NCBI GenBank assembly: GCA_044464625.1
Contig: JBIQLC010000012.1
Span: 252 to 64,251, forward strand
Length of the DNA stretch: 64,000 bases
Direction of reading: 5' to 3'
DNA from: Afipia sp.
GTDB taxonomy: Bacteria > Pseudomonadota > Alphaproteobacteria > Rhizobiales > Xanthobacteraceae
In this document: piece after piece, positions 1 to 64,000 of the stretch
Numbering within the stretch: the first letter of the stretch is position 1
Layout of the letters: each line of letters starts with the position of its first letter
Notes under the pieces: generated by a model
Told to the model about the DNA's origin: nothing
Databases searched by the model: none
Seen by the model: only the letters and a program-made list of their open reading frames with translations
Made by a program: the position numbers and the translations under genes

Positions 1-392
1 ATGTAGACGTCCTGCTCCTTGATGTCCTTGACGGAACGGGCGCCGGTTTCCTCGTCGATATCGAACACGATGAGACGCAGCGTCACCTTGAGCGGTGCGG
101 CGAAGGTCATGCCGCGCTGGCGGCACTCGTCGACATCGTACTTCGGCGGTTCGAATTCGTAGCGGACGAACTCGAGCATCGAGGTGTTCGAGAAGTCCGA
201 GATCGGGAACACCGACCGGAACACCGCCTGCAAGCCTTCGTCGAGACGACCGCCTTCGGGTTCGTCCACCATCAGGAACTGGTCGTAGGATGCCTTCTGA
301 ACCTCAATGAGGTTCGGCATCTCGGCGACTTCCTTGATGTGACCGAAGAACTTGCGAACTCGCTTGCGACCGGTGAACGTCTGCTGCGCCAT
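1..392 (-). CDS. rpoB: DNA-directed RNA polymerase subunit beta, 5' part (runs off window start)
   Basis: ATG at 392 reads [40 protein letters not shown], the alphaproteobacterial RpoB N-terminus; lies downstream of rplL. Not in the ORF track because it is truncated. Confidence 0.97.
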
Positions 393-750
393 CGTGGCCT
401 CTCATTTGGCCGCCCTTGACCGGCGGCGTCTTCCGAAGTGCGATGGGCATCGCACCCGGGTTGAATGTCGAAATCGCCCGAGTTCCAAAGAGCTGAATCT
501 CAAGACGCAAAATGACGCGCGGGGCGCTGGTGGGCGCCCTGCCCGTCAAAACAAAACCTACGGACCTCTAAAGCCCGAAATTGCTCGTCTCCCGACGTCC
601 CGCTCCGGATTTGACCCGCGCTCCGGAGCGCGTCCTTTCGTGCCTCCACCGCATATGGGTGGTCTTTGCCACGATTCGAGGTCTGGATTCGTCGAACCGT
701 CACACAATCTTGTGTTCCGGGCCAGCATAACCGGCCCGAAACAAGTCGAC

Positions 751-1134
751 TTACTTGAGTTCGACCTTGGCGCCAGCCTTCTCGAGCTGGGCCTTGATCT
801 TCTCGGCCTCATCCTTGGCAACGCCTTCCTTGAGCGGCTTCGGCGCGCCTTCGACGAGGTCCTTGGCTTCCTTGAGGCCAAGACCAGTGATCGCACGGAC
901 TTCCTTGATGACCTCGATCTTCTTGTCTCCAGCCGCAGCGAGAACGACGGTGAAGTCGGTCTTTTCTTCAGCCGCAGCGGCACCAGCACCACCGCCGGCG
1001 CCCGGAGCAGCAGCAACCGCCACAGCGGCAGCAGCCGAAACGCCCCACTTCTCTTCGAGAAGCTTCGCCAGTTCAGCAGCCTCGAGAACCGTGAGGCTCG
1101 AGAGGTCGTCAACAATCTTCTGCAAATCAGCCAT
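751..1134 (-). CDS. rplL: 50S ribosomal protein L7/L12
   Basis: [22 protein letters not shown]...[27 protein letters not shown]...GAKVELK. Confidence 0.99.
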
Positions 1135-1185
1135 TTTGTCTTTCCTTAGCGTATCAGTTCGAACCAGTTGAGATGGAGAATGGCG

Positions 1186-1704
1186 TCACGCCGCTTCACC
1201 CTTTGAGGCATAGGCCTGAACAACGCGCGCGACCTTCGCCGCAGGAGCGTTGGTGAGCTGGGCGATCTTGGTTGCCGGCGCCACGAGCAGGCCGACAATC
1301 TTGCCGCGCAGTTCATCCAGCGACGGCAGCGAGGCCAGAGCCTTCACGCCATCGGGATTCAGGACAGTCGTTCCCATCGCACCGCCAAGGATGACGAACT
1401 TCTCGTTCGCCTTGGCGAATTCGGTGGCAACTTTCGGCGCCGCGACCGGATCGCTGGAAGTAGCGATCACCGTCGGCCCCTTGAGCAGGGAGCCGATGGA
1501 CGCGACGTCAGTGCCTTCAAGAGCAATTTTGGCGAGACGGTTCTTCGAGACCTTCACAGAGGCGCCCGCCTGCTTCATCTGCGTGCGCAGAGTCTGCATT
1601 TGAGCCACGGTGAGGCCGGAATAGTGCGCGACGACCGCAACGCCCGTGGCCTTGAAGACCCCGTTCAGCGTTTCGACCGCCTGCTTTTTTGCCGCTCTTT
1701 CCAC
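1186..1704 (-). CDS. rplJ: 50S ribosomal protein L10
   Basis: [10 protein letters not shown]...[14 protein letters not shown]...[12 protein letters not shown]...[13 protein letters not shown]; directly upstream of rplL. Confidence 0.98.
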
Positions 1705-1945
1705 AGCAAGCTCTCTCCGGTTGGCGGCCTTGTCAGAACCAAGGCTCAGTCAGGACCGCCGGGTTGCTACAATCGCCGGGCACGGCCTGATCTCGAGACA
1801 TTCCATCTCTCGACACGCCGGGCATGACGACATTTCGGAAGCCTGCCCACTCGCACCGGCGCGCCGAAGACGCATCGAACGAGGTGTCGAGGTTCGAACC
1901 AAATCCGCATGGTCCGCGAACGCGGACAAACGAAATCCGGTTTTC

Positions 1946-2023
1946 ACCCGTCTGTGCAGGCCATACGATTAAGCTATTGAAGAAACGTTCGTTTCGTCGC
2001 CAGCGCCTGCAGTCTCGGACAGG
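1946..2023 (-). promoter_or_regulatory. L10 leader (ribosomal protein autoregulatory RNA)
   Basis: Minus strand CCTGTCCGAGACTGCAGG...GCTTAAT...CCTGCACAGACGGG upstream of rplJ resembles the L10/L12-binding leader; boundaries approximate. Confidence 0.7.
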
Positions 2024-2408
2024 ATCGAAGCCCTCCGGAAACCGGGGGACTTCTGCCCGCTCCGTTACGTCCGCAAGGGTTCCTTTCCTGATCGAACAAT
2101 CCACGTGGACAGTCGATGAGGAATGGTCTCCTATAAGTACGATTTTCGGAAAGCGAGCACAGACGCGCCAGCGACAGCCAGCACGCCCGGAAACGGTTGT
2201 TTAACGGGTCGTCATGGCTTTGCCAAGGGGATTCTGGGTTCCAGAAGCATCTTTCGGGCCAACAAACCCCAACTGGCCGGACTTTTACGTACTCAATTAA
2301 ACCGCCACCTCCAAGCAGGGGCCTAACCGGCTGGAGCGACACGCGATCCTGATTCGCGACTGCCCCTCTGCGGTCCGCGTCTTCGATCCCAAAAAATCTT
2401 CCCCATTC

Positions 2409-2435
2409 TGTCACACGGGCCCACTCCCGCTCGTC
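2409..2435 (+). promoter_or_regulatory. ECF41-type promoter TGTCACA-N16-CGTC
   Basis: Exact TGTCACA (2409-2415), 16-nt spacer, CGTC (2432-2435), 20 nt before ATG 2455; the operon encodes an ECF41 sigma factor. Confidence 0.85.
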
Positions 2436-2454
2436 TAGGCCACGGGAGATCATC

Positions 2455-3366
2455 ATGAAGCGCATCCTTGCCCTGGTTCTTGCGACACTGAACGGACTCA
2501 ACGGCCTCGTCATGTTGTTCGACGGGCCGGGCTGGTACGCCCGCGTCCCCGGCGTGACAGACACCGGCCCTTTCAACCCGCACTTTGTGCAGGACATCGG
2601 GGCCGCTTTCCTGATCGCCAGTCTGGCGCTCGGAATTGGGGCATGGCGGACGCGCTACTGGCCCGCCGCCGTTGCGGGTGCCGGTTTTATCGCCGCTCAC
2701 GGCCTGATCCACCTCGTCGGCGTTCTCATCGGCCACAGCCACATGCCGATATTTGATCTCGTCGCAGTGGTCATCCCGTCGGCCCTTGCCCTTTACGCCG
2801 CCATCCCAAAGGAGATCGCCATGCGTCAGTTCTTGGCCCGCACCATGTTGCGCGCGTTCCGCAAGCGCTACGACTATGACACCAGCTATCTCGACTACAT
2901 GCTCGACAAGGCACCCGACGCCTTCTTCAAGTTCGCGCGAATCAACAAGATCGCGCGCTATCGTCAGGTTGTACCGCCGGAAGCCTATTTCGCGGCCAAG
3001 CTCGTCGGCGCGCTCGCCGAGGATTGCGGGCCGTGCACCCAGCTTGTCGTCGACATGGCGCTTGAGAAGAAGGTTCCCGGCGACCAGATCGAAGCGATCC
3101 TCAACCGGAAAAGCGCCGCGATGAATGACGATACGGTGCTCGCGTTCCGTTTTGCCGACGCCGTGGTGCGGCGATCCGGAGCGGAGGACGAGGCCCGCGA
3201 GGCGGTTCGCGCCCTTTGGGGCGATCGGGGCGTGATCGAGCTGACGCTGGCGCTGCAGATCGGGCGCATGTTCCCGATGCTCAAGGCCGGTCTGGGATTT
3301 GCCCGGGAGTGCCGGCGTGTCACGGTGGGCCAGAACAATGTCGATGTCGTCAAGCAAGCTGCATGA
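2455..3366 (+). CDS. Fusion protein: ~120-aa multi-TM membrane domain plus AhpD/carboxymuconolactone decarboxylase-like domain
   Basis: Hydrophobic N-terminal part (GPFNPHFVQDIG motif) continuous with a domain bearing EDCGPCTQ (CxxC); RBS GGGAG before ATG 2455 and a second RBS AAGGAG before internal ATG 2821. Confidence 0.75.
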   Translation: MKRILALVLATLNGLNGLVMLFDGPGWYARVPGVTDTGPFNPHFVQDIGAAFLIASLALGIGAWRTRYWPAAVAGAGFIAAHGLIHLVGVLIGHSHMPIFDLVAVVIPSALALYAAIPKEIAMRQFLARTMLRAFRKRYDYDTSYLDYMLDKAPDAFFKFARINKIARYRQVVPPEAYFAAKLVGALAEDCGPCTQLVVDMALEKKVPGDQIEAILNRKSAAMNDDTVLAFRFADAVVRRSGAEDEAREAVRALWGDRGVIELTLALQIGRMFPMLKAGLGFARECRRVTVGQNNVDVVKQAA

Positions 3367-4219
3367 ACCCGATCCGCTGGCGCCCTATCGCAGGCGCCTG
3401 CTCGGCCTTGCCTACCGCATGCTCGGCAGCCGCAGCGACGCCGAAGATGTCGTGCAGGACACCTATCTGCGTTTCGCCAATGCGCAGGACGTGCGCGACC
3501 CAGAAGCTTTTCTCGTGACGGTTACCACCCGTCTCTGTCTCGATCGGCTGAAAAGCGCGCGCGCCCAGCGCGAAATCTATGTCGGTCCATGGCTGCCGGA
3601 ACCGATCTGCGACGCACAGAGCCTGTCCGCCGATGCTGCCACCGAACTCGCGGACGATCTGTCGTTTGCGCTGCTGCTGGCTCTCGACCGCCTGACGCCG
3701 GCGGAGCGTGCGGCCTTCCTGCTGCACGATGTGTTCGACACGCCGTTCACCGACATCGCCACGATGCTCGATCGCACAGAGGCCTCATGCCGCCAGCTTG
3801 CGGTGCGCGCACGGCGCGCCGTGCGCGACCAGCGGCCGCCACCGACAACGGCGCCGGACGAACATGCGAAAATGCTCGAAGCTTTCTCCCAGGCTATCAA
3901 CAGCGGCGACGTTTCGCAGCTTACCGCCTTGCTGCGCGCAGATGCGGTCGCCCTTACCGACGGTGGCGGGCGGAAGTCCGCGGCCCGCAACCCGATCTAC
4001 GGCGCCGACAAGGTGGCGCGCTTCTTCATCGGTCTCGCCGGCAAGAAGATCGGGCGCCAGATCCGCGTCGAACCGGCGACGATCAACGGCCTCGCCGGCA
4101 TGCGCATCTATTATGATGGCGAGTTGGACCACACCGTGAGCCTGTCCATCGAGGATGGGCAGATCGCGGCAGTCTATGTGGTGCGCAATCCCGACAAGCT
4201 GCGTTACGTCACCGGATAG
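3338..4219 (+). CDS. sigJ: ECF41-family (SigJ-like) RNA polymerase sigma factor with SnoaL-like C-terminal extension
   Basis: LLGLAYRMLGSRSDAEDVVQD (region 2), YVGPWLPEP linker, DGGG motif, RNPDKL end typical of ECF41; start 3338 or 3344. Confidence 0.9.
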   Translation: MSMSSSKLHEPDPLAPYRRRLLGLAYRMLGSRSDAEDVVQDTYLRFANAQDVRDPEAFLVTVTTRLCLDRLKSARAQREIYVGPWLPEPICDAQSLSADAATELADDLSFALLLALDRLTPAERAAFLLHDVFDTPFTDIATMLDRTEASCRQLAVRARRAVRDQRPPPTTAPDEHAKMLEAFSQAINSGDVSQLTALLRADAVALTDGGGRKSAARNPIYGADKVARFFIGLAGKKIGRQIRVEPATINGLAGMRIYYDGELDHTVSLSIEDGQIAAVYVVRNPDKLRYVTG

Positions 4220-5151
4220 GCCAGCGGCCGACCGGCGAAGAACGCGTCGAGGTTGGCGATGACGCAATCCTGCATCCGGCGGTGGCCATCGAGCGTATGA
4301 CCGCCGATATGCGGCGTCAGAACCACGTTGGGAAACTGGGTCAGCGCATCCGGCGCGTGCGGTTCCTTCTCGTAAACGTCGAGACCAGCACCTGCGATCA
4401 CGTTGTTCTCCAGCGCCGCCACCAGCGCTCTCTGATCGACCACCGAACCGCGCGAAATATTGACCAGCGTACCGTCAGGGCCGAGACGCTTGAGCATATC
4501 CGCATCGATCTTGTGATGGGTATCCGCCCCCGCGCGCACAGCCACCACGAGGACGTCGCACCACTCGGCCAGCGCCTCGAGAGTGGAGAAATAAGCGTAC
4601 AACACATCGTGGCGGCTGCGGCTGAAGTAGCCGACCTCGGTTTCGAATGCGGCGGCACGCACCGCGATCTTGCGGCCGATTTCGCCGAGACCGTAGATGC
4701 CGATCTTGCGGCCGGTCATGCCCGGCGGCGGCGTCATCAATGGCGAGGGCTTTGCAGTCGCCCACGCGCCGCTGCGCAGATAATCGTCGGCAGGCAGCAG
4801 CTTGCGGGTCGCCGCCAGCATCAACGTCATCGCGAGATCGGCGACCGAAGCCGCGTTCGCCGCCGGACTGTTCCCCACCGCGATGCCGCGCGCCCTGGTT
4901 TCGTTGAGGTCGATGCCGTCATAGCCGGTGCCGTAACAGACGATCGCCTTCAGCGAGGGCAGCGTATCGAGTACCGCTCCGGGGATCTTCTGCCCGCCCG
5001 CCGTGATCATGACTTGGATTGGTTTGAGCTCGTCGGCGCTGAACACTTGGATCGGCGGCTTGCCCTTGGCGTCGAGCAGATCGAACCGCTCGCCGATGCG
5101 AACCATCTGGGCCTTGGGAAATCGCGAATAGATCAGGACTTGATGAGGCAT
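4204..5151 (-). CDS. D-isomer-specific 2-hydroxyacid dehydrogenase
   Basis: GIYGLGEIG Rossmann motif, VNISRGSVVD, GAGLDVYEKEP, TPHIGG. Confidence 0.92.
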   Translation of the reverse strand: MPHQVLIYSRFPKAQMVRIGERFDLLDAKGKPPIQVFSADELKPIQVMITAGGQKIPGAVLDTLPSLKAIVCYGTGYDGIDLNETRARGIAVGNSPAANAASVADLAMTLMLAATRKLLPADDYLRSGAWATAKPSPLMTPPPGMTGRKIGIYGLGEIGRKIAVRAAAFETEVGYFSRSRHDVLYAYFSTLEALAEWCDVLVVAVRAGADTHHKIDADMLKRLGPDGTLVNISRGSVVDQRALVAALENNVIAGAGLDVYEKEPHAPDALTQFPNVVLTPHIGGHTLDGHRRMQDCVIANLDAFFAGRPLAYPVT

Positions 5152-5236
5152 GATTCAAGTTCCGCTTTCACTTCAAAGAAAAAGGCGGAGCAGCCGTGGA
5201 CCGCTCCGCCTCTCGAACTTTTACGTCACGCCGGGA

Positions 5237-5929
5237 TCAACCGATGACGCTGCCCGGCTCGACCTTGACGCCCGGGCCCATGGTCGAGGACACCGCGACG
5301 CGCTGGACGTAGGTGCCCTTGGAACCGGCCGGCTTCGCCTTGACGACCGCGTCGGCGAGCGCCTTGACGTTCTCGACCAGCTTGTCTTCCGAGAATGAGG
5401 CCTTGCCGATACCGGCCTGGATGATACCGGCCTTCTCGACGCGGAACTCGACCGAACCGCCCTTGGCGCCCTTGACCGCACCGGCGACGTCCATGGTCAC
5501 CGTGCCGATCTTCGGGTTCGGCATCATGCCGCGCGGACCGAGCACCTTACCGAGGCGACCGACCAGCGGCATCATGTCAGGAGTGGCGATACAGCGATCG
5601 AAATCGATCGTGCCGCCCTGCACCTTCTCGACCAGGTCTTCGGCGCCGACGACGTCAGCACCCGCAGCCTTGGCTTCATCCGCCTTGGCGCCGCGTGCGA
5701 ACACGCCGACGCGCAGAGTGCGGCCGGTGCCGTTCGGCAACGTAACGACGCCACGGACCATCTGGTCGGCGTGACGCGGATCGACGCCGAGATTGATCGC
5801 GACCTCGATGGTCTCGTCGAACTTGGCGGTGGCGCGTTCCTTCACCAGCTTGATCGCGTCGGCGATCGGGTAAAGCTTCTCGCGGTCGATACCCTCGCGG
5901 GCCTTCACAAGCTTCTTGCCAATTGCCAT
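5237..5929 (-). CDS. rplA: 50S ribosomal protein L1
   Basis: MAIGKK...[26 protein letters not shown]...[11 protein letters not shown]...SSTMGPGV; start set at ATG 5929. Confidence 0.99.
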
Positions 5930-5934
5930 GACCG

Positions 5935-6363
5935 TTACTCCGCGACCTGCAGGCCCATCGAGCGGGCAGAACCCTCGACCATCTTCATGGCCGACTCGAC
6001 GGTATCGCAATTGAGATCCTTCATCTTCTTCTCGGCGATCTCGCGCACCTGCGCCCTGGTCACCTTGCCGGCGACGTCACGGCCCGGCGCCTTGGAGCCG
6101 GACTGGACCTTCGCTGCCTGCTTGAGGAAGTAGGACATCGGCGGCGTCTTCATCTCGAAGGTGAAGGAACGATCCGCATAAATGGTGATCACCACCGGAA
6201 TCGGGGTGTTCTTCTCTTCCTTCTGCGTCTGCGCATTGAACGCCTTGCAGAATTCCATGATGTTGAGGCCGCGCTGACCAAGCGCGGGGCCGATCGGCGG
6301 CGACGGGTTGGCCGCGCCGGCCGGCACCTGAAGCTTCAGGTATCCGGTCACTTTTTTCGCCAT
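5935..6363 (-). CDS. rplK: 50S ribosomal protein L11
   Basis: [44 protein letters not shown]. Confidence 0.99.
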
Positions 6364-6407
6364 GGTTCACTCCTTCAAACGATCCGGACCATTCCGGATC
6401 TTCTTAG

Positions 6408-6468
6408 GGACCGTGGTTCGGTGCGGCGGATGACTGGCGATCATCCGTTCCCTCCCACGGGTCTTCGG
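6408..6468 (-). promoter_or_regulatory. Probable L1-binding leader of rplK-rplA
   Basis: Minus strand CCGTGGGAGG...stem...GCACCGAACCACGG stem-loop with GGGAG internal loop upstream of rplK; boundaries approximate. Confidence 0.5.
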
Positions 6469-6528
6469 AGAAAGCTTTCGCTCCCTCCTCTGTCATCACC
6501 GGCTCGGGCCGATCATGACAAACTCGGG

Positions 6529-7059
6529 TCAGACCTTTTCGACCTGACCGAATTCCAGTTCCACCGGCGTCGCGCGGCCGAAGATCGACACAGCGACCTT
6601 CACACGCGAACGGGCATCGTCGACTTCCTCGACCACGCCGGAGAACGAGGCGAATGGACCATCGGCCACACGCACGTTCTCGCCAACCTCGAACGACACC
6701 GAGGTCTTCGGGCGCTCCACGCCTTCCTGCACCTGATGCAGGATGCGCATCGCCTCGGCTTCCGAGATCGGCATCGGCTTGTTTTCCGCGCCGAGGAAGC
6801 CCGTCACCTTGGGCGTGTTCTTGATAAGATGGAAGGCCTCGTCGGTGAGGTTCATCTTCACCAGCACGTAGCCCGGGAAGAACTTGCGCTCGGCGTCGAC
6901 CTTGCGGCCGCGGCGCACCTCGGTGATCTTTTCGGTCGGAACCAGAACCTGCTCGAACAGATCCTCCAGGCCACGCTGCTTGGCCTGCTCGCGAATCGAT
7001 TCAGAGACCTTCTTCTCGAAATTCGAGTAAGCGTGAACGATATACCAGCGCATGCTCAT
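6529..7059 (-). CDS. nusG: Transcription termination/antitermination factor NusG
   Basis: WYIVHAYSNFE...FFPGYVLV...GPFASFSG...VSIFGRATPVELEFGQV. Confidence 0.99.
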   Translation of the reverse strand: MSMRWYIVHAYSNFEKKVSESIREQAKQRGLEDLFEQVLVPTEKITEVRRGRKVDAERKFFPGYVLVKMNLTDEAFHLIKNTPKVTGFLGAENKPMPISEAEAMRILHQVQEGVERPKTSVSFEVGENVRVADGPFASFSGVVEEVDDARSRVKVAVSIFGRATPVELEFGQVEKV

Positions 7060-7077
7060 GTGTCAGTTCCGCGCCTG

Positions 7078-7272
7078 TCAGCCATTGATGCCGAGAACGA
7101 ACGTCACCAGGATCCGGATCACCTGATCGGCGACAAAAAAGAAAATCGAAGCCAGCGCCACCATCACAAACACCATGATGGTGGTGATCGTGGTTTCCTT
7201 GCGGGTCGGCCACGTGACCTTGGCGGTCTCGGTGCGGACTTCCTGCAGGAATTTGAACGGGCTGAAAGCCAT
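7078..7272 (-). CDS. secE: Preprotein translocase subunit SecE
   Basis: FKFLQEVRTETAKVTWPTRKET followed by one TM helix; upstream of nusG. Confidence 0.97.
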   Translation of the reverse strand: MAFSPFKFLQEVRTETAKVTWPTRKETTITTIMVFVMVALASIFFFVADQVIRILVTFVLGING

Positions 7273-7650
7273 CGTCTGCGATCCGGTCTGGACTAAGAAA
7301 AACGGAATCCGAACAGCCCTCTCGTGCGCCCAACCCTCTTTCGAGGATGAGCCGCCAAGCGGGCTCGATTGTCCGGGGAATTAAGGCCGCGCCGGAAATC
7401 CGCAAGCGGGCCGGCAGCAGGTGCCGTTCTCTACTGCGGGACGCCCCGGAGGTCAAGATCACGGGGCCTGCGGCTTGAAAAACAACCACTTTCTGCCCCG
7501 ACACCCCCTCTCCCGGCCGGTTGGCCGGATCCCGCGCCCAGCCACGGGCGAGAATCCCGCACCGCACGGCAAGACCAAGCGTGAAGCAGCAACAGGACAG
7601 AATGACTGAAGTTCAGGAGTGGGAAACGTCCGGGACGGTGCGGCCATTGC

Positions 7651-7726
7651 TGGCAGGAGTGGCAGGGCTCGAACCTGCGACCCCCGGTTTTGGAGACCGG
7701 TGCTCTACCAATTGAGCTACACTCCT
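7651..7726 (-). tRNA. tRNA-Trp(CCA)
   Basis: AGGAGTGTAGCTCAATTGGTAGAGCACCGGTCTCCAAAACCGGGGGTCGCAGGTTCGAGCCCTGCCACTCCTGCCA, 76 nt, encoded CCA end. Confidence 0.98.
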
Positions 7727-7879
7727 ATCGGTCGCCTCTATAGCGAACAGTTTTCGCCGCGTCACGCCCCCTCATCGCTTTTTTGGCGCGGGGATCCGCG
7801 CCTTGACTTGAGATCGCCGCACTTTCCTAATGGCTTGTCCATGATTGGAGCAGTTTGGCAGGATGGCTGGGAACACGGT

Positions 7880-9574
7880 GTGAAGAATGTCTCTCTTATA
7901 CGCCGGATGTCGCTCACCCAACGCCTGCTTGCTCTCACACTCGCGGCGACCCTGCCCGGCCTGATCGCCCTGATCTACAGCGCCATCGACCTGCGCAACA
8001 CCCGCTACGCCGAAGTGCGCACCGAAGCGCTGCGCAACACCCAGTTCATCGTCTCCGAACTCGACCACATCTTCGACGGTGTCGAAGCCACGCTGCATGC
8101 CGTGTCGCAAGCCGCCGATGTTCGCCAGGGTGATCCGCAAGCCTGCTCGGCCTATATCAGCCGGATTCGCGAGCGGCTGCCGGCATTGACCTCGCTGATC
8201 ATCGTCAATGTCGATGGCACGATCCGCTGCTACAGCGAGGGAACGTCAGACGCCAATTTCGCCGACTGGCCGTACTTCCAGAATGCCCTGAAGAACAAGA
8301 CCTTCTCGATCGGAACCTACACAGCCAGTCGCGTGTCGCGGCTCAATGCCGTCCCCGTCGCCTTGCCGGCGCTCTCGGGCAACTCCGTCGAACTGGTGGT
8401 GATGGCCGCCATCAATCTCGACTGGCTCAATGCCGAAATCAGTCATCGCGGCACCACCCGCGGCGGCACCATCGTCATTGCCGACCGCGACGGCGTGATC
8501 GTTTCGCGCTCGCCCGCTCCTGAAAAATACGTCGGGACCAAGATCACCGATCGCAACGCCCCGCTGGTCAACGCCGCCAAGGCTGGCGTCGTAGACATAA
8601 CCGGCTCGGACGGAACCGAACGGATCGCCGGTTATATTCCCGCTCCGCTGACGCCGTTCGGTTTTTATGTGAGCGCCGGCACATCACGCAGCGAAGCGTT
8701 CAAATCAATTGACCGTGCGCTCTACGCCAGTGTCCTGCTGTTCCTCCTCGGCAGCGGCATCGCGCTGGGTCTGGCCTGGCTGGTTGGCGAAGGCTTCATC
8801 CGCCGGCCGCTGATGCGCGTGGTGGCGACCGCGGAAGCCTGGCGTCAGGGTCACGACACCGCGCGCACCGGCATCGTCAACCGCGACGACGAGATCGGAA
8901 TTCTTGGCCAGACCTTCGACAGACTGATGGACGAGAACGCGGAACGTGAGGAACAGCGCGACATCGCCGAGGCCCGGCGCGAAATCCTCGTCCACGAGCT
9001 GGCGCATCGGGTCAAGAACACGCTGGCGACGGTGCAATCCATCGCCTCGCTCTCTTTCCGTTATAGCCAGGGACCGGAAGCGCTGCGCGGATTTCAGGAC
9101 CGTCTGCAGGCGCTGGTGCGCAGCCATGATCTCCTGACCCACCGGCACTGGGAGCACGCCGATTTTCAGGAGATGGCCGAGGCCGCGCTGGCGCCGGCAC
9201 GCGAGGATCGCGCCCATCGGTTCACCCTGTCCGGACCGCGCGTCAACCTGCCGCCCGGCACGGTGGTGCCAGTGTCGATGATCCTCCACGAACTTTGCAC
9301 CAACTCGCTGAAATACGGCGCTCTATCGAACGACAACGGCCGCATTACGCTGCGCTGGAATGCTGCACCTGCTGAAGGCGGCACCCGGCTCGACATTACC
9401 TGGAGCGAGGAAGGCGGACCGCCGGTGAAGCCTCCCGAACAGGAGGGCTTCGGCACCAAGCTCATCGCCAGCCTCACCTCGCAGATGAATGGCGGCGCCG
9501 AGACCCGCTACCTTCCGGGGGGCATCGTCTGCGAGATGCACCTCATCGCACCGGCCAACGAACCCCGCGATTAG
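7880..9574 (+). CDS. Membrane HWE-family sensor histidine kinase (Cache-like periplasmic domain, HAMP)
   Basis: Two TM segments, HAMP-like NRDDEIGILG, H-box ELAHRVKNTLA, HWE motif, LHELCTNSLKYGAL, WSEEGGPPV, GFG; start GTG 7880 or ATG 7907 (the track's 7619 start overlaps tRNA-Trp). Confidence 0.88.
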   Translation: MKNVSLIRRMSLTQRLLALTLAATLPGLIALIYSAIDLRNTRYAEVRTEALRNTQFIVSELDHIFDGVEATLHAVSQAADVRQGDPQACSAYISRIRERLPALTSLIIVNVDGTIRCYSEGTSDANFADWPYFQNALKNKTFSIGTYTASRVSRLNAVPVALPALSGNSVELVVMAAINLDWLNAEISHRGTTRGGTIVIADRDGVIVSRSPAPEKYVGTKITDRNAPLVNAAKAGVVDITGSDGTERIAGYIPAPLTPFGFYVSAGTSRSEAFKSIDRALYASVLLFLLGSGIALGLAWLVGEGFIRRPLMRVVATAEAWRQGHDTARTGIVNRDDEIGILGQTFDRLMDENAEREEQRDIAEARREILVHELAHRVKNTLATVQSIASLSFRYSQGPEALRGFQDRLQALVRSHDLLTHRHWEHADFQEMAEAALAPAREDRAHRFTLSGPRVNLPPGTVVPVSMILHELCTNSLKYGALSNDNGRITLRWNAAPAEGGTRLDITWSEEGGPPVKPPEQEGFGTKLIASLTSQMNGGAETRYLPGGIVCEMHLIAPANEPRD

Positions 9575-9637
9575 CCTTCTGAGCCCTTCCGGCGGCATCC
9601 TTCGATCATCTTCACAATGTGACCAAAAAGCGGCGTC

Positions 9638-9652
9638 TTAACCGGCCGTTGA
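9638..9652 (+). promoter_or_regulatory. Near-consensus CtrA box (TTAA-N7-TTGA) upstream of MCP
   Basis: TTAA ccggccg TTGA, 64 nt before ATG 9716. Confidence 0.45.
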
Positions 9653-9715
9653 CCGGGTTTGGTTAACAGTCCGACCTCCTATTTTGTCTGATTTGCCGGA
9701 TTTCCAGGAGGGAAG

Positions 9716-11677
9716 ATGCAAAGGCTCTGGTCCGTTTCCGCCCGTATCATGATCGCAATTTCGCTGGTGGCGGCCGCCTCCTGCATTGGCCTCGCCGCCT
9801 TCGGACTGTGGCGGCAGCAGACCGCGATCGACCTCGCGCTTCATCGCGAACTGCAATCCGACTACGTCAACATGCTGAGCGCCATGGAAGCCGACACCCG
9901 CACCGTGCAGGTGGTCGCCAACGCGCTCGCCACCATGCCTGAGCTCAAGGCCGTCGTTCGGGCCAAGGATCGCGAAGCAACGCTCAAGCTGCTCGACAGC
10001 ACGCTGGCATCGATCAAGCCGCTCGGCGTCGAACTGATCACCATCCAGTTGCCGCCCGGCGTGACGCTGGCGCGCGTCCACAATCCGAAGGTGTTCGGCG
10101 ATAACGTCACCGCCCGCCGCAAGATGGTGGCGCAGGCCATTGCCGACAACAAGGCGCTCGGCGGCATCGAAGCCGGCCATGACATTCTCAACATTTTCGG
10201 CACCACGCCGATTGTCGACAACGGCACCGTGCTCGGCACCGTCGATGTCGGCGCTCCGTTCGGCAAGGCTTTCGTCAAGTCGATGAAGGACCGCTTTGGC
10301 GTCGACGTTGCGATCCACCAGATCAGCAAGGATGCCGTGAAGACGCTCGCCTCCACCATCGGCGCGGCCCAGCCTTCGCTCAACACTGTCAAGCGGGCGC
10401 TTGGCGGCGAAACGATTTTCGTCGAAGGCGAGATCGCAGGCCATCCGACCTCGACCACCTACGGCCAGATCAAGAGCTTCTCGGGTGAGCCCATCGCGGT
10501 CATCGAAATCGTTCGCGACACCTCGGCCTATAGCGAACTCGCGCGCACCTCGGCGATGTGGCTCGCGGCCGGCGCCGTGGCGGCCGTCCTGATCGCGATC
10601 CTGATCGCCGCGTGGGTTGGCCGCAGCCTCGCCCGCCCGATCCTGACGCTCGAGAGCACGATGCGCACCATCGCGTCGGGCCAGCATGACATCGTCGTTC
10701 CCGGCGGCAATCGTCGCGACGAGATCGGCTCGATGGCGCGCGCAGTCGATGTGTTCAAGGAAGGGCTGATCGAAACCGACCGACTGCGGGCGGCGCAAGA
10801 ACAGCAGCGTGTCACGGCCGAAGCCGAGCGACGCGAAACAGTCCTTGCCCTCGCGGCGCGTTTCGAAGCCGGCGTCGGCGGCATCGTCAATGCCGTGGGC
10901 TCAGCAGCCACCGAGCTGCGCAGCACGGCCGAGTCGATGGCCGGCACGGCGGAAGAAGCCACGCACCAGACCACCGCGGTCGCAGCCGCATCGGAAGAAG
11001 CGTCGCAGAACGCCCAGGCTGTCGCCGCCGCCATCGAGGAGCTGAATGCGTCGATCAACGAGATCGCCCAGCAGGTCAACGAGTCGGCGCAGGTTGCGGG
11101 TCAGGCCGTCAATCAGGCCAACCAGACCAATGCCGAAGTCCAGAGTCTTGAAGACGCCGCCCAGAAGATCGGCGACGTGGTCAAGCTGATCAGCGAAATC
11201 GCCGAGCAGACCAACCTGCTCGCGCTCAACGCGACCATCGAGGCCGCACGCGCCGGCGAAGCCGGACGCGGCTTCGCCGTGGTGGCGTCGGAAGTGAAGG
11301 CGTTGGCGACCCAGACGTCGAAGGCGACCGAGGAAATCTCGTCGCAGGTCGGCGCCATCCAGGCTGCGACCCGCACTTCGGTTGAAGCCATCACCGGCAT
11401 CACCCGCACCATCGGCAAGGTCAACGAGATCGCCAGCGCGATCGCCTCCGCCGTGGAAGAGCAAGGCGCTGCAACCCGCGAGATCGCCCACAACGTCTCG
11501 GAAGCCGCGCGGGGCACCGGCGAGGTCTCGGCCAACATCGCAGGCGTCAAGGACGCCGCGCACGAGACCGGCGTCGCCGCCGATCAGGTCGTGGCCTCTG
11601 CCGCCGAGTTGTCGCAGAACGGCGAGACGTTGAAGCAGCAGGTCGACGCCTTCCTGCGCGAGGTTCGCGCCGCCTGA
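9716..11677 (+). CDS. Methyl-accepting chemotaxis protein with Cache-type sensor
   Basis: Two TMs, HAMP ([12 protein letters not shown]), signalling domain [34 protein letters not shown]. Confidence 0.95.
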
Positions 11678-11699
11678 TCTGCGCATCAGACCAAACGAG

Positions 11700-11727
11700 A
11701 AAGCCGCCCCTCAAGGGCGGCTTTTTT
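11700..11727 (+). terminator. Rho-independent terminator after MCP
   Basis: AAAGCCGCCC-ctcaa-GGGCGGCTTT followed by TTT. Confidence 0.85.
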
Positions 11728-11744
11728 GTTTCAAACTATGATGC

Positions 11745-11833
11745 CCTCATCCTGAGGAGCGGCCTTATGGCCGCGTCTCGAAGGATGAGGCCTCATGGTT
11801 CGAGACGCCGCTGCGCGGCTCCTCACCATGAGG
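11745..11833. repeat. Intergenic palindromic repeat, family B (CCTCATCCTGAGG...CCTCACCATGAGG), copy 1
   Basis: Shares CCTCATCCTGAGGAGCGG, GCGTCTCGAAGGATGAGG, CCTCATGGTTCGAGACGC and GCTCCTCACCATGAGG with 28143-28245. Confidence 0.85.
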
Positions 11834-11858
11834 AGTCAAACTACGTCGGCAGCCAGTA

Positions 11859-12284
11859 TCAACCCGGCCCCTTCATCACCTTGAACACGCCGTTGGCCAT
11901 GGCGATGCAGCGGTCATCGACGCTCAACTCGGTATTCATGAAAATCAGCGTCTTGGTCGCGCGGACGATACGCGGACGCGAAATCAGCAGTTCGCCGATC
12001 TTCGCCGCGTCGATGAAATGCGTATCCATCTGGATCGTCACCACCGCGCTGACGCCGCTGCCGATCCGCGCCGCCATTCCGAGCGAACGATCCGCCAGCG
12101 TCATCAACAGGCCGCCCTGCACGAAACCACGCCGGTTCTTGTGCTTGCGCTGGGCCACGATCGCGTAATCGAGGGCGTCGCCGTTCTGCCTCTGCCACAG
12201 CGGTCCCACCAGATCGATGAAACCGTCGTCATCGACGATCGTCCAGCCGTCGTCGATCATCTTCTTGGAGCTTGTATCGCTCAT
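11859..12284 (-). CDS. PaaI family (hotdog-fold) thioesterase
   Basis: HKNRRGFVQGGLLMTLADRSLG...TIQMDTHFIDAAKIGE. Confidence 0.85.
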   Translation of the reverse strand: MSDTSSKKMIDDGWTIVDDDGFIDLVGPLWQRQNGDALDYAIVAQRKHKNRRGFVQGGLLMTLADRSLGMAARIGSGVSAVVTIQMDTHFIDAAKIGELLISRPRIVRATKTLIFMNTELSVDDRCIAMANGVFKVMKGPG

Positions 12285-12405
12285 TATCCTGTTTACCCCG
12301 GTCGTATCGCCCGGCCCACGTGGCCGTGCTCAACCGAGGCTTTTATCAATCCTGCCCGCGAAGTCACGCCGGCCGCTCACCGAGCGACCGGCGTGCCATG
12401 CGATG

Positions 12406-13029
12406 CTAGGTCTGCACACCCGGCAGCAGCCAGTCGCGATAGGTGATGCCGTAGCGGTCAGCAACCTTCTCGGACGTGCTCTCCTTGGATGCACTGTCGA
12501 TCGCGGCCTGAACGGCAGTCCCCAGAACACCCTGCCCAACAACCAGGGTTGCGACGAGCTTCGGACACGACAAGATCGTTGCGCCTGTTTTCGCATCCAC
12601 CAGCGTGGCATCCGCGACCATGCCATGCCCGCCGCCGACCACAATGCGCTGCATGGCCGACGCAATCGTAAAGCTATGGACCACGACCTGCAGCCGGACC
12701 GGGCGCGAACCGTTGAGATGTTTTCCGATTGCCTTTTCGACGCCGGCCTTGATCTGCGGCGTCAACACGCCCTGCATATAGGCCTTGCCTGCGGGCGATC
12801 GCGCGGCTTCGCCGGCCTTATCGTCCATGATCGCATGCGCACCAAGGTAGGGCCGGATACCGTCCTCCCACTGGATGGTAGAATCTGGCGCGAAACTGAC
12901 TGCGACCTCCGTCAGCTTCATCCCCGTAATGTCATTCTGCGACAGCGTGTTTTTTGCCGCCGCCATACATCCCGCGAGCGCAAGCGCGCCCGCAAGCACG
13001 GCAAGCCGTGCCAACCGCCCCAACTTCAT
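12406..13029 (-). CDS. Putative lipoprotein, unknown function
   Basis: MKLGRLARLAVLAGALALAG-C lipobox; start set at ATG 13029. Confidence 0.7.
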   Translation of the reverse strand: MKLGRLARLAVLAGALALAGCMAAAKNTLSQNDITGMKLTEVAVSFAPDSTIQWEDGIRPYLGAHAIMDDKAGEAARSPAGKAYMQGVLTPQIKAGVEKAIGKHLNGSRPVRLQVVVHSFTIASAMQRIVVGGGHGMVADATLVDAKTGATILSCPKLVATLVVGQGVLGTAVQAAIDSASKESTSEKVADRYGITYRDWLLPGVQT

Positions 13030-13216
13030 TTTTATAGCCCCCAGCATTTCCTGTGCGTCGCTCAGCCCCGAGCACGCCACTATGACTTAGGGAGCAGAGA
13101 AGAAACTTGTCTACTTTTTCTCGTTTTGCAGTGCGGTCATGCTCTGTTCAAGCTGAGCAATCTGGGCCAAGCTTTCCCGCGAAGCCCAACCTCGAACAAG
13201 AAAATCCGGAGGCCGC

Positions 13217-14434
13217 ATGAACGTCCACGCCACCCCGAAGCAGGCCAAGGCCACCCCCGCCCTTCCGTCCGCCAAACCGGAATCGATCGGGCTGTCACCG
13301 GCGCGTCTGCAGCGCATGCGCGACTGCTTCCAGCGCGAGATCGACAAAGGCACGACGCCCGGCGTCGTTACCCTCGTCTCCCGTCGCGGCCAGATCGGAT
13401 ACTTCGAAGCGCAGGGCCGCCAGAGCCCGGCCGAAGATGCCCCGATGACGCGCGACAGCATCTTCCGCATCTTCTCGATGACCAAGCCGCTGGTGTCGAT
13501 CGGTATCATGACGCTGGCCGAGGACGGCTATCTGCTACTCAACGATCCGCTCGCCAAGTTCATTCCCGAATTCGCCAACCAGAAAGTCGGCGTCGAACAC
13601 AACGGTCAGCTCGAATACGCCCTGCCGATCCGTCCCATCACGATTCAGGATCTGCTGCGCCACACCTCTGGCATCGCCTATGAAATCACCGGCAACGGCA
13701 TGGTGCAGCGGATGTATGCCAAGTCGAACGTCCGCAGCCGCGACATCACCAATGAGGAACATGCGAAGCTGATCGCCAGCATGCCGCTGATGTGCCAGCC
13801 CGGCACCGAATGGAATTACAGCCGGGCGACCGACATTCTCGGCCGCGTCATCGAGGTGGTGTCGGGCAAGACGCTGGACGAATTCCTGCAGGAGCGCATC
13901 CTCGCGCCGCTGCAGATGAACGAGACCGGCTTCCATACCGCCGTGGAGAACAAGGGCCGCCTCGCCGAGCCCTTCCCCGTCGATCCGTGGACCGGCGACA
14001 AGGTGCAGCTCTACGACCAAACCAAGGTGCCAAAGATGGAATCCGGCGGCGGCGGCCTCGTTTCAACCGCGATGGACTATGCGCGCTTCTGCCAGATGCT
14101 GCTCAATGGCGGCGAGCTGGACGGCAACCGCATCATCGGCGACCGCACGCTGAAGTTCATGGCCTCGCCGCACGTCGCGCCGGGCGTGAAACTGGAAACC
14201 CATCTCGTGCCGCCGGGACACAATTTCGGTCTCGGCTTCGCTGTCCGCACCGAGGAAGGCATGGCGCCCTACGCCGGCTCGATCGGCCAGTTCTTCTGGA
14301 GCGGTGTCGCCGGCACGTTCTTCTGGATCGACCCGAAGGAAGAGCTGTTCGCCGTGTTCCTGTCGCAAGGCCCGGGTCAACGCGAGTATTTCCGCACGCT
14401 GATCCGCAGCCTCGTCTACGCGGCGGTGGAGTAG
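13217..14434 (+). CDS. Serine hydrolase, beta-lactamase class C/esterase family
   Basis: FRIFSMTK (SxxK), LLRHTSG, PGTEWNYS, GGGGLVST, FFWIDP. Confidence 0.9.
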   Translation: MNVHATPKQAKATPALPSAKPESIGLSPARLQRMRDCFQREIDKGTTPGVVTLVSRRGQIGYFEAQGRQSPAEDAPMTRDSIFRIFSMTKPLVSIGIMTLAEDGYLLLNDPLAKFIPEFANQKVGVEHNGQLEYALPIRPITIQDLLRHTSGIAYEITGNGMVQRMYAKSNVRSRDITNEEHAKLIASMPLMCQPGTEWNYSRATDILGRVIEVVSGKTLDEFLQERILAPLQMNETGFHTAVENKGRLAEPFPVDPWTGDKVQLYDQTKVPKMESGGGGLVSTAMDYARFCQMLLNGGELDGNRIIGDRTLKFMASPHVAPGVKLETHLVPPGHNFGLGFAVRTEEGMAPYAGSIGQFFWSGVAGTFFWIDPKEELFAVFLSQGPGQREYFRTLIRSLVYAAVE

Positions 14435-14444
14435 TTCTCTCTTC

Positions 14445-14623
14445 TTCCCCTCTCCCCCTGTGGGAGAGGGTGATCCGAGCGTCAGCGAGAATCGGGTGAG
14501 GGGGATTCGTGCCTCACAGGGACATTCCCCCTCACCCGGCCCGATCTCACTGCGTTCGATCGCGCCACCCTCTCCCACATAAGAGCGTTTACGCTCGTCT
14601 TCGACGAGCTATGAGGAGAGGGA
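14445..14623. repeat. Intergenic palindromic element (CCCTCTCCC...GGGAGAGGG type) between convergent genes
   Basis: CCCCTCTCCCCCTGTGGGAGAGGG, CCCCCTCACCCGG, CCACCCTCTCCCAC and GAGGAGAGGGAA nested stems; single copy in this window. Confidence 0.65.
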
Positions 14624-14629
14624 AAAACG

Positions 14630-15397
14630 TCAGCTAATCGTCGCGCCGCCGTCGATGACGATCGACTGACCCGTCATGAAATTGCCGGCAGCCGAGCCGA
14701 GGAATACCGCCGCGCCCGCGATCTCGTCCGGGATGCCGATGCGCAGCAGCGGCGAGCGCGCCGTGGACGCCTTCAACGTATCGGGATTGTCCCACAGCGC
14801 CTTGGCGAAATCGGTCTTGATCAGACCCGGCGCGATGCAGTTCACGCGGATGTTGTGCTTGCCGTACTCGCAGGCGAGATTGCGCGCGAGCTGCATGTCC
14901 GCCGCCTTCGACACACAGTAGGCGCCGATCGTGGTCGAGCCCTTGAGGCCGCCGATCGACGACACGATCACGATCGAGCCGTCCTTGCGCTCGATCATCT
15001 GCGGCACCACCATGCTGATCAGCCAGTTGTTGGCGACGATGTTATTGCTGAGAATCTTGTTGAACTGATCGTCGGAGATGTTGGCGAGCGGCCCGTAATA
15101 AGGGTTCGACGCGGCGTTGCAGACCAGTACGTCGACCTTGCCGAACTTGGCATTGGTCTCATCGACAAGGTTCTGCAGATTTTCCTTGCTCGAGATGTTC
15201 GCCGCGACGGCGATGGTTTTGCCCTGGCCGTACTTGTCGTTGATTTCCTTCGAGACCTGATCGCTGACGTCCTGCTTGCGCGACGACACCACAACGTTGG
15301 CGCCATGCTCCACCATGCGCTCGGCAATGGCGCGGCCGATGCCGCGGGTCGAGCCGGTGACCACGGCGACCTTTCCGGTCATGTCGAACAGAGTCAT
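14630..15397 (-). CDS. SDR family oxidoreductase
   Basis: TGSTRGIG, CNAA, YCVSK (YxxxK), NCIAPGLIKT; RBS GGAGG before ATG 15397. Confidence 0.93.
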   Translation of the reverse strand: MTLFDMTGKVAVVTGSTRGIGRAIAERMVEHGANVVVSSRKQDVSDQVSKEINDKYGQGKTIAVAANISSKENLQNLVDETNAKFGKVDVLVCNAASNPYYGPLANISDDQFNKILSNNIVANNWLISMVVPQMIERKDGSIVIVSSIGGLKGSTTIGAYCVSKAADMQLARNLACEYGKHNIRVNCIAPGLIKTDFAKALWDNPDTLKASTARSPLLRIGIPDEIAGAAVFLGSAAGNFMTGQSIVIDGGATIS

Positions 15398-15425
15398 ATC
15401 GTTTCCTCCCTTTGATCTTTCGTTT

Positions 15426-15510
15426 GTCATGCCCGGCCTCCGTGCCGGGCATCCACGTCTTGCGTATCTCGAAAAAAGGCGTGGATGCCCGCGACAAGCG
15501 CGGGCATGAC
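15426..15510. repeat. GTCAT...ATGAC double-hairpin repeat, family A, copy 1
   Basis: GTCATGCCCGGCCTCCGTGCCGGGCATCCAC...GTGGATGCCCGCGACAAGCGCGGGCATGAC; related copies at 42144, 44833, 46956 and 49799. Confidence 0.85.
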
Positions 15511-15546
15511 GGCGCAGTACCTTGACGACGCGCCGCGCCCCTTCCC

Positions 15547-16281
15547 TCACCCAAGCTTGTTCGTGATTTCCGGCCCCGCCGGCTGATGCATGGCATCGTG
15601 CGACGGATCGGCGATCCACGGCTGCTGGTTGATCATCGGCACGCGCCAGCCGCTGTGGCCTTCGCCCGACAGGAAATCGAGCCGCGTGATCGAGCAATTG
15701 TCGATGGCGAACGCAAATCCCGCACTGGCCGGCAGACCGAGCGCGTGCGCAATCGCGGCCTTGATCGGCCCGCCATGCGACACGCAGACAATATCCTTGC
15801 CGGCATGCGCGGCGCTGATGCGCGTGATGCCCTCGACCGTGCGATCCGACAGATCGTTGAAGCTTTCGCCGCCCGGCGCACGCTCCTCTGCCGGGGCGAA
15901 CCAGTAGCTCGCGATCGCCGCGGGTCGCAGCGCGAAAAACTCGGCGCGGTTGAGGCCCTGCCACTCGCCGAGATCCTGCTCGGCGAATGCCTTTTCGTGC
16001 GGCATCGCGGCCGGCTTCGGGAAACCTGCATCCCAGATCGCCTGCGCGGTCTGGTGCGTGCGCTTGAGATGGCTGGAAAACCACACCGCGTCCTTCGGAA
16101 GGAAACGCGCCACACCCTTGAACACCACCGTATCGGTGCAGTCGCAGCCAATATCGGACTGGCCGTAGATTCTGCCGCCGTCCTCGCGAACCGGGGCATG
16201 GCGCACCCACCACCAGCGGGTCTGGGTCAGCCCTGCCGGCACGGCATGCTGGGCGACGAACTTCTGCGGTTGTGCAGACAT
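15547..16281 (-). CDS. Histidine phosphatase family protein (phosphoglycerate mutase-like)
   Basis: WWVRHAP (RHG-like), SHLKRTHQTA, EQDLGEWQG, PGGESF, VSHGGPI. Confidence 0.88.
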   Translation of the reverse strand: MSAQPQKFVAQHAVPAGLTQTRWWWVRHAPVREDGGRIYGQSDIGCDCTDTVVFKGVARFLPKDAVWFSSHLKRTHQTAQAIWDAGFPKPAAMPHEKAFAEQDLGEWQGLNRAEFFALRPAAIASYWFAPAEERAPGGESFNDLSDRTVEGITRISAAHAGKDIVCVSHGGPIKAAIAHALGLPASAGFAFAIDNCSITRLDFLSGEGHSGWRVPMINQQPWIADPSHDAMHQPAGPEITNKLG

Positions 16282-16289
16282 CGCGCGCC

Positions 16290-17075
16290 TCAGATCGGCT
16301 TGCCGGTGTACGGCATCGACGCCGTCAGGCCGCCATCGACCGGGAACGCCTGGCCGTTAACGTAGGACGCTTCGTCGCTGGCGAGGAACAGGCCCATCGC
16401 CGCCAACTCGTGCGGCTGGCCGGCCCGCTTCATCGGATTGAGCTGGCCGATCTTGTCCGACGTGCCGCGCTCCTTGGCGCGATCGAACACCGGCTTGGTC
16501 ATGCCGGTCTCGATCAGGCCGGGGCATACCGCGTTGATGCGCACGCCGGTGCCCGACAGCGAATAGGCCGTGGTCTGCACCAGGCTGATGACGCCCGCCT
16601 TGCTCGCCGCATAAGGATGACCGCTGGCGCCGGACTTCAGGCCCGCAACCGACGCGGTGCAGACAATCGCGCCATGACCCTGCTTGATCATGTGCGGCAT
16701 CGAATACTTCACGGCGAGGAATGGACCGATCAGATTGATCCGCAGGATTTCCTGCCAGTGCTCGACAGTCTGCTCCGGGATCGGCACCAGCCCGCCGCTG
16801 ATGCCGGCATTGGCCCAGATCGCATCGAGCTTGCCGTGGATCGCAATCGCCTTGGCGATGAAACCCTGCACGTCTTTTTCTGAACCTGCATCGGCCATCA
16901 CCGCTTCGGCGGTGCCGCCCGCCTTGCGCACCTGCTCGACGGTTTCCTTGACGCCCTCGGTCTTGTCCACCGCGATCAGCTTCGCGCCTTCCTTGGTGAA
17001 CAGCAGCGACGCCGCGCGGCCGATGCCGCTGCCCGCGCCGGTGATGATGACGGACTTGCCTTCGAGGCGACCCAT
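16290..17075 (-). CDS. SDR family oxidoreductase
   Basis: TGAGSGIG, NAG, YAASK, NAVCPGLIET; start set at ATG 17075. Confidence 0.93.
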   Translation of the reverse strand: MGRLEGKSVIITGAGSGIGRAASLLFTKEGAKLIAVDKTEGVKETVEQVRKAGGTAEAVMADAGSEKDVQGFIAKAIAIHGKLDAIWANAGISGGLVPIPEQTVEHWQEILRINLIGPFLAVKYSMPHMIKQGHGAIVCTASVAGLKSGASGHPYAASKAGVISLVQTTAYSLSGTGVRINAVCPGLIETGMTKPVFDRAKERGTSDKIGQLNPMKRAGQPHELAAMGLFLASDEASYVNGQAFPVDGGLTASMPYTGKPI

Positions 17076-17184
17076 GACGTTCTCCAGATTGAATTGGCGG
17101 GATATTCGAGATGCCTCGCGGCGATCCACATGCATCAAACCGCGGGACAAAGACAAACGCGGCGCACGGCGCCGCGTCGTCAGA

Positions 17185-18246
17185 TCATTTCGCGCCGGCG
17201 AGCTGCGCGTATTTCCACGACGCCTGCGCCAGAGGAATGCGCCGCGCCGCCGACTCTGCAGCCTTGGCGTTGGCCGCCGTGCCGTCGACGATGCGCTTGG
17301 CGATGCCCTGCACGATGCCGGCGAGACGGAACAGGTTGTAGGAGAAATACCAGTTGAGGTTTTCAATCGGCGGCACGCCCGCCGCCTTGCAGTAGATTTC
17401 CTCGGCTTCTTCCATCGTCGGGATGTTCAACGCCTTGAAATCGGCGCCATCCAGGCCCGGCATGATCCACTGCATCAGCAGGTAAGCGAAATCGGCCATC
17501 GGATCGCCGAGCGTCGACAACTCCCAGTCGAGCACCGCCCTGACCTTCGGCTTGTCGGCGTGGAAGATCATGTTGTCGAGGCGGTAGTCGCCATGCACCA
17601 CCGACACGCGCCGCTGCTCGGGCACTGTGGTCGGCAGCCACTCCATCAGCCGGTCCATTTCAGGAATCGGATCGGTTTCGGACGCCTTGTACTGCTTCGA
17701 CCAGCGATCGACCTGACGAGCAAAATAGTTGCCCGGCTTGCCGAAATCGCCCAGCCCGATCTTCTCCGGATCGTAGCTGTGCAATAGCGCCAGCGTTTCG
17801 ATCTTCGAGGTGAAGACCTCGCGCCGTTCCTTGGGCTGCAAATCCGGCAACGTCGGATTCCAGAACACCCGGCCCTCTTCCATCGACATGATGTAGAAGG
17901 CGGTACCGATCACCGCATCGTCCATGCACAGGGCATAGGCCCGGGCGACCGGAAAGCCCTGCGCGTGCAGGGCGGCGATCACCTTGTACTCACGATCCAC
18001 GGCGTGAGCCGACGGCAACAGTTTGCCGAACGGCTTGCGCCGCATCACGTAAGAGGTCTTCGGCGTGTCGAGGCGATAGGTCGGATTCGACTGGCCGCCC
18101 TTGAATTGGGAGACGGTCAATGGCCCCGCATAACCCTCGACATGCGAGGCCATCCATTTAGCAAGACTTGCTTCGTCGATCCGATGACGCTCCTCCACCG
18201 GTTTGGTGCCGGAGAAATCAGCGTCGTTCCTCACGCCAAGACCCAT
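17185..18246 (-). CDS. Aminoglycoside phosphotransferase-like kinase (ACAD10/11 or LvaA type)
   Basis: FKGGQSNPTY, LLPSAHAVDREY, VHGDYRLDN, VLDWELSTLGDP. Confidence 0.88.
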   Translation of the reverse strand: MGLGVRNDADFSGTKPVEERHRIDEASLAKWMASHVEGYAGPLTVSQFKGGQSNPTYRLDTPKTSYVMRRKPFGKLLPSAHAVDREYKVIAALHAQGFPVARAYALCMDDAVIGTAFYIMSMEEGRVFWNPTLPDLQPKERREVFTSKIETLALLHSYDPEKIGLGDFGKPGNYFARQVDRWSKQYKASETDPIPEMDRLMEWLPTTVPEQRRVSVVHGDYRLDNMIFHADKPKVRAVLDWELSTLGDPMADFAYLLMQWIMPGLDGADFKALNIPTMEEAEEIYCKAAGVPPIENLNWYFSYNLFRLAGIVQGIAKRIVDGTAANAKAAESAARRIPLAQASWKYAQLAGAK

Positions 18247-18277
18247 TTAATAAACTCCGATTGCTTGACGTTTCTTG

Positions 18278-19516
18278 TCAGTTCTTGGCCGGAGCGTTGG
18301 CGTACTTCCGAAGCTCGAGCCGTGCGATGGCACGATTGTGAACTTCATCGGGACCGTCCGCAAGCCGGAGCGTGCGGGTGTGCGCGTAGTCGCTGGCGAG
18401 GCCGGCATCGTCGGACACGCCGGCGGCGCCGAATGCCTGGATCGCCTCGTCGATGATCTTGAGCGCCATATTAGGCGCCGCGACCTTGATCATGGCGATC
18501 TCGAGCTGCGCGGTCTTGTTGCCGACTTTGTCCATCATGTCGGCGGCCTTGAGGCACAAGAGACGGGTCATCTCGATGTTGGTGCGGGCTTCGCCGATGC
18601 GCTGCTCCCACACCGACTGCTCGATGATCTTCTTGCCGAACGCGGTGCGCGACATCAGGCGCTTCACCATCTTCTCCAGCGCCTCTTCAGCCTTGCCGAT
18701 AGTGCGCATGCAGTGATGGATGCGGCCCGGGCCGAGACGGCCCTGCGCGATCTCGAAGCCGCGGCCTTCGCCGAGCAGGATGTTGCTGGCCGGCACGCGA
18801 ACGTTCTCGAGCAGGATCTGCGCGTGGCCGTGCGGCGCGTCGTCGAAACCGAACACAGGCAGCATCTTCTCGATGGTGATGCCCTTCGTGTCGAGCGGCA
18901 CGAGAATCTGCGACTGCTGCTGGTGGCGCGGCGCGCTGGTGTCGGTCTTGCCCATCAGGATCGCGATCTTGCAGCGCGGATCACCCGCACCCGATGACCA
19001 CCACTTGCGACCGTTGATGACGTAATGATCGCCGTCGCGCTTGATGCTGGTCTCGATGTTGGTGGCATCCGACGACGCAACCGCCGGCTCGGTCATCAGG
19101 AACGCCGAACGGATCTCGCCGTCCATCAGCGGACGCAGCCACTGGCGCTTGTGCTCCTTGGAGCCGTAACGCATCAGCACTTCCATGTTGCCGGTGTCCG
19201 GCGCGGAGCAGTTGAACACTTCGGAGGCCCAGCTGATGTGGCCCATCTGCTCGGAGAGCAGCGCGTATTCCAGGTTGGTAAGGCCGGCGCCGCGGAATTC
19301 ATCGTCCTCGTGCGAGGACGGCGGCATGAACATGTTCCAGAGACCTTCGGCCTTCGCCTTCTTCTTGAGGTCCTCGAGGATCGGGATCACCTTCCAGCGA
19401 TCGCCCTTCGCGTCCTGCTCCCTGTAGATCGGCACCGCCGGGCGGACGTTCTTTTCCATGAATGTGGAAACGCGATCCAGCCACTCCTTCTGGCGATCAG
19501 TCATCGAGAAATCCAT
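18278..19516 (-). CDS. Acyl-CoA dehydrogenase (ACAD10/11 or LvaC-like subfamily)
   Basis: [58 protein letters not shown]. Confidence 0.93.
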
Positions 19517-19663
19517 CGGACGCTCCTGCTCTTGTTGGTTTGAAAATCTCTTGCAACACTCACGACCGGCTGTCCAGCGCGTGAAAGAATGTCAGTAACT
19601 CTGACACTCCCGCTCCGCGTCCGGCTATCCGATCGCAAGAATATCCAGCCGCGGACTTGATTT

Positions 19664-19708
19664 CATACATTTGTTTGAATTACAAGGGTGCAGGCAAACA
19701 AATGTTTG
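19664..19708. promoter_or_regulatory. Two PsrA-like TetR operators in the divergent promoter
   Basis: CATAC-attt-GTTTG (19664-19677) and perfect CAAAC-aaat-GTTTG (19695-19708) match the PsrA consensus C/GAAAC-N2-4-GTTTG/C. Confidence 0.7.
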
Positions 19709-19762
19709 ATTTTTGTTTCGCCCTGCGAAACAACCGCGCAACATTCAACCACGGTAGATTTC

Positions 19763-20431
19763 ATGGCCAGCGATCAGACCCGGGCCGCCATCCTCACCGC
19801 CGCCGAGACATTATGGGCGGAGCGATCCTTTGGCGAAGTGACGATGCGCGACATTGTGTCCGCCGCGGGCGTCAACCTCGCCGCTGTGAACTATCATTTC
19901 GGATCGAAAGACGAGTTGCTGGCGGAATTGTTCGTCAGCCGCACCACGGTGCTCAACCGCGAGCGCTTCGCCGAACTGAGGGCCGCAGAGGAAGCCGGTG
20001 CCGGTCAACCGAGTGTCGAGGCGATCCTGCGCGCGCTGGTTGGCCCGCCGCTGCGCTGGTGTCTCAGTCCCGACGAGCAGCGCTCCGCCGCAGCGCGGTT
20101 CATGACCCGCGCCTCGGTCGAAACCGTCCCGCCGATCAAGAAGATCGTCGATCGTGAATTCCGCCATCTGCAGCGGTTCGCCACCGCGCTGTGCAAGGCC
20201 CTGCCCGATCACGAGCAGGTCGATATCTATTGGGGACTGCACTTCACCCTGGCGATGATCCGCCAGACCGTGACCGACAGCGAGCGTCTGCGCAAATTGT
20301 CCGGCGGGCTGTGCGACACCAGCGACACCGACGCCATCATCAACCGCATCGTCTCGGTCGCGACCGACGCCTTGATGGGCGATGTCGTGCCAGCGCGCTC
20401 CCGCATGGCTGGCAAGCGAAAGGCGGGGTAA
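19763..20431 (+). CDS. TetR-family regulator, PsrA-like
   Basis: TRAAILTAAETL...AGVNLAAVNYHFGSKDEL HTH typical of the PsrA subfamily; divergent from acyl-CoA dehydrogenase; start set at ATG 19763. Confidence 0.85.
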   Translation: MASDQTRAAILTAAETLWAERSFGEVTMRDIVSAAGVNLAAVNYHFGSKDELLAELFVSRTTVLNRERFAELRAAEEAGAGQPSVEAILRALVGPPLRWCLSPDEQRSAAARFMTRASVETVPPIKKIVDREFRHLQRFATALCKALPDHEQVDIYWGLHFTLAMIRQTVTDSERLRKLSGGLCDTSDTDAIINRIVSVATDALMGDVVPARSRMAGKRKAG

Positions 20432-20438
20432 TATTTCA

Positions 20439-20489
20439 ACGCGTTTTCTTCGCGCGAACCGGTACCCACTTCGCTCGAAAACGCTATAG
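20439..20489. repeat. Intergenic repeat family C (ACGCGTTTTCTTCRCGCGAACCG...CTTCGCTCGAAAACGCT), copy 1
   Basis: Near-identical cores at 45498-45544 and 55126-55173. Confidence 0.85.
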
Positions 20490-20494
20490 CCTCC

Positions 20495-21550
20495 CTAAAG
20501 TGGGCGGCCCGGCGAATTGACGTCACCGCCATCGATATCATCGGTTGACGCAACGGCCTGATCGTCGACCACATCGATGAACGTCGCCGGATGCAATCGC
20601 TTGCGACTGATGGTGAGATCGAACACATCGAAGCGATTGTAGTAACCGGTCACATCGTGGAACTGCTTGGGCTCGACGCAGCGCGACAGGTCGAACTCGG
20701 CATAACCGATGCCCTCCTCGTCCTGCAGCATGTCACCGACCACTTCCGCCGTCGGATCGACAAAGAAGCTCGCCGCGCGCGGCGTGCGATCAATCACTTC
20801 GGCCACCGACGGATCGCGCGCGATCAAGAAATCGCGCATTGCCTTGTCGGTATATCCGGCGGTGATGATGCCGAACGCCTTGGCCTCGAACGAATGGGCA
20901 CTGGCGCGGATGCGGTTGGCGGCGACGTTGTTGAAGTTGGCGTTGTAGTTGCCGCCGGCGGCCGGTCGCCGCGTCGGCCACATCGGCGGCCAACTCGAAA
21001 TGTGAATCTGCTCGGCCTGCGCCATCAGCGCGTAGCGCGCCAGCGGGTTGGTGTTCTCGCCGCAGATCAGATTGCCGACCCGACCCGCCGGCGTCGCGGA
21101 CACTTTCAGGCCAGCCCCATCGCCTGCTGCCCAGATCAGTTTTTCATAGAAGGTCGGCACCAGCTTGCGGTGATGATTGAGGATCGCGCCGTCATGACCG
21201 ATCAGGATGTTGCTGTTCCACATCGCGCCGACGCTGGCCGACGAACTTTCGCTGATGCCCATCGACACCGTGACGTCGAGCGCGCGAGCCTCACGCCGCA
21301 GCGCTGCGATCTCCGGCCCCTGCGCCGAAACTGACTGCTCGGCCATCAACATGAACAGATCGTGATTGTCGATCGGTGCCCACAGCGCGGCCCAAACCGG
21401 AAACGCCGGAATGTAGGTCTCGGGAAAGGCGATCAGTTGCGCGCCCGACTTCGCGGCTTCGCGGATGATCGAGATCGCCTTGGCGGTGGTCGCCGCGCGA
21501 TCGAGAAAAACCGGCGCCGCATGCACGGTCGCAACTTTCACGGATGACAT
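20495..21550 (-). CDS. Nitrilase (carbon-nitrogen hydrolase, branch 1)
   Basis: Catalytic triad AFPE, HHRKLVPT, LICGEN; C-terminal DVTGYYNRFDVF. Confidence 0.9.
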   Translation of the reverse strand: MSSVKVATVHAAPVFLDRAATTAKAISIIREAAKSGAQLIAFPETYIPAFPVWAALWAPIDNHDLFMLMAEQSVSAQGPEIAALRREARALDVTVSMGISESSSASVGAMWNSNILIGHDGAILNHHRKLVPTFYEKLIWAAGDGAGLKVSATPAGRVGNLICGENTNPLARYALMAQAEQIHISSWPPMWPTRRPAAGGNYNANFNNVAANRIRASAHSFEAKAFGIITAGYTDKAMRDFLIARDPSVAEVIDRTPRAASFFVDPTAEVVGDMLQDEEGIGYAEFDLSRCVEPKQFHDVTGYYNRFDVFDLTISRKRLHPATFIDVVDDQAVASTDDIDGGDVNSPGRPL

Positions 21551-21598
21551 GTTCGATGATCCTTCCATTCGAGGTCTTGCCCGCCTCGTCCCGTGATC

Positions 21599-21628
21599 AT
21601 AGCGACATCATCCGGCAATAAAAAAGCC
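21599..21628. repeat. 30-bp direct repeat, left copy
   Basis: ATAGCGACATCATCCGGCAATAAAAAAGCC; identical to 22931-22961 apart from one A in the A-run. Confidence 0.9.
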
Positions 21629-21729
21629 TACTTAAAGCGGGGTCTTTTGAATTTGACACCATCGAGGTTTGAGCTGAAACTGGATGCACGAGTGCCTTTT
21701 CACGTCACGAAAGCCGACAACAAAGCCCC

Positions 21730-22884
21730 GTGCAGAGGCGCGATATGATGACGGCCAGCCCTGAGCGTTTATCGAGCGTCATCGCCGGTATCTACGACAC
21801 AGTGCTGGAGCCGGATCTCTGGACGCGCGTGCTCCCGTCAATTGCCAACATCTTCGACAGCCAGCAGGCTGCATTGAATGTCCTGGACGGCAGTGGACGG
21901 ACAATTCTGTTCAACGCACTCCATGGACTTGGCACCGAAGACCTTACGCTGTTTCGCGCATTCGTCGCCGTCGACGACACGCCGCAATGGTGGCAAATCG
22001 CGCCCACCGACCGGCCGTCTCTCAGATCGTCGATCTCGCCCGATCGCGAATTCGCACTCTCGTCGTACTACAACGAGGTCATACGTCCGTCCGGCTCCTT
22101 CTATGCGCTTCTTGCGCCGGTGACGCGCAGCGCCGAAAGCCATGTCGATCTTTTTGTCGCGCGCGAGACGTCCTCGAAAGATTACGACGCCGGACACCTC
22201 GCAACGATGCAACTGCTGATGTCGCACGTCCGGCGCAGCATCGACCTCTATCGCAAGCTCGCGACAAGGCGATCGCTGGCGTCGGCGCTAACGCATCTTC
22301 CCTTCGGAGTCATTTTCGTCGATCCCAGCCTGCGCGTCATCGACATGAACGAGACCGCCGAGACGATGGTCACGCGGCCGCATTCTCCGCTGCGCGTGAA
22401 GTCCCGCGTGATGTCCATGACAGACCGGAAAAATCAGACGGCGCTGCAACGGCTGGTGGCCGGCGCCTGCTCTGTCAATGGCGGCGTGATCGAGGGTGTC
22501 GGCGGTGACATTTCGGTCCGGCCCGGCCCAAACAATCATGTGCGCGCGAACATCAGCATATCGGTCGCCCCGTTGCCTGATCCCCACGCACACGACATGC
22601 CGCACGAACGATGCGCCGTGCTTTTCGTTCGCGAGATATCGTTCGACGTCGCCGAGGGGCTGACGGATCAGATCCGCGTTTTTTTCAAGCTGACGTCAAA
22701 GGAAGCGGCCCTTGCAACATCCCTGGTGGCCGGCCGCACCCTCAAACAGGCTGCCGAAGACAACAACATTCAGTTCAACACCGCGCGCGGATATCTGGAA
22801 ACGATTTTCGACAAGACTGAAACACGCCAGCAGAGTCAGCTCGTGCTGCTGCTCAAGAGTCTTCAGCCTCTCGTTCGTCGATGA
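21730..22884 (+). CDS. LuxR/CsgD-type HTH regulator with N-terminal sensor and PAS-like domain
   Basis: IAGIYDTVLEPDLW N-terminus, FGVIFVD...NETAE PAS-like segment, C-terminal LTSKEAALATSL...TLKQAAE...IFDKTETRQQSQLV HTH; start GTG 21730 or a nearby ATG. Confidence 0.82.
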   Translation: MQRRDMMTASPERLSSVIAGIYDTVLEPDLWTRVLPSIANIFDSQQAALNVLDGSGRTILFNALHGLGTEDLTLFRAFVAVDDTPQWWQIAPTDRPSLRSSISPDREFALSSYYNEVIRPSGSFYALLAPVTRSAESHVDLFVARETSSKDYDAGHLATMQLLMSHVRRSIDLYRKLATRRSLASALTHLPFGVIFVDPSLRVIDMNETAETMVTRPHSPLRVKSRVMSMTDRKNQTALQRLVAGACSVNGGVIEGVGGDISVRPGPNNHVRANISISVAPLPDPHAHDMPHERCAVLFVREISFDVAEGLTDQIRVFFKLTSKEAALATSLVAGRTLKQAAEDNNIQFNTARGYLETIFDKTETRQQSQLVLLLKSLQPLVRR

Positions 22885-22930
22885 CAGGCCTAATAACGAT
22901 TGCAAGCCCGAGGCAGGCGTACGGCAAACA

Positions 22931-22961
22931 ATAGCGACATCATCCGGCAATAAAAAAAGCC
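22931..22961. repeat. 30-bp direct repeat, right copy (31 bp)
   Basis: ATAGCGACATCATCCGGCAATAAAAAAAGCC, overlapping the terminator A/U tract. Confidence 0.9.
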
Positions 22962-22980
22962 CGCGCGAAGCGGGCTTTTC
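22952..22980 (-). terminator. Rho-independent terminator of the 22994-23263 gene (possibly bidirectional)
   Basis: AAAAAAAGCCCGC-gcgaa-GCGGGCTTTTC; gives a 7-U tail on the minus strand. Confidence 0.85.
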
Positions 22981-22993
22981 AGCAATGCGAAAC

Positions 22994-23263
22994 TTACCAC
23001 CGGCGCCAATGACGATGATGCCAGCCATGATGATGGCGGTGGCCATAGAATCGCGGAGCACCATAGTAACCCCACGACCGATAATACCGCCGGTTCGGCA
23101 CACAACGGCCCCAGGGGTTAACGTGCCAGCCGGGGCCGCAGCGCCAGCCGACTTCGGTTACGGGAGCGGTGGTATTGCCGAGCGGCGCAGCGGGCATCGC
23201 CTGCGCGGCTGATGCCATACCGAGACCGACAACGACAGCGAGTGAAGCCAAGAGTTTTTTCAT
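22994..23263 (-). CDS. Small secreted protein, GCG_CRPN-prefix-like, with His/Arg/Trp/Tyr-rich tail (89 aa)
   Basis: Signal peptide MKKLLASLAVVVGLGMASAAQA, WRCGPGWHVNPWGRCVPN Cys pair, tail GHRHHHGWHHRHWRRW; RBS GAGGAG before ATG 23263. Confidence 0.8.
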   Translation of the reverse strand: MKKLLASLAVVVGLGMASAAQAMPAAPLGNTTAPVTEVGWRCGPGWHVNPWGRCVPNRRYYRSWGYYGAPRFYGHRHHHGWHHRHWRRW

Positions 23264-23664
23264 GGCGTTTCTCCTCTTTCCTGAATACCCAATCTCAACG
23301 CATCGCCCCTGAACATGCGATGAAGGACCTCGCCGGAATTCCGCCTTAGTCATACGCGGTCACTTCGTCGAACGAGGCACCATCGACGATTCAAGTTTTT
23401 CAAGAAGCGGACGCGCTGAACGTTCCGCGTCGAACGCGGATTAAACTTTGTGGGCGCCGGAACTGAATCGAGTTCCCAAATCCACAACCCGTCACGCTTT
23501 CAGCGAAAGCTCGCGAAGCACGATGCTGACTTATCGTCTCTTGGGAGTCAGCGATGCGGGATCGATGGAGTGAGATTCAGAAAGCCGAAAATGCGATGAG
23601 ACCGCCGACTCGCGCGACGCAAGTCCCGCAATCACGTCGTCCATTCATCGAATCGGAAAAGCGT

Positions 23665-23708
23665 TGGAGCGGGTGAAGGGAATCGAACCCTCGTATTCAG
23701 CTTGGAAG
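23665..23708 (-). repeat. attR: displaced 3' fragment of tRNA-Gly
   Basis: Minus strand CTTCCAAGCTGAATACGAGGGTTCGATTCCCTTCACCCGCTCCA; similarity to the intact tRNA stops at the 5' edge of the anticodon loop. Confidence 0.92.
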
Positions 23709-23840
23709 TCGATTCCGTAACATTTACTTGCATCTCACCAAACCTCATCCAACAGCATAAGCTGTCATATTTTCAACAGTATAGCGGTCTACAGCACGTC
23801 ATCGGAAATCACCCCAAAACACCCCAGCCACCGGATTTTT

Positions 23841-23858
23841 GTGCCCCGTGAGTGCCCC
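23841..23858 (+). promoter_or_regulatory. Putative tyrosine-integrase arm-type site pair (GTGCCCC-N4-GTGCCCC)
   Basis: GTGCCCCgtgaGTGCCCC about 130 bp inside the attR core; same motif and orientation at 26371-26388. Confidence 0.65.
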
Positions 23859-23950
23859 GGAAATCTGGGTACAAAAGGCATTCCATGGTTGTTCACAGCG
23901 CTTGCTGCCAGCATCCTGTTTTGCAGAGCCTGCTGCATGGATTTGAACAG

Positions 23951-24895
23951 GTGACTGCAGAATTTGAATACGACGTTGCTTTCAGTTTTTGCGCCATCGA
24001 CGAAGGCGTAGCTACGCAACTAAACGATCTTCTGGCCCCGCGCTTGAAAACGTTCATCTACAGTGAGCGGCAACGAGAAATCGCGGGCACGGACGGCCAG
24101 GATAGTTTCAGCAAGGTATATGGAAAGACCGCACGCCTAGTCGTGGTGTTATTCCGCCCTGAATGGGGCGAAACGCCGTGGACTCGCGTCGAGAAGGACG
24201 CGATCAAAAACAGGTCGCTGGATGACGGCTGGGACTTCACAACCTTTGTGCCAACTGTCGAAAAACCTCAGATGCCGCCTTGGCTACCAAAGACGCGGCT
24301 TTACGTTGGCCTGCAACGCTGGGGCGTAGAAGGTGCCGCCGCGACGATTGAAGCGCGAGCCACGGAGCGAGGCAGCACCCCCCGCGAAGAAACCGCCACC
24401 GAGCGTGCTGAGCGGCTGCGTAGATCCTTGGATCTCAAGAAAAAACAAGAACAGTTCCAATCGACGGAGGCTGGCGTCCAGAGCGCGAAACAAGCCTACG
24501 AGGCTTTTTCTCTGGCAGTTGAGAAACACGCTGAGTCAATCACCGCCGCAGGCGTCAAAATAGACACAAAGAGATCGCAGGAATTCCGGATCGTTACCGG
24601 CTTGTATCCTTGCAATATGATCTGCAGCTTTAGCCCGTTCTACTCGAACTCCCTTGATGGCGCTCATCTGCTTGTCGATGCGTTTAAGGGATTCCCACGT
24701 ATACCAGGATTCTATGGATCGATAGAGAAGGCCATGAAGCTAAAATCGTTGCGCTATTCCTACCAACTCGTGAGACCGGATTATCATACGTGGGTTGGCG
24801 TGGACGAAAAAGGAAGAGAGTTCACACCGCAGCAACTTGCAGATCACGTCCTTCGGGCCTACATGGACCTCGCCGAGAAGACGAAGGCCGACTGA
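23951..24895 (+). CDS. TIR-domain protein (TIR, charged coiled-coil, uncharacterised C-terminal domain), 314 aa
   Basis: YDVAFSF (betaA), TFIY (betaB), LVVVLF (betaC), WGETPWTRVE with Glu codon at 24191-24193 in the catalytic position; start GTG 23951 preferred over 23852/23885. Confidence 0.82.
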   Translation: MTAEFEYDVAFSFCAIDEGVATQLNDLLAPRLKTFIYSERQREIAGTDGQDSFSKVYGKTARLVVVLFRPEWGETPWTRVEKDAIKNRSLDDGWDFTTFVPTVEKPQMPPWLPKTRLYVGLQRWGVEGAAATIEARATERGSTPREETATERAERLRRSLDLKKKQEQFQSTEAGVQSAKQAYEAFSLAVEKHAESITAAGVKIDTKRSQEFRIVTGLYPCNMICSFSPFYSNSLDGAHLLVDAFKGFPRIPGFYGSIEKAMKLKSLRYSYQLVRPDYHTWVGVDEKGREFTPQQLADHVLRAYMDLAEKTKAD

Positions 24896-24905
24896 GCAGC
24901 GCAGG

Positions 24906-25067
24906 TTAATTGGCCCTTGTGAATTCCCGCAGCGCCTTCTGCGCCCGCCTCCGATCCTCGTCCGTCTTCGCCTCGTCGACATGCGACTGGAGAATACGGC
25001 GCATCTTCTGCTCGGCAGACTCTTTTGCCTCGCGGGCAAGCTCAGATTTGACCAATAGAATCCTCAT
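24906..25067 (-). CDS. Small charged helical hypothetical protein (53 aa)
   Basis: MRILLVKSELAREAKESAEQKMRRILQSHVDEAKTDEDRRRAQKALREFTRAN; starts 24 nt after the methyltransferase stop on the same strand; below the ORF-track cutoff. Confidence 0.45.
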   Translation of the reverse strand: MRILLVKSELAREAKESAEQKMRRILQSHVDEAKTDEDRRRAQKALREFTRAN

Positions 25068-25091
25068 AGCGGTATGGTGCAATCACGACCG

Positions 25092-26078
25092 TCAGGCGGC
25101 AAATAGATCGACCTGACGTGACGGAGCCTCGGTCGCTTGCCGTGCTGCGATGACGGCCTCCAACCTGAGCCGGGTCAATTCTACGTATTCAGGATTAAGC
25201 TCGCAGCCGATGTAGCGACGACCATGCTCGATCGAAACCTGACCGGTAGTTCCGCTGCCGTTGAATGGATCGAGCACGATGTCGCCCGGGCGGCTGCCAG
25301 CCAGAATGCATGGCTCGATCAGCGCAGGCGGGAACGTGGCGAAATGTGCGCCTTTGTAGGGGCGCGTGGCGACGGTCCAGACGCTGCGGCGGTTGCGCTT
25401 GCCATCCTCCAATCTCTCTTTGTCGCTGCTTCGACCAAGCTGGTGCTCTGCAGTTTTTCCGCGGTTGAAGCTGGAGCCAGCTGCGCCTTTGACTGCATCC
25501 TCTCGCATCGCCTCGCTGTCGCAAAAATAGCGTTCCGACTTGCTCAGCAAAAAGATGTACTCATGCGCCTTGGTGCAGCGGTCGCGCACGCTCTCAGGCA
25601 TCGGGTTCGGCTTGTGCCAGATGATGTCCTGGCGCAGGTACCAGCCATCGGCGCGCAAGGCGAATGCCAGCATCCACGGGATGCCGATGAGGTCTTTAGG
25701 TTTGAGTCCCAGCGCTGCTGCATTGCTGGTGCGGTCGCTCATCTGCTCCAGCGTGTTGCGCGTGCTGCCAACCTTTGCGGTATCGGAAACCTTGCGGTCG
25801 GTGCCACCAGTGCGCGCGTAACTATCCCCAATGTTCAGCCAAAGCGTCCCATCATCGGCCAGCACCCGGCGCACCTCACGAAAGACCTCGACCATCTTCG
25901 CAATGTAGGCGCCCGGCGTTTCCTCCAATCCAATCTGTCCGTCGTGCCCGTAGTCGCGGAGGCCGTAATATGGTGGCGAAGTCACGCACATCTGCACGCT
26001 GTTCGCCGGCAACTCTTTTAGTCGTGTAATGCAGTCGCCAACGTAGACCGTCGCGCCTTCAAGTTCGAGTTTGTCCAT
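25092..26078 (-). CDS. Site-specific DNA methyltransferase, beta-class N4-C/N6-A, phage type
   Basis: Motif IV TSPPY near the N-terminus, GLRDYG...QIGLE, IIWHKPNPMPESVRDRCT, HFATFP, motif I LDPFNGSGTTG near the C-terminus. Confidence 0.92.
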   Translation of the reverse strand: MDKLELEGATVYVGDCITRLKELPANSVQMCVTSPPYYGLRDYGHDGQIGLEETPGAYIAKMVEVFREVRRVLADDGTLWLNIGDSYARTGGTDRKVSDTAKVGSTRNTLEQMSDRTSNAAALGLKPKDLIGIPWMLAFALRADGWYLRQDIIWHKPNPMPESVRDRCTKAHEYIFLLSKSERYFCDSEAMREDAVKGAAGSSFNRGKTAEHQLGRSSDKERLEDGKRNRRSVWTVATRPYKGAHFATFPPALIEPCILAGSRPGDIVLDPFNGSGTTGQVSIEHGRRYIGCELNPEYVELTRLRLEAVIAARQATEAPSRQVDLFAA

Positions 26079-26370
26079 TAAGTGTGGTCGCCACGTTGGT
26101 TCGTGGCTTGAAGTTTGTTCTCACGAATTCCAGTCGAAGGACGGCTTCGCGTGATAACGCATGACAACAATCATTTTGCGGCAATGAATTCGATGCTCGA
26201 CCAGCTCAAGCCATCAGCCACAGAATCAGAGTTGACTAGGCCTGCGCGCCACCAACGCAGCGCACGACCGAATTATGCATCAAAGTTTTTGCAGCAAATG
26301 AAAACCAGACAAACTCGTGTGGTTATCGTTCGAGCAAAGTCATCAGTCTGAAAAGCTGTTGACGAGAGAT

Positions 26371-26388
26371 GTGCCCCAGGAGTGCCCC
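26371..26388 (+). promoter_or_regulatory. Putative tyrosine-integrase arm-type site pair, tRNA-proximal
   Basis: GTGCCCCaggaGTGCCCC about 130 bp from the CTTGGAAG core in tRNA-Gly. Confidence 0.65.
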
Positions 26389-26480
26389 GAACGCGCTTTT
26401 TGGTCGCACGACGGACTCTTGATGCGTCCGCGCGGGTCGCGTAACGCCTTGTCCTGCAAGTGATTTTATCGATGAAGGGA

Positions 26481-26554
26481 TGGAGCGGGTACCGGGAATC
26501 GAACCCGGGTATTCAGCTTGGAAGGCTGCTGCTCTACCATTGAGCTACACCCGC
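26481..26554 (-). tRNA. tRNA-Gly(TCC), also attL
   Basis: GCGGGTGTAGCTCAATGGTAGAGCAGCAGCCTTCCAAGCTGAATACCCGGGTTCGATTCCCGGTACCCGCTCCA, 74 nt. Confidence 0.97.
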
Positions 26555-26643
26555 GTCGCGCCGATGACCTAGCATGGCCTCACCGCGGTCTCAACCGCCC
26601 CGCGCGCACCCTGTGGGCGCCGCCTGGGCAGGCGAACATCCTC

Positions 26644-26668
26644 GGAACTCCTTCATCCGCCCCACGTT
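26644..26668 (+). promoter_or_regulatory. sigmaEcfG (general stress response) promoter
   Basis: GGAAC-N16-CGTT upstream of the 60-aa ORF. Confidence 0.7.
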
Positions 26669-26744
26669 GATGGCGGCGGCGCGGCGTCACGGGAAATCGT
26701 CCGTGGTTTTCCGGCAGTCGGCGCCACGACAAAGGAGTTGCGGC

Positions 26745-26927
26745 ATGACCGGCAAGGACAAGTCTCACGACTCGAAGAAGCAGACGGGCGTCAAACACCC
26801 CGGAATGATGGGCGACGGCACCGAGGAGCAGAATCTCAACGAGCGCGGCAATCCGTCGGCCCGGATCAAGAAGGACGAGGTCGCGGAGGCCTTCGGCAAA
26901 CAGGGAAAGCAGGAGAAAAAGGCCTGA
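26745..26927 (+). CDS. Small hydrophilic hypothetical protein (60 aa), probable stress protein
   Basis: RBS AAAGGAG, ATG 26745, MTGKDKSHDSKKQ...EKKA; promoter upstream, terminator downstream. Confidence 0.7.
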   Translation: MTGKDKSHDSKKQTGVKHPGMMGDGTEEQNLNERGNPSARIKKDEVAEAFGKQGKQEKKA

Positions 26928-26946
26928 ACCGGCCTGCAAGCATAAC

Positions 26947-26984
26947 AAAAACGCCCGCGAAACTTCACGTTTCGCGAGCGTTTT
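26947..26984. terminator. Bidirectional Rho-independent terminator
   Basis: AAAAACGCCCGCGAAAC-ttcac-GTTTCGCGAGCGTTTT between the convergent small ORF and tRNA-Tyr. Confidence 0.8.
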
Positions 26985-26989
26985 CAATA

Positions 26990-27075
26990 TGGTGGGGGAA
27001 GAAGGACTCGAACCTTCGAAGCCATACGGCGGCTGATTTACAGTCAGCTCCCTTTGCCACTCGGGACACTCCCCC
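26990..27075 (-). tRNA. tRNA-Tyr(GTA)
   Basis: GGGGGAGTGTCCCGAGTGGCAAAGGGAGCTGACTGTAAATCAGCC...GGTTCGAGTCCTTCTTCCCCCACCA with long variable arm. Confidence 0.97.
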
Positions 27076-27290
27076 GCTTGACGCCACCGGACCGCCTTCG
27101 CGCCCTGTCGGACGGTGAAACGGCCATGGATGACGGCTAAAAGCGAGCCCGCAGGCGGGCACCCGGTTGGGCGCGTTTATGGGCGAAGCGGTGGGGCAAA
27201 GTCAACCAAGGCTGTGATCAATCTGACAAATTCGCTGGCCCGGCCGGAACGGCAAATTGCCAAGACTTTATGGCCGTGAGACAAGCCGCC

Positions 27291-28130
27291 ATGAGCGATC
27301 GCGACCGCAAGCCCCGTTTCAAGGACCGCAAACCCGCCTTCGGCGGCAAGGACCGCGGCCGACCCCGCCCCGGCGGTGGGCCGGTCTGGCGCGGCCGCGA
27401 GGGCCGGCCGTCCGACGGCCCGGTCATTCTTTATGGCTGGCACACCGTGGCCGCCGCGCTTGCCAATCCCCAGCGGAAGATCCGCAAGCTGTTCGTTACC
27501 GAGAACGCGGCACGGCGTCTCGCTGATGAAAATATCGACACCCGCGTCACGCCCGAAATGGTGCGCCCGTCCGAGATCGACCGGCGGCTGGGGCCGGACG
27601 CTGTCCATCAGGGACTTCTGGCCGAAGCGGATGCCCTGCCCTCGCCCGGCATCGAGGCCTTGCCGAAGGACGGCATCGTGCTGGTGCTCGACCAGATCAC
27701 CGATCCGCACAATGTCGGCGCAATTCTGCGCTCGGCTGCCGCGTTCGCGGTCAAGGCCGTGGTCACCACCGCGCGCCACAGCCCGGAAGCGACCGGCGTG
27801 CTGGCGAAATCGGCGTCCGGCGCGCTCGAGCTGGTGCCGATGGTGATGGTGCAGAATCTCGCCCGCGCGCTCGGCGAAATGAAGGACACCGGCTTCATGA
27901 CCGTCGGCCTCGACAGTGCCGGCAGCGACAACCTCGCCAATATTGAGTTGCAGGCGCCGCTGGCACTGGTGCTCGGCGCCGAAGGCAAGGGCCTGCGCCA
28001 GCTCACCCGCGAAACCTGCGGCATCGTCGCCCGCATGGACATGCCGGGCGAGATCAAGAGTCTCAACGTCTCCAACGCCACCGCGCTGGCGCTTTACATC
28101 GGCGCCAGCAAGCTCGGCCTGATGCGCTGA
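27291..28130 (+). CDS. rlmB: 23S rRNA (G2251 2'-O)-methyltransferase, SpoU/TrmH family
   Basis: HQG motif, LDQITDPHNVGAILRS, VLGAEGKGLR, SLNVSNA; divergent from tRNA-Tyr. Confidence 0.9.
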   Translation: MSDRDRKPRFKDRKPAFGGKDRGRPRPGGGPVWRGREGRPSDGPVILYGWHTVAAALANPQRKIRKLFVTENAARRLADENIDTRVTPEMVRPSEIDRRLGPDAVHQGLLAEADALPSPGIEALPKDGIVLVLDQITDPHNVGAILRSAAAFAVKAVVTTARHSPEATGVLAKSASGALELVPMVMVQNLARALGEMKDTGFMTVGLDSAGSDNLANIELQAPLALVLGAEGKGLRQLTRETCGIVARMDMPGEIKSLNVSNATALALYIGASKLGLMR

Positions 28131-28142
28131 CGCGCGTGCTGA

Positions 28143-28245
28143 CCTCATCCTGAGGAGCGGCGTGCAACGCTGCGTCTCGAAGGATGAGGTGCTGTGGCCT
28201 CATGGTTCGAGACGCGAGGCATAAGCCTCGCTCCTCACCATGAGG
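28143..28245. repeat. Repeat family B, copy 2
   Basis: Shares four conserved blocks with 11745-11833. Confidence 0.85.
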
Positions 28246-28327
28246 GTTCTTAATCCTCTCGCAAACGAAACGCCCGCTCGCACCAGGTGCGAACGGGCGT
28301 CCAAGAGTTCGACAGCTCTTGGGGTAG

Positions 28328-28963
28328 TTAGTTCATGCGATGATGCGGGCGCACCGAGCGTTGCTTCGCATAGCCCGAATAACCGTTGCGCTGGACCACG
28401 CGCGGACCCGGCCGCGATGTGTAGTAATACTTGGTGCCCGGACGCTGGTAACGGTGATGATGCGGGCGACGCACCGGAGCCGGACGCACCGCGCGAGGTG
28501 CGTGATAAACGGCGCGATGATAGCGATAGGCCCTCTGCAAAGCGCGACGGCTGTAGATGCCCGGACGCTGGATGCGCACACCGTCATAGTAGTGGCTGGT
28601 GGCGTTGCCATACGGCCCGCCGTTGTAGCCGTAGTAATAAGGCTGGCTGTAGGCGTACCACCCCGACACCGCGCGTTCCTGATAGGTCGGCACCGGCGCG
28701 ACATTGCCCGGGCCGCTATAAGTCGGACCCTGGTTCACATAGTAGTACTGCGGGCCGGATGAGGACCACGGGCCGGTCGGATCCGGCAGGTGTTCGCGGT
28801 GGCCGTAACGATAGTAGTTCGCGCCATATCCGTAGTCGTAGCCATAACCGCTGGTGACGCCGAAGTTGAACCCTTGCGAGCAAGGATTATAGCAAGCCAT
28901 CGCCGGAGCTGCGCTCACCGTAAGGGCGAGCGCTGCCGCCACCGCTGCAATCGTCTGACGCAT
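28328..28963 (-). CDS. Secreted Tyr/Gly-rich hypothetical protein with basic tail
   Basis: Signal peptide ending APAMA, CYNPC, YGY repeats, Arg/His-rich C-terminus; RBS AGGAGAG. Confidence 0.7.
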   Translation of the reverse strand: MRQTIAAVAAALALTVSAAPAMACYNPCSQGFNFGVTSGYGYDYGYGANYYRYGHREHLPDPTGPWSSSGPQYYYVNQGPTYSGPGNVAPVPTYQERAVSGWYAYSQPYYYGYNGGPYGNATSHYYDGVRIQRPGIYSRRALQRAYRYHRAVYHAPRAVRPAPVRRPHHHRYQRPGTKYYYTSRPGPRVVQRNGYSGYAKQRSVRPHHRMN

Positions 28964-29000
28964 TGAACTCTCCTGTGTGTCTCTTGTTCTTGTTGACCGG

Positions 29001-29438
29001 TTACCTGCGAAATCTCTGAAAGTCGCGCGGCGCCACGATCACCTCGGGCGGATCGTAGGGAACGGGCGGCTGAACGGCCGGCGGAGCTGACTGGGCCGAC
29101 CATGAATTGTGATAGCTCTCGGCGGCCTTCGGCAGCTTGCGGTTCGGCGACGGCTCGATTTCGAGGCGGCCATAACCCGGCTTGCGGCCGAGGCTCGGAT
29201 AATAGTGCGGGACCGGCGGCAATTCGTAGCGATCCCAGCCGCCGTAAACCGTCGGCTGGATCACGAAGTGCTTGGCGAGGCCCCAATCGCTTTCGACGAC
29301 AGCATAGGACGCATCGCGGCCGTTGATGATGACAGGAACGCCGGGCTTGCCGGGAATCACCAGCACCGGTCCGGTATCGGCCAGCGCCGCCAGCGATGTT
29401 CCCACCAGAATTGCAACCGACAACGCCGCGCGCTGCAT
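29001..29438 (-). CDS. Secreted Pro-rich hypothetical protein
   Basis: Signal peptide ending ALA-DT, VIPGKPGVPVIING, HYYPSLGRKPGYGRLEIEP. Confidence 0.65.
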   Translation of the reverse strand: MQRAALSVAILVGTSLAALADTGPVLVIPGKPGVPVIINGRDASYAVVESDWGLAKHFVIQPTVYGGWDRYELPPVPHYYPSLGRKPGYGRLEIEPSPNRKLPKAAESYHNSWSAQSAPPAVQPPVPYDPPEVIVAPRDFQRFRR

Positions 29439-29606
29439 GGCGACCTCTTTCCAACTGAGGTTGCACCCTAGTCCACGGGGCCGGCACAGGTGTTAAAGCC
29501 GCTCGCCAATCTGCCGGTAAGCCTAACGCGAAAGGATACGACGCCGTTCAATTGCACAGCTTCGCGATAAGATTTTGGAAAGGGGAAGGTTAACCGCCAG
29601 GGCGGG

Positions 29607-30572
29607 TCACGCGATAGCCTCAAGACCGGCCGAGCGGCTGCCTCCCTCATCGCCGAACAGATAAACCCTGTTGCGGCCGGCGGCCTTCGCATCATACAGC
29701 GCGACGTCGGCCTCGGCGAACAAGTCCGTGATCCGCCGGCGATGGGGGCGACCGACAAGGGTAGCCCCGACTGAAGCGCCGATCTCGAGGCGAAGACCGT
29801 TCCAGAACAACGGCCGGCACAGCATCACGACGGTTTCCTGCAACACCCGCACGATCTGGGCTGGCGCCACCGGAGCGCGCAGGATCAGCGCGAACTCATC
29901 CCCGCCAATGCGCGCGACCAGGCCTGCACCGCGGAACGCCCGGCTCAACCGCATCGCGACCTCACACAGGCACGCGTCTCCAGCCGCATGGCCGAAGGTG
30001 TCGTTCAGTTCCTTGAAACGGTCGAGATCGATGAGCACGAGCGCCGAGGCCGAACCATAGTTCAGAGTGTCGCGAACGACTTCGCCATAGCGCGCCTGAA
30101 AAACAGAGCGATTCGCGAGACCGGTGAGATGGTCGGTTTCGGCCTGACGCCGCAGGCTCTCAAGTGCCTGACGATCGGCGGTGACGTCCTGCTTCGAGCC
30201 GAAGATACGAACAGTCCGCCCGCCCTCCGCGATCGCGTTGATGGAGAGCCGCATCCAGCGGCTTTCGCCGCGCCAGGTAATGATCTCGGTATCGAGTGAT
30301 ACCGCACGACCGCTTCGGATCACTTCGGCCCGCGCGAGCTCCATATTGCGCCGGGACTCGTCGACATAGAGGTCGACAATACTGGCGCGCCGCAGCGGGT
30401 TGCCCATCGGATAACCGAAGATGTCGTAAACGCCCGAGGTCCAGGTCAGACGTTCCGTCGCAAGCTCGCATTCCCATACGCCAATGCGGGCAAAGCCCAA
30501 TGCCTGATCGTAGAGACGCACCCGAACGTTGGCTGGCGGAAGCGCAGCGGCGTGGTCTGCCTCATCTCTCAT
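29607..30572 (-). CDS. PAS-containing diguanylate cyclase
   Basis: IGVWECEL PAS, DHLTGLANR, DLDRFKELNDTFGHAAGD, RIGGDEF, ALYDAKAAGRN. Confidence 0.9.
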   Translation of the reverse strand: MRDEADHAAALPPANVRVRLYDQALGFARIGVWECELATERLTWTSGVYDIFGYPMGNPLRRASIVDLYVDESRRNMELARAEVIRSGRAVSLDTEIITWRGESRWMRLSINAIAEGGRTVRIFGSKQDVTADRQALESLRRQAETDHLTGLANRSVFQARYGEVVRDTLNYGSASALVLIDLDRFKELNDTFGHAAGDACLCEVAMRLSRAFRGAGLVARIGGDEFALILRAPVAPAQIVRVLQETVVMLCRPLFWNGLRLEIGASVGATLVGRPHRRRITDLFAEADVALYDAKAAGRNRVYLFGDEGGSRSAGLEAIA

Positions 30573-30794
30573 TCGCGATCCAGCAGCCTGGCGGGGTCGG
30601 TGACACCTTCCCTTGCACTATAGCTGCGGCGTTAAGGAATTCTATAGCCGCACATGCGGCCGTCCGGCAGCGCCCCTGAATCCTTTGGGTTTGCCCCAAT
30701 GGCCAACGCCGCAGCCCGGGACCACGGCAGGGGTCAATAGCCGCATCCGCCGCGAGGGCACCAAACTGATATTTATTGATTATTTCGATTCGAC

Positions 30795-30869
30795 TGGTGC
30801 CGGTTGAGAGGATTGAACTCCCGACCTTCGGTTTACAAAACCGCTGCTCTACCGCTGAGCTAAACCGGC
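30795..30869 (-). tRNA. tRNA-Thr(TGT)
   Basis: GCCGGTTTAGCTCAGCGGTAGAGCAGCGGTTTTGTAAACCGAAGGTCGGGAGTTCAATCCTCTCAACCGGCACCA, 75 nt. Confidence 0.97.
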
Positions 30870-31060
30870 GACCGGGGTACAGCTATCAGCGCCGCCGCCG
30901 CGGGACAAGTGCACCGACCGCCCCCAACGCGCGGCCCTCGCTTCGCCTTCCAAAGCCCACCGCAGACTTCCCGACAACTGCCCTGAATTTGGTTCCCGCA
31001 TATCCGCGCTGCGGACGAAAACGCCGCACACCATTTGCGGGTGCAATTGATCCGGTTCCC

Positions 31061-31085
31061 GGAACCACACCGTCAACGTCGCGTT
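31061..31085 (+). promoter_or_regulatory. sigmaEcfG promoter
   Basis: GGAAC-N16-CGTT 37 nt before ATG 31122. Confidence 0.75.
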
Positions 31086-31121
31086 GCTTTCTCAGATTCA
31101 TTTGAGACAAGGAGGACGCAC

Positions 31122-31691
31122 ATGACGATTGCAAAATTTGCTGCTGCTGCACTGATCGGAAGTGCATTGGCGAGCGGCGCCGCGTATGCGCAGACCGCAA
31201 CGACACCTGCGAAACCTGCTCCGACCGCAGCGGCGCCAAGCACAACCGCTCCGAGCGCCTCGTCGCAGAACTTCAGCGACAGCTGGCGCGCGTCGAAGAT
31301 TATCGGCCTGTCGGTCTACAATGAATCGAACGAGAAGCTCGGCAGCATCAGCGAGCTGATCACCGACAAGTCGGGCAAGATTTCCGCGGCGATCGTCGGC
31401 GTCGGCGGCTTCCTGGGCGTCGGCCAGCATGACATCGCGGTGAACTTCGATCAGTTGAAGTTCATGGATGAACCGGTGAAGGCATCGACGGCGTCGAACA
31501 CGGCGCCGGGCGGCGCAGGCATGTCGGGTTCGTCGGGCATGTCAGGCTCGAAGTCGACCGTCGGCTCGAGCGGCGGCATGGCGGCCACCCCGACCAGGGA
31601 TCACTGGGCACCTGACCACGCCGTGATGAGCGGCACCAAGGATCAGCTCAAGGCGATGCCTGCGTTCAAGTATTCCGAATCGAACAAGTAA
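31122..31691 (+). CDS. Secreted PRC-barrel domain protein
   Basis: RBS AAGGAGG, signal peptide, WRASKIIGLSVYNESNEKLGSISEL...IVGVGGFLGVG. Confidence 0.88.
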   Translation: MTIAKFAAAALIGSALASGAAYAQTATTPAKPAPTAAAPSTTAPSASSQNFSDSWRASKIIGLSVYNESNEKLGSISELITDKSGKISAAIVGVGGFLGVGQHDIAVNFDQLKFMDEPVKASTASNTAPGGAGMSGSSGMSGSKSTVGSSGGMAATPTRDHWAPDHAVMSGTKDQLKAMPAFKYSESNK

Positions 31692-32119
31692 CGAGGACGC
31701 TGGCCAGTTAGCCAGGATTCGGAATCGATTGAATCCCATGAGGAGCGGTGCGCGAGCGCCGCTCCTTTTGCTTGCGCAGACGTTTACAGAAACGACAGCA
31801 GACAAACGCTGTTGACGACGACCGCCGCAGCCAACAGGACCGCAAGCGCGCCGCTCAGCGAGCCGCCTTCGTCTGAAACATCGGAAAGTCGAATCATCTT
31901 CGTCATGCGGAACATCTGACGGAGATTCGGGGGAAGAGTCCCGATGATTGTTTTTTCGGAGTCATCTTGCGGACGGATCGATTCCGAGTCCGTCTGACCG
32001 AGTCGCATCGCCCCTTCCCACCCCAACATACCCAGCCTGCGCGTATGTCACGCTACAAGCACTTGTGTCACGCGACACGAATTGCAGAATGATCCTGACA
32101 ACAGGGGAGCAGACGACAA

Positions 32120-33313
32120 ATGACCGCGAAGAGTCTCATGAACGAATTTCCGCCGGCGCAGGATCGACTTGTGACACTCGCCAACTGGCGCACCCAGCCG
32201 TTCAATGACTGGAGCTATCGCAACGTCCGCCGCCTGCTGCCGACAGCCGATATTCCGGCTTCGCGCACGCCGTCACGACTGGAATATGCGCCGCAGACCA
32301 TCGACGTCTCGTTCAAGGACCCCGACGGCAAGACGATCCCGCTGACGACGTGGCTGCGCGGCACACGGACCAACGCCTTCGTGGTGATGCGGCAGGGACG
32401 CGTCGCCATGGAGTGGTACGGCGAGGGCATGAACGGCACCACGCCGCATATCGTGTTCTCGGTCAGCAAATCGATCTGCGGCGCGCTCGGCGGCGTGCTC
32501 GCGGAGCGCGGCATTCTCGATCCGGACTGCCCTGTCACCGACTACATTCCCGAGATCGGCGCGAGCGTTTACGGCACCAAGGGCTGCACCGTGCGCCATC
32601 TGCTCGACATGTCGGTCGGCATCAAGTTCGAGGAAGACTATCTCGATCCGAACGGCGACGTTGCACGTTACCGCCGCGCGGTGGGTTGGGACGTCACCCC
32701 GCCCGGCCAGCCCCTCATCGATCTGCGCAGCTTCCTCGGTATGCAGAAGCCCGACGGCACCAATCACGGCGAGACCTTCCACTATGTCTCGACCAACACC
32801 GACACATTGGGCTGGGTCTATGAACGCGCCGCCGGGCGCGCGCTGTCCGATCTGCTCAGCGAGTATCTGTGGCAGCCGATGGGCGCGGAAACCGATGCCT
32901 ACATCACCCTCGATGCCCATGGCGCGATGCGCGCCGCCGGTGGCATCTGCGCCGCGCCGCGCGATCTTGTGCGTTTCGGCGAGATGATCCGGCGCCGCGG
33001 CGTGGTCGATGGACGGCAGGTGGTGCCGGGCACATGGATCGACGACATCAACGAGAACGGCAGCGCCGAAGGATGGGCGCGTGGCGACTTCGCTGATCTT
33101 TTCCCCGGCGGGCACTATCGCAGCAAGTTCTACCAGATCGACCGCAAGCGACAGACGCTCGCCTGCCTCGGCATCCATGGCCAGTACATCTACATCGATC
33201 CGCCGTCGGAGACCGTCATCGTCCGCGTCGGCTCGGATCACACGCCGCTCGACATCCCGGCGACACAGACATGGCGGCGTTCGTTCGACGCCATCGCGGC
33301 GTATTTTTCATGA
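32120..33313 (+). CDS. Serine hydrolase, NylB (6-aminohexanoate-dimer hydrolase)-like
   Basis: LANWRTQPFNDWSY, FSVSKS (SxxK), LLDMSVG, FHYVSTNTD, GIHGQYIYIDP. Confidence 0.85.
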   Translation: MTAKSLMNEFPPAQDRLVTLANWRTQPFNDWSYRNVRRLLPTADIPASRTPSRLEYAPQTIDVSFKDPDGKTIPLTTWLRGTRTNAFVVMRQGRVAMEWYGEGMNGTTPHIVFSVSKSICGALGGVLAERGILDPDCPVTDYIPEIGASVYGTKGCTVRHLLDMSVGIKFEEDYLDPNGDVARYRRAVGWDVTPPGQPLIDLRSFLGMQKPDGTNHGETFHYVSTNTDTLGWVYERAAGRALSDLLSEYLWQPMGAETDAYITLDAHGAMRAAGGICAAPRDLVRFGEMIRRRGVVDGRQVVPGTWIDDINENGSAEGWARGDFADLFPGGHYRSKFYQIDRKRQTLACLGIHGQYIYIDPPSETVIVRVGSDHTPLDIPATQTWRRSFDAIAAYFS

Positions 33314-33470
33314 GTCAGGATAACGCTCAGGAGCGCGAAGCCATCGCCGGACATTTAGCTGGACTGCATGGAATTCCGTTGGCTGCGACAACGCAGTCGA
33401 GCATGGTTGTTGTTCTCTGGACTACGGGCGAACATAATCGATAACCCTTATCGCGGCGCAGGAGTGTATA

Positions 33471-34829
33471 ATGGTCATATTGAATCAAACCCGTACTTAT
33501 TGCTGTTTCCTGTTTGCTTTCGTGTTGAGTGCACTCCTCGCACAACCTTTGTCGCCTGCTTTTGCCCAGCAGCCACCCGCAGAGACACTTTTCCGCAATG
33601 TCCGCGTGCTGGATGTGACCAGCGGCCGTCTCGGCTCGCCTACCAACGTCGTGGTCCGCGGCAACACGATCGCCGCCATTGCATCGTCCGCGAACGCGGG
33701 CTCCGGCGCCAAGATCATTGACGGCAACGGCCGCACATTGATGCCGGGCCTGATCGATGTGCACGTTCACATGACGTTCGGGGCGCTTTCGCTGAGCAAT
33801 CTCTACGATCCAAAAACGACGCCCGAGCAACTTGGCGCCGCGACAGCGAAATCGGCGAACGAAATGCTGCTCCGTGGCTTCACAGCCGTGCGCGACATGG
33901 GCGGGCCGATCTTTCCGCTCAAGCGCGCCATCGACAGCGGCAAGATTCAAGGCCCGCGCATCTGGCCATCGGGAGCGGTCATTTCGCAAACCTCTGGCCA
34001 CGGCGACTTCCGCACGCCGGACGAGCGTTCACGCCGCTTCTTCGGCAAGCCTTCCCGCGCCGAGGAGGAAGGTGCGACCTTCATCGCCGATGGCCGCGAC
34101 GAGGTCCTGACCGCGACGCGCGAAAATCTCAGAATGGGCGCAAGCCAGATCAAGATCATGGCCGGCGGCGGCACGTCGTCGGCTTACGATCCAATCGACG
34201 TCACGCAGTATACGCTCGACGAGATGAAGGCGGCTGTCGATGCGGCCTCGGACTGGAACACCTATGTCACGGTCCACGCTTACACGCCCCGCGCTGTCCA
34301 GCGGGCAGTCGCGGCGGGCGTCAAGTGCATCGAGCACGGACAATTGCTCGACGAGCCGACCATCAAGCTGTTGGCCCAGAAAGGCGTCTGGCTGAGCGCG
34401 CAGAACCTTATCCCGAATACGCCGAGCATGACTGAGGAGCGGCGCGCCAAGCGCAAGGGCGTCCTTGAAGGCAATGCCCATATGTTGCCGCTGGCCAAGA
34501 AATATCATGTCAAGCTCGCGTGGGGCACGGATATTCTGTTCGAGCCCGAACTCAACGCCGAACAGAACCGTCTGATCCTGCCGCTGAAGCAATGGTTCAC
34601 CCCTGCCGAGATTCTTCGGCTGGTCACCCACGACAACGCCCAACTTCTCGCGCTCAGCGGCCCGCGCTCGCCCTATCAGGGCAAGCTCGGTGTGGTCGAA
34701 GTCGGAGCACTCGCGGATCTCCTTCTTGTCGAGGGAAATCCGCTCACGAATATCGACCTCCTCGCCGACCCGCAGAAGAACTTTACGGTCATCATGAAAG
34801 ACGGCGTGATCTACAAGGGCGGTTCGTAA
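33471..34829 (+). CDS. Secreted metal-dependent amidohydrolase (Xaa-Pro dipeptidase-like)
   Basis: Signal peptide, LMPGLIDVHVH, GFTAVRDMGG, QIKIMAGGG, VHAY, CIEHG, WGTD. Confidence 0.88.
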   Translation: MVILNQTRTYCCFLFAFVLSALLAQPLSPAFAQQPPAETLFRNVRVLDVTSGRLGSPTNVVVRGNTIAAIASSANAGSGAKIIDGNGRTLMPGLIDVHVHMTFGALSLSNLYDPKTTPEQLGAATAKSANEMLLRGFTAVRDMGGPIFPLKRAIDSGKIQGPRIWPSGAVISQTSGHGDFRTPDERSRRFFGKPSRAEEEGATFIADGRDEVLTATRENLRMGASQIKIMAGGGTSSAYDPIDVTQYTLDEMKAAVDAASDWNTYVTVHAYTPRAVQRAVAAGVKCIEHGQLLDEPTIKLLAQKGVWLSAQNLIPNTPSMTEERRAKRKGVLEGNAHMLPLAKKYHVKLAWGTDILFEPELNAEQNRLILPLKQWFTPAEILRLVTHDNAQLLALSGPRSPYQGKLGVVEVGALADLLLVEGNPLTNIDLLADPQKNFTVIMKDGVIYKGGS

Positions 34830-34835
34830 CCGAAC

Positions 34836-35312
34836 TCAATTCATCGCCACGATACCGGCATTGAGTGTCGTGGCGTAGGCTACCCAAGCGAGATACGGCA
34901 CCAGCAACCAGGCCGCGGGGCGATCGACCCGCGCACTCGCGGCCATGGTCATAGCGATCGCGATCAGCAGCACCGCGATCACGATCAGCGCTGCGACAAC
35001 GGCATGGGCGCCGAAGAAAATCGGCGACCATGCCGCGTTCAACACCAGTTGCATCATGAAATAGTTCACCGCCCTGCTCCGCTGCGGCGATGGCGGGACC
35101 TTGTCCCACAGCCGCCACAGCGCGATCGCCATCAGCACATACAGAATCGTCCAGACGACTGGAAACACCACCGCCGGCGGCGTCCACGCCGGTTTCGCCA
35201 GCGCGGCATACCATGTCGCGATCTGCGGACGGGTGGAGATCGATTCGAGAAAACCAACGGCGAGACACAGAAGCAAACAAAGCAGCAGGCGGCCGGCGGA
35301 TTTCAAAGTCAT
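34836..35312 (-). CDS. tspO: TspO/MBR tryptophan-rich sensory protein
   Basis: WYAALAKPAWTPP...FPVVWTILY, LNAAWSPIFFG, LVPYLAWVAYATTLN. Confidence 0.93.
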   Translation of the reverse strand: MTLKSAGRLLLCLLLCLAVGFLESISTRPQIATWYAALAKPAWTPPAVVFPVVWTILYVLMAIALWRLWDKVPPSPQRSRAVNYFMMQLVLNAAWSPIFFGAHAVVAALIVIAVLLIAIAMTMAASARVDRPAAWLLVPYLAWVAYATTLNAGIVAMN

Positions 35313-35342
35313 GATGCCTCACGAACAAAGATCATGAATTTT

Positions 35343-35585
35343 TCAGCTGGCGATTGCCCCGACCAGCAACGGGCTCACAGCGTTGGCCAGCATGAGCACC
35401 CAATCGGAGCGCAGCGCCCCATAGGCGATCCATAGCAAGAGGCCGACGCCGAGCGCGGAGAATGTGCCGATCGAAATGTCGTGCGTCGCACCGCGCGCCG
35501 ATGCCTTCTTGAGTTGGGGAATATAAGACAGGCTCGTGAGCCCCACGGCGACGAGACCCAGGCCGGACACGAGATGATCGAACAT
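35343..35585 (-). CDS. SemiSWEET / PQ-loop sugar transporter (possibly C-terminally shortened)
   Basis: LSYIPQLKK, THDISIGT, LWIAYG, MLAN; 80 aa from ATG 35585. Confidence 0.75.
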   Translation of the reverse strand: MFDHLVSGLGLVAVGLTSLSYIPQLKKASARGATHDISIGTFSALGVGLLLWIAYGALRSDWVLMLANAVSPLLVGAIAS

Positions 35586-35592
35586 TCCGGTC

Positions 35593-35618
35593 AACGGCGC
35601 GCCGTCGTCAATCGTTCC
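35593..35618 (-). promoter_or_regulatory. sigmaEcfG promoter for SemiSWEET-tspO
   Basis: Minus strand GGAAC (35618-35614), N17, CGTT (35596-35593). Confidence 0.7.
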
Positions 35619-35620
35619 CG

Positions 35621-36034
35621 CTAACGTCCCAGCTTTTCCATTTCGGGGAACGGCGCGAAGGTCACATTCTCGCAGATATCCTTGCCCTCCTCGATCAATC
35701 GATCGAGACGGCCATCGACGTAAAGCGCGGCGCGAACACGCGCGGCGCCGATGCGTCCGTCCGGCTCGCGCGTGCTGTAGCGCAGACACGTGACATAGCG
35801 CAGCCGCCCGCCCACGGTGCGCTGAACGGGCTCGGCGATCATCGCACCGCGCACACTGCCCGGGTCGTTCAGATAGGTGCGCAGAAACGCCAGCAATTCA
35901 GGACGATAATTGTTCGGATAAGGCTGACTATCGATGCCGCGGTCAGCCGTATAGCTCAGACTGTCGTTGTTGCTGGTCGCACACGCCGCCAACAACAATG
36001 CCAGCGCGATGGCTGCTGCCGCCCTGCCCTTCAT
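35621..36034 (-). CDS. Putative lipoprotein, unknown function
   Basis: LALLLAA-C lipobox, QPYPNNYRPELLAFLRTYLNDP, two further Cys. Confidence 0.75.
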   Translation of the reverse strand: MKGRAAAAIALALLLAACATSNNDSLSYTADRGIDSQPYPNNYRPELLAFLRTYLNDPGSVRGAMIAEPVQRTVGGRLRYVTCLRYSTREPDGRIGAARVRAALYVDGRLDRLIEEGKDICENVTFAPFPEMEKLGR

Positions 36035-36147
36035 TCGTATCCACCCACTGTCGCCAATTTACCACTCGCCTCCCGGAAGTCCGCGCTCCGCCCGGCCGCA
36101 GACATTGTGGCATTGACAAGGCAGGCGCCGAACGATTGATTGCCGAC

Positions 36148-36360
36148 ACGGCACAGGTGCCGGCGCGAGCCGGCTAATAGGGAATTCGGTGCCGCCGCAA
36201 CCGGCGTTCTGCATTTTGCATGGATGCCCGGCTGCAGCAAAGCCGAAGCTGCCCCCGCAACTGTCAGCGGTGAGCCGTTGTCCACAATGCCACTGAGCAT
36301 CCGCTCGGGAAGGCGGACAACGGCGGCGATCCGCGAGCCAGGAGACCTGCCTGTACCGGT
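36148..36360 (+). ncRNA. Cobalamin (AdoCbl) riboswitch
   Basis: AGGTG...ATAGGGAA, GCCCCCGCAACTGT, GCCACTG, GGGAAGG, AGCCAGGAGACCTGCC; upstream of a TonB receptor. Confidence 0.93.
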
Positions 36361-36442
36361 CATCCTTCCGGCGCACGGGGCGTGCGATGGAGCGGCGTTT
36401 CCGCAGCGGTGACACGACCCAACCGTTGCGGAGAACAGGCAG

Positions 36443-38650
36443 ATGCCCCGTTTCCCCACTTTCGGATTGTCGGATGCTCATCGCGGTGAGCCCAACGCGG
36501 CAATACGTGTGGACACTGGCTCGACCTCTCCGCGATCGACAGCATCGACGGAGACCAGATTGACCAGTTCTTTCCATCAGCCCCTTTCGCGACTGATTTC
36601 GCCGGCGTTGTTCGCAGCATTGCTCGCGAGCACGGCTGCAACCGTGCCAACGCCCGCGCACAGCCAGGAAGCAGCACTGCCGCCGGTCAATGTCGATTCG
36701 AGCCGCCTGTACGGCGGCATCGTCGGCGCGGCGACCAGCATCATCACCGCCGAGGACATTGCCCGCTCCCCGGGCCAGACTGTGCAGGATGTGCTCGCCA
36801 CCGTTCCGGGCGTTCAGTTGCAGTCGCTCTACGGCGCGACCAACGGCGTCGGCACCACGGTCGACGTGCGCGGCTTCGGCGCGTTCGCCAGTTCGAATAC
36901 GCTGATCCTGATCAACGGCCGCCGGGTCAACGACCTCGACATGGCCGGCGTTGATCTGTCGACCATTCCGCTGCAGTCGATCGAGCGCATCGAGGTGACG
37001 CGCGGCAACAGCGGCGCGGTGCTGTACGGCGACAACGCCATCGGCGGCGTCATCAACATCGTCACCAAAACCGGCGCGGGCGCCGGCAAGCCGATCACCA
37101 TGCGCGCGGAAGCTGGCGTCGGCTCGTTCAACCAGCGATTCGGCAACGTCTCGGCGACGACCAATTACGGCCCGTGGTCGTCCTCGGTGTTCGCCAACAT
37201 CATCCATTCGGATGGCTACCGGAAGAACAACGAACTCGACCAGCGCAACGCCGTTGGCGAGGTGCGCTACACGACCTCCGATTTCAGCGCCTTCCTGAAC
37301 ATGTCCGCCGACGATCAGCGTCTCGGCCTGCCCGGCGGCCGTGCCGTCACCGCGACCAAGAACGAACTCGTCACCGATCCGCGCGGCGCCACCACGCCGC
37401 TCGACTATGGAAAAAAGCAGGGTCTCAACGTCACCGCCGGATTCACCAAGGCATTGTGGAGCGGCGCTGAGCTGATCGTCGATGGCGGCGTACGCGACAA
37501 GCGCCAGCAGGCCGGTTACTTCAGCCCGTTCGCCGAGAACTACGTCGACAGCACGTTGCAGACCTGGTCGATCACGCCGCGGCTCAGCATCAAGAACGAT
37601 ATGTTCGGCCTGAAATCGAACATCCTGACCGGCATCGACTATTACGACGCGACCTACGATTCGACCCGCAGCATGTTCAAGTCGCTGCCGCCGAGCCATG
37701 TCTACAATCTCGGGCAGCAGACGGCGGCGGTCTACTGGCAGCAGACCCTCGGCATCCTGCCGACCACCGACTTCTCCTATGGCGGTCGCCTGCAGCACAC
37801 CCACATCACCGCGCGGGACAATTACGATCCCACGGCGCCGCGTTCCGCCTTCACCGATGCGCAGGACCTTCCGCTCGACCAGAACGAATGGCAGCACGCG
37901 CTGCATGTCGGTCTGGAGCATCGCTTCAACGACACCTTCTCGGTGTTCGCCCGCGCCGCGCGCGCCTTCCGCACACCGAACGTGGACGAGCGCGTCGGCG
38001 CCGGTCCGCAGTTCGACCCGTTCTTCACCGCGATCTCGAGCAACTTCCAGCTCAAGACGCAGACGTCATATGACGTCGAGGGCGGCTTCCGCATTCGCAG
38101 CGGCAGCTTCGCGCTGCAGACCAGCGTCTATGACATGCACCTGGAGAACGAGATCCATTACGATCCGTTCAAGGGCTACAACCTCAACCTCGATCCGACG
38201 CACCGCTACGGCACCGAGACATCGGCATCGCTGGGGCTGACGGACAGTCTTCGCATCCGCGGCAGCCTCGCCTATACCCGCGCCGTGTTCGAGGACGGAC
38301 CGTTCAGGGGCAAGGACGTCCCGCTGGTCTCGCCGCTCAGCGGCAGCGCCGGCCTGTCGTGGGACATCTGGCAGAAGTATCTGACGTTCGACGGCACTGT
38401 GCGCTTCTGGAGCGCGCGACGGATGGATAACGACCAGAACAACACCCAGTCGCTTATTCCCGCCAACGCCACGCTGGACCTCAAGCTCGGCGGCGAGATC
38501 GACCGCTTCTTCTGGTCGATCAGCGTCAACAACCTGTTCGACGTGTTCTATTACGACTACGCGATTGCCAGCCAGTTCACGCCCGGCAATTTCAGTGCCT
38601 ACCCTCTGCCCGGCCGAACCTACATGCTCAAGGCCGGCATGACGTTCTGA
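36443..38650 (+). CDS. TonB-dependent receptor, BtuB-like (cobalamin)
   Basis: TonB-box LPPVNV, plug (DVRGFG, LILINGRRVN, IERIEVTRG, AIGGVINIVT), C-terminal Phe; B12 riboswitch upstream; alternative start TTG 36560. Confidence 0.9.
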   Translation: MPRFPTFGLSDAHRGEPNAAIRVDTGSTSPRSTASTETRLTSSFHQPLSRLISPALFAALLASTAATVPTPAHSQEAALPPVNVDSSRLYGGIVGAATSIITAEDIARSPGQTVQDVLATVPGVQLQSLYGATNGVGTTVDVRGFGAFASSNTLILINGRRVNDLDMAGVDLSTIPLQSIERIEVTRGNSGAVLYGDNAIGGVINIVTKTGAGAGKPITMRAEAGVGSFNQRFGNVSATTNYGPWSSSVFANIIHSDGYRKNNELDQRNAVGEVRYTTSDFSAFLNMSADDQRLGLPGGRAVTATKNELVTDPRGATTPLDYGKKQGLNVTAGFTKALWSGAELIVDGGVRDKRQQAGYFSPFAENYVDSTLQTWSITPRLSIKNDMFGLKSNILTGIDYYDATYDSTRSMFKSLPPSHVYNLGQQTAAVYWQQTLGILPTTDFSYGGRLQHTHITARDNYDPTAPRSAFTDAQDLPLDQNEWQHALHVGLEHRFNDTFSVFARAARAFRTPNVDERVGAGPQFDPFFTAISSNFQLKTQTSYDVEGGFRIRSGSFALQTSVYDMHLENEIHYDPFKGYNLNLDPTHRYGTETSASLGLTDSLRIRGSLAYTRAVFEDGPFRGKDVPLVSPLSGSAGLSWDIWQKYLTFDGTVRFWSARRMDNDQNNTQSLIPANATLDLKLGGEIDRFFWSISVNNLFDVFYYDYAIASQFTPGNFSAYPLPGRTYMLKAGMTF

Positions 38651-38751
38651 CGAAAAAGCTCGGCCCGCGGCAGCTGGAGCTGTATCGCGGGCCGGCCTTC
38701 CCTCCGTCGTCACGTGTCGCGGGGGCGTTGCAAACGTGACGCGGAATGGCT

Positions 38752-39039
38752 TCAGATCTTCTTCTTGACGATCACGGTGCGATGACCCGGGGTCATCACG
38801 ACCTTCTTCTTCACCACATGGCGGTGATACGGCGCGACCACCACCTTCTTCTTCACCACGACGTGGCGATGCGCGCGGTGGTGACGATGCTTCTTGATCA
38901 CCACCACCTTGTTGTTGGCGTTGGCGAACGAATGGGCGATCGGCGCATGGCCGCTCTTGATGACGACCGTGCCGGCCATCGCGGGCGCAGCAAGCAGCGA
39001 ACCGGCAAGCACCGCAGCGGAAATTGTCTTGAACAACAT
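38752..39039 (-). CDS. Small secreted His/Lys/Val-rich repeat protein (95 aa)
   Basis: RBS AGGAGA, ATG 39039, signal peptide ending APAMA, repeats VVKKKVV...H-R-H; 17-bp DNA repeat at 38801 and 38843. Confidence 0.7.
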   Translation of the reverse strand: MLFKTISAAVLAGSLLAAPAMAGTVVIKSGHAPIAHSFANANNKVVVIKKHRHHRAHRHVVVKKKVVVAPYHRHVVKKKVVMTPGHRTVIVKKKI

Positions 39040-39318
39040 CGTCGTCTCCTGTGTCTGTTCGATCGATCGCGTCAGTGACCGGAATGGCCGGGACCGATCG
39101 ATCATGGAGACGATCCTGACGCCTGCTGGCTGAACCCGATCTGAAGTCCGCTGATGGCTTGCGTTCATCTGGATGACATTTTGGTCATCCTGCCGCAGGT
39201 CGGGTCGCGAAATAAAATTTCATTTCCTGGAGATTTGATACCGGGACTTTTTGAACCTTCCCGGTGTTCAAGCCGACAGTCCCGGATAGAATTCGGACTG
39301 GTTCGACAGGAGAACGCC

Positions 39319-39864
39319 ATGATCCACCGTATCAGGTTGACGATCCTTGCTGCTGTCGTTGCTGCCTTCGCGGCAGCCCCGACACTGAACAACGCCTTCG
39401 CCGCCGGCTCCGACGAGCCTTCACCACCGGCATCAAGCAGCAAGTCGAAGGACACCAAGAAGTCGAAGAAGTCCGACAAGCGGTCGAGCGTCGACGATCC
39501 GAAATTCCTGCAGGACTATCGCGCCGCCTACGCGACGATCTACGAGCGCCACGATTACGCAAACGCCATCGATCAGCTCAAGGCGCTTGGCCAGGATGAC
39601 CGCGCCGATGTCGCCAACCTGATCGGCTATTCCTATCGCAAGCTCGGCAACTATCAGCTCTCGAGCCTGTGGTACGAGCGCGCGCTGAAGGCCGATCCGA
39701 ACCACGTGCGCACCTGGCAGTATTACGGCCTGTGGCAGGTCGAACAGGGCAACCGCCAGCAGGCGCAGTATCACCTCAACAAGCTCGCGCAACTGGCCGG
39801 CACCGACAGCGAGGAGTACCGCTCACTCGCGCAGGCCATCGCCACCGGCCACACCACCTACTGA
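39319..39864 (+). CDS. Secreted tetratricopeptide-repeat protein
   Basis: RBS AGGAGA, signal peptide, NLIGYSYRKLG...WYERALKADPNH...YYG TPR pattern. Confidence 0.82.
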   Translation: MIHRIRLTILAAVVAAFAAAPTLNNAFAAGSDEPSPPASSSKSKDTKKSKKSDKRSSVDDPKFLQDYRAAYATIYERHDYANAIDQLKALGQDDRADVANLIGYSYRKLGNYQLSSLWYERALKADPNHVRTWQYYGLWQVEQGNRQQAQYHLNKLAQLAGTDSEEYRSLAQAIATGHTTY

Positions 39865-40052
39865 GCCATTCGACATCGTCACAAGCCGGCGTCCCCGATG
39901 CGCCGGCTTTGTTGCGTCTTAACGCTGTCGCACGCTCCTTTCGCAGGGCGGAATTAACCAGTGTCGTGCCTCGACAAGGGCGGCTAAGGTCTATAGACGA
40001 TCTCCGCGCTGCCGGCCTGCCGGCAACCACGACGCAGTGAAGCAATCCGCCG

Positions 40053-40832
40053 ATGAGTACCGCCCGCAAATATCAACGCATCGCTTTCGTGGCGAGCCAG
40101 AGTGACGAAGCGCAACAGGCGCTGAAACAACTCGTGGCGGAATTCGGCAACACCGAGCCCGATCAGGCCGATGTCATCGTTGCGCTCGGCGGCGACGGCC
40201 TGATGCTGCAGACGCTGCACCGCTACATGCGTTCGGGCAAACCGATCTACGGCATGCATCGCGGCACTGTCGGCTTCCTGATGAACGAGTTCAGCACGCA
40301 TTCCCTGCCCGACCGGCTGGAGGCTGCCAAGCTCACCGTGATCAATCCGCTTCTGATGCGCGCGACCGATGTGAACGGTGACGTCCACATTTACCACGCG
40401 ATCAACGAAGTATCGTTGTTCCGCCAGACCCATCAGGCGGCACGGCTGCGCATCCTGGTCGATGAGCGCGAACGGATGGCGGAGCTTGTCGCCGACGGCG
40501 TGCTGGTGGCGACGCCGGCGGGCTCGACCGCCTACAATCTTTCGGCGCAGGGGCCGATCCTGCCGATCAACGCTGCGCTGCTTGCGCTGACGCCGATCAG
40601 CGCCTTCCGGCCGCGGCGCTGGCGCGGCGCGCTGCTGCCCAACACCGCGTTCGTGGTGATCGAAGTGCTCGAGGGCGACAAGCGCCCTGTCGCGGCCGTC
40701 GCAGATCACGACGAGGCCCGCGACGTGCGCCGGGTCGAGATCCTCACCGACCGGACGATCTCGATCCGGATGCTGTTCGACCCCGGCCACAGCCTGGAAG
40801 AGCGAATCCTGAGCGAGCAGTTCGGATTCTGA
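40053..40832 (+). CDS. nadK: NAD kinase
   Basis: [39 protein letters not shown]. Confidence 0.95.
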
Positions 40833-40912
40833 TCGAGCCGAGCACGGCGACAACAGCGATAAAACGACGATATTTGAAGTCCTTAGCAGCGCATTTTCAC
40901 GTATCGCTAAGG

Positions 40913-40927
40913 ATAACCATTCGTTAA
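40913..40927 (+). promoter_or_regulatory. Near-consensus CtrA box (ATAA-N7-TTAA)
   Basis: ATAA ccattcg TTAA 52 nt before the response regulator. Confidence 0.55.
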
Positions 40928-40978
40928 CGGCGGCCGCCTATAGTTAACGCCAGGTATATTCCGCCGGCCGGCCAATCC

Positions 40979-41527
40979 ATGTTTCGCATCGATTTCAACA
41001 AGCTGCGATTCCTTGTGTGCGATGACAATCCGCACATGCGACGCATTTTGCGGACGTTGCTCCATTCGTTCGGCGCGCGCGAAGTCTATGAGGCCGAAGA
41101 CGGCGCCACCGCGCTCGAAATGTACGGCCACTACGTGCCCGACATCGTCATCACCGACTGGGCCATGCCGATTTTCGACGGCATCGAGCTCGCGCAGATG
41201 ATCCGTCAGCCCGAGGGCATCGGCAGCCCGTTCGCGCCGATCATCATGCTCACTGGACATTCGGAAAAGCGGCGCGTGATGTATGCGCGCGACGCCGGCG
41301 TCACTGAATTCCTCGCCAAGCCGATTTCGGCGAAGGGTCTCTATCAGCGGATCATGAACGTGGTCACCAACCCGCGCCCGTTCATCCGGACCAAGAACTA
41401 TTTCGGCCCCGACCGCCGCCGCAACACGACCAACAACTACATCGGTCCGGAACGCCGCCGCGCCGGCGCCAAACCCGACATCGTCGAGCATCCGGCGCTG
41501 CTCGACAAAGTCCGCATAGGAAGCTGA
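40979..41527 (+). CDS. Response regulator receiver protein with C-terminal DRR motifs
   Basis: CDDN, ITDWAMP, LTGH, FLAKP; tail GPDRRR...GPERRR. Confidence 0.88.
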   Translation: MFRIDFNKLRFLVCDDNPHMRRILRTLLHSFGAREVYEAEDGATALEMYGHYVPDIVITDWAMPIFDGIELAQMIRQPEGIGSPFAPIIMLTGHSEKRRVMYARDAGVTEFLAKPISAKGLYQRIMNVVTNPRPFIRTKNYFGPDRRRNTTNNYIGPERRRAGAKPDIVEHPALLDKVRIGS

Positions 41528-41533
41528 AGCATC

Positions 41534-42112
41534 ATGGCAAAACAGAAGCTTCCTCCGGTCAAGGTCGAAACCTTCGACGAATACCAGGTCATCACGCCGC
41601 CGAATCCCCTGCGCCGCGCCGTGAAGCGCGTCGACGAGCGCGACATGGACGATCCGGTGGCACGCGCCGAACAGGCGCTTGCCGAAATGTCCCACGAGTT
41701 CAAATCGTGGATGGCGGAAGAGTGCGAGCGGCTCGCGAGCGCCCATGCTGCGATCCTGCGCGACGGTTTCACCGGCCCGGCGCGCGAAGAACTGTTTCGC
41801 GCCGCGCACGACATCAAGGGCGGCGCCGCGACCTTCGGCTATGCCGCCGCGGGCGCGACCGCAGAAAGCCTGTGCCGCATCATCGAGCACGCGCCGGACC
41901 TCGAGAAAGTGCCGGCTGAACTCATCACCCACCACATCAATGCGATTCAGGCGATCGTTCGCGAACAGACGCGGCCCGACAAGGTCGAGACTGCCGAACA
42001 ACTGAGCCAGCGCCTGCGCGCCGTCGCGGACGAATACCTCATCCACGTCAATCGCGACCGGCCCGAGCATCTCGAAGCGGTGACGGCGCCAAGCATCGTG
42101 CCGGGCGATTAG
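41534..42112 (+). CDS. Hpt domain-containing protein
   Basis: LFRAAHDIKGGAATFGY histidine phosphotransfer motif. Confidence 0.85.
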   Translation: MAKQKLPPVKVETFDEYQVITPPNPLRRAVKRVDERDMDDPVARAEQALAEMSHEFKSWMAEECERLASAHAAILRDGFTGPAREELFRAAHDIKGGAATFGYAAAGATAESLCRIIEHAPDLEKVPAELITHHINAIQAIVREQTRPDKVETAEQLSQRLRAVADEYLIHVNRDRPEHLEAVTAPSIVPGD

Positions 42113-42143
42113 AGCCATTCAAACTGGCGCGGTAACGAGACGA

Positions 42144-42259
42144 GTCATTGCCGGGCATAGCCGTTCGAAGAACGGCGTCGCTTCCGCTCGCCTATGACCC
42201 GGCAATCCATCATCTAAAAAGATTCGTTGATGGATGCCCGGGTCAAGCTCGGGCATGAC
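42144..42259. repeat. Repeat family A, copy 2 (with internal module)
   Basis: GTCATTGCCGGGCATAGCCGTTCGAAGAACGGC...GGGTCAAGCTCGGGCATGAC. Confidence 0.85.
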
Positions 42260-42276
42260 AATTGGGTGTAATCGCG

Positions 42277-43578
42277 TTACGCCGCTATCAGATGGCGATG
42301 ATCGTCGAGATCCTGCGGGATCAGCGCGATATCGTCGTAGGCGGCATCGTAGCCATAGTCATCGACGATCTCCTCGACATCCGATTCCGCCGTCGAACAG
42401 GACAGCCGCGCCACGAAATCATCGGCGAGCAATTGATCGTTTTCGTCCGCGAGTTCGTCGCAGAACAGCCGCGCTTCCTCGCGTGCGGACTCGGTCGCAA
42501 ACCGGCGCAGCAGGATTAGCAGCGCATCACTCGCCTGCCCTGTTCCGGTTTCGCAATGGGTCAGCACGCGCTCGACCATGCGGCGGCGAAGCCGTGCCGC
42601 GCCACCGACAGTGCCGACGAAGCCGACTTCGTGGCTCGCTTCCAGCGCCGCCCGGAACGCCGGAAACGTCGTTTCCGGCAATCCCGCCTTGGCGAGCAGG
42701 GCATTGAGGCTCGAACCGCCGCGATCGTAAACCAGCGCAGCGACGCGCCGTGGCGGCAGGCAGGACAATTCGGCCAGCGCGGCCTCGAACAGTTCCATGT
42801 TGCCGGACAACAGCGCGCGCAGGATCAGGCCGGTGTTGAGCTGGCCGGCGGCCCGCAGATGCCGCACCAGCGCCGCCATCTCTTCGCCGCGCGTCCGCGC
42901 CGCGACGTTGACCGTTGCACGTTCGCGAGCCTCGACGGCCAGCCGCTCGGCACGATCCGGCGACAACCATTCACGCGCGACAACAAACTGCGCCAGCGTG
43001 GCCGAGAGTTTTTCCACCAGCGTCAGCCGCGTTGCCGCCGGCAGATCATCGAGCGCCAGCAGCGCTTCGCGGATCGCGGCAAGATGACCGTGACGCTCGA
43101 CAATGCGATCGAGCGAGAACGGCGCCAGCGCCGCAGCTGGATTTTCGATCAGTTCGAGCGTCGCGGCGGGCGAGCCGACCTCTGCGATAGCCGCGCTGAT
43201 CGCCACCGGCAGCCCGGCGCGGCGCGCGATGGCGCACTGGGTTTCGGAATTGCCGGTCGCGACGATATCGACGAGATCGGCATCGATCAGCAGCGGGGAG
43301 AATTCGAGAATGGGCAGCGCCACCGACGCCTGATCACCTGCGAGCGCGGCGATGATCGCGGGCGGCGCATCGGGTGTGCGGCAGAACACTTCGGCCATCG
43401 CCTGGCGAACCAGCGGCGACGGATCGTCGAGCAGCATCAGCAGCGCGCCCTCGGCTGCTGCCCGATCGTCCTCCGACAAATCGGAAATCAGCCACGCCCG
43501 AGCCAAGGCCCGTGTCGCCTCTGCACGCTCGCCCGCTGACGCGGTACGAACCCAACTAATGAACTGCCGAACGATCAT
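42277..43578 (-). CDS. DUF2336 domain-containing protein
   Basis: ERAEATRALARA...LLDDPSPLVRQAMAE...PILEFSPLLIDADLV...AIARR. Confidence 0.82.
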   Translation of the reverse strand: MIVRQFISWVRTASAGERAEATRALARAWLISDLSEDDRAAAEGALLMLLDDPSPLVRQAMAEVFCRTPDAPPAIIAALAGDQASVALPILEFSPLLIDADLVDIVATGNSETQCAIARRAGLPVAISAAIAEVGSPAATLELIENPAAALAPFSLDRIVERHGHLAAIREALLALDDLPAATRLTLVEKLSATLAQFVVAREWLSPDRAERLAVEARERATVNVAARTRGEEMAALVRHLRAAGQLNTGLILRALLSGNMELFEAALAELSCLPPRRVAALVYDRGGSSLNALLAKAGLPETTFPAFRAALEASHEVGFVGTVGGAARLRRRMVERVLTHCETGTGQASDALLILLRRFATESAREEARLFCDELADENDQLLADDFVARLSCSTAESDVEEIVDDYGYDAAYDDIALIPQDLDDHRHLIAA

Positions 43579-43652
43579 GGGTGTTCCGGCTTACGCAACT
43601 GGCCAAGGCACCGCGACGCGATGCCACTGTCAGAAATCGTAAACCATGACAC

Positions 43653-43701
43653 TTAAGAAACGGTTCACCATAACCGGCTGGGCTCGTTGAGGTTTCGTTA
43701 A
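43653..43701. promoter_or_regulatory. Two near-consensus CtrA boxes upstream of DUF2336
   Basis: TTAA-gaaacgg-TTCA (43653-43667) and TTGA-ggtttcg-TTAA (43687-43701). Confidence 0.55.
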
Positions 43702-43715
43702 CCTCGCGCCCTCGC

Positions 43716-44678
43716 CTAGCCGCTATAGGCGCCGGTCGGATCGCTGAACAGATTGAACGGCGCCTGCCCGGTCGCGGTGCTGGTGGTCGTCGCATTGGGC
43801 GAGTGCGTATTGCTCCACAACGACTGCACCGCCGGCGACACCGGTTCGCTGCGGCTGCCTGCCTGGAACAGCGAGCGGAACATCTGATCCTGCTGACCCT
43901 GTAGCGCCGCGACGCGATCAGTTGCAGCCTGCGTCGGCTGCGGAAAATACGCCAGATAGGTTTCGGTGTTCGGCGCACGCAGCGACACCGGTCCCGATGC
44001 GGGATCAACGCCCGCGCTCGCCATCGCGGTGCGCGTCATCGACGAATTCGCGGCAGCCGCATAGCGCGAAGTCAGCACCGAATAGACCTGCGACACGCTG
44101 CGCGGACTGCCGTCGCGATCGTAGAAGATCGGCCGATTGGCCGCGGCTGCCGCTGGGAAAAATGCCGGAGCCGATGCGCTGGGATTGCTCTGCGCGCTGG
44201 TGATCAGCCGCGCCGCGCCGTTCACGCCCATAAAGTGCGCGATGTAGAGTTCGCCATCGGTCGGGCGACGGCCAAGCTCGCCGGTCAGCTTGAAGCTATT
44301 GGACTGCGTCAGCACGCCGGCCATCGCCGCGTTGGCGGCGGGATCGTCACGCAGCTTCAGGATTTCAGCGCGCGCCGCGGGATCATCGACGGAATACCGA
44401 CCCGAAGCCGATTTCGAGATCGCGTTGGCGTATTGGCCATAGCCAAATGCGGCACCCGCTTCCTTCACGGTGCCGAGCCAGGTCTGCTCGATGAACTGAT
44501 AAAGCCCGCGCGCCGACGAGGTGGAAGCGGCCGCGCTGGGGTTGAGATTGGATTCGATCTTCGCCGCCGACACCAGATACTCGAAGCTCGCGCCGGTCGC
44601 CGCAGCGGCCTGCCGAATCGTGCCTGCGAGTTTGGCGCGAACCGAATCGAGTCCGGCCGCGATGCTGTCGATTGCCAT
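43716..44678 (-). CDS. Lytic transglycosylase (SLT-domain) protein
   Basis: AKIESNLNP catalytic Glu, SARGLYQFIEQTW, LYIAHFMG; start set at ATG 44678. Confidence 0.85.
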   Translation of the reverse strand: MAIDSIAAGLDSVRAKLAGTIRQAAAATGASFEYLVSAAKIESNLNPSAAASTSSARGLYQFIEQTWLGTVKEAGAAFGYGQYANAISKSASGRYSVDDPAARAEILKLRDDPAANAAMAGVLTQSNSFKLTGELGRRPTDGELYIAHFMGVNGAARLITSAQSNPSASAPAFFPAAAAANRPIFYDRDGSPRSVSQVYSVLTSRYAAAANSSMTRTAMASAGVDPASGPVSLRAPNTETYLAYFPQPTQAATDRVAALQGQQDQMFRSLFQAGSRSEPVSPAVQSLWSNTHSPNATTTSTATGQAPFNLFSDPTGAYSG

Positions 44679-44772
44679 GTGTCCCGCTCCCCGGTGACAC
44701 GCGAATTCAGGGCGAGCGTCTCCCAACGCCCGCAGGCCTCCCAGCCTGAGGCCCAAGGTGCGACCGTTATGG

Positions 44773-44787
44773 TTAATGGAGGGTTAA
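44773..44787. promoter_or_regulatory. Perfect CtrA box upstream of the transglycosylase
   Basis: TTAA-tggaggg-TTAA. Confidence 0.75.
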
Positions 44788-44832
44788 CGCGTCAGAAGCG
44801 CTTATCGTCTCAAGAAGGGCGGCTCACAAGAT

Positions 44833-44952
44833 GTCATCACCGGGCCTGTCCCGGTGATCCCGATCAGGCAGGCACCGTGCCTAAGCCAGATGCCCGGGAC
44901 ACAGGCGAGTGGAAGCGACGCCGTTCTTCGAACGGCTATGCCCGGGCATGAC
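44833..44952. repeat. Repeat family A, copy 3 (internal module inverted relative to copy 2)
   Basis: 44900-44941 is the reverse complement of 42155-42196 with 2 mismatches. Confidence 0.85.
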
Positions 44953-44960
44953 AACTACGT

Positions 44961-45380
44961 CTACCGATAAACCTTCGCCGGATCGAAGGTCTTCTCTGCA
45001 TCGACGAACGATAGCGTCGTCGCGCCGTCCTTGCCCGTCACCGCGCGGTAGAAGCACGAGCGGCGGCCGGTGTGGCAGGCGCCGCCGATCTGCTCGACCT
45101 TGATCCATACCGCGTCCTGGTCGCAGTCCATCCGCATCTCGATCACGCGCTGGGTATGGCCCGAGCTTTCGCCTTTGCGCCACAGCGCCTTGCGCGAGCG
45201 GCTGTAGTACCAGCCCTCGCCGGTCGCGATGGTCTTGCGCAGCGCCTCGTCGTTCATGTGGGCAACCATCAGCACGTCGCCGGTCGCAACATCGGTCGCA
45301 ACGCAGGTGACGAGGCCGGCGGCGTCGAATTTCGGGCTGAAGGTCAGCCCTTCCTCAAGGTCGTGGGAGTGAGTGCTCAC
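44961..45380 (-). CDS. hisI: Phosphoribosyl-AMP cyclohydrolase
   Basis: VLMVAHMN, YYSRSRKALWRKGESSG, DCDQD, ACHTGRRSCF; start GTG 45380 assumed. Confidence 0.95.
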   Translation of the reverse strand: MSTHSHDLEEGLTFSPKFDAAGLVTCVATDVATGDVLMVAHMNDEALRKTIATGEGWYYSRSRKALWRKGESSGHTQRVIEMRMDCDQDAVWIKVEQIGGACHTGRRSCFYRAVTGKDGATTLSFVDAEKTFDPAKVYR

Positions 45381-45440
45381 GGCAAATGACTTTCGCAAAA
45401 AAGGCGCGCGGGCTCTTGGTAAAGAAACGGCGCGCCGTTC

Positions 45441-45544
45441 CTAGAGCTTTTTCGCTTCTGATGGAATCAGAAGCGAGAAAGGCTCTCGGTCTTTTCGACG
45501 CGCTTTCTTCACGCGAACCGGTATCCACTTCGCTCGAGAACGCT
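45441..45544. repeat. Repeat family C, copy 2
   Basis: Begins CTAGAGC, internal hairpin, core 45498-45544 matches 20439 and 55126. Confidence 0.85.
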
Positions 45545-45548
45545 TTGC

Positions 45549-46226
45549 TCAAGCGCCGGGCGCGCGCACCATGGAGAGGAAACGGGCCTGCTCTTCCGGA
45601 AAATCGCGGAAGACGCCGGAGAAGCGCGAGGTGATGGTCTTGGCGCCCTGCTTGGCGATGCCGCGCACCGACATGCAGGTATGCTCGGCCTCGATCAATA
45701 CCGCGACACCACGCGGCTGCAGGATCGCGTCGATCGCGCCCGCGATCTGCGCGGTGAGATGCTCCTGCGTCTGCAGGCGATGGGCGAAAATGTCGACCAG
45801 ACGCGCCAGCTTCGACAGGCCCACCACCCGCTCGACCGGCGTATAGGCGATATGCGCCTTGCCGTAGAACGGCATGACGTGATGCTCGCAATGGGAGTGG
45901 AAGCTGATATCGCGTACCAGCACGAAATCGTCGTAGCCGGCGGTCTCGCCGAAGGTGCGGTTCAGCACCTCGGCCGGGCACAGATGATAGCCCTGGAACA
46001 ATTCGTCATAGGCCTCGACCACCCGGCGCGGGGTATCGAGCAGGCCTTCACGGGCCGGGTCCTCGCCGATGTAGGACAGCAGCGTCTTGACCGCGGCCTC
46101 GGCCTCCTCCCGCGACGGACGCGGCAGATCGGCCCGGACGGCAGGCGACTGAAATTCGGAAACAGGAATCTCGGAAGGTTTTTCGGGGGTTTTACCGCCC
46201 CGCAAGGGCTTGATCACAGCGTCCAT
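45549..46226 (-). CDS. folE: GTP cyclohydrolase I
   Basis: [39 protein letters not shown]. Confidence 0.97.
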
Positions 46227-46453
46227 TCGGCTCTCCGTTCGACCGGCTTTCTACCATAAAGCCGGAGTGTCACCGGCCGCCGCGGCGGCTCATCTGGCCG
46301 CCGGACGCCTCACCCGTCTGGCCCCGGCCCCGGATCGGCTGTTACGTTCCGGTGACCACGCCCAAAGGCGGGTTTATTCGTGTGCAACCCGGATTATATA
46401 GGTTGTGACGGTTGGCCGCCAAGGGCGCCAACGCAGGGGTTTTATGCAACGCC

Positions 46454-46915
46454 ATGCTGAACGACATCTATAATAAGCGGATCATCGAGCTGGCGGGCAA
46501 TATTCCAAGGCTGGGCCGGCTCTCCGATCCGGACGCCTCGGCGACTGCCCATTCCAAGCTGTGCGGCTCCACGGTCAAGATCGACCTCAAGATGGATGCC
46601 GGCGTGGTCACCGACTTCGCCCACGATGTGAAGGCCTGCGCCCTCGGACAGGCGTCATCGTCGATCATGGCGAGCCACGTCGTCGGCTCGAACGCCGCCG
46701 AGTTGCGCGAACTACGCGAAATCGTCCGCAAGATGCTGAAGGAAAACGGCGCGCCGCCGGAAGGCAAATGGGCCGATATCGCCCTGCTCGAGCCGGTGCG
46801 CGATTATAAGGCGCGCCACGCCTCGACCATGCTGACCTTTGACGCGGTGGTCGACGCCATCGGCCAGATCGAAGCCAGGGACAAGGCGAAGGCCGGCGCG
46901 CTGGCGGAGTCGTAA
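46454..46915 (+). CDS. IscU/NifU-like Fe-S scaffold (SufU-like) protein
   Basis: HSKLCGS, VKACALGQAS, RHASTML; start set at ATG 46454. Confidence 0.82.
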   Translation: MLNDIYNKRIIELAGNIPRLGRLSDPDASATAHSKLCGSTVKIDLKMDAGVVTDFAHDVKACALGQASSSIMASHVVGSNAAELRELREIVRKMLKENGAPPEGKWADIALLEPVRDYKARHASTMLTFDAVVDAIGQIEARDKAKAGALAES

Positions 46916-46955
46916 CCGGTCCTGTTTCGCATCAACTGAGCATCACCAGCTTTTT

Positions 46956-47042
46956 GTCATGCCCGGGCTTGTCCCGGGCATCTCGCTTAGGGATGCACTG
47001 TGCCACGTGAATCGAGATGGCCGGGACAAGCCCGGCCATGAC
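46956..47042. repeat. Repeat family A, copy 4
   Basis: GTCATGCCCGGGCTTGTCCCGGGCATC...GATGGCCGGGACAAGCCCGGCCATGAC. Confidence 0.9.
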
Positions 47043-47068
47043 AGAAGAATAAGGACTGAAGCTGCGCG

Positions 47069-47983
47069 TCACTGCGCCGCGGTTGCGCCGCCGGTCGATG
47101 GCTGGGCATCGGCGGTCTTGGTCGCCTTGGTCACGGCCGGCGATGCGGCTTCTGGCGCCCCGCTGTTCAGACGATCCTGTATCGGCTTGGCGTCGGAGAC
47201 AGCCACGACATCGGCCATCGTTCCCGAACGCATCGGTGCCGCGGCCACCGCGTCGTCGCGCAGGATATGGGTCTGCCGCAATTCGACCGGCGTCAGTTCA
47301 TGCAGCGGTTCCCATGGCGGCACGCTCAAGGCGAGCGAAAGGAGATCGCCCGACCCGCCCATGTCGAAGGTGAACTTGGCGAGGCTGCCGATATCGTGCT
47401 GCACGATAGTGAGATCCTGCGCCGTGTAGCTCGCCGCCTTGGCGTTGTCGGCACGATCGCCCATCCAGATCTGGTGGACACGCACATGCGCGCCCGGCGG
47501 CACATAGCGGGTCTGGCCGGCCAGCAGCAGGAACACGCACATCGATTCACAATAGGCGTCCGGCACCACTTCGCGCTCGGGGCCGTTGTTCCCGTCATGC
47601 TCGACCACCGCACCGACGGTTGTGTGGATGCCGAGTTCGCGCCAGCGCCGGCCGAGCGTGATGGCATCGAGCACCGAACCGCCGCTTGAATCGAGCACGA
47701 CAGTCGCACCCGTCACCTTGCGCTGCTTGGCGAAGGCCGTGAACTGCTTGGGCGTATCGTTGGTGACGACGCCGACCGCGGAAATCCAGTCGCGGCAATC
47801 CGGCTCGCAGGCATCCTGCCGCGCCGCGTACCACGTGAAGGTCATGGGAAGTTTGCGCTGTTCCAGCGTCGGGGCAACGGATTGCGCGTCACCGGCCAGG
47901 GCGAACCCTGGCAGGGCCAGAAAAAAAGCGGCAGCGCATGTGCGCGCCAAGCCGCTGATGATCGGCGACCCCACGATATTCAA
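47069..47983 (-). CDS. Periplasmic hypothetical protein, ClpP/crotonase-like (COG3904-like)
   Basis: Signal peptide, LDSSGGSVLDA, CESMCVFLLLAG, VHQ. Confidence 0.6.
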   Translation of the reverse strand: MNIVGSPIISGLARTCAAAFFLALPGFALAGDAQSVAPTLEQRKLPMTFTWYAARQDACEPDCRDWISAVGVVTNDTPKQFTAFAKQRKVTGATVVLDSSGGSVLDAITLGRRWRELGIHTTVGAVVEHDGNNGPEREVVPDAYCESMCVFLLLAGQTRYVPPGAHVRVHQIWMGDRADNAKAASYTAQDLTIVQHDIGSLAKFTFDMGGSGDLLSLALSVPPWEPLHELTPVELRQTHILRDDAVAAAPMRSGTMADVVAVSDAKPIQDRLNSGAPEAASPAVTKATKTADAQPSTGGATAAQ

Positions 47984-48212
47984 GCCGGTTCCTTCCCACC
48001 CTTTCAGGGTAATGGCGACGGTCCCAGTCCGCGCAACGATTCTGTCACGCGGCCTTTAGAAAACCGTAACGGTGCTGCGGATTTGCGTCTATTCCACTTT
48101 TGCTGCATCGCCCTCAAAAGCATGCGATTGTTGTCGGGTGTGGCGTGAAAGCAAGTTAAGTTCCTGCCTCGGAACTAGACGCATTCCGCTTGGAGCCACT
48201 CCAGAGAGTGAG

Positions 48213-48554
48213 ATGAAGCTGTCGACGCCCTGCCCGCATTGTGGAACCACGTTGACGCACCTGCCGCGCAATGCAGGGCGCGGCATGATCTGGATCTATC
48301 GTCATACCCTGTCGCCGCTGATCGGATTCAACTGCCGTCATCTGCCGACCTGCTCGGCCTATGGCGACGAAGCGATCGGCCGTTTCGGACTGTGGGTCGG
48401 CGGCTGGATGACGCTCGCGCGGTTGCTGCGCTGCCAGCCATGGGGCACCTCGGGCATCGACAACGTGCCCGAGCAAGCGCCCGCGAACGCACGCTGGTAT
48501 CTGCCTTGGCGTTACGCGCGCTGGCGCGGCGTCAACGACGGTTCGGTCAATTGA
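48213..48554 (+). CDS. yidD: Membrane protein insertion efficiency factor YidD
   Basis: YRHTLSPLIGFNCRHLPTCSAYG...GWMTLARLLRCQPWG; start set at ATG 48213. Confidence 0.92.
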   Translation: MKLSTPCPHCGTTLTHLPRNAGRGMIWIYRHTLSPLIGFNCRHLPTCSAYGDEAIGRFGLWVGGWMTLARLLRCQPWGTSGIDNVPEQAPANARWYLPWRYARWRGVNDGSVN

Positions 48555-49695
48555 TGCCGCTACGCGGGCGCGTCAGCACGATCAGCAGCACAGTGAAGGC
48601 GATTGCTACGGCACCCGCGATGTTCATCGAATCGAACGCCTCTCGGGCATAGAACATCGCGCCGAGCGCCGAGCCGAGGCCCTGCCCGATATACAGCACC
48701 GAGGTGTTGAGCGAGACCGATGCGCTAGCGAGCGTCGGCGCGGCCGCCATCAGGCGCACCTGCTGCATCGAATTGGCGGCAGCGAAGCCGAAGCCCCAGA
48801 ACAGCATTGCGACGATCATCGCCATCAACGCGCCGGAGCCAAGCGCCCATCCGGCGATGCCGATCAGGATCGAGAACGAGAACGTCAGCGACGTCTTCCA
48901 CGCGCCCCATGTATCGACGACGCGGCTCGCCAGCACGTTGCCGATGAATCCCATCACGCCATAGATCGCGAACAGCAGCGCGACCGCTTCCGGCCCCGCG
49001 CCGACCTGATGCTGCACCAAGGGGCCCATGAATGTGAAGATGATGAACTGGCTGCCCATCTGCATGGTGGTGATCAGCAGCAGCATGAGCACCAGCGGAT
49101 TGCCGCCGAGCGCACCCCAGGTTTTGAGATCGACGCGCACGCCAGCGATGCCGCGCGGCAATCGCCACGCCGTCAGAACGAAGGCGATGAAGGCGATCAA
49201 CGCGATGGCGGCATAGGCCATGCGCCACCCCAGATGACTCGCCACATATGTCACTGTCGGCAATCCGGCCGCAGCCGCGAGCGACCAGCCGAGGAAAACG
49301 TAGGTCATCGTGCTGCCGCGCCGCTCCGGCGGCACCATGACCGACGCAAGACTCGCAGCCTGCGGCGTGAACAGCGCAACCACCGCCAGCATCACCAGCC
49401 GCAATCCCAGCAGCGTGCGATAGTCCGGCGCCAGGGCCGAGGCGACATGGGTCAGCGACGTGAACAGCATCGCGCCTGCGAGCAGCGGCCTGCGATCGAA
49501 GCGGCTGGTCAGCCACGCCGTCGCCGGCGACGCGATGCACAGCACGATGGCGCCGAAGGTGATCAGCAATCCGGCATCGCGGATGGTGGCATCGAGGCCG
49601 TCGGCAAGTTGCGGCAGCATGCCAGCCGGCGCGAGCACGCTCACGCCGGTCACGATATTGCCGATCATCAGGGACGTAACAGCGAAGCGTTTCAT
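48547..49695 (-). CDS. MFS transporter (DHA1/NepI-like)
   Basis: About 12 TM segments, motif A TSRFDRR, PPERRG. Confidence 0.88.
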   Translation of the reverse strand: MKRFAVTSLMIGNIVTGVSVLAPAGMLPQLADGLDATIRDAGLLITFGAIVLCIASPATAWLTSRFDRRPLLAGAMLFTSLTHVASALAPDYRTLLGLRLVMLAVVALFTPQAASLASVMVPPERRGSTMTYVFLGWSLAAAAGLPTVTYVASHLGWRMAYAAIALIAFIAFVLTAWRLPRGIAGVRVDLKTWGALGGNPLVLMLLLITTMQMGSQFIIFTFMGPLVQHQVGAGPEAVALLFAIYGVMGFIGNVLASRVVDTWGAWKTSLTFSFSILIGIAGWALGSGALMAMIVAMLFWGFGFAAANSMQQVRLMAAAPTLASASVSLNTSVLYIGQGLGSALGAMFYAREAFDSMNIAGAVAIAFTVLLIVLTRPRSGIN

Positions 49696-49798
49696 GGGGA
49701 TGTGTTGTATGGATCAGCACCTTACATGCAACTGCATGAAAATGCAATAGTGTGTTGCAAGGGGTGATGGAAGAGCAGGATGAACCTCTACCTCGGAT

Positions 49799-49885
49799 GT
49801 CATCACCGGGCTTGTCCCGGTGATCCCGTTCAGGCGAGCACTGCGCGTCCCTAAGCGGGATGGCCGGAATAAATCCGGCCATGAC
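49799..49885. repeat. Repeat family A, copy 5
   Basis: GTCATCACCGGGCTTGTCCCGGTGATCCCG...GGGATGGCCGGAATAAATCCGGCCATGAC. Confidence 0.85.
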
Positions 49886-49914
49886 ATCGAAGATTCATTA
49901 GAGCAGTAGCCAAG

Positions 49915-50502
49915 CTATATCTCACCCTGTTGCCTTGCCCGATAGGCCCGCGTCTTCTCGCGATTGCCGCACAGGGCCGACACGCACCAGCGCCGCGTCC
50001 CCGGTTTCGAGCGATCATAGAACACGCGTTGGCACTCATCGGACGCACACATCTTCAGCCGGCCAAGCGTGCCGTTATCAAAGCCACGGAGCAACTCGGC
50101 CACGACGACCGAAAGGCCCGACAGCGCGTCCTTGCGCGCGCCACGAAGGATCATGGTGCGATCCGTCGCCTCCGCGATCATTGGAAATTTTTCCATCGTC
50201 CGATTGAGTGCGCGTAGAGTTTCCTTATCTCCCCGCGCCTCCGGCTCGCGTTGCAAGTACGTACGCAGCGCTGTCCGCAATTCCAGCGCCTCGGCCAGCA
50301 TCGATGCTGTGACCTTGCCGCCCGGCGGCAACAGCCTGCGTTCGGTCATCCACGCCGCAAGATCACTTGCGCTTGCCAGTTCATCGCCCTGCGGATGCTG
50401 GACGCCGTAATGGGTGAAATGGCGCAGGTCCAGCGTGTTGGCGAAATCGTAGAGATTGGCCAACTGATCCGGAACCTTGAACTTGCGCGAGGCTTTCGAC
50501 AT
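49915..50502 (-). CDS. ABATE / CGNR zinc-finger domain protein
   Basis: DFANT N-terminus, RLKMCASDECQRVFYDRSKPGTRRWC...CGNREK; start set at ATG 50502. Confidence 0.9.
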   Translation of the reverse strand: MSKASRKFKVPDQLANLYDFANTLDLRHFTHYGVQHPQGDELASASDLAAWMTERRLLPPGGKVTASMLAEALELRTALRTYLQREPEARGDKETLRALNRTMEKFPMIAEATDRTMILRGARKDALSGLSVVVAELLRGFDNGTLGRLKMCASDECQRVFYDRSKPGTRRWCVSALCGNREKTRAYRARQQGEI

Positions 50503-50599
50503 CGACACCAGTAAAGCACTTTTACTGGTTGACAGCAAGCGCGACCCGCCGCATCCTTGCAACATCAGCCGCCAAGGCGCACCGACGCCGGAGAGCACG

Positions 50600-51829
50600 A
50601 TGAGCAGCAGCCAGATCGCTTCACCCGCCGGCATTTTCCGAGGCTGGTATGTGGTTGCCGCGGCTTTCACCGTGATGATGGTCGGCTTCGGCTGCGCTTA
50701 CTCGTTCAGCGCCTTCGTGGAATCGCTGCAGACCGATTTCGGCGCATCGCGCGGCTCGGTGTCGCTGGTGTTCTCGCTCGCCGGCTTTCTCTATTTCGCG
50801 CTCGGCATGGTGAGCGGCCCGCTCGCCGACCGCTGGGGATCGCGCCGCCTCGCCTTCGCCGGAATGATCCTGGTCGGGCTGGGCCTCGTTTTCGCCAGCG
50901 CCGCGCGCAACCTCACCGAAGTCTATATCGCCTACGGGCTCGGCGTCGGTCTCGGTGTCGGCGCCTCGTATGTGCCCGCCATCGGCGCGGTGCAGCGCTG
51001 GTTCGTCAAGCGACGCGGCTTTGCCTCAGGCCTCGCAGTGAGTGGCATCGGCGTCGGCACACTGGTGATGCCGCTGGTCGCGGCATGGCTGATCGCAAGC
51101 AGCGGATGGCGCAACGCCTATCTCATCCTCGGCATTCTCGCCGTCATCGTCGGCGCCGGCATGGCGCTGCTGATCGAGAACGACCCGCGTGACCGCGGCC
51201 TCGCACCGGACGGCGAACCGATCCAGCCCGATCAGGCATCCGCCCCGCCCTCCGGCGCATCGGTGCGCGAGGCGATCCGCTCGCGGCCGTTCATCGGCCT
51301 CTACATCTCATGCCTGATCTGCTCGTTCGGCGTGTTCGTGCCGTTCGTGCATCTCGTGCCCTACGCGATCGATCATGGCGTGACCAAAGCATCGGCGGTG
51401 TTTCTGCTCGGCGTGATCGGCATCGGCAGCACTGCCGGACGCTTCTTCCTCGGCGGCCTCGCCGATCGCATGGGCCGCCGCGCCGCGTTGCTCGCGATGT
51501 ATGGCGGCATGGCGCTCGCGCTGGCGATCTGGGCCATTGCGAGCGGCTTCTGGATGCTTGCGCTGTTCGCCTTCGCCTATGGCGTGTTCTACGGCGGCTG
51601 GGTCGCCGTGCTGCCAGCGGTGGTGATGGACTATTTCGGCGGGCGCAATGTCAGCGGCCTGATCGGCATCCTCTACACCAGCGTCGCGCTCGGCACCCTG
51701 ATCGGGCCGAGCGCCGCCGGATTCGCCTTCGACGTCAGCCACAACTACATGCTGCCGATTCTCGCCAGCATCGCGGCCAATATCGTCGGCGCGGCGATCC
51801 TCGCGGCGGTTGCGAAAGCGCCTGCGTAG
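50600..51829 (+). CDS. MFS transporter (MCT/OFA-like)
   Basis: GWYVVAA, GPLADRWGSRR, WFVKRRGFASG, GGLADRMGRR. Confidence 0.88.
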   Translation: MSSSQIASPAGIFRGWYVVAAAFTVMMVGFGCAYSFSAFVESLQTDFGASRGSVSLVFSLAGFLYFALGMVSGPLADRWGSRRLAFAGMILVGLGLVFASAARNLTEVYIAYGLGVGLGVGASYVPAIGAVQRWFVKRRGFASGLAVSGIGVGTLVMPLVAAWLIASSGWRNAYLILGILAVIVGAGMALLIENDPRDRGLAPDGEPIQPDQASAPPSGASVREAIRSRPFIGLYISCLICSFGVFVPFVHLVPYAIDHGVTKASAVFLLGVIGIGSTAGRFFLGGLADRMGRRAALLAMYGGMALALAIWAIASGFWMLALFAFAYGVFYGGWVAVLPAVVMDYFGGRNVSGLIGILYTSVALGTLIGPSAAGFAFDVSHNYMLPILASIAANIVGAAILAAVAKAPA

Positions 51830-51937
51830 CATCGCCGCCGTCAAAACCGCCGAAACTGACGTTGCACGGCCCAACGCGGCTGTTATACACCTCCCTACCG
51901 CTTACCTGCGCCCGTTCGCAGGAGTGAGCCACAGGAG

Positions 51938-53983
51938 ATGCAGATGTCTGAAGACAACAAGCCTACGTCCGGATTCCAGTTCGGCCTCGCCAACCTCAAA
52001 GCCGTCGAATCCGACCAGGTCGCCGTCACCTTCCCCGACGGTGCGAAACGCGAATTTCCCAAAGGCACCACCGGCCTCGATATCGCCAAGGGCATTTCGC
52101 CCTCGCTCGCCAAGCGCACCGTGGCGATGGCGCTCGATGGCGTGTTGACCGACCTCGCCGATCCGATCGAGCAGGACGCAAAAATCGAATTCATCAACCG
52201 CGACGATCTGCGCGCGCTGGAATTGATCCGGCATGACGCCGCGCACGTCCTCGCCGAAGCGGTGCAGACGCTGTGGCCGGGCACGCAGGTGACCATCGGC
52301 CCGGTGATCGAGAACGGATTCTATTACGACTTCTTCCGCAACGAGCCGTTCACGCCGGAAGACTTCGACGCTATCGAAAAGAAGATGCGCGAGATCATTG
52401 CGCGCGACAAACCCTTCACCAAGGAAATCTGGACCCGCGACGAAACCAAGAAAGTGTTCGCGGACAAGGGCGAGCTGTTCAAGGTCGAGCTGGTCGATGC
52501 GATCCCCGAGGATCAGACCATCCGCATCTACAAGCAGGGCGACTGGTTCGACCTGTGCCGCGGCCCGCACATGACCTCGACCGGCAAGGTCGGCAACGCC
52601 TTCAAGCTGATGAAGGTGGCGGGCGCCTATTGGCGCGGCGACAGCAACAATCCGATGCTGACGCGCATCTACGGCACCGCCTTCGCCAGCCAGCAGGAGC
52701 TCGACGCCTATCTCAAGCAGCTCGAGGAAGCTGAGAAGCGCGACCATCGCCGCCTCGGCCGCGAGATGGACCTCTTCCATTTCCAGGAGGAAGGCCCCGG
52801 CGTGGTGTTTTGGCACGCCAAGGGCTGGACGCTGTTCCAGGCGATCATCGCCTACATGCGCCGCCGTCTCGCCGGTGACTATGACGAAGTCAACGCGCCA
52901 CAGATGCTCGACAAGTCGCTGTGGGAGACTTCCGGCCACTGGGAGTGGTATCGCGAGAACATGTTCGCGGCGCAGTCCGCCGGCGACGAGGCTGAGGACA
53001 AGCGCTGGTTCGCGATCAAGCCGATGAACTGCCCTGGCCATGTACAGATCTTCAAGCACGGCCTCAAGAGCTATCGCGAACTGCCGATCCGCCTCGCCGA
53101 GTTCGGCGTCGTTCATCGCTACGAGCCGTCAGGCGCGATGCACGGCCTGCTGCGCGTCCGCGGCTTCACCCAGGACGATGCCCACATCTTCTGCACCGAG
53201 GACCAACTCGCGGCGGAATGCATCAAGATCAACGACCTGATCCTGTCGACCTATTCCGACTTCGGCTTCGACGGCGAACTGACGGTCAAGCTCTCGACCC
53301 GTCCGGAGAAGCGGGTCGGCTCGGACGCGGCGTGGGATCACGCCGAGAAGATCATGACTGAAGTGCTCGCGCACATCGAGGCGCAGGGCCATAACCGCAT
53401 CAAGACCTCGATCAATCCGGGCGAAGGCGCGTTCTACGGGCCGAAGTTCGAATACGTGCTGCGCGACGCCATCGGCCGCGAATGGCAATGCGGCACCACG
53501 CAGGTCGACTTCAACCTGCCCGAGCGGTTCGGTGCGTTCTACATCGACGATCACTCCAACAAGGTGACGCCGGTGATGGTCCACCGCGCCATCTGCGGAT
53601 CGCTGGAGCGCTTCACCGGCATCCTGATCGAGCACTATGCCGGCCACTTCCCGCTGTGGCTCGCGCCGCTGCAGGCGGTGGTCACCACCATCACCTCGGA
53701 CGGCGACGATTACGCCCGCGAAGTGCTGGCGGCGTGCCGCAAGGCGGGACTGCGCGTCGAGATCGACCTGCGCAACGAGAAGATCAACTACAAGGTGCGC
53801 GAGCACTCGCTGGCCAAGGTGCCGGCACTTCTCGTGGTCGGCAAGAAGGAAGCCGAAAGCCGCTCGGTGTCGATCCGCCGCCTCGGCAAGGAAGGCCAGA
53901 CCGTGCTGCCGCTCGACGAAGCGCTGAAGGCGCTGGTCGATGAGGCGACGCCGCCCGACATCAAGCGGGCGCAGTCCGCCTGA
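51938..53983 (+). CDS. thrS: Threonine--tRNA ligase
   Basis: TGS domain, [60 protein letters not shown]. Confidence 0.99.
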
Positions 53984-54016
53984 TCGAGGCACAATCATGA
54001 GGGGACCGGCGCGGAC

Positions 54017-55111
54017 ATGAGTTCGGGTTTTGACATCCCGCCGGGCACGGTCTCCCTCGCCGACTACGAGATGATCGCACGCGCGCGTCTTGGCGAAGCG
54101 GCGTGGAGTTATATCGCCGGCGGCGGCGCCGACGAACTCACCATGCGATGGAATCGCGAAGCCTTCGAGCGCATCCGCCTCGAAGGTCGCGTGCTGCGCG
54201 ACATGGCGGGCGCCACTACACAGGTCGACCTGCTCGGCATGACGCTGCCGCATCCGATCATGGTCGCGCCGGTCGCGTTCCAGAAGCTCGCGCACCCGGA
54301 TGGCGAGCTCGCCACCGTGGTCGGCGCATCCGCGCTCGGCGCCGCGATGGTTGTGAGCACGCAGGCAAGCGTCCTCCTCGAAGACATCGCGCGCCATGCC
54401 GCCACGCCATTGTGGTTTCAGCTCTACATCCAGCACGATCGCGGCTTCACGCAGGCACTGGCCGAGCGCGCCGCAGCGGCTGGCTATCGCGCCCTCGTCG
54501 TCACCGTGGACGCGACAGTCAACGGCGTGCGCAATCGCGAGCAGCGCGCGAGCTTTCGCTTCCCGCCTGGCGTCAGCGCCGTCAACCTCGCCGGAATGAC
54601 ACCGCAGCCGATGCCGCAGGTTGGCCCCGGCGAAAGCCCGGTGTTCAGGGGCATGCTCGATAACGCACCGACATGGCGCGATGTCGAGGCACTGGCGAAG
54701 ACCTCGAAGCTGCCGGTCGTTCTCAAGGGCATCGTGTCGCCGTCCGATGCGCAGGCCGCGATCGACCATGGTGCCGCGGCGGTGATCGTCTCCAATCACG
54801 GTGGCCGCGCGCTCGATACGCTGCCCGCCACTATCGATGCGCTCCCCCGTGTGGCGGATGCCGTGGCCGGCCGCATTCCCCTTTTGCTCGATGGCGGAAT
54901 CCGTCGCGGCACCGATGTGCTCAAGGCGCTGGCGCTCGGCGCGCGCGCGGTGCTGATCGGCCAGCCCTGCATTCATGGCCTCGCGGTCGGCGGCGCAGCC
55001 GGAGTCGCCCACGTGCTGGGATTGCTGCGCGCCGAACTCGAGGTTGCGATGGCCCTCACCGGCTGCCGCACGCTCGCCGAGATCAACTGCGATGTGATCT
55101 GGCGCGACTAG
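54017..55111 (+). CDS. FMN-dependent alpha-hydroxy acid oxidase/dehydrogenase
   Basis: APVA, WFQLY, TVD, LKGI, SNHGGR, DGGIRRGTDVLKALALGA. Confidence 0.93.
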   Translation: MSSGFDIPPGTVSLADYEMIARARLGEAAWSYIAGGGADELTMRWNREAFERIRLEGRVLRDMAGATTQVDLLGMTLPHPIMVAPVAFQKLAHPDGELATVVGASALGAAMVVSTQASVLLEDIARHAATPLWFQLYIQHDRGFTQALAERAAAAGYRALVVTVDATVNGVRNREQRASFRFPPGVSAVNLAGMTPQPMPQVGPGESPVFRGMLDNAPTWRDVEALAKTSKLPVVLKGIVSPSDAQAAIDHGAAAVIVSNHGGRALDTLPATIDALPRVADAVAGRIPLLLDGGIRRGTDVLKALALGARAVLIGQPCIHGLAVGGAAGVAHVLGLLRAELEVAMALTGCRTLAEINCDVIWRD

Positions 55112-55173
55112 AGCTATTTATTTTGACGCGTTTTCTTCACGCGAACCGATACCCACTTCGCTCGAAAACGCTA
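55108..55173. repeat. Repeat family C, copy 3 (its CTAG overlaps the upstream stop codon)
   Basis: CTAGAGC at 55108 contains the TAG stop 55109-55111; core matches copies 1 and 2. Confidence 0.85.
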
Positions 55174-55275
55174 CGCGCTACTTTAGAAGTCTCTTAGATT
55201 GCGGCATCTTGTTCGCGCGCCGTGGCTTCCGATATGAACCACCACGACTTTCGATGACATTGTCCGGATGACCTG

Positions 55276-55845
55276 ATGCCTGAAGCCCTCGACCTCCTGA
55301 AAACCCGCCGTTCGCAGAAGCCGATCGAGATGACCGGTCCGGGCCCCTCGCCCGCCGAACTCGAAACCATTCTCACCATCGGCGCGCGTGTGCCCGATCA
55401 CGGCAAGATCGCGCCGTGGCGATTCATCGTGTTCGAGGGCAATGCGCGCACCAAAGCGGGCGAGATTTTCAAGAAGGTGTTTCGCGCCAAGAACGTCACC
55501 GCGACGCCGGACCAGGTCGAAGCCGAAGGCAAGCGCTTCACTCATGCGCCGCTGGTGATCGCCGTGGTCAGCAAGACCGCGAGCCACCCCAAGGTGCCGC
55601 CGTGGGAGCAGGAATTATCGGCGGGCGCCAGCGCGATGAACATCGTCCATGCCGCCCACGCCCTGGGCTATGTCGCGAACTGGCTGACGGGCTGGATGGC
55701 GTTCGACCGCGACGTGCTCAACGCGCTCGGCCTTGGGCCGGAAGAAAAGATCGCGGGCTTCATCCACATCGGCAAGGCTGCCCAGCCGATCGAGGACCGC
55801 CCGCGTCCGGCGCTGAGCGACATCGTCACGCGATTTGGCGAGTGA
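55276..55845 (+). CDS. Nitroreductase family protein (YdjA-like)
   Basis: LLKTRRS, RVPDHGKIAPWRF, AHALGY, WLTG, GFIHIG. Confidence 0.9.
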   Translation: MPEALDLLKTRRSQKPIEMTGPGPSPAELETILTIGARVPDHGKIAPWRFIVFEGNARTKAGEIFKKVFRAKNVTATPDQVEAEGKRFTHAPLVIAVVSKTASHPKVPPWEQELSAGASAMNIVHAAHALGYVANWLTGWMAFDRDVLNALGLGPEEKIAGFIHIGKAAQPIEDRPRPALSDIVTRFGE

Positions 55846-55851
55846 TCGCGC

Positions 55852-58335
55852 TTACGCCGCCCGCGACGCGCGTTCGCCGAATTTCTTGAGCAATGCGCGG
55901 ATTTCATCCGCCGGCCGCGCCGCGCTGAACAGGAAGCCCTGCACCTCGGTGCAGCCTTCAGCGCGCAGCGTATCGAGCTGATCCATCGTCTCCACGCCCT
56001 CTGCCGTCGTCGAGATATTCAGGCTGCGGCCAAGCCCGGAAATCGCGCGCACGATGGCGACGCAATCGGGCCGTTCGGAAAGATCGCGGACGAACGAGCG
56101 GTCGATCTTGATCTTGTCGAACGGAAAGCTGCGCAGATAGCTCAGCGACGAATAGCCGGTGCCGAAATCGTCCATCGAAATACGCACGCCGAATTCGCGC
56201 AGGCGGTGCAGCGTCGCGAGGTTGGATTCGGTCTCGGCCAGGAAGATCGATTCGGTGATTTCCAGTTCGAGCCGCTTCGGCGACAGGCCCGACTGCGCCA
56301 GCGCGGACAGGACGATCTGGGTCAGGTTGCGGCTGCGGAACTGAACCGGCGACAGATTCACCGCGACCTTGATGTCGTCGGGCCACCCCGCCGCCTCGGC
56401 GCAGGCCTCGCGCAGCACCCATTCGCCGATCGTCGGAATGAGGCCGATGTCCTCGGCGATCGGAATGAACTCGCCCGGCGAAATCATCCCTTTCACCGGA
56501 TGACGCCAGCGCAAGAGCGATTCGAACGCGACGACGCGATCTTCCGCGAGACTGACCAGCGGCTGATAGTGCAGCTCGAACTCACCATTGGCCAGCGCTC
56601 GGCGCAGATCGAACTCCATGTCGCGCCGCTTCTGGGCGATGCGGTCCATTTCCTTTTCGAAGAAATGATGCGCGCCGCCGCCTTCGGACTTCGCGCGATA
56701 CAGCGCCATGTCGGCGTTGCGCAACAGGTCTTCGCCGGTCTGACCATCTCCCGGCGAGATCGCGATCCCGATGCTGGCGCCGATGACGATCTCGCGATTG
56801 TCGATTTCGTAGGATGCGCTGAGGATCGCAATTACCTCAGCCGCCTGCTGGCTGATCTCGCCGGGCAGAAGCGCGGTCTCCATGAACATCGCGAACTCGT
56901 CGCCGCCGAGCCGCGCGACGAGATCGTTGCCGCGCTGGCAGCTGCGCAGGCGGTCACCCACCATCGTCAGCAGCCGATCGCCGACCGGATGGCCGAACGA
57001 GTCGTTCACGTTCTTGAACAGATCGAGGTCGATGCAGAACACCGCGACACGCTCGGCGGTCGCGCGATTGCGTTCCAGCGCTTCGCACAAGCGGCTATGG
57101 AACATGACGCGGTTCGGCAGGCTGGTGAGCCCGTCGTGATGCGCCATGTAGGCGATCCGCGCCTCGGCTTTGCGGCGTTCGGTGATGTCCACAGCGGAGA
57201 CAAGAAAAGCGTCGCGCCCCTCGAACATCACCCTCCGCCCGAAGGTCAGCACTTCGATCTCGCTGCCATCGGCCTTCAGATGCCGCCAGTTGCGGCCGGA
57301 GTGATAGACGTCGGCAAGGTTGCCGATCGCGGCAAGGTGTTCGTCCCGCTCGTCGCACGGCCACATGTCCTGAAGCTTCATGCGCAGGAATGTCGCGCGG
57401 TCATAACCATAGTGGGACAATGCCGCATCGTTGACGCCGATGAACCCGCGGGTCTCGACATCGAACACCCACATCGGCATCGGATTGCTGTCGAACAGCA
57501 GACGGAACGATTGTTCGCGCCGCTTGAGATCGGTCACATCGGTCAGGCTTAACGACAGCAGATCGCCGACCGCGGCGGCGCTGAGCTTGAGCGTACCGGC
57601 CGTGGTCCCGACCTCGAACTGATCGCTCACGCCCTTCTCGATCACGCCAGCGAGGCGCGTGATGACGTCTGGGGCACAGAGCGCATGGCTGCCGGTGGTC
57701 AGGCGCCGCCAGCGCAATTCATCCGGCGGCAAGCGCAGAAGGCGCGCAGTGCCCTGGTTAAGCTGGACGATCTGAAAATCGAACGGCCGCCCGGTTGCAT
57801 CGCGGATCGCGGCCAGCGACAGGATTCCGTCGTCGGTGGCACACACAATCGCATCGAGCAGATTGTATTGCAGCCCGCGCGCGTTGACGTACGCCCCGCT
57901 CAGCACCACGCCCCACCGCGATGTCATCGGCAGCACGAGCAGATCGTATGCCTGCACCAGCCCGTCGCGCACGCAATGCACCGTGGTCTGGTACGGCGTG
58001 CCGTTCTGCTGCGCACAGACGACAGCTTCTTCGAGAGCCAGCGCGCAATCCGGCGGCAAGACGCCGAGCGGCGTATCGTGCACCTCGACATCGAGCCACG
58101 TCTCTGCGTAGCGTCCGGCGCGCGACAATTCGAGAGACGGCGACGACTTCATCAGGATGACGTGGTCCGCGAGCCGGCCGAGACTGCCAAGCAGAACGTC
58201 TTCGTAGAACGGAAGCACCTGTCCGGGTTTGCGCGCAGCCTGCCACTTGCGGATCAGGACCGGAATGTCGCTGAAGAATTCCTGGACCGACGATTTGGGC
58301 GATGATTTCTCCGCAATGTTCACGACGCACTCCAC
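55852..58335 (-). CDS. PAS-GGDEF-EAL c-di-GMP enzyme
   Basis: PAS (LFDSNPMPMW), HHDGLTSLPNR, ARLGGDEF, FESLLRW, LELEITES, DDFGTGYSSL, KIDRSF, TAEGVET; exact start uncertain (58323-58335). Confidence 0.93.
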   Translation of the reverse strand: MECVVNIAEKSSPKSSVQEFFSDIPVLIRKWQAARKPGQVLPFYEDVLLGSLGRLADHVILMKSSPSLELSRAGRYAETWLDVEVHDTPLGVLPPDCALALEEAVVCAQQNGTPYQTTVHCVRDGLVQAYDLLVLPMTSRWGVVLSGAYVNARGLQYNLLDAIVCATDDGILSLAAIRDATGRPFDFQIVQLNQGTARLLRLPPDELRWRRLTTGSHALCAPDVITRLAGVIEKGVSDQFEVGTTAGTLKLSAAAVGDLLSLSLTDVTDLKRREQSFRLLFDSNPMPMWVFDVETRGFIGVNDAALSHYGYDRATFLRMKLQDMWPCDERDEHLAAIGNLADVYHSGRNWRHLKADGSEIEVLTFGRRVMFEGRDAFLVSAVDITERRKAEARIAYMAHHDGLTSLPNRVMFHSRLCEALERNRATAERVAVFCIDLDLFKNVNDSFGHPVGDRLLTMVGDRLRSCQRGNDLVARLGGDEFAMFMETALLPGEISQQAAEVIAILSASYEIDNREIVIGASIGIAISPGDGQTGEDLLRNADMALYRAKSEGGGAHHFFEKEMDRIAQKRRDMEFDLRRALANGEFELHYQPLVSLAEDRVVAFESLLRWRHPVKGMISPGEFIPIAEDIGLIPTIGEWVLREACAEAAGWPDDIKVAVNLSPVQFRSRNLTQIVLSALAQSGLSPKRLELEITESIFLAETESNLATLHRLREFGVRISMDDFGTGYSSLSYLRSFPFDKIKIDRSFVRDLSERPDCVAIVRAISGLGRSLNISTTAEGVETMDQLDTLRAEGCTEVQGFLFSAARPADEIRALLKKFGERASRAA

Positions 58336-58496
58336 ACCACAACATTCTGTCGTGCGTCACCCACTGGCGGGAAGCTGTTTAAGGGTGCGTAAATGAGCAG
58401 CGGTCGTCACGCGCCAAGCGGCGTTTATGACGGAATGAAGTCGCGCGATGGTTAGCACCGCTTAGGGACTATGACAGATTTAATACAGAGCGCGCC

Positions 58497-59540
58497 TCAG
58501 CGCGCCATCACTTCGACTTCACCGTCGACGCCGTTGCTGACGTTGAATTCGCGCTGATAGACCTTGCCTTCGTTCTTGGCGATGGCGCGGTATTCGCCTT
58601 CGGCGAGCACGACGCGCGGGAACGCGCCGATCGATTCCTTGATGACGTCACCCGCGGGTGTGATCACCGACCACGCGGTGTTGGCGAGCGCCTCGCCGCC
58701 CTTGTTGGTCACGAGCTTGAGCGTGATCACCGCGGCGCGATGGGTCACGGTGACATCGGTGAGCTTCCCGGCCTGCACGCGGATGTCCGAGCGCACGATC
58801 GAGTTGGCATCGCCGTAGTTGGAGACGAGATAGTAAGTCCCCTCCGGCACCAGCACGACATCGCCGGCGGCGACGTTCTGCGCGATCGGCGACCGCTCGC
58901 CGACTTCGAACTGGCTTCCCTTGTAGATCGAGAACGAAATCTGCCCCGGCGGAATCTTGGTGGTGCCGACGCGGCCCTCGATGCGCAATCCGCCCGCCGG
59001 CAGTTCGAACGATTCGCGCGTCGTGTCGCGATGCACGACCACCGGCCGCACCGCTGTCACGAGACCGAGACTGACGTGAACGATATAGCCGCCCGGCGGC
59101 AGCACGATGCTCGGCGTCGCGCTGCGCTCCTCGCGCACGAGCTGGAACACGCCGCTGGCGTTGGGCTTGTCGGCGTAGACCCGCCAGGTCAGCCCGCTGG
59201 TGATCTGCGGCTGCTCTTTGCCGAACCGTGCACTGAGCGCCAGCACGCCCTGCTCCGGCCCGGGGGACGGCATGGCCGGCGCAGCTACCGGCGGTTGCAG
59301 CAGCGGCGCGGGCAGCGATGGGGTCGCCGATGGCCCCGAGGGCGGCGCAAGGCTCACCGCCGGGCCGGACAAAACGCCCGATTCCGGTACCAGCCCGGGC
59401 GGCACCGGCGGCGGATTCTCGTTGAAAAGCTGCGCGGACGCGCCCTGCGGCAACAGCAATACCGCCATGCACAGCAATATCCACCGGATTGCGCGCGCAG
59501 CGCGGCCCGATGTCCGGCCGTGATGTCGGAGAGCTGTCAT
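58497..59540 (-). CDS. Conserved secreted hypothetical protein (Pro-rich N-terminus, repeated beta-sandwich domains)
   Basis: Signal-like segment, Pro-rich linker, three repeats with LPPGGY / VPEGTY / LAEGEY. Confidence 0.7.
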   Translation of the reverse strand: MTALRHHGRTSGRAARAIRWILLCMAVLLLPQGASAQLFNENPPPVPPGLVPESGVLSGPAVSLAPPSGPSATPSLPAPLLQPPVAAPAMPSPGPEQGVLALSARFGKEQPQITSGLTWRVYADKPNASGVFQLVREERSATPSIVLPPGGYIVHVSLGLVTAVRPVVVHRDTTRESFELPAGGLRIEGRVGTTKIPPGQISFSIYKGSQFEVGERSPIAQNVAAGDVVLVPEGTYYLVSNYGDANSIVRSDIRVQAGKLTDVTVTHRAAVITLKLVTNKGGEALANTAWSVITPAGDVIKESIGAFPRVVLAEGEYRAIAKNEGKVYQREFNVSNGVDGEVEVMAR

Positions 59541-59780
59541 GGCGAGGTTTTTCACTGAAAACGCGGCAAATTCAAGCCTGTAGGTCAGCCGATCCCGGCT
59601 TTGCCACGGATTCTCACCTTTCACCTCTTTGCGAGCCGTGGTCGTCCTTCAGTCATATTCCCTCACTATCGCAGGGCCCCAATTCGGATCGTCACGGATC
59701 GTTTGTGTTTCCATGGCTTGATGCACGAGCTGCCGAGTCATGCATCCGGTTCGCGTATCTACTGCTTCGGGGAGACTGGT

Positions 59781-60818
59781 GTGTTGCTTGAGAATTTGAT
59801 CGGATTTGGCCAGAATCGATCGAACAGGGACAAGATGGATCTACCGGTCACCAGACGTCCGAGGATCGGCCTTGCGCTTGGCGGCGGCGCTGCGCGCGGC
59901 TTTGCCCATATCGGCATTCTGCGCACCCTGCTCGCCAACGGCATCGTGCCGGATATCGTGGTCGGCACCTCGATCGGCGCCGTGGTCGGCGGTTCCTACG
60001 CGTCCGGCCATCTCGACACCCTCGAGGAATGGGCGCGCGGTCTCGTGCCGCGCAATATCTTCGGCTATCTCGACATTCGCCTCAACGGTTCCGGCCTGAT
60101 CGGCGGCGACAAGCTTGCGGCACAGCTCGACGCCTCAATCGGCAAGATCCGCATCGAGGACCTGCCGCTGAAATTCGCCTCCGTCTCCACCGAGGTGAAG
60201 ACCGGTCACGAAATCTGGATCACCCACGGCCGCCTCACCGATGCGATGCGCGCATCCTACGCGCTGCCCGGCATCTTCGCGCCGATGCTGATCGGCAATC
60301 GCTGGCTGGTGGATGGCGCGCTGGTCAATCCGGTGCCGGTATCGGCGGCGCGCGCGCTCGGCGCAGAAATCGTCATCGCCTGCAATGTTTCCACCGACGT
60401 TTTCGGCCACGGCACAATCATCTCCGCCTATGGCTCGAATGACGATGCGCCGGGGCCAGTGGAGCCGCCCATTCCCGAGAAGCGCGGCTTGAGCAAATTC
60501 TTTTCCGCCGAGCGCACCGTGAAGCGCGAGTTCTTCGGCGGCGGCGGCCGGCCGGGCATTTCGACAGTGATGGTCGATGCCTTCAACATCATGCAGGACC
60601 GCATCACCCGCGCACGCCTCGCCGGCGACCCGCCGGACGTGCTGATCTCGCCGCGCGTCGGAAAGATCGGGTGGTTCGATTTCCATCGCGCCGACGAGGC
60701 CATCGCGCATGGCACGCGCGCGGCGGAGCGGACCGTGGAATCGATTCAGGAGGCGATCAACCTGCTCGCACCGGTCGACAGCGACACTCCCGGCCCGGCG
60801 CAGCAGACCGCGTCCTGA
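59781..60818 (+). CDS. Patatin-like phospholipase (RssA-like)
   Basis: LGGGAARG, GTSIG (GxSxG), DGA, NPVPV; RBS GGGGAGA before GTG 59781. Confidence 0.9.
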   Translation: MLLENLIGFGQNRSNRDKMDLPVTRRPRIGLALGGGAARGFAHIGILRTLLANGIVPDIVVGTSIGAVVGGSYASGHLDTLEEWARGLVPRNIFGYLDIRLNGSGLIGGDKLAAQLDASIGKIRIEDLPLKFASVSTEVKTGHEIWITHGRLTDAMRASYALPGIFAPMLIGNRWLVDGALVNPVPVSAARALGAEIVIACNVSTDVFGHGTIISAYGSNDDAPGPVEPPIPEKRGLSKFFSAERTVKREFFGGGGRPGISTVMVDAFNIMQDRITRARLAGDPPDVLISPRVGKIGWFDFHRADEAIAHGTRAAERTVESIQEAINLLAPVDSDTPGPAQQTAS

Positions 60819-60876
60819 CCGGTTTGAAAGTACGAAAAGAACGACAAACGGCCGCGCCAACGCGCGGCCGTTTGCG

Positions 60877-61305
60877 TTATGCGGTCTTGATGTATTCGCG
60901 GAGCTGTTCCTGTTCGCGCTCGTACTCGTTGACCCGCCACTTCACGATATCGCCGATCGAAATCAGGCCGACGATCCGTTCATTCTCGACGACCGGAAGA
61001 TGACGGAATTTTCCCATCGTCATCATTTCCATGATCGCCGCTGCGGTGTCGCTCTGCTTGCAGGTGATGACCTTGCGGGTCATCACGGCGCGGACAGGCT
61101 CGTCGAGCACCGCGGCACCGCGATCGCCGAGCACGCGCACGATGTCGCGCTCCGACAGGATGCCTTCGATTCGCTGATCGTTCATCACCAGCACCGCGCC
61201 GATGCGATGCTCGTTCAGGGTTTTCACCGCAGCCGCCAGCGTCATGTCAGGCGTGATGCTGACAATGTGATGTCCCTTGATGTCCAGAATTGCCCGAACC
61301 GTCAT
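60877..61305 (-). CDS. CBS domain-containing protein
   Basis: Two CBS repeats: IGAVLV...GILSERD and FRHLPVV...GLISIGD; RBS GGGAGG before ATG 61305. Confidence 0.92.
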   Translation of the reverse strand: MTVRAILDIKGHHIVSITPDMTLAAAVKTLNEHRIGAVLVMNDQRIEGILSERDIVRVLGDRGAAVLDEPVRAVMTRKVITCKQSDTAAAIMEMMTMGKFRHLPVVENERIVGLISIGDIVKWRVNEYEREQEQLREYIKTA

Positions 61306-61453
61306 TATCGCCTCCCGAAAGAGACCGGACCGGTCACCGGTGCGGTCCTTCATCTTTGAGTCTACAACTCGAAGAAAACCACCTGGTGTCAGTTTGGTTC
61401 GGCGATGATGGATCAATTATGGCAGAGCGGCAAGGCGCGCCGCGCAATGCTGC

Positions 61454-62245
61454 TTAGCGCAGGTCGGATCCGTCGAGCGGCGGCGCCATGCCTGGCGTGT
61501 TGTCCTGCACAACCGTGCGCGGCACCGGATCGAAGATCGAGAACAGCAGCAGGCCGGCGAGGAAGCCGCCGACATGCGCCTGCCACGCGATGCTTTGCGT
61601 CGAAGCACCGCCGACAGTCAGCGCGCCGATGCCGGTCACAAAGTTCAAGCCGAACCAAATGCCGAGAAACGCCAGCACACGACCGTTACGCAGCGCGCGG
61701 AGCAGCGGCAGCGCCGGCACGCGCGACGCCATCTCGGCATCGCCGCGCCGCAGCGACAGGAAGCTGCCGCGCTGAAACGCGAACCGGATTGCGGCGGCCA
61801 TCGCGCCGGATACGGCGGCGGATGCACCGATCATCGGAGCCACCTCATGCTGATGGGTGATGAGGTGGGCGACCGCGCCGGCGATGGCGGTCACGGCAAG
61901 GAAGACAAAAAAGCGCACCGCGCCAAAACGTCGCGCCAGCGCGCTGCCGAACGGCAGCATCCACAGCATGTTGAATACGATGTGGCTGATGTCGGCGTGA
62001 AGGAAGGCGTAGGTCAGGAACGTCCAGACATTGGCGGCGACACCACCGGGAAACTGTCCGGCCATCACCGTGGTGTCGTAGCGGGCCGGCACGAAGCCAA
62101 ACAGCCAGATCACCTCCTGGTCCATCGCCAGCGGCAACAAGGAGCGCACGCCATGGATCGCGAACATGACGACGAGAAGCGCCGTCATCGCGCCGGGAAT
62201 GGTCAGGATCGGTTCGCGGGGTGAATCCAACGGTCGGGTTTCCAC
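61454..62245 (-). CDS. Rhomboid-family intramembrane serine protease
   Basis: TYAFLHADISHIVFN, IGASAAVSG, AHVGG; start uncertain (GTG 62245 or TTG 62230). Confidence 0.9.
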   Translation of the reverse strand: METRPLDSPREPILTIPGAMTALLVVMFAIHGVRSLLPLAMDQEVIWLFGFVPARYDTTVMAGQFPGGVAANVWTFLTYAFLHADISHIVFNMLWMLPFGSALARRFGAVRFFVFLAVTAIAGAVAHLITHQHEVAPMIGASAAVSGAMAAAIRFAFQRGSFLSLRRGDAEMASRVPALPLLRALRNGRVLAFLGIWFGLNFVTGIGALTVGGASTQSIAWQAHVGGFLAGLLLFSIFDPVPRTVVQDNTPGMAPPLDGSDLR

Positions 62246-62545
62246 AGAGACGACAAGCCGCCGGATCGGGATCGGGCAACGGGCGAGACGTTCCAGATAC
62301 GGTTTTTCCCGAGCGGTGCAAGCGGAACAATTGCCGACAAGCAAAAAGGGAGGGTCGCAAGACCCTCCCTTTGCACGACTGGTCTTTCCGCAGGGGGAAT
62401 ATCCCCACCCCTCCCCGCGTGACCAAACTGTTTTTCGCCACCTGTTTCGACTTCGACAGTCGATCCGCCGTCCCCTGGAGAAGGCCGGCGGCAACCTAGA
62501 GTGCAATGATCCTAGCCTCCATCCGTTAGACCACCAAGCTCTTGG

Positions 62546-62560
62546 TTAATTTAAGGTTAA
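62546..62560. promoter_or_regulatory. Perfect CtrA box in the divergent rhomboid/PAS intergenic region
   Basis: TTAA-tttaagg-TTAA. Confidence 0.75.
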
Positions 62561-62711
62561 CACGACAAACCAGAGTTTAATCACCCTCTCCGGGCCGCTT
62601 CGGCATGGACGCTGCACCGTCCATTGCGCACAACAGCTAGGGGCCGCGACGTGGCCGATTGCGGGACAGCTCTGTCCCGCGGGCACCACGTCCCGGTCAG
62701 GACCGGACCAC

Positions 62712-63269
62712 ATGAAACATCCATCGAACCGGGAATTCTTCGCCTATTGGGACGAGGCGCGCGGCACTGCCGCCGCGCCGGATCGCAGCAATCTGGGCCC
62801 TGACCCGGTCCGTCACCTGCTCGGCGACATCTTCGTGCTGTCTTACGACCCGACCGCCGGCTACCCGTTCCGGGTGGCAGGAACGCGGGTCTGCGCCCTG
62901 CTCGGCCGCGATGTGAAGGGCGAAGGGTTCTCCAGCCTGTTCCACGGCGAAAGCCGCCGGGAGATCGAGGACATTCTCGGGGTGGTCGCCGAGGAAACCG
63001 TCGCCACGGTCGCCGGCATCACCGCCATCGCAGCCGACGGATCCCCGGTTCCCCTCGAACTGCTGCTGCTGCCGTTCAACCCGCGCACCAACAACCCGCT
63101 CACCCTGACCGGCCTGCTCGCGCCGTTCGATGGAGCCTGCCGGGTGGTCGATCACTTCAAGCTGACGTCGTGGCGCCACATCGGACACCAGCGGAAGCTG
63201 TTCGGTCCGCGCGCCCTGCGCAAACTCGCGGTCGCCCGCGGCTTCATGGTCTACGAAGGCCTGCGATAA
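62712..63269 (+). CDS. PAS_5 (DUF1457)-like protein
   Basis: FFAYWDEARG...PDRSNL, LGDIFVL, FRVAGTRV, LELLLLP. Confidence 0.8.
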   Translation: MKHPSNREFFAYWDEARGTAAAPDRSNLGPDPVRHLLGDIFVLSYDPTAGYPFRVAGTRVCALLGRDVKGEGFSSLFHGESRREIEDILGVVAEETVATVAGITAIAADGSPVPLELLLLPFNPRTNNPLTLTGLLAPFDGACRVVDHFKLTSWRHIGHQRKLFGPRALRKLAVARGFMVYEGLR

Positions 63270-63277
63270 GAGGCAGG

Positions 63278-64000
63278 TTACTGCGCCGCCGTCGGCTGGA
63301 CAGGATCACCTTTCGGATCGAAGGCCGTCACCTTGTCGGCAACGACGAAAGACATCAGGTCCCGACCAACCACAAACGGCCCCTTGTAGGTCGTCTCGGT
63401 GCGCGTCTTCAACGCATCCTCTGGCACATCCTGCACCGGCTTCAGGGTCGCGAACACGATGTGCGAATAGACTGCGAGCTTCGGTTTCGCGAGACCGAAC
63501 ACCCGGCCGGCTTCTTCCGGCGATGTGTGATGCGCCTCGATGATGGTGTACTCGGGTCGCGCCTTGATCAACGCGGGCTCGATCACAGCAACCTCATGAA
63601 TGAGAAGATCGGCACCCTTCGCTGCATCGATCACGTGCTGGTCGTATTTGGTATCGCCTGACAGCACGACCTTCTTGCCGTCGTACTCGACGACGTAACC
63701 ATAGGCCGGCTTGATATGCTCGCCGTGATTGACCTCGATCGCCGTGACTTTCACGCCGTCTTTTTCATAGACCGGACCCGGCACGACATCCTTGGCAGCA
63801 AACGCAACGCCGGCGGCCGGATAGTGCTCATCTTCCGTCCTGATCCGAATGTCCTCGGAAAAGGCCTTGGTCAGGTTTTCGGTCATGGCGACGGTGCCCG
63901 ACGGCCCGAAAATCACCATCGGCGATTTGCGCGACGCCCAGGGCGTACCGATCCAGCCGGAGAGCCACATATCGGGCAGACCCACGACATGATCCGAATG
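63278..64000 (-). CDS. MBL-fold metallo-hydrolase (RNase Z-like), 5' part outside window
   Basis: Window edge reads HSDH (end of HxHxDH), then VNHG, SGDT, LLIHEV, HHTSPEEAG, LAVYSH. Confidence 0.88.
   Translation of the reverse strand, partial: HSDHVVGLPDMWLSGWIGTPWASRKSPMVIFGPSGTVAMTENLTKAFSEDIRIRTEDEHYPAAGVAFAAKDVVPGPVYEKDGVKVTAIEVNHGEHIKPAYGYVVEYDGKKVVLSGDTKYDQHVIDAAKGADLLIHEVAVIEPALIKARPEYTIIEAHHTSPEEAGRVFGLAKPKLAVYSHIVFATLKPVQDVPEDALKTRTETTYKGPFVVGRDLMSFVVADKVTAFDPKGDPVQPTAAQ

What the first reader, a model, noticed from the sequence alone, without database searches (positions are those of the whole stretch)
23665..26524. Minimal integrase-less element that keeps both att ends and symmetric arm-type sites
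Seen: a 44-nt repeat of the tRNA-Gly 3' half (23665-23708 versus 26481-26524, core GTATTCAGCTTGGAAG) brackets ~2.8 kb. The tandem motif GTGCCCC-N4-GTGCCCC occurs at 23841-23858 and 26371-26388 in the same orientation, each ~130 bp from a core. No integrase or excisionase ORF lies inside. Established: tyrosine integrases use core sites plus direct-repeat arm sites. Inference: either a prophage cut down by a large internal deletion that kept only the ends and a defence gene, or a non-autonomous cassette excised in trans by a helper integrase.
Basis: partly seen in the sequence, partly recalled or inferred. Interest (0 to 1): 0.72.

Follow-up and report, generated by a model that had tools for sequence, protein, structure and literature searches.

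The report
Integrase-less islet in tRNA-Gly gene
A 2.8-kb piece of foreign DNA carrying a TIR-domain gene and a phage-type DNA methyltransferase sits in the end of a tRNA-Gly gene with both integration sites intact but no integrase of its own, so it probably depends on an integrase supplied by another element.

Summary
An intact tRNA-Gly(UCC) gene (26481-26554, minus strand) and an imperfect 44-nt copy of its 3' half (23665-23708; 16-nt identical core) bracket 2,816 bp of lower-GC DNA. The DNA holds a TIR-domain gene, a 58-aa ORF and an N6/N4 DNA methyltransferase, and no integrase.

The left copy is the native Bradyrhizobium-type tRNA allele. The tRNA now carries a foreign T-arm with compensatory changes, which is the signature of true site-specific integration.

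GTGCCCC-N4-GTGCCCC occurs only twice in the window, 132 and 120 nt from the cores. Homologous islets (8 loci at tRNA-Gly; none of the five with both boundaries encodes an integrase) keep the heptamer pairs and this spacing to within 1 nt, although their arms have diverged.

In viral contigs the motif lies within 200 bp of a tyrosine-integrase gene in 36 of 122 loci, against 0 of 120 for a reversed control. Two integrase-bearing phages show the same pair-core-pair layout.

One relative carries the islet in tandem with an integrase-bearing element in the same tRNA.

Best reading: a non-autonomous, CIME-like islet. Excision in trans is inferred, not shown. Divergence similar to the flanks suggests mostly vertical inheritance.

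The parts
23665..23708 (-). Left direct repeat. This is the displaced native 3' half of tRNA-Gly (the attR side). It includes the 16-nt core at 23693-23708.
   Evidence: It matches 26481-26524 at 38 of 44 positions. It is 44/44 identical to the tRNA-Gly 3' half of B. murdochi (L002), R. palustris (L004) and L011. Its differences from the window's own tRNA are compensatory in the T-stem (read directly).
23709..23840 (.). Left arm spacer, 132 nt. The sequence is poorly conserved but the length is conserved.
   Evidence: The alignment of six islets shows few conserved columns. The gap is 131-132 nt in window, L007, L392, L043 and L002.
23841..23858 (+). Left heptamer pair GTGCCCC-GTGA-GTGCCCC, a putative arm-type integrase site. 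It abuts the TIR gene promoter region.
   Evidence: Exact match. Homologous pairs sit at the same position in L007, L392, L043, L011 and L002. The motif is absent upstream of TIR genes that are not at tRNA-Gly (L009, L010).
23870..23875 (+). Putative -10 element (TACAAA) of the TIR gene. This is inferred only.
   Evidence: The block tgggtacaa / tgggcataa is conserved upstream of TIR genes in all contexts. The consensus promoter scan did not call it.
23951..24895 (+). TIR-domain protein gene. It is 314 aa from GTG 23951; longer ORFs start at 23885 and 23852.
   Evidence: 294 homologues, most of them 311-317 aa. The AlphaFold model has pLDDT 86. The N-terminal domain matches the MyD88, MAL and AbTir TIR domains at TM 0.66-0.71. 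No Pfam or PADLOC hit for this sequence.
24906..25082 (-). Small conserved ORF of 58 aa, probably helical, function unknown.
   Evidence: Homologous ORFs are present in L007 (53 aa), L392 (57 aa) and L011 (69 aa). No family hit.
25092..26078 (-). N6/N4 DNA methyltransferase of phage type, with no restriction-enzyme partner identified. It occupies the variable cargo slot.
   Evidence: PF01555 at 3.8e-55, PADLOC MTase_II, phrog_67, and more than 590 related viral contigs. Other islets hold other genes in the same slot.
26079..26370 (-). Leader of the cargo gene. It is conserved between islets even where the cargo differs. It contains a tandem TCAYGCG repeat (26148-26164), and a stretch of roughly 145 nt at about 26211-26355 that the alignment shows only in the window.
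   Evidence: Alignment of window, L007 and L043, blastn and pattern search.
26371..26388 (+). Right heptamer pair GTGCCCC-AGGA-GTGCCCC, a putative arm-type integrase site.
   Evidence: Exact match. The gap to the core is 119-120 nt in window, L007, L392 and L043.
26389..26480 (.). Right arm, 92 nt, well conserved (GCGGACGCATCAAGAGTCCGTC..., A-tract).
   Evidence: Segments spanning this arm together with the heptamer pair and the tRNA gene are 87% identical to L007 and 78% to L043. Alignment.
26481..26554 (-). Intact tRNA-Gly(UCC). Its 3' T-arm (26481-26508) is the element-borne ACCGG/CCCGG allele, and the core is at 26509-26524.
   Evidence: ARAGORN and Rfam at 70.1 bits. The same foreign allele is found at the right end of the islet in L007 and L392.

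Best explanation
This is a non-autonomous integrative islet of the CIME kind (cis-mobilizable element). It entered the 3' half of tRNA-Gly(UCC) by tyrosine-integrase recombination within the 16-nt core.

The islet replaced the tRNA's T-arm with its own copy and pushed the native 3' half to the far end. It keeps complete attL and attR sites, each with a tandem heptamer pair (reading GGGGCAC on the tRNA-sense strand) at a fixed distance from the core. These pairs are the arm-type sites that the N-terminal domain of an integrase would bind.

The islet has no integrase or excisionase. Any excision or re-integration therefore has to be done by an integrase made elsewhere. The likeliest source is an integrative element of the type found next to a sister islet (L392), whose integrase family is common in Bradyrhizobium.

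Its payload is a TIR-domain protein (probably a defence effector), a small conserved ORF, and a slot that holds a different gene in different islets, often a phage-type DNA methyltransferase.

Shown here: the structure, the allele swap, the islet family, the link between motif and integrase genes, and the tandem arrangement in a relative. Inferred: that the heptamers bind an integrase, and that the islet is still mobilised.
For: 1. Integration signature. The left repeat is identical to the native tRNA-Gly allele of relatives. The window's tRNA has a different T-arm that still pairs.

2. Islet family. Homologous TIR genes lie beside tRNA-Gly(tcc) in 8 loci: window, L002, L004, L007, L011, L043, L389 and L392. 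No integrase lies between the repeats in the five islets with both boundaries in hand (window, L007, L011, L043, L392). The other three are eroded remnants.

3. Variable cargo between conserved arms. The slot holds an N6_N4 MTase (window), a phrog_757 MTase (L007), a Dam MTase (L392), a 236-aa unknown protein (L043) and a 104-aa unknown protein (L011).

4. Heptamer pairs. They occur in both arms, in the same orientation. They are alike within an islet and differ between islets: GTGCCCC x4 in the window, GCGGCCC/GCGCCCC in L043, and all four ending in ..CCT in L011. Spacing is fixed at 131-132 and 119-120 nt although the arm sequence has drifted.

5. Viral contigs. An integrase-like ORF lies within 200 bp of the motif in 36 of 122 loci (21 integrase clusters at 40% identity), against 0 of 120 for the reversed motif.

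6. Same layout in autonomous elements. L013 has pair - tRNA-like 3' half - pair next to its integrase. L323 has two identical pairs 177 nt apart.

7. Tandem arrangement. L392 reads native half - islet - ACCGG half - element with integrase, with a GTGCCAT-N4-GTGCCCC pair 53 nt from that repeat.

8. Candidate helpers. The same integrase type sits at tRNA-Gly(tcc) in L395 and L393, and has 71-75% identical homologues in Bradyrhizobium.
Against: No circular junction or empty site was seen. The only runs available are assembled contigs that drop rare variants, and the depth of the islet equals that of the flanks.

No integrase lies in the 64-kb window, and the rest of the genome is not available.

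Islet nucleotide divergence between genomes is about the same as for the neighbouring rlmB region: 75 vs 76%, 73 vs 69%, 75 vs 74%. There is therefore no sign of recent transfer.

Several relatives are plainly eroding. L002 lost its right arm, and L004 and L389 lost their repeats or motifs.

The heptamers of the L392 islet (GCGCCCC) differ from those of its integrase-bearing neighbour (GTGCCAT/GTGCCCC).

The left pair also overlaps the TIR promoter, so part of its conservation could be regulatory.
Confidence: 0.55

Rival explanations
1. An immobile relic. A larger island or prophage integrated long ago and lost its integrase and most genes by deletion. What remains is kept only because the TIR gene is useful. 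On this view the att ends and heptamers are leftovers with no present function.
For: - No integrase inside the islet.
- Divergence tracks the chromosomal flanks.
- Erosion is visible in L002, L004 and L389.
- Even read depth, with no sub-population lacking the islet.
- The methyltransferase is of phage type.
Against: - All five islets with both boundaries share the same minimal build without an integrase, which needs one old loss rather than repeated deletions.
- The 44-nt left repeat is still 100% the native allele in window, L002, L011 and L043, while the adjoining arm is heavily diverged (few conserved columns; repeat identities).
- Heptamers stay uniform within an islet, and spacing is fixed to within 1 nt.
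- The T-arm allele in window, L007 and L392 differs from the native one.
Confidence: 0.3
2. The heptamer pairs are operators for a transcription regulator of the islet's own genes (the TIR gene on the left, the cargo operon on the right) and have nothing to do with recombination.
For: - The left pair ends 11 nt before the putative -10 of the TIR gene (23870).
- The right pair lies upstream of the conserved cargo leader.
- Tandem repeats at about one helical turn are typical of regulator sites in general.
Against: - TIR genes that are not at tRNA-Gly (L009, L010) keep the -10 block but lack the pair.
- The two pairs have opposite orientation relative to the genes they would control.
- The same motif sits beside integrase genes and tRNA att sites in unrelated phages, 36 of 122 against 0 of 120.
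- The distance to the core, not to the genes, is what is conserved.
Confidence: 0.1
3. Assembly artefact: a collapsed or chimeric join at repeated tRNA sequence.
For: tRNA-derived repeats break short-read assemblies. The Logan contigs do end inside both repeats.
Against: - An independent contig covers 23680-26538 at 100% identity, and neighbouring contigs continue into both flanks at the same depth.
- The contig breaks are explained by very abundant tRNA-Gly words from other organisms in the same samples (depth 120-480x against 5-16x).
- The same structure recurs in other genomes.
Confidence: 0.02

Closest known systems
CIMEs (cis-mobilizable elements), described beside ICEs of Streptococcus thermophilus and catalogued in ICEberg 2.0 (PMC6323972; review PMC5704250)
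   Same: Flanked by attL and attR. No recombination or transfer genes of its own. A sister islet lies in tandem (accretion) with an integrase-bearing element in the same target site (L392).
   Different: - The host is an alphaproteobacterium and the target is a tRNA-Gly gene.
- The neighbour is a small integrative element (integrase, an 83-aa ORF matching an unknown-function phage family, an AAA_25 protein), not a demonstrated ICE.
- No shared backbone with that neighbour beyond the att core and heptamer type.
- Mobilisation is not shown.
- The islet family seems old and mostly vertically inherited.
Classical tRNA-linked genomic islands and prophages made by tyrosine integrases with arm-type sites (lambda and P4 types; established knowledge)
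   Same: - Insertion in the 3' half of a tRNA gene.
- Direct repeat of that half, with the tRNA regenerated from element-borne sequence.
- Repeated arm sites on both sides of the core within about 130 nt.
- P4-type integrases (Arm-DNA-bind_3) with similar tandem heptamers sit at tRNA-Gly in metagenome loci.
   Different: No integrase or excisionase. Only 2.8 kb. The arm-site heptamer GTGCCCC was not found linked to arm-type sites in the searchable literature.
Variable defence-gene hotspots inside mobile elements such as P2 phages and P4 satellites (established knowledge, cited from memory)
   Same: A slot between conserved flanks (the leader on one side, the small ORF and TIR gene on the other) holds a different gene in each islet.
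   Different: The carrier here has no mobility genes at all. The swapped genes are mostly methyltransferases without an identified restriction-enzyme partner rather than recognised defence systems (PADLOC finds only the methyltransferase).
Bacterial TIR-domain defence proteins (Thoeris ThsB, SPARTA TIR-APAZ, AbTir)
   Same: The N-terminal domain has a TIR fold, TM 0.66-0.71 to MyD88, MAL and AbTir. A glutamate is invariant in the family (E81).
   Different: No match to any PADLOC model. No ThsA, Argonaute or other known partner gene. The coiled-coil plus C-terminal beta domain has no clear structural match. Activity is untested.

Membership tests
tRNA-integrated island made by a tyrosine integrase | Insert flanked by a direct repeat of the tRNA 3' part, with an intact tRNA at one end | tested here: met
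   the repeat matches at 38 of 44 positions with a 16-nt identical core, and the tRNA scores 70.1 bits.
tRNA-integrated island made by a tyrosine integrase | The element supplies the new tRNA 3' end, and the host's own end is displaced to the far junction | tested here: met
   The left copy equals the native allele of L002, L004 and L011 (44/44). The tRNA T-arm is a different allele that still pairs, shared with L007 and L392.
tRNA-integrated island made by a tyrosine integrase | Integrase gene inside the element | tested here: not met
   No Pfam integrase among the ORFs. tblastn with five integrases finds nothing in the window.
tRNA-integrated island made by a tyrosine integrase | Base composition different from the surroundings | tested here: met
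   GC is 50-58% inside and 63-66% outside.
Arm-type integrase binding sites | Short repeats distinct from the core, present in both arms within about 150 bp | tested here: met
   Pairs lie 132 and 120 nt from the cores.
Arm-type integrase binding sites | Conserved in position across related elements | tested here: met
   Gaps are 131-132 and 119-120 nt in window, L007, L392 and L043; the two values are swapped in L011.
Arm-type integrase binding sites | The same motif accompanies integrase genes and att cores in autonomous elements | tested here: met
   36 of 122 loci against 0 of 120 for the control within 200 bp. 21 integrase clusters. Pair-core-pair layout in L013 and L323.
Arm-type integrase binding sites | Bound by the integrase N-terminal domain | not testable with these tools
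   Needs EMSA, footprinting or ChIP.
CIME (cis-mobilizable element) | attL and attR present, recombination and transfer modules absent | tested here: met
CIME (cis-mobilizable element) | att sites match those of an autonomous element in the same host group | tested here: inconclusive
   L392-E2, L393 and L395 use the same tRNA-Gly core and similar heptamers. The arms are not otherwise homologous, and no such element is known in this genome.
CIME (cis-mobilizable element) | Found in tandem with the autonomous element (accretion) | tested here: inconclusive
   Met in relative L392. Not met in the window, where the islet directly abuts the tRNA.
CIME (cis-mobilizable element) | Excision or mobilisation by the helper's integrase | not testable with these tools
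   Contig-level read data showed no circle or empty site and cannot exclude rare events.
TIR-domain defence protein | TIR fold | tested here: met
   Model pLDDT 86. Foldseek matches to the MyD88, MAL and AbTir TIR domains. PF13676 is recorded on some homologues.
TIR-domain defence protein | Matches a known defence-system model or has a known partner gene | tested here: not met
   No PADLOC hit for the TIR protein. The neighbours are a methyltransferase and a small ORF only.
TIR-domain defence protein | NADase activity or a phage-resistance phenotype | not testable with these tools
   Needs an enzyme assay and phage challenge.
Type II restriction-modification system | Methyltransferase with a cognate restriction endonuclease | tested here: not met
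   The methyltransferase is present but no nuclease domain was found. In sister islets the methyltransferase is replaced or decayed while the TIR gene stays.

The most novel reading that the evidence does not exclude
The heptamer pair GGGGCAC-N4-GGGGCAC may be a widely shared arm-site 'word' read by the AP2-like arm-binding domains of many otherwise distant tyrosine integrases (Arm-DNA-bind_2, Arm-DNA-bind_3 and unclassified N-domains).

If so, an integrase-less islet that keeps such pairs at the right spacing around a tRNA core could be moved by any of several resident helpers. That would explain why a family of 1.6-2.8-kb islets has kept working att sites for a long time.

In addition, the TIR protein together with the swappable methyltransferase might form a defence module not yet described, with the methyltransferase as the exchangeable part.
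Probability: 0.15. Interest if true: 0.8.

Novelty: new variant of a known kind. Interest (0 to 1): 0.58.

Why it matters
Small integrase-less islets next to tRNA genes are usually written off as debris.

This one belongs to a family that has kept both att sites, the arm-site pairs and their exact spacing while the surrounding sequence drifted. It also exchanges its cargo between conserved arms.

If it is still moved by a helper integrase, it gives a simple and testable case of parasitism on integrases outside the streptococcal CIMEs, and a route by which defence genes spread in soil bacteria.

The heptamer motif itself could also become a practical marker for finding att sites of a broad set of integrases.

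Tried and rejected
- **Read-level test for excision.** Only assembled Logan contigs were available. The apparent 'skips 2816' joint has 120-480x depth against 5-16x for the strain, and is simply the native-allele tRNA-Gly of other abundant organisms. A second joint (skips 2820, with CAGT inserted) is another organism's tRNA. Neither is an empty site.
- **Exact-protein look-ups.** The 347-aa ORF and RlmB found nothing.
- **Viral scan for a 22-nt right-arm block.** No match.
- **Genome-collection scan** with a tRNA-anchored motif. Six hits, mostly chance matches inside genes. The window's species is not in that collection.
- **TIR homologues in viral contigs.** They lie at provirus edges but without tRNA halves or heptamers, so they are uninformative.
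- **Single-sequence search of viral contigs with the L392 integrase.** Nothing found. A profile search was needed.
- **Literature search** linking the heptamer to arm-type sites. Nothing relevant; the hits are phiC31 att sequences.
- **Rfam and promoter/terminator scans of the islet.** Only the tRNA was found, and no more promoter- or terminator-like sites than in shuffled sequence.
- **Restriction-modification reading.** Rejected because there is no nuclease and the methyltransferase is swapped or lost in relatives.
Full report
**1.

ARAGORN places tRNA-Gly(tcc) at 26481-26554 on the minus strand, and Rfam scores it 70.1 bits. Its 3' 44 nt (26481-26524) recur at 23665-23708, matching at 38 of 44 positions. 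The identical core GTATTCAGCTTGGAAG lies at 23693-23708 and 26509-26524. No third copy exists in the window, even allowing 13 mismatches.

GTGCCCC-N4-GTGCCCC occurs exactly twice in 64 kb, at 23841-23858 and 26371-26388, both on the + strand. No other match appears even with two mismatches. The single heptamer is not common (8 found, 10.5 expected).

The interval has 50-58% GC against 63-66% outside. It contains three credible genes:
- a TIR-like gene on the + strand;
- a 58-aa ORF on the minus strand;
- a PF01555 N6/N4 DNA methyltransferase on the minus strand.

No integrase or excisionase domain is present. tblastn with five diverse integrases finds nothing anywhere in the window.

The structure is not an assembly artefact. 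An independent metagenome contig matches 23680-26538 at 100% identity. Neighbouring contigs run into both flanks at equal depth.

**2. It is a true site-specific insertion.**

The six differences between the two 44-mers fall in the T-stem and are compensatory. On the tRNA strand the stem reads CCGGG/CCCGG in the tRNA and GAGGG/CCCTT in the left copy (read).

The left copy is 44/44 identical to the tRNA-Gly 3' half of Bradyrhizobium murdochi (L002), Rhodopseudomonas palustris (L004) and L011. The host's own 3' half therefore now lies at the far end. The working tRNA carries a T-arm brought in by the element, with the crossover in or beyond the 16-nt core. The same element-borne allele bounds the right end of the sister islets L007 and L392.

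**3. It belongs to a family of islets without an integrase.**

The TIR-like protein has 294 homologues, mostly 311-317 aa. This places the real start at GTG 23951.

Contexts were recovered for eleven loci in all, the window included. In eight the gene lies next to tRNA-Gly(tcc) in the same orientation: window, L002, L004, L007/L008, L011, L043, L389 and L392. In three (L009, L010, L391) it lies elsewhere.

In window, L007, L011, L043 and L392 both boundaries are in hand and no integrase lies between them. L002 has lost its right arm. L004 keeps only a decayed left repeat, and L389 has none. The intervals with both boundaries preserved are 1.6-2.8 kb.

The left arm, the TIR gene, usually the small ORF, a conserved leader and the right arm are shared. 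The gene between leader and small ORF differs:

| Locus | Gene in the slot |
|---|---|
| window | N6_N4 methyltransferase (phrog_67) |
| L002 | remnant of the same methyltransferase |
| L007 | a different methyltransferase (phrog_757) |
| L392 | Dam-type methyltransferase (PF05869) |
| L043 | 236-aa unknown protein |
| L011 | 104-aa unknown protein |

Erosion is also visible. In B. murdochi the right arm and most of the methyltransferase are replaced by a perfect 107-nt duplicate of the native flank plus repeat, joined at a short microhomology. R. palustris and L389 keep little more than the TIR gene.

**4. The heptamer pairs behave like arm-type sites.**

Every islet with intact arms has a tandem pair of heptamers with an 11-bp period in each arm, on the same strand:

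| Locus | Left pair | Right pair |
|---|---|---|
| window | GTGCCCC/GTGCCCC | GTGCCCC/GTGCCCC |
| L007 and L392 | GCGCCCC/GGGCCCC | GCGCCCC/GCGCCCC |
| L043 | GCGGCCC/GCGGCCC | GCGCCCC/GCGCCCC |
| L011 | GCGTCCT/GTGTCCT | GTGGCCT/GCGGCCT |

The heptamers are thus alike within an islet and differ between islets.

The gap between pair and core is 131-132 nt on the left and 119-120 nt on the right in window, L007, L392 and L043. The values are swapped in L011. This holds although the alignment of the left arms shows few conserved columns.

The 44-nt left repeat is still the perfect native allele in four islets. Neutral decay would not keep these features.

TIR genes outside the tRNA-Gly context keep the promoter-like block tgggtacaa/tgggcataa but lack the pair. 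The pair therefore belongs to the att arm rather than to the gene.

**5. The motif is tied to integrases elsewhere.**

I scanned viral contigs for GTGCCCC-N4-GTGCCCC (122 loci) and for the reversed pattern CCCCGTG-N4-CCCCGTG as a control (120 loci).

Integrase-like ORFs were found with an iterated profile. They lie within 200 bp of the motif in 36 real loci and 0 control loci, and within 3 kb in 40 against 1. The 40 fall into 21 clusters at 40% identity. Their N-terminal domains are Arm-DNA-bind_2, Arm-DNA-bind_3 or unclassified.

The largest cluster is the integrase of wrbA-integrating lambdoid prophages of E. coli. There the pair lies in the last ~50 nt of the gene.

Two integrase-bearing contigs show the exact layout inferred for this islet's attP:
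- L013 has pair, about 95 nt, a tRNA-Met-like 3' half, then a second pair, all on one strand next to the integrase gene.
- L323 has two identical pairs 177 nt apart.

In window, L013, L014 and L016 the heptamer reads GGGGCAC on the tRNA-sense strand.

A metagenome scan anchored on the tRNA-Gly 3' end found P4-type integrases (Arm-DNA-bind_3) starting about 60 nt after three similar heptamers. It also found other small islets at tRNA-Gly that carry toxin-antitoxin or Abi genes. That scan pre-selected for the motif, so it says nothing about enrichment.

**6. A candidate helper exists in relatives.**

L392 reads as follows:
- native repeat;
- islet (TIR gene, 57-aa ORF, Dam methyltransferase);
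- a second repeat with the element-borne allele but no tRNA;
- a pair GTGCCAT-tggt-GTGCCCC 53 nt further on;
- a 284-aa ORF;
- a 405-aa tyrosine integrase;
- an 83-aa ORF matching an unknown-function phage family (phrog_18541; it looks HTH-like by eye);
- an AAA_25 protein.

This is a tandem accretion of an islet with an integrase-bearing element in the same tRNA.

The integrase has more than 1,000 homologues, including Bradyrhizobium proteins at 71-75% identity. Relatives lie directly at tRNA-Gly(tcc) in proviruses L395 and L393, again with tandem heptamers. Others lie next to 3' halves of other tRNAs.

**7. What argues for caution.**

- No circle or empty site was seen, and the data could not have shown rare events.
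- The rest of this genome is unknown.
- Islet divergence between genomes is about the same as that of the adjacent rlmB region: 75 vs 76%, 73 vs 69%, 75 vs 74%. The family therefore looks old and mostly vertically inherited.
- The left pair overlaps the likely -35 region of the TIR promoter. Part of its conservation may be regulatory.

**8. The payload.**

The AlphaFold model of the 314-aa protein has pLDDT 86. It shows an N-terminal TIR fold (TM 0.66-0.71 to MyD88, MAL and AbTir), then a coiled coil and a C-terminal beta domain with no clear match.

There is no PADLOC, Pfam or PHROG hit for the window's copy, and a glutamate is invariant in the family. A defence role is plausible but untested.

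The methyltransferase is of a very common phage type and has no nuclease partner.

**9. Verdict.**

The most likely nature is a CIME-like, non-autonomous islet (confidence 0.55). An immobile relic is the main rival (0.3).

It is a new variant of a known kind. Two points may be new. One is the conserved family with a swappable cargo slot. The other is the heptamer pair as an att-arm signature shared by many integrase lineages.

Noticed in passing
window 21500-23660: The stretch left of the islet also has reduced GC (53-61%). It holds a 384-aa ORF with a weak PAS hit and a 119-aa ORF whose product is rich in His, Arg and Trp. It may be an older island remnant at the same hotspot. No further tRNA-half repeat was found.
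   Followed up: partly
window 26148-26164 (and the homologous leader in L007, L043, L392): A second tandem repeat, TCAYGCG-N3-TCACGCG on the minus strand, lies in the conserved leader upstream of the variable cargo gene. It could be another protein-binding site.
   Followed up: partly
window about 26211-26355: The window's leader has about 145 nt more than L007 and L043 in the alignment. By eye it looks like a diverged duplication of the neighbouring leader segment (CTGATGAC.. / CTGATGGC..), and it carries the probably spurious 78-aa ORF 26115-26351.
   Followed up: partly
L002 9660-9766 and 11302-11408 (B. murdochi): A perfect 107-nt direct repeat (63 nt of native flank plus the 44-nt tRNA half) replaces the islet's right arm. 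It is joined inside the methyltransferase remnant at a short microhomology, so the right att site was deleted secondarily.
   Followed up: yes
L011 5787-7923: In this islet the core-to-pair gaps are swapped (120 nt left, 132 nt right) relative to the other members. All four heptamers end in CCT instead of CCC.
   Followed up: partly
L322, L292 and 16 similar viral loci: In wrbA-integrating lambdoid (Stx-converting) prophages of E. coli the heptamer pair lies inside the last ~50 nt of the integrase gene and encodes ..APDVP... Actinobacterial-type integrases (L323, L384) encode CAPDVP from the same DNA motif.
   Followed up: partly
L400, L403, L405, L407 (downstream of integrase): The tRNA-Thr-like att halves next to these integrases end in ..GGGGGCACCA, so the heptamer GGGGCAC coincides with a tRNA acceptor 3' end. 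These integrases also carry a tandem GGCGCAT-N4-GGCGCAT across their stop codon.
   Followed up: no
L058, L062, L066, L067 (metagenome loci): Another family of small islets at tRNA-Gly carries PIN/HTH_17 toxin-antitoxin and AbiEii/AbiEi genes, has GGGCCAC-ACAC-GGGCCAC about 105 nt after the tRNA, and has no integrase in the first 4.5 kb. L067 has a perfect distal repeat 2.5 kb away followed by what looks like a further islet.
   Followed up: partly
window 23570-23723 and 26496-26649 in runs X1-X4: Very high contig depth (120-700x) over the tRNA-derived words comes from other abundant organisms with the native tRNA-Gly allele. The strain itself is at 5-16x and appears in landfill and seawater metagenomes of one study, which could mean a shared contaminant.
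   Followed up: partly
L010 8701-9672: In one metagenome contig a 323-aa tyrosine integrase lies directly upstream of a TIR homologue (82% identical) that is not at a tRNA gene and has no heptamer pair. The TIR gene therefore also travels in other mobile contexts.
   Followed up: no

Follow-up and report, generated by a model that had tools for sequence, protein, structure and literature searches.

What does a TIR-domain gene do when it travels by itself, as cargo of a small island at a tRNA gene? The gene that raises this question was found in Afipia sp., in a 64,000-nt stretch of contig JBIQLC010000012.1 that was analysed as a whole and is here called the window. A first-pass annotation had proposed a one-gene sensor-effector of antiphage defence, in which a C-terminal domain senses a phage component and a coiled coil oligomerizes the TIR domain.

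The islet and its cargo

The TIR gene sits in a 2.8-kb low-GC islet between a tRNA-Gly gene and a displaced copy of the 3′ half of that gene, with the following features:

23652..23708, no strand: distal islet boundary, displaced tRNA-Gly 3′ half (core 23665–23708; repeat search)
23951..24895, + strand: gene for the TIR domain and C-terminal module, stop included (ORF list; 314-aa product)
24906..25082, − strand: helical 58-aa ORF of uncertain status, downstream of the methyltransferase and convergent with the TIR gene (ORF list)
25092..26078, − strand: N4/N6 DNA methyltransferase (Pfam N6_N4_Mtase, 3.8e-55; PADLOC MTase_II, 2e-112; phrog_67)
26481..26554, − strand: tRNA-Gly(tcc), the integration target, its 3′ half forming the proximal boundary (ARAGORN; Rfam tRNA, 70 bits)

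The boundaries are marked by a 57-nt direct repeat (23652–23708 and 26468–26524; 82% identity, spacing 2816) whose second copy overlaps tRNA-Gly(tcc), in line with the attR site that had been placed next to the gene. Over its core, 23665–23708, the distal copy agrees at every position (100% identity) with the 3′ half of the genuine tRNA-Gly genes in B. murdochi and R. palustris. GC content is 0.51–0.58 across 23250–25000 versus 0.60–0.68 in the flanks, confirming the description of the gene as lower-GC cargo. With its tRNA 3′-end target, far-end repeat and atypical composition, the islet is a tRNA-integrated genomic island. No ORF or Pfam match for an integrase was found between 23709 and 26480.

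The open frame around the TIR gene spans 23852–24895 (+ strand). A GTG start at 23951 gives the 314-aa product and agrees with the starts of homologues in the alignment, so the annotated limits of the gene, 23951–24895, were retained; an in-frame ATG at 23885 (336 aa; this form is P0001 in the protein collection) may be the true start, and a further GTG lies at 23852. The protein is under strong purifying selection, with dN/dS of about 0.08 in comparison with the orthologues of B. murdochi and Bradyrhizobium sp. Ai1a-2. Both halves are constrained (omega 0.05 in the TIR domain and 0.09–0.10 in the sheet domain), dN being 2–4 times higher in the C-terminal half than in the TIR half (column identity 0.74 in the TIR half versus 0.49 in the C-terminal half).

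The second gene of the islet raises the possibility that TIR protein and methyltransferase form one system, with a modification-dependent or modification-protected toxin in place of a restriction enzyme. The two genes are convergent in the same 2.8-kb islet, the methyltransferase has no recognizable restriction partner, and a few other loci of the TIR family have a methyltransferase among the six nearest ORFs. The R. palustris islet, however, has the TIR gene and lacks the methyltransferase; in B. murdochi, the TIR gene is intact and under purifying selection, but only an 84-aa remnant of the methyltransferase is left; and methyltransferases account for only 2–3 of 144 neighbours at 24 family loci. 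A joint system is thus highly improbable, and the methyltransferase is a second, variable and independent cargo, outside the TIR system. The 58-aa ORF between the two genes matched no family in NCBIfam/PHROG-type profile searches, and its 3′ part falls in a stretch that is colinear with B. murdochi.

Public sequencing runs contained a candidate islet-free site, a joint that skips the 2816 nt, at 20–40 times the organism's depth and with 34 nt on one side; this depth and the short side indicate that it most likely comes from other tRNA-Gly genes in the samples, and the joint was set aside. None of the public RNA runs contain the TIR locus.

A divergent TIR domain with the NADase motif

The protein divides into three parts:

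23951..24370, + strand: TIR domain, residues 1–140 (Foldseek PDB matches; TIR_2 in 17/31 homologues; invariance counts)
24371..24547, + strand: linker and helical hairpin, residues 141–199, the first part of the C-terminal module (AF2 models; conservation)
24548..24892, + strand: six-stranded antiparallel sheet and C-terminal helix, residues 200–314 (AF2 module model)

The TIR part of the window protein has no significant match of its own in Pfam, PADLOC, NCBIfam or PHROG profiles, and Pfam TIR_2 (PF13676) is unmatched even at E ≤ 0.1. Among 31 homologues, by contrast, 17 match TIR_2 at E ≤ 0.01 (best 3e-6), and homologue P0049 scores 25.3 bits, below the 28-bit gathering cut-off. An AF2 model of the window protein (pLDDT 88.4) matches solved TIR domains in the PDB over about 137–149 columns at residues ~1–140 (Foldseek), including MyD88 (E 5e-5), AbTir (TM(target) 0.75, rmsd 2.8 Å), MAL, the SPARTA TIR and the SpbK TIR. 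As modelled, residues 1–140 adopt the flavodoxin-like alpha/beta TIR fold and, judged by sequence, belong to a divergent TIR_2 lineage that falls below the Pfam gathering score. Because homologues and model match where the window protein by itself does not, the TIR pattern originally noted in this N-terminal part is right, on fold and family-level evidence.

The catalytic motif appears to be in place as well. The codon of Glu81, read from the sequence, is GAG at 24191–24193, and that of Trp77 is at 24179–24181. The protein has 163 homologues at E ≤ 1e-3. In counts over 106 homologues, Glu81, singled out as retained by the first-pass annotation, is invariant (106/106), as are Gly46 and Gly49 of the BB loop (both 106/106), and position 77 is aromatic throughout (Trp in 91, Phe in 15). 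In the AF2 model, W77-T-R-V-E81 opens a predicted helix (76–92) that follows a strand at 61–68. In AbTir and SARM1, the WxxxE Glu is catalytic and the Trp is the cyclization residue (10.1101/2022.05.07.491051). By its position in motif and predicted secondary structure, E81 corresponds to this catalytic Glu, and the protein carries the WxxxE motif and glycine-containing BB loop of NADase TIRs. Alignment of the N-terminal part to single canonical TIRs (two proteins and SARM1) gave non-significant hhalign scores; the sole local alignment pairs W77 and E81 with the WxxxE of P0235, again with a non-significant score.

Some TIR domains deplete NAD+, and others are scaffolds or signal makers. The TIR domain might accordingly be inactive, a scaffold or directed to another substrate (RNA or DNA, as a 2′,3′-cNMP synthetase), in a protein with a regulatory housekeeping role. 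The sub-threshold similarity to TIR_2, the non-enzymatic adaptors MyD88 and MAL among the top folds and the presence of several family loci amid housekeeping genes fit such a role. Against it, the complete conservation of the WxxxE Glu and of the BB-loop glycines in homologues from different phyla argues for catalysis, and the rare, patchy and islet-borne distribution of the family argues against housekeeping, leaving this explanation quite improbable.

An undescribed C-terminal module

Residues 141–314 (174 aa) are predicted to fold as a single compact module consisting of a hairpin, a six-stranded sheet and a C-terminal helix (module-only AF2 model, pLDDT 95.9, pTM 0.87). The charged helical segment described between the TIR domain and the C-terminal domain is present, as predicted helices 149–170 and 173–199, but in the model it is not a free coiled coil: the two helices form a hairpin packed into the module, and the earlier idea of a coiled coil that oligomerizes the TIR domain is not supported. 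Conserved residues G141, E147, R155 and R158 lie in the linker next to the TIR domain, and the sheet part carries a near-invariant YxN(S/T)L motif, with N233.

The annotation could assign the C-terminal domain to no family, nor could we. Foldseek searches of the module against the PDB gave nothing significant (best E 0.25, a frataxin/CyaY-like sandwich), and a Foldseek search of viral predicted structures gave no match; there was no significant Pfam or PADLOC match to the module, and PDB sequence profile searches with full-length and module profiles were empty. Kinship with frataxin/CyaY was rejected, as E values of 0.25–2 and a TM of ~0.5 reflect a common simple topology and are not evidence of homology. 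By sequence and by model, the C-terminal 174 residues are a previously undescribed module, whose sheet/helix part (residues 200–314) we propose as its sensor or switch.

Two sets of apparent exceptions to the two-part architecture were examined and rejected. Proteins of 170–200 aa that seemed to be stand-alone modules begin within the final part of the TIR domain and resemble genes that were called too short, and Bacteroidota matches that seemed to hold the TIR domain only (query residues 3–181), as if the C terminus had been swapped, retain a diverged module (E 1e-10 to 1e-22).

The module recurs behind other effectors

The C-terminal module is found behind at least five other N-terminal types: CHAT, SEFIR, DUF4062-like, two canonical TIR_2 lineages and unassigned domains. 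Among the matches listed, drawn from the best 150 of the representative search, 75 full-length representatives have the module, 66 with the window-type TIR and 9 with other N termini. The CHAT variant is recognized by Pfam (PF12770, 1e-9) and by PADLOC (SAVED_CHAT), the SEFIR variant P0231 by PADLOC bSEFIR (1.5e-62) and the DUF4062-like variant P0178 by PADLOC PDC-S60 (2e-29); the canonical TIR_2 variants have N termini of ThsB/PDC-S66/Aga type (PADLOC), and two variant N termini that lack a family assignment had no match in PDB sequence searches. When the window family was aligned with the canonical-TIR variants by hhalign, the module alone aligned (E 1e-17 and 2e-25). A word-index search of a large protein collection with a five-variant module alignment returned 3 matches.

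The joining of one module to differing effectors is a pattern typical of a sensor or switch module. The recurrence therefore favours the sensor-effector architecture of the original proposal, with the predicted hairpin in place of its coiled coil. It is possible, if somewhat short of an even chance, that the module is a new widespread infection sensor that defines a family of modular one-protein immune systems with interchangeable killers, about 1,100 clusters at 50% identity from more than 12 phyla, and that can spread as a 1.6-kb integrase-less islet. Since the module also occurs with proteases and other NADases, knowledge of what triggers it would, if the sensor-effector reading is right, account for a whole set of uncharacterized proteins at once.

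Distribution and neighbourhood

The family is rare and patchy, occurring in 108 of 185,579 species genomes from more than 12 phyla. R. palustris and B. murdochi each have a tRNA-flanked islet that holds the TIR gene alone, with 107-nt perfect repeats in B. murdochi, and these gene-alone islets are 1.6 kb long and integrase-less. In Rhizobium, the family gene is the first cargo gene behind an integrase at tRNA-Leu; in Devosia, it is on a repABC plasmid, adjoining restriction–modification and toxin–antitoxin genes; and in Phyllobacterium, it adjoins a P2-like prophage. Of 55 loci, 10 have a tRNA no more than 2.5 kb away. Searches by tblastn of 50,697 phage and 72,556 plasmid records found no homologue.

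No partner accompanies the gene. Among 144 ORFs that flank the gene at 24 loci of many different phyla, each Pfam family is represented at most twice, which upholds the view of a stand-alone gene. Within the window, the neighbouring DNA methyltransferase is the sole PADLOC match, the 58 other ORFs having none at 1e-8, and neither this search nor the neighbours of the 24 loci revealed the ThsA, cyclase, SAVED, STING or pAgo partner whose absence had been noted before. These observations support the conclusion that the TIR gene is mobile cargo at tRNA genes, travelling without a signalling or effector partner. The neighbourhood check that had been suggested for defence islands gave a mixed answer: a minority of the neighbours at the 24 loci are restriction–modification, MADS or PDC genes, but several loci have housekeeping surroundings and the association of the family with defence islands is modest.

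Distribution also bears on whether the protein is antiviral at all. It might instead serve the islet as a selfish toxin, for addiction or competition, or serve plant-associated bacteria as a host-interaction effector that acts on eukaryotic NAD+ or TIR signalling. The closest homologues come from rhizobia and other plant- or soil-associated Alphaproteobacteria, bacterial TIR virulence effectors such as Brucella TcpB/BtpA and Pseudomonas HopAM1 exist, and for an islet without an integrase, retention by addiction is conceivable. Yet the protein shows no signal peptide and its neighbours no link to secretion, the 144 flanking ORFs hold no antitoxin-like conserved neighbour, and, over more than 12 phyla, many family members come from groundwater, sludge and peat metagenomes without a plant host. 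Further, a TIR domain that is exchanged for CHAT, SEFIR and DUF4062-like domains fits the pattern of intracellular immune proteins. We consider a non-antiviral role unlikely.

Proposed mechanism

Our preferred reading, to which we assign a probability of roughly 0.55, is a one-gene abortive-infection sensor-effector that cleaves NAD+ once its C-terminal module is triggered. In the uninfected cell, the module would keep the TIR domains apart or autoinhibited. Binding of a trigger by the sheet/helix module would bring the TIR domains together head-to-tail to form a composite active site, with the G141-E147-R155-R158 linker helix beside the TIR domain as the likely coupling element. NAD+ would then be hydrolysed to nicotinamide and ADP-ribose, with cyclic ADPR isomers as possible by-products because position 77 is aromatic, and metabolism and phage replication would stop in the infected cell. 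The likeliest trigger would be an abundant multimeric phage protein, a small molecule formed in the course of infection being a less likely one; that a phage component is the trigger is pure conjecture, and the TIR oligomerization step is wholly conjectural too.

If this reading is true, the few known routes by which bacterial TIR enzymes detect infection would be extended by a new sensor domain, and the 1.6–2.8-kb tRNA islets would offer a neat case from nature in which one immune gene moves as a unit, with no integrase of its own. Neither Pfam nor the PADLOC models of 2023 include the family, so defence annotation with pipelines of that time would overlook it. If the reading is wrong, the family remains a conserved cross-phylum TIR protein.

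Comparison with known systems

Thoeris ThsB, SPARTA TIR-APAZ and the TIR effectors of CBASS and Pycsar have the TIR fold and catalytic Glu in common with the window protein, but these systems need partners: ThsA in Thoeris, a short pAgo and APAZ in SPARTA, and a cyclase with a SAVED, STING or cNMP-binding domain in CBASS and Pycsar. For SPARTA, there is no pAgo in the window or among the neighbours, and full-length alignments to TIR-APAZ have rmsd values of 21–27 Å, so that only the TIR part is alike. For CBASS and Pycsar, Pfam and PADLOC detect no SAVED, STING or cNMP-binding domain in the protein, and there is no cyclase nearby.

Thoeris deserves separate consideration, as the TIR protein could be a ThsB-like signal maker whose cADPR-type or other nucleotide switches on an effector with its gene in another part of the genome. 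Cyclase TIRs typically have an aromatic residue at the WxxxE Trp position, ThsB proteins are likewise small and combine a TIR with varied additional domains, and one of the other N termini found with the module matches PADLOC ThsB profiles. The window protein itself, by contrast, has no PADLOC ThsB match; the window holds no ThsA-type effector, no SLOG, Macro or SIR2 effector and no PADLOC family beyond the methyltransferase; and no neighbour is conserved across the 24 loci. A signal maker alone on a 1.6-kb islet would be useless without a resident effector, and two other partners of the module, the CHAT protease and the DUF4062-like NADase, are terminal effectors and not signal makers. Signal production is therefore doubtful.

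Closer parallels to the preferred sensor-effector come from single-protein systems. bSEFIR (Millman et al. 2022) is likewise a single protein, found in many phyla, that has a TIR-superfamily domain at its N terminus and an uncharacterized C-terminal region, and the SEFIR protein P0231 carries the window's C-terminal module. These matches do not identify the C terminus of bSEFIR itself as this module: P0231 covers only positions 37–226 of the 412 in the bSEFIR profile, none of the 119 other listed SEFIR relatives of P0231 (1,366 SEFIR proteins matched) carries the module, and the window protein matches neither SEFIR (Pfam) nor bSEFIR (PADLOC).

SpbK of B. subtilis ICEBs1 is a single-protein TIR NADase that is activated by the SPbeta portal protein YonE (PMC12847820). 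Like the window gene, it is one gene on a mobile element that joins a TIR domain to a small non-enzymatic proposed sensor domain, and the Foldseek matches of the window TIR include the SpbK TIR filament (9phb). The activation proposed here is likened to that of SpbK, in which TIR clustering on a phage protein leads to NAD+ loss and abortive infection (PMC12847820). The order of domains is reversed, however: SpbK has its sensor, a four-helix bundle, at the N terminus and its TIR domain at the C terminus, with a flexible linker between them. The sensor folds are unrelated, with no detectable sequence similarity between the two proteins.

The Swarozyc, Evangelion and Vulcan systems (2026 preprints), in which DUF4062, a NIR TIR-like NADase, is joined to an auxiliary domain, are also single-gene and horizontally spread. 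Their layout is alike, with an N-terminal TIR-like NADase containing a catalytic Glu, helical stalks and a C-terminal auxiliary domain that is required for defence. The N termini differ, DUF4062 in these systems versus a TIR_2-like domain in the window protein; DUF4062 (PF13271) is matched by neither the window protein nor its 31 homologues, P0178 alone being DUF4062-like. The auxiliary domains differ too: that of Swarozyc is by description a winged helix-turn-helix and that of Vulcan consists of HEAT repeats, whereas the window module is a predicted hairpin with a six-stranded alpha/beta sandwich. Swarozyc and Vulcan, like SpbK, are single proteins that combine a TIR or TIR-like NADase with a sensor domain, and this single-gene theme already has several characterized examples. 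Among E. coli TIR proteins, 37.5% of those tested were antiphage (PMC11350192).

TIR domain and catalytic motif

The 314-aa window protein, stand-alone and mobile, combines a TIR domain whose catalytic residues are intact with a conserved C-terminal module (residues 141–314) that other lineages join to other effectors. Its gene lies in an open frame at 23852–24895 on the plus strand (ORF list). Homologues (n = 163 at E ≤ 1e-3; full-length ones nearly all 307–320 aa) begin 4–5 residues ahead of the conserved FEYDVAFSF strand in the alignment, so GTG 23951, also the start in the first-pass annotation, is the one that fits the family; an in-frame ATG at 23885, giving the 336-aa form of the public protein collection (P0001), may be an alternative. 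The homologues come from Bradyrhizobium, Rhodopseudomonas, Rhizobium, Devosia, Kumtagia, Phyllobacterium, Hyphomicrobium and many metagenomes; NCBI annotates members as hypothetical proteins, and UniRef names two as TIR domain-containing.

As a single-sequence query, the window protein has no significant match in Pfam, PADLOC, NCBIfam or PHROGs, and hhalign with single-sequence canonical TIRs was likewise not significant. At the family level, Pfam TIR_2 matched 17 of 31 homologues and no other family matched (best 3e-6; one homologue scored 25.3 bits, below the gathering cut-off of 28 bits). In a full-length AlphaFold2 model built from 31 sequences (mean pLDDT 88.4), the best PDB matches to residues ~1–140 by Foldseek are all TIR domains, which together with TIR_2 bears out the initial call for the N terminus.

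Fold matches of residues ~1–140
MyD88: E 5e-5
AbTir with NAD+ mimic: TM 0.75 by target, rmsd 2.8 Å
Also MAL, the TIR of SPARTA TIR-APAZ, plant NLR TIRs and SpbK

In enzymatic TIRs, WxxxE occupies a helix start after a strand, as W77-T-R-V-E81 does in the model (start of predicted helix 76–92, after strand 61–68). Read from the sequence, the Trp77 codon is 24179–24181 and the Glu81 codon, singled out from the start, is GAG at 24191–24193. E81 is invariant (106/106 homologues), as are the BB-loop glycines G46 and G49, and position 77 holds only aromatic residues (W 91, F 15). By motif and position, W77 and E81 are the putative equivalents of the catalytic pair; in AbTir, E208 is essential and W204 governs cyclisation, and the SARM1 pair is W638/E642 (10.1101/2022.05.07.491051).

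Purifying selection acts on the TIR half and the C-terminal half alike: against the orthologues of B. murdochi and Bradyrhizobium sp. Ai1a-2, dN/dS is 0.08 overall, 0.05 for residues 1–140 and 0.09–0.10 for residues 201–314. Protein-level change is 2–4 times faster in the C-terminal half than in the TIR half, and mean column identity is 0.49 versus 0.74 (n = 106 sequences).

A C-terminal module behind different effectors

Modelled alone on 39 sequences (pLDDT 95.9, pTM 0.87), the C-terminal 174 residues are predicted to form a hairpin of two long helices (149–170, 173–199), a six-stranded antiparallel sheet and a last helix, 293–310. The charged helical segment described initially is present as the first hairpin helix, but is predicted to lie inside this compact module and not to form a free coiled coil. 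Conserved positions lie just past the TIR (G141, E147, R155, R158), at the hairpin turn (F169, G175) and in a further YxN(S/T)L motif with N233. The first-pass annotation could not assign this domain, and Foldseek against the PDB likewise gave nothing significant, nor did PDB sequence-profile searches give a match. The best fold match, frataxin/CyaY (E 0.25, TM ~0.5), is no sign of kinship, the likeness being a simple alpha/beta sandwich in common.

Searched against 1.84 billion representative proteins, the module profile matched 1,167 clusters at E ≤ 1e-3 and 657 at E ≤ 1e-10. Among the best 150 of the 1,167 matches, 75 have a full N-terminal region, which is the window family's TIR in 66 and another in 9.

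Other N termini joined to the module (database proteins)
P0259: CHAT protease (PF12770 1e-9; PADLOC SAVED_CHAT 1e-12)
P0231: SEFIR (PF08357 1e-18; PADLOC bSEFIR 1.5e-62)
P0178: DUF4062-like domain (PADLOC PDC-S60 2e-29)
P0170, P0235: canonical TIR_2 (2e-29, 3.5e-22; PADLOC PDC-S66, ThsB, RT-TIR, Argonaute-associated TIR)
P0147, P0245: no family assignment, opening F(Y/W)SWQSD
P0160, P0224: helical, no family assignment

Profile–profile alignment of the window family with P0235 and P0170 is restricted to the module (E 1e-17 and 2e-25, respectively), which argues that the module is reused by true domain swapping and not through divergence of one ancestral protein. In modular immune proteins a constant part senses or switches and a variable part kills; a constant module with interchangeable toxic enzymes follows the same pattern.

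The N-terminal domain of P0147, P0245 and a third fusion, P0268, spans ~175 aa, starts with F(Y/W)SWQSD and later carries an N-x-N-V-x-I-E-x-G-(Y/R)-A motif, reminiscent of the catalytic region in nucleoside 2-deoxyribosyltransferase-like enzymes; the domain had no match in Pfam, PADLOC or the PDB.

A candidate single-protein sensor-effector

The absence of a partner, remarked on at the outset, holds more widely: the 58 other window ORFs have no PADLOC match at 1e-8, and of the 144 ORFs that flank the gene at 24 loci, no more than two share any one Pfam family, which leaves no conserved partner. Membership of Thoeris, SPARTA, CBASS or Pycsar is excluded because their partners are missing.

Single-protein TIR sensor-effectors are already a well-populated theme. 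The SPbeta portal has been shown to activate SpbK by TIR clustering that leads to NAD+ loss (PMC12847820), and the Bas14 portal is proposed to act likewise on Swarozyc. SpbK, Swarozyc/Vulcan and bSEFIR may work much as we propose here, but the window protein lacks the defining feature of each: SpbK differs in domain order and sensor fold, the DUF4062 domain of Swarozyc/Vulcan is absent (Swarozyc AUX is a winged helix-turn-helix), and there is no SEFIR domain. No full-length match to a named system was found, nor did a full-text literature search find a paper describing the family. What appears new is the reusable, undescribed module, whose wide spread and exchange of effectors give good grounds for taking the protein to experiment.

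We consider it somewhat better than an even bet (about 0.55) that the protein is an abortive sensor-effector in which a module-triggered TIR cleaves NAD+. The module would keep the TIR inactive until it bound an infection-made cue; binding would cluster or re-orient TIR domains into a head-to-tail arrangement with a composite active site, and NAD+ hydrolysis would leave the infected cell no longer supporting phage. Direct killing seems favoured over signal making because the other domains joined to the module (CHAT protease, DUF4062-like NADase) act as terminal effectors. The observation behind the first-pass annotation is confirmed, and its interpretation, a one-gene sensor-effector oligomerised by a coiled coil, is supported in part.

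An integrase-less islet at tRNA-Gly(tcc)

The gene lies in a 2.8-kb islet. The lower GC noted initially is seen as a dip to 0.51–0.58 over 23250–25000, versus 0.60–0.68 either side. The proposed attR corresponds to a repeat that pairs with the tRNA-Gly 3′ half. The repeats enclose the TIR gene, a methyltransferase and two ORFs; no integrase lies among them.

Features of the islet
23652–23708: direct repeat of tRNA-Gly 3′ half plus 13 nt (57 nt, 82%, spacing 2816)
24906–25082, minus: 58-aa ORF, strongly helical and charged, flanking the methyltransferase
25092–26078, minus: phage-like N4/N6 DNA methyltransferase (phrog_67 3.5e-86; PADLOC MTase_II 2e-112)
26115–26351, plus: doubtful 78-aa ORF, flanking the methyltransferase
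26481–26554, minus: tRNA-Gly(tcc)

The distal copy (23665–23708) matches the authentic tRNA-Gly 3′ half in B. murdochi and R. palustris at 100% identity, as would be expected of a native 3′ half displaced by site-specific integration. The working 3′ half (26481–26524) departs from it by changes on both sides of the T-stem (GTGAAGGGAATCGAACCCTCG versus GTACCGGGAATCGAACCCGGG); since it is the displaced copy that agrees with the tRNA of related species, the tRNA-Gly now in place looks like a chimera whose 3′ half came from the element.

In B. murdochi the TIR gene stands alone between perfect 107-nt repeats 1642 nt apart, and in R. palustris between 42-nt repeats 1690 nt apart. Window positions 23665–25016 are colinear with the B. 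murdochi islet (78% identity), the difference being the methyltransferase block 25017–26473. The methyltransferase, intact here, has shrunk to an 84-aa remnant in B. murdochi, and R. palustris lacks it; it is thus separate, dispensable cargo. It has no recognisable restriction partner and scores far under the cut-offs of CcrM-type NCBIfam models. Neither small ORF matches a family; that of 58 aa has its 3′ part inside the stretch conserved with B. murdochi.

Integrase-less tRNA-Gly(tcc) islets of 1.6–2.8 kb thus occupy 23652–26524 in the window and, in two loci of relatives, 7660–9408 (L008) and 7730–9461 (L001). Either an integrase from another locus may act on them in trans, as for cis-mobilisable elements, or they may be what is left of larger islands.

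A 20-nt direct repeat, TGTGCCCC(GT/AG)GAGTGCCCCG (18/20 identical), lies just inside the islet ends at 23840–23859 and 26370–26389 (132 and 78 nt in from the left and right repeats, respectively), its left copy overlapping GTG 23852; it may be fortuitous, represent arm-type recombinase sites or record a second integration event. Two small predicted secreted proteins with strongly skewed composition flank the tRNA region: 22994–23353 (minus; Gly/His/Arg/Trp-rich, no Pfam match) and 28328–28963 (minus; Tyr/Pro/Gly-rich).

Distribution and genomic contexts

Relatives occur in 108 of 185,579 genomes (one per species), across Alpha- and Gammaproteobacteria, Bacteroidota, Acidobacteriota, Verrucomicrobiota, Planctomycetota, Gemmatimonadota, Nitrospirota, Chloroflexota, Actinomycetota, Ignavibacteria and Bacillota; none was found in phage and plasmid collections.

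A PADLOC survey of the flanking ORFs found some defence-type neighbours (mad2 four times, mad8 three, mad3 and PDC-S19 two each, type I and II methyltransferases, one type IIG enzyme), but these are a minority, and housekeeping genes surround the homologue in Hyphomicrobium, an Ignavibacteriales SEFIR variant and one metagenome contig. In Phyllobacterium the TIR gene adjoins an ATP-dependent DNA ligase and P2-like tail genes.

In Devosia it lies on a repABC plasmid by an integrase, PIN/Phd and RES/Xre toxin–antitoxin pairs (upstream) and R-M genes. Directly downstream of this homologue (locus L010, 9089–14037) follow Methyltransf_35 and HATPase_c_3, then a Dcm-type methylase, Vsr and HNH_2; the cluster is compact, and the whole is a plasmid-borne defence/addiction island.

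Rhizobium has the order tRNA-Leu, integrase, TIR gene, variable cargo. Overall, a tRNA gene lies within 2.5 kb at 10 of the 55 loci with enough flank, involving seven tRNA species, which would be several-fold above chance when judged against the general density of roughly one tRNA gene per 90 kb.
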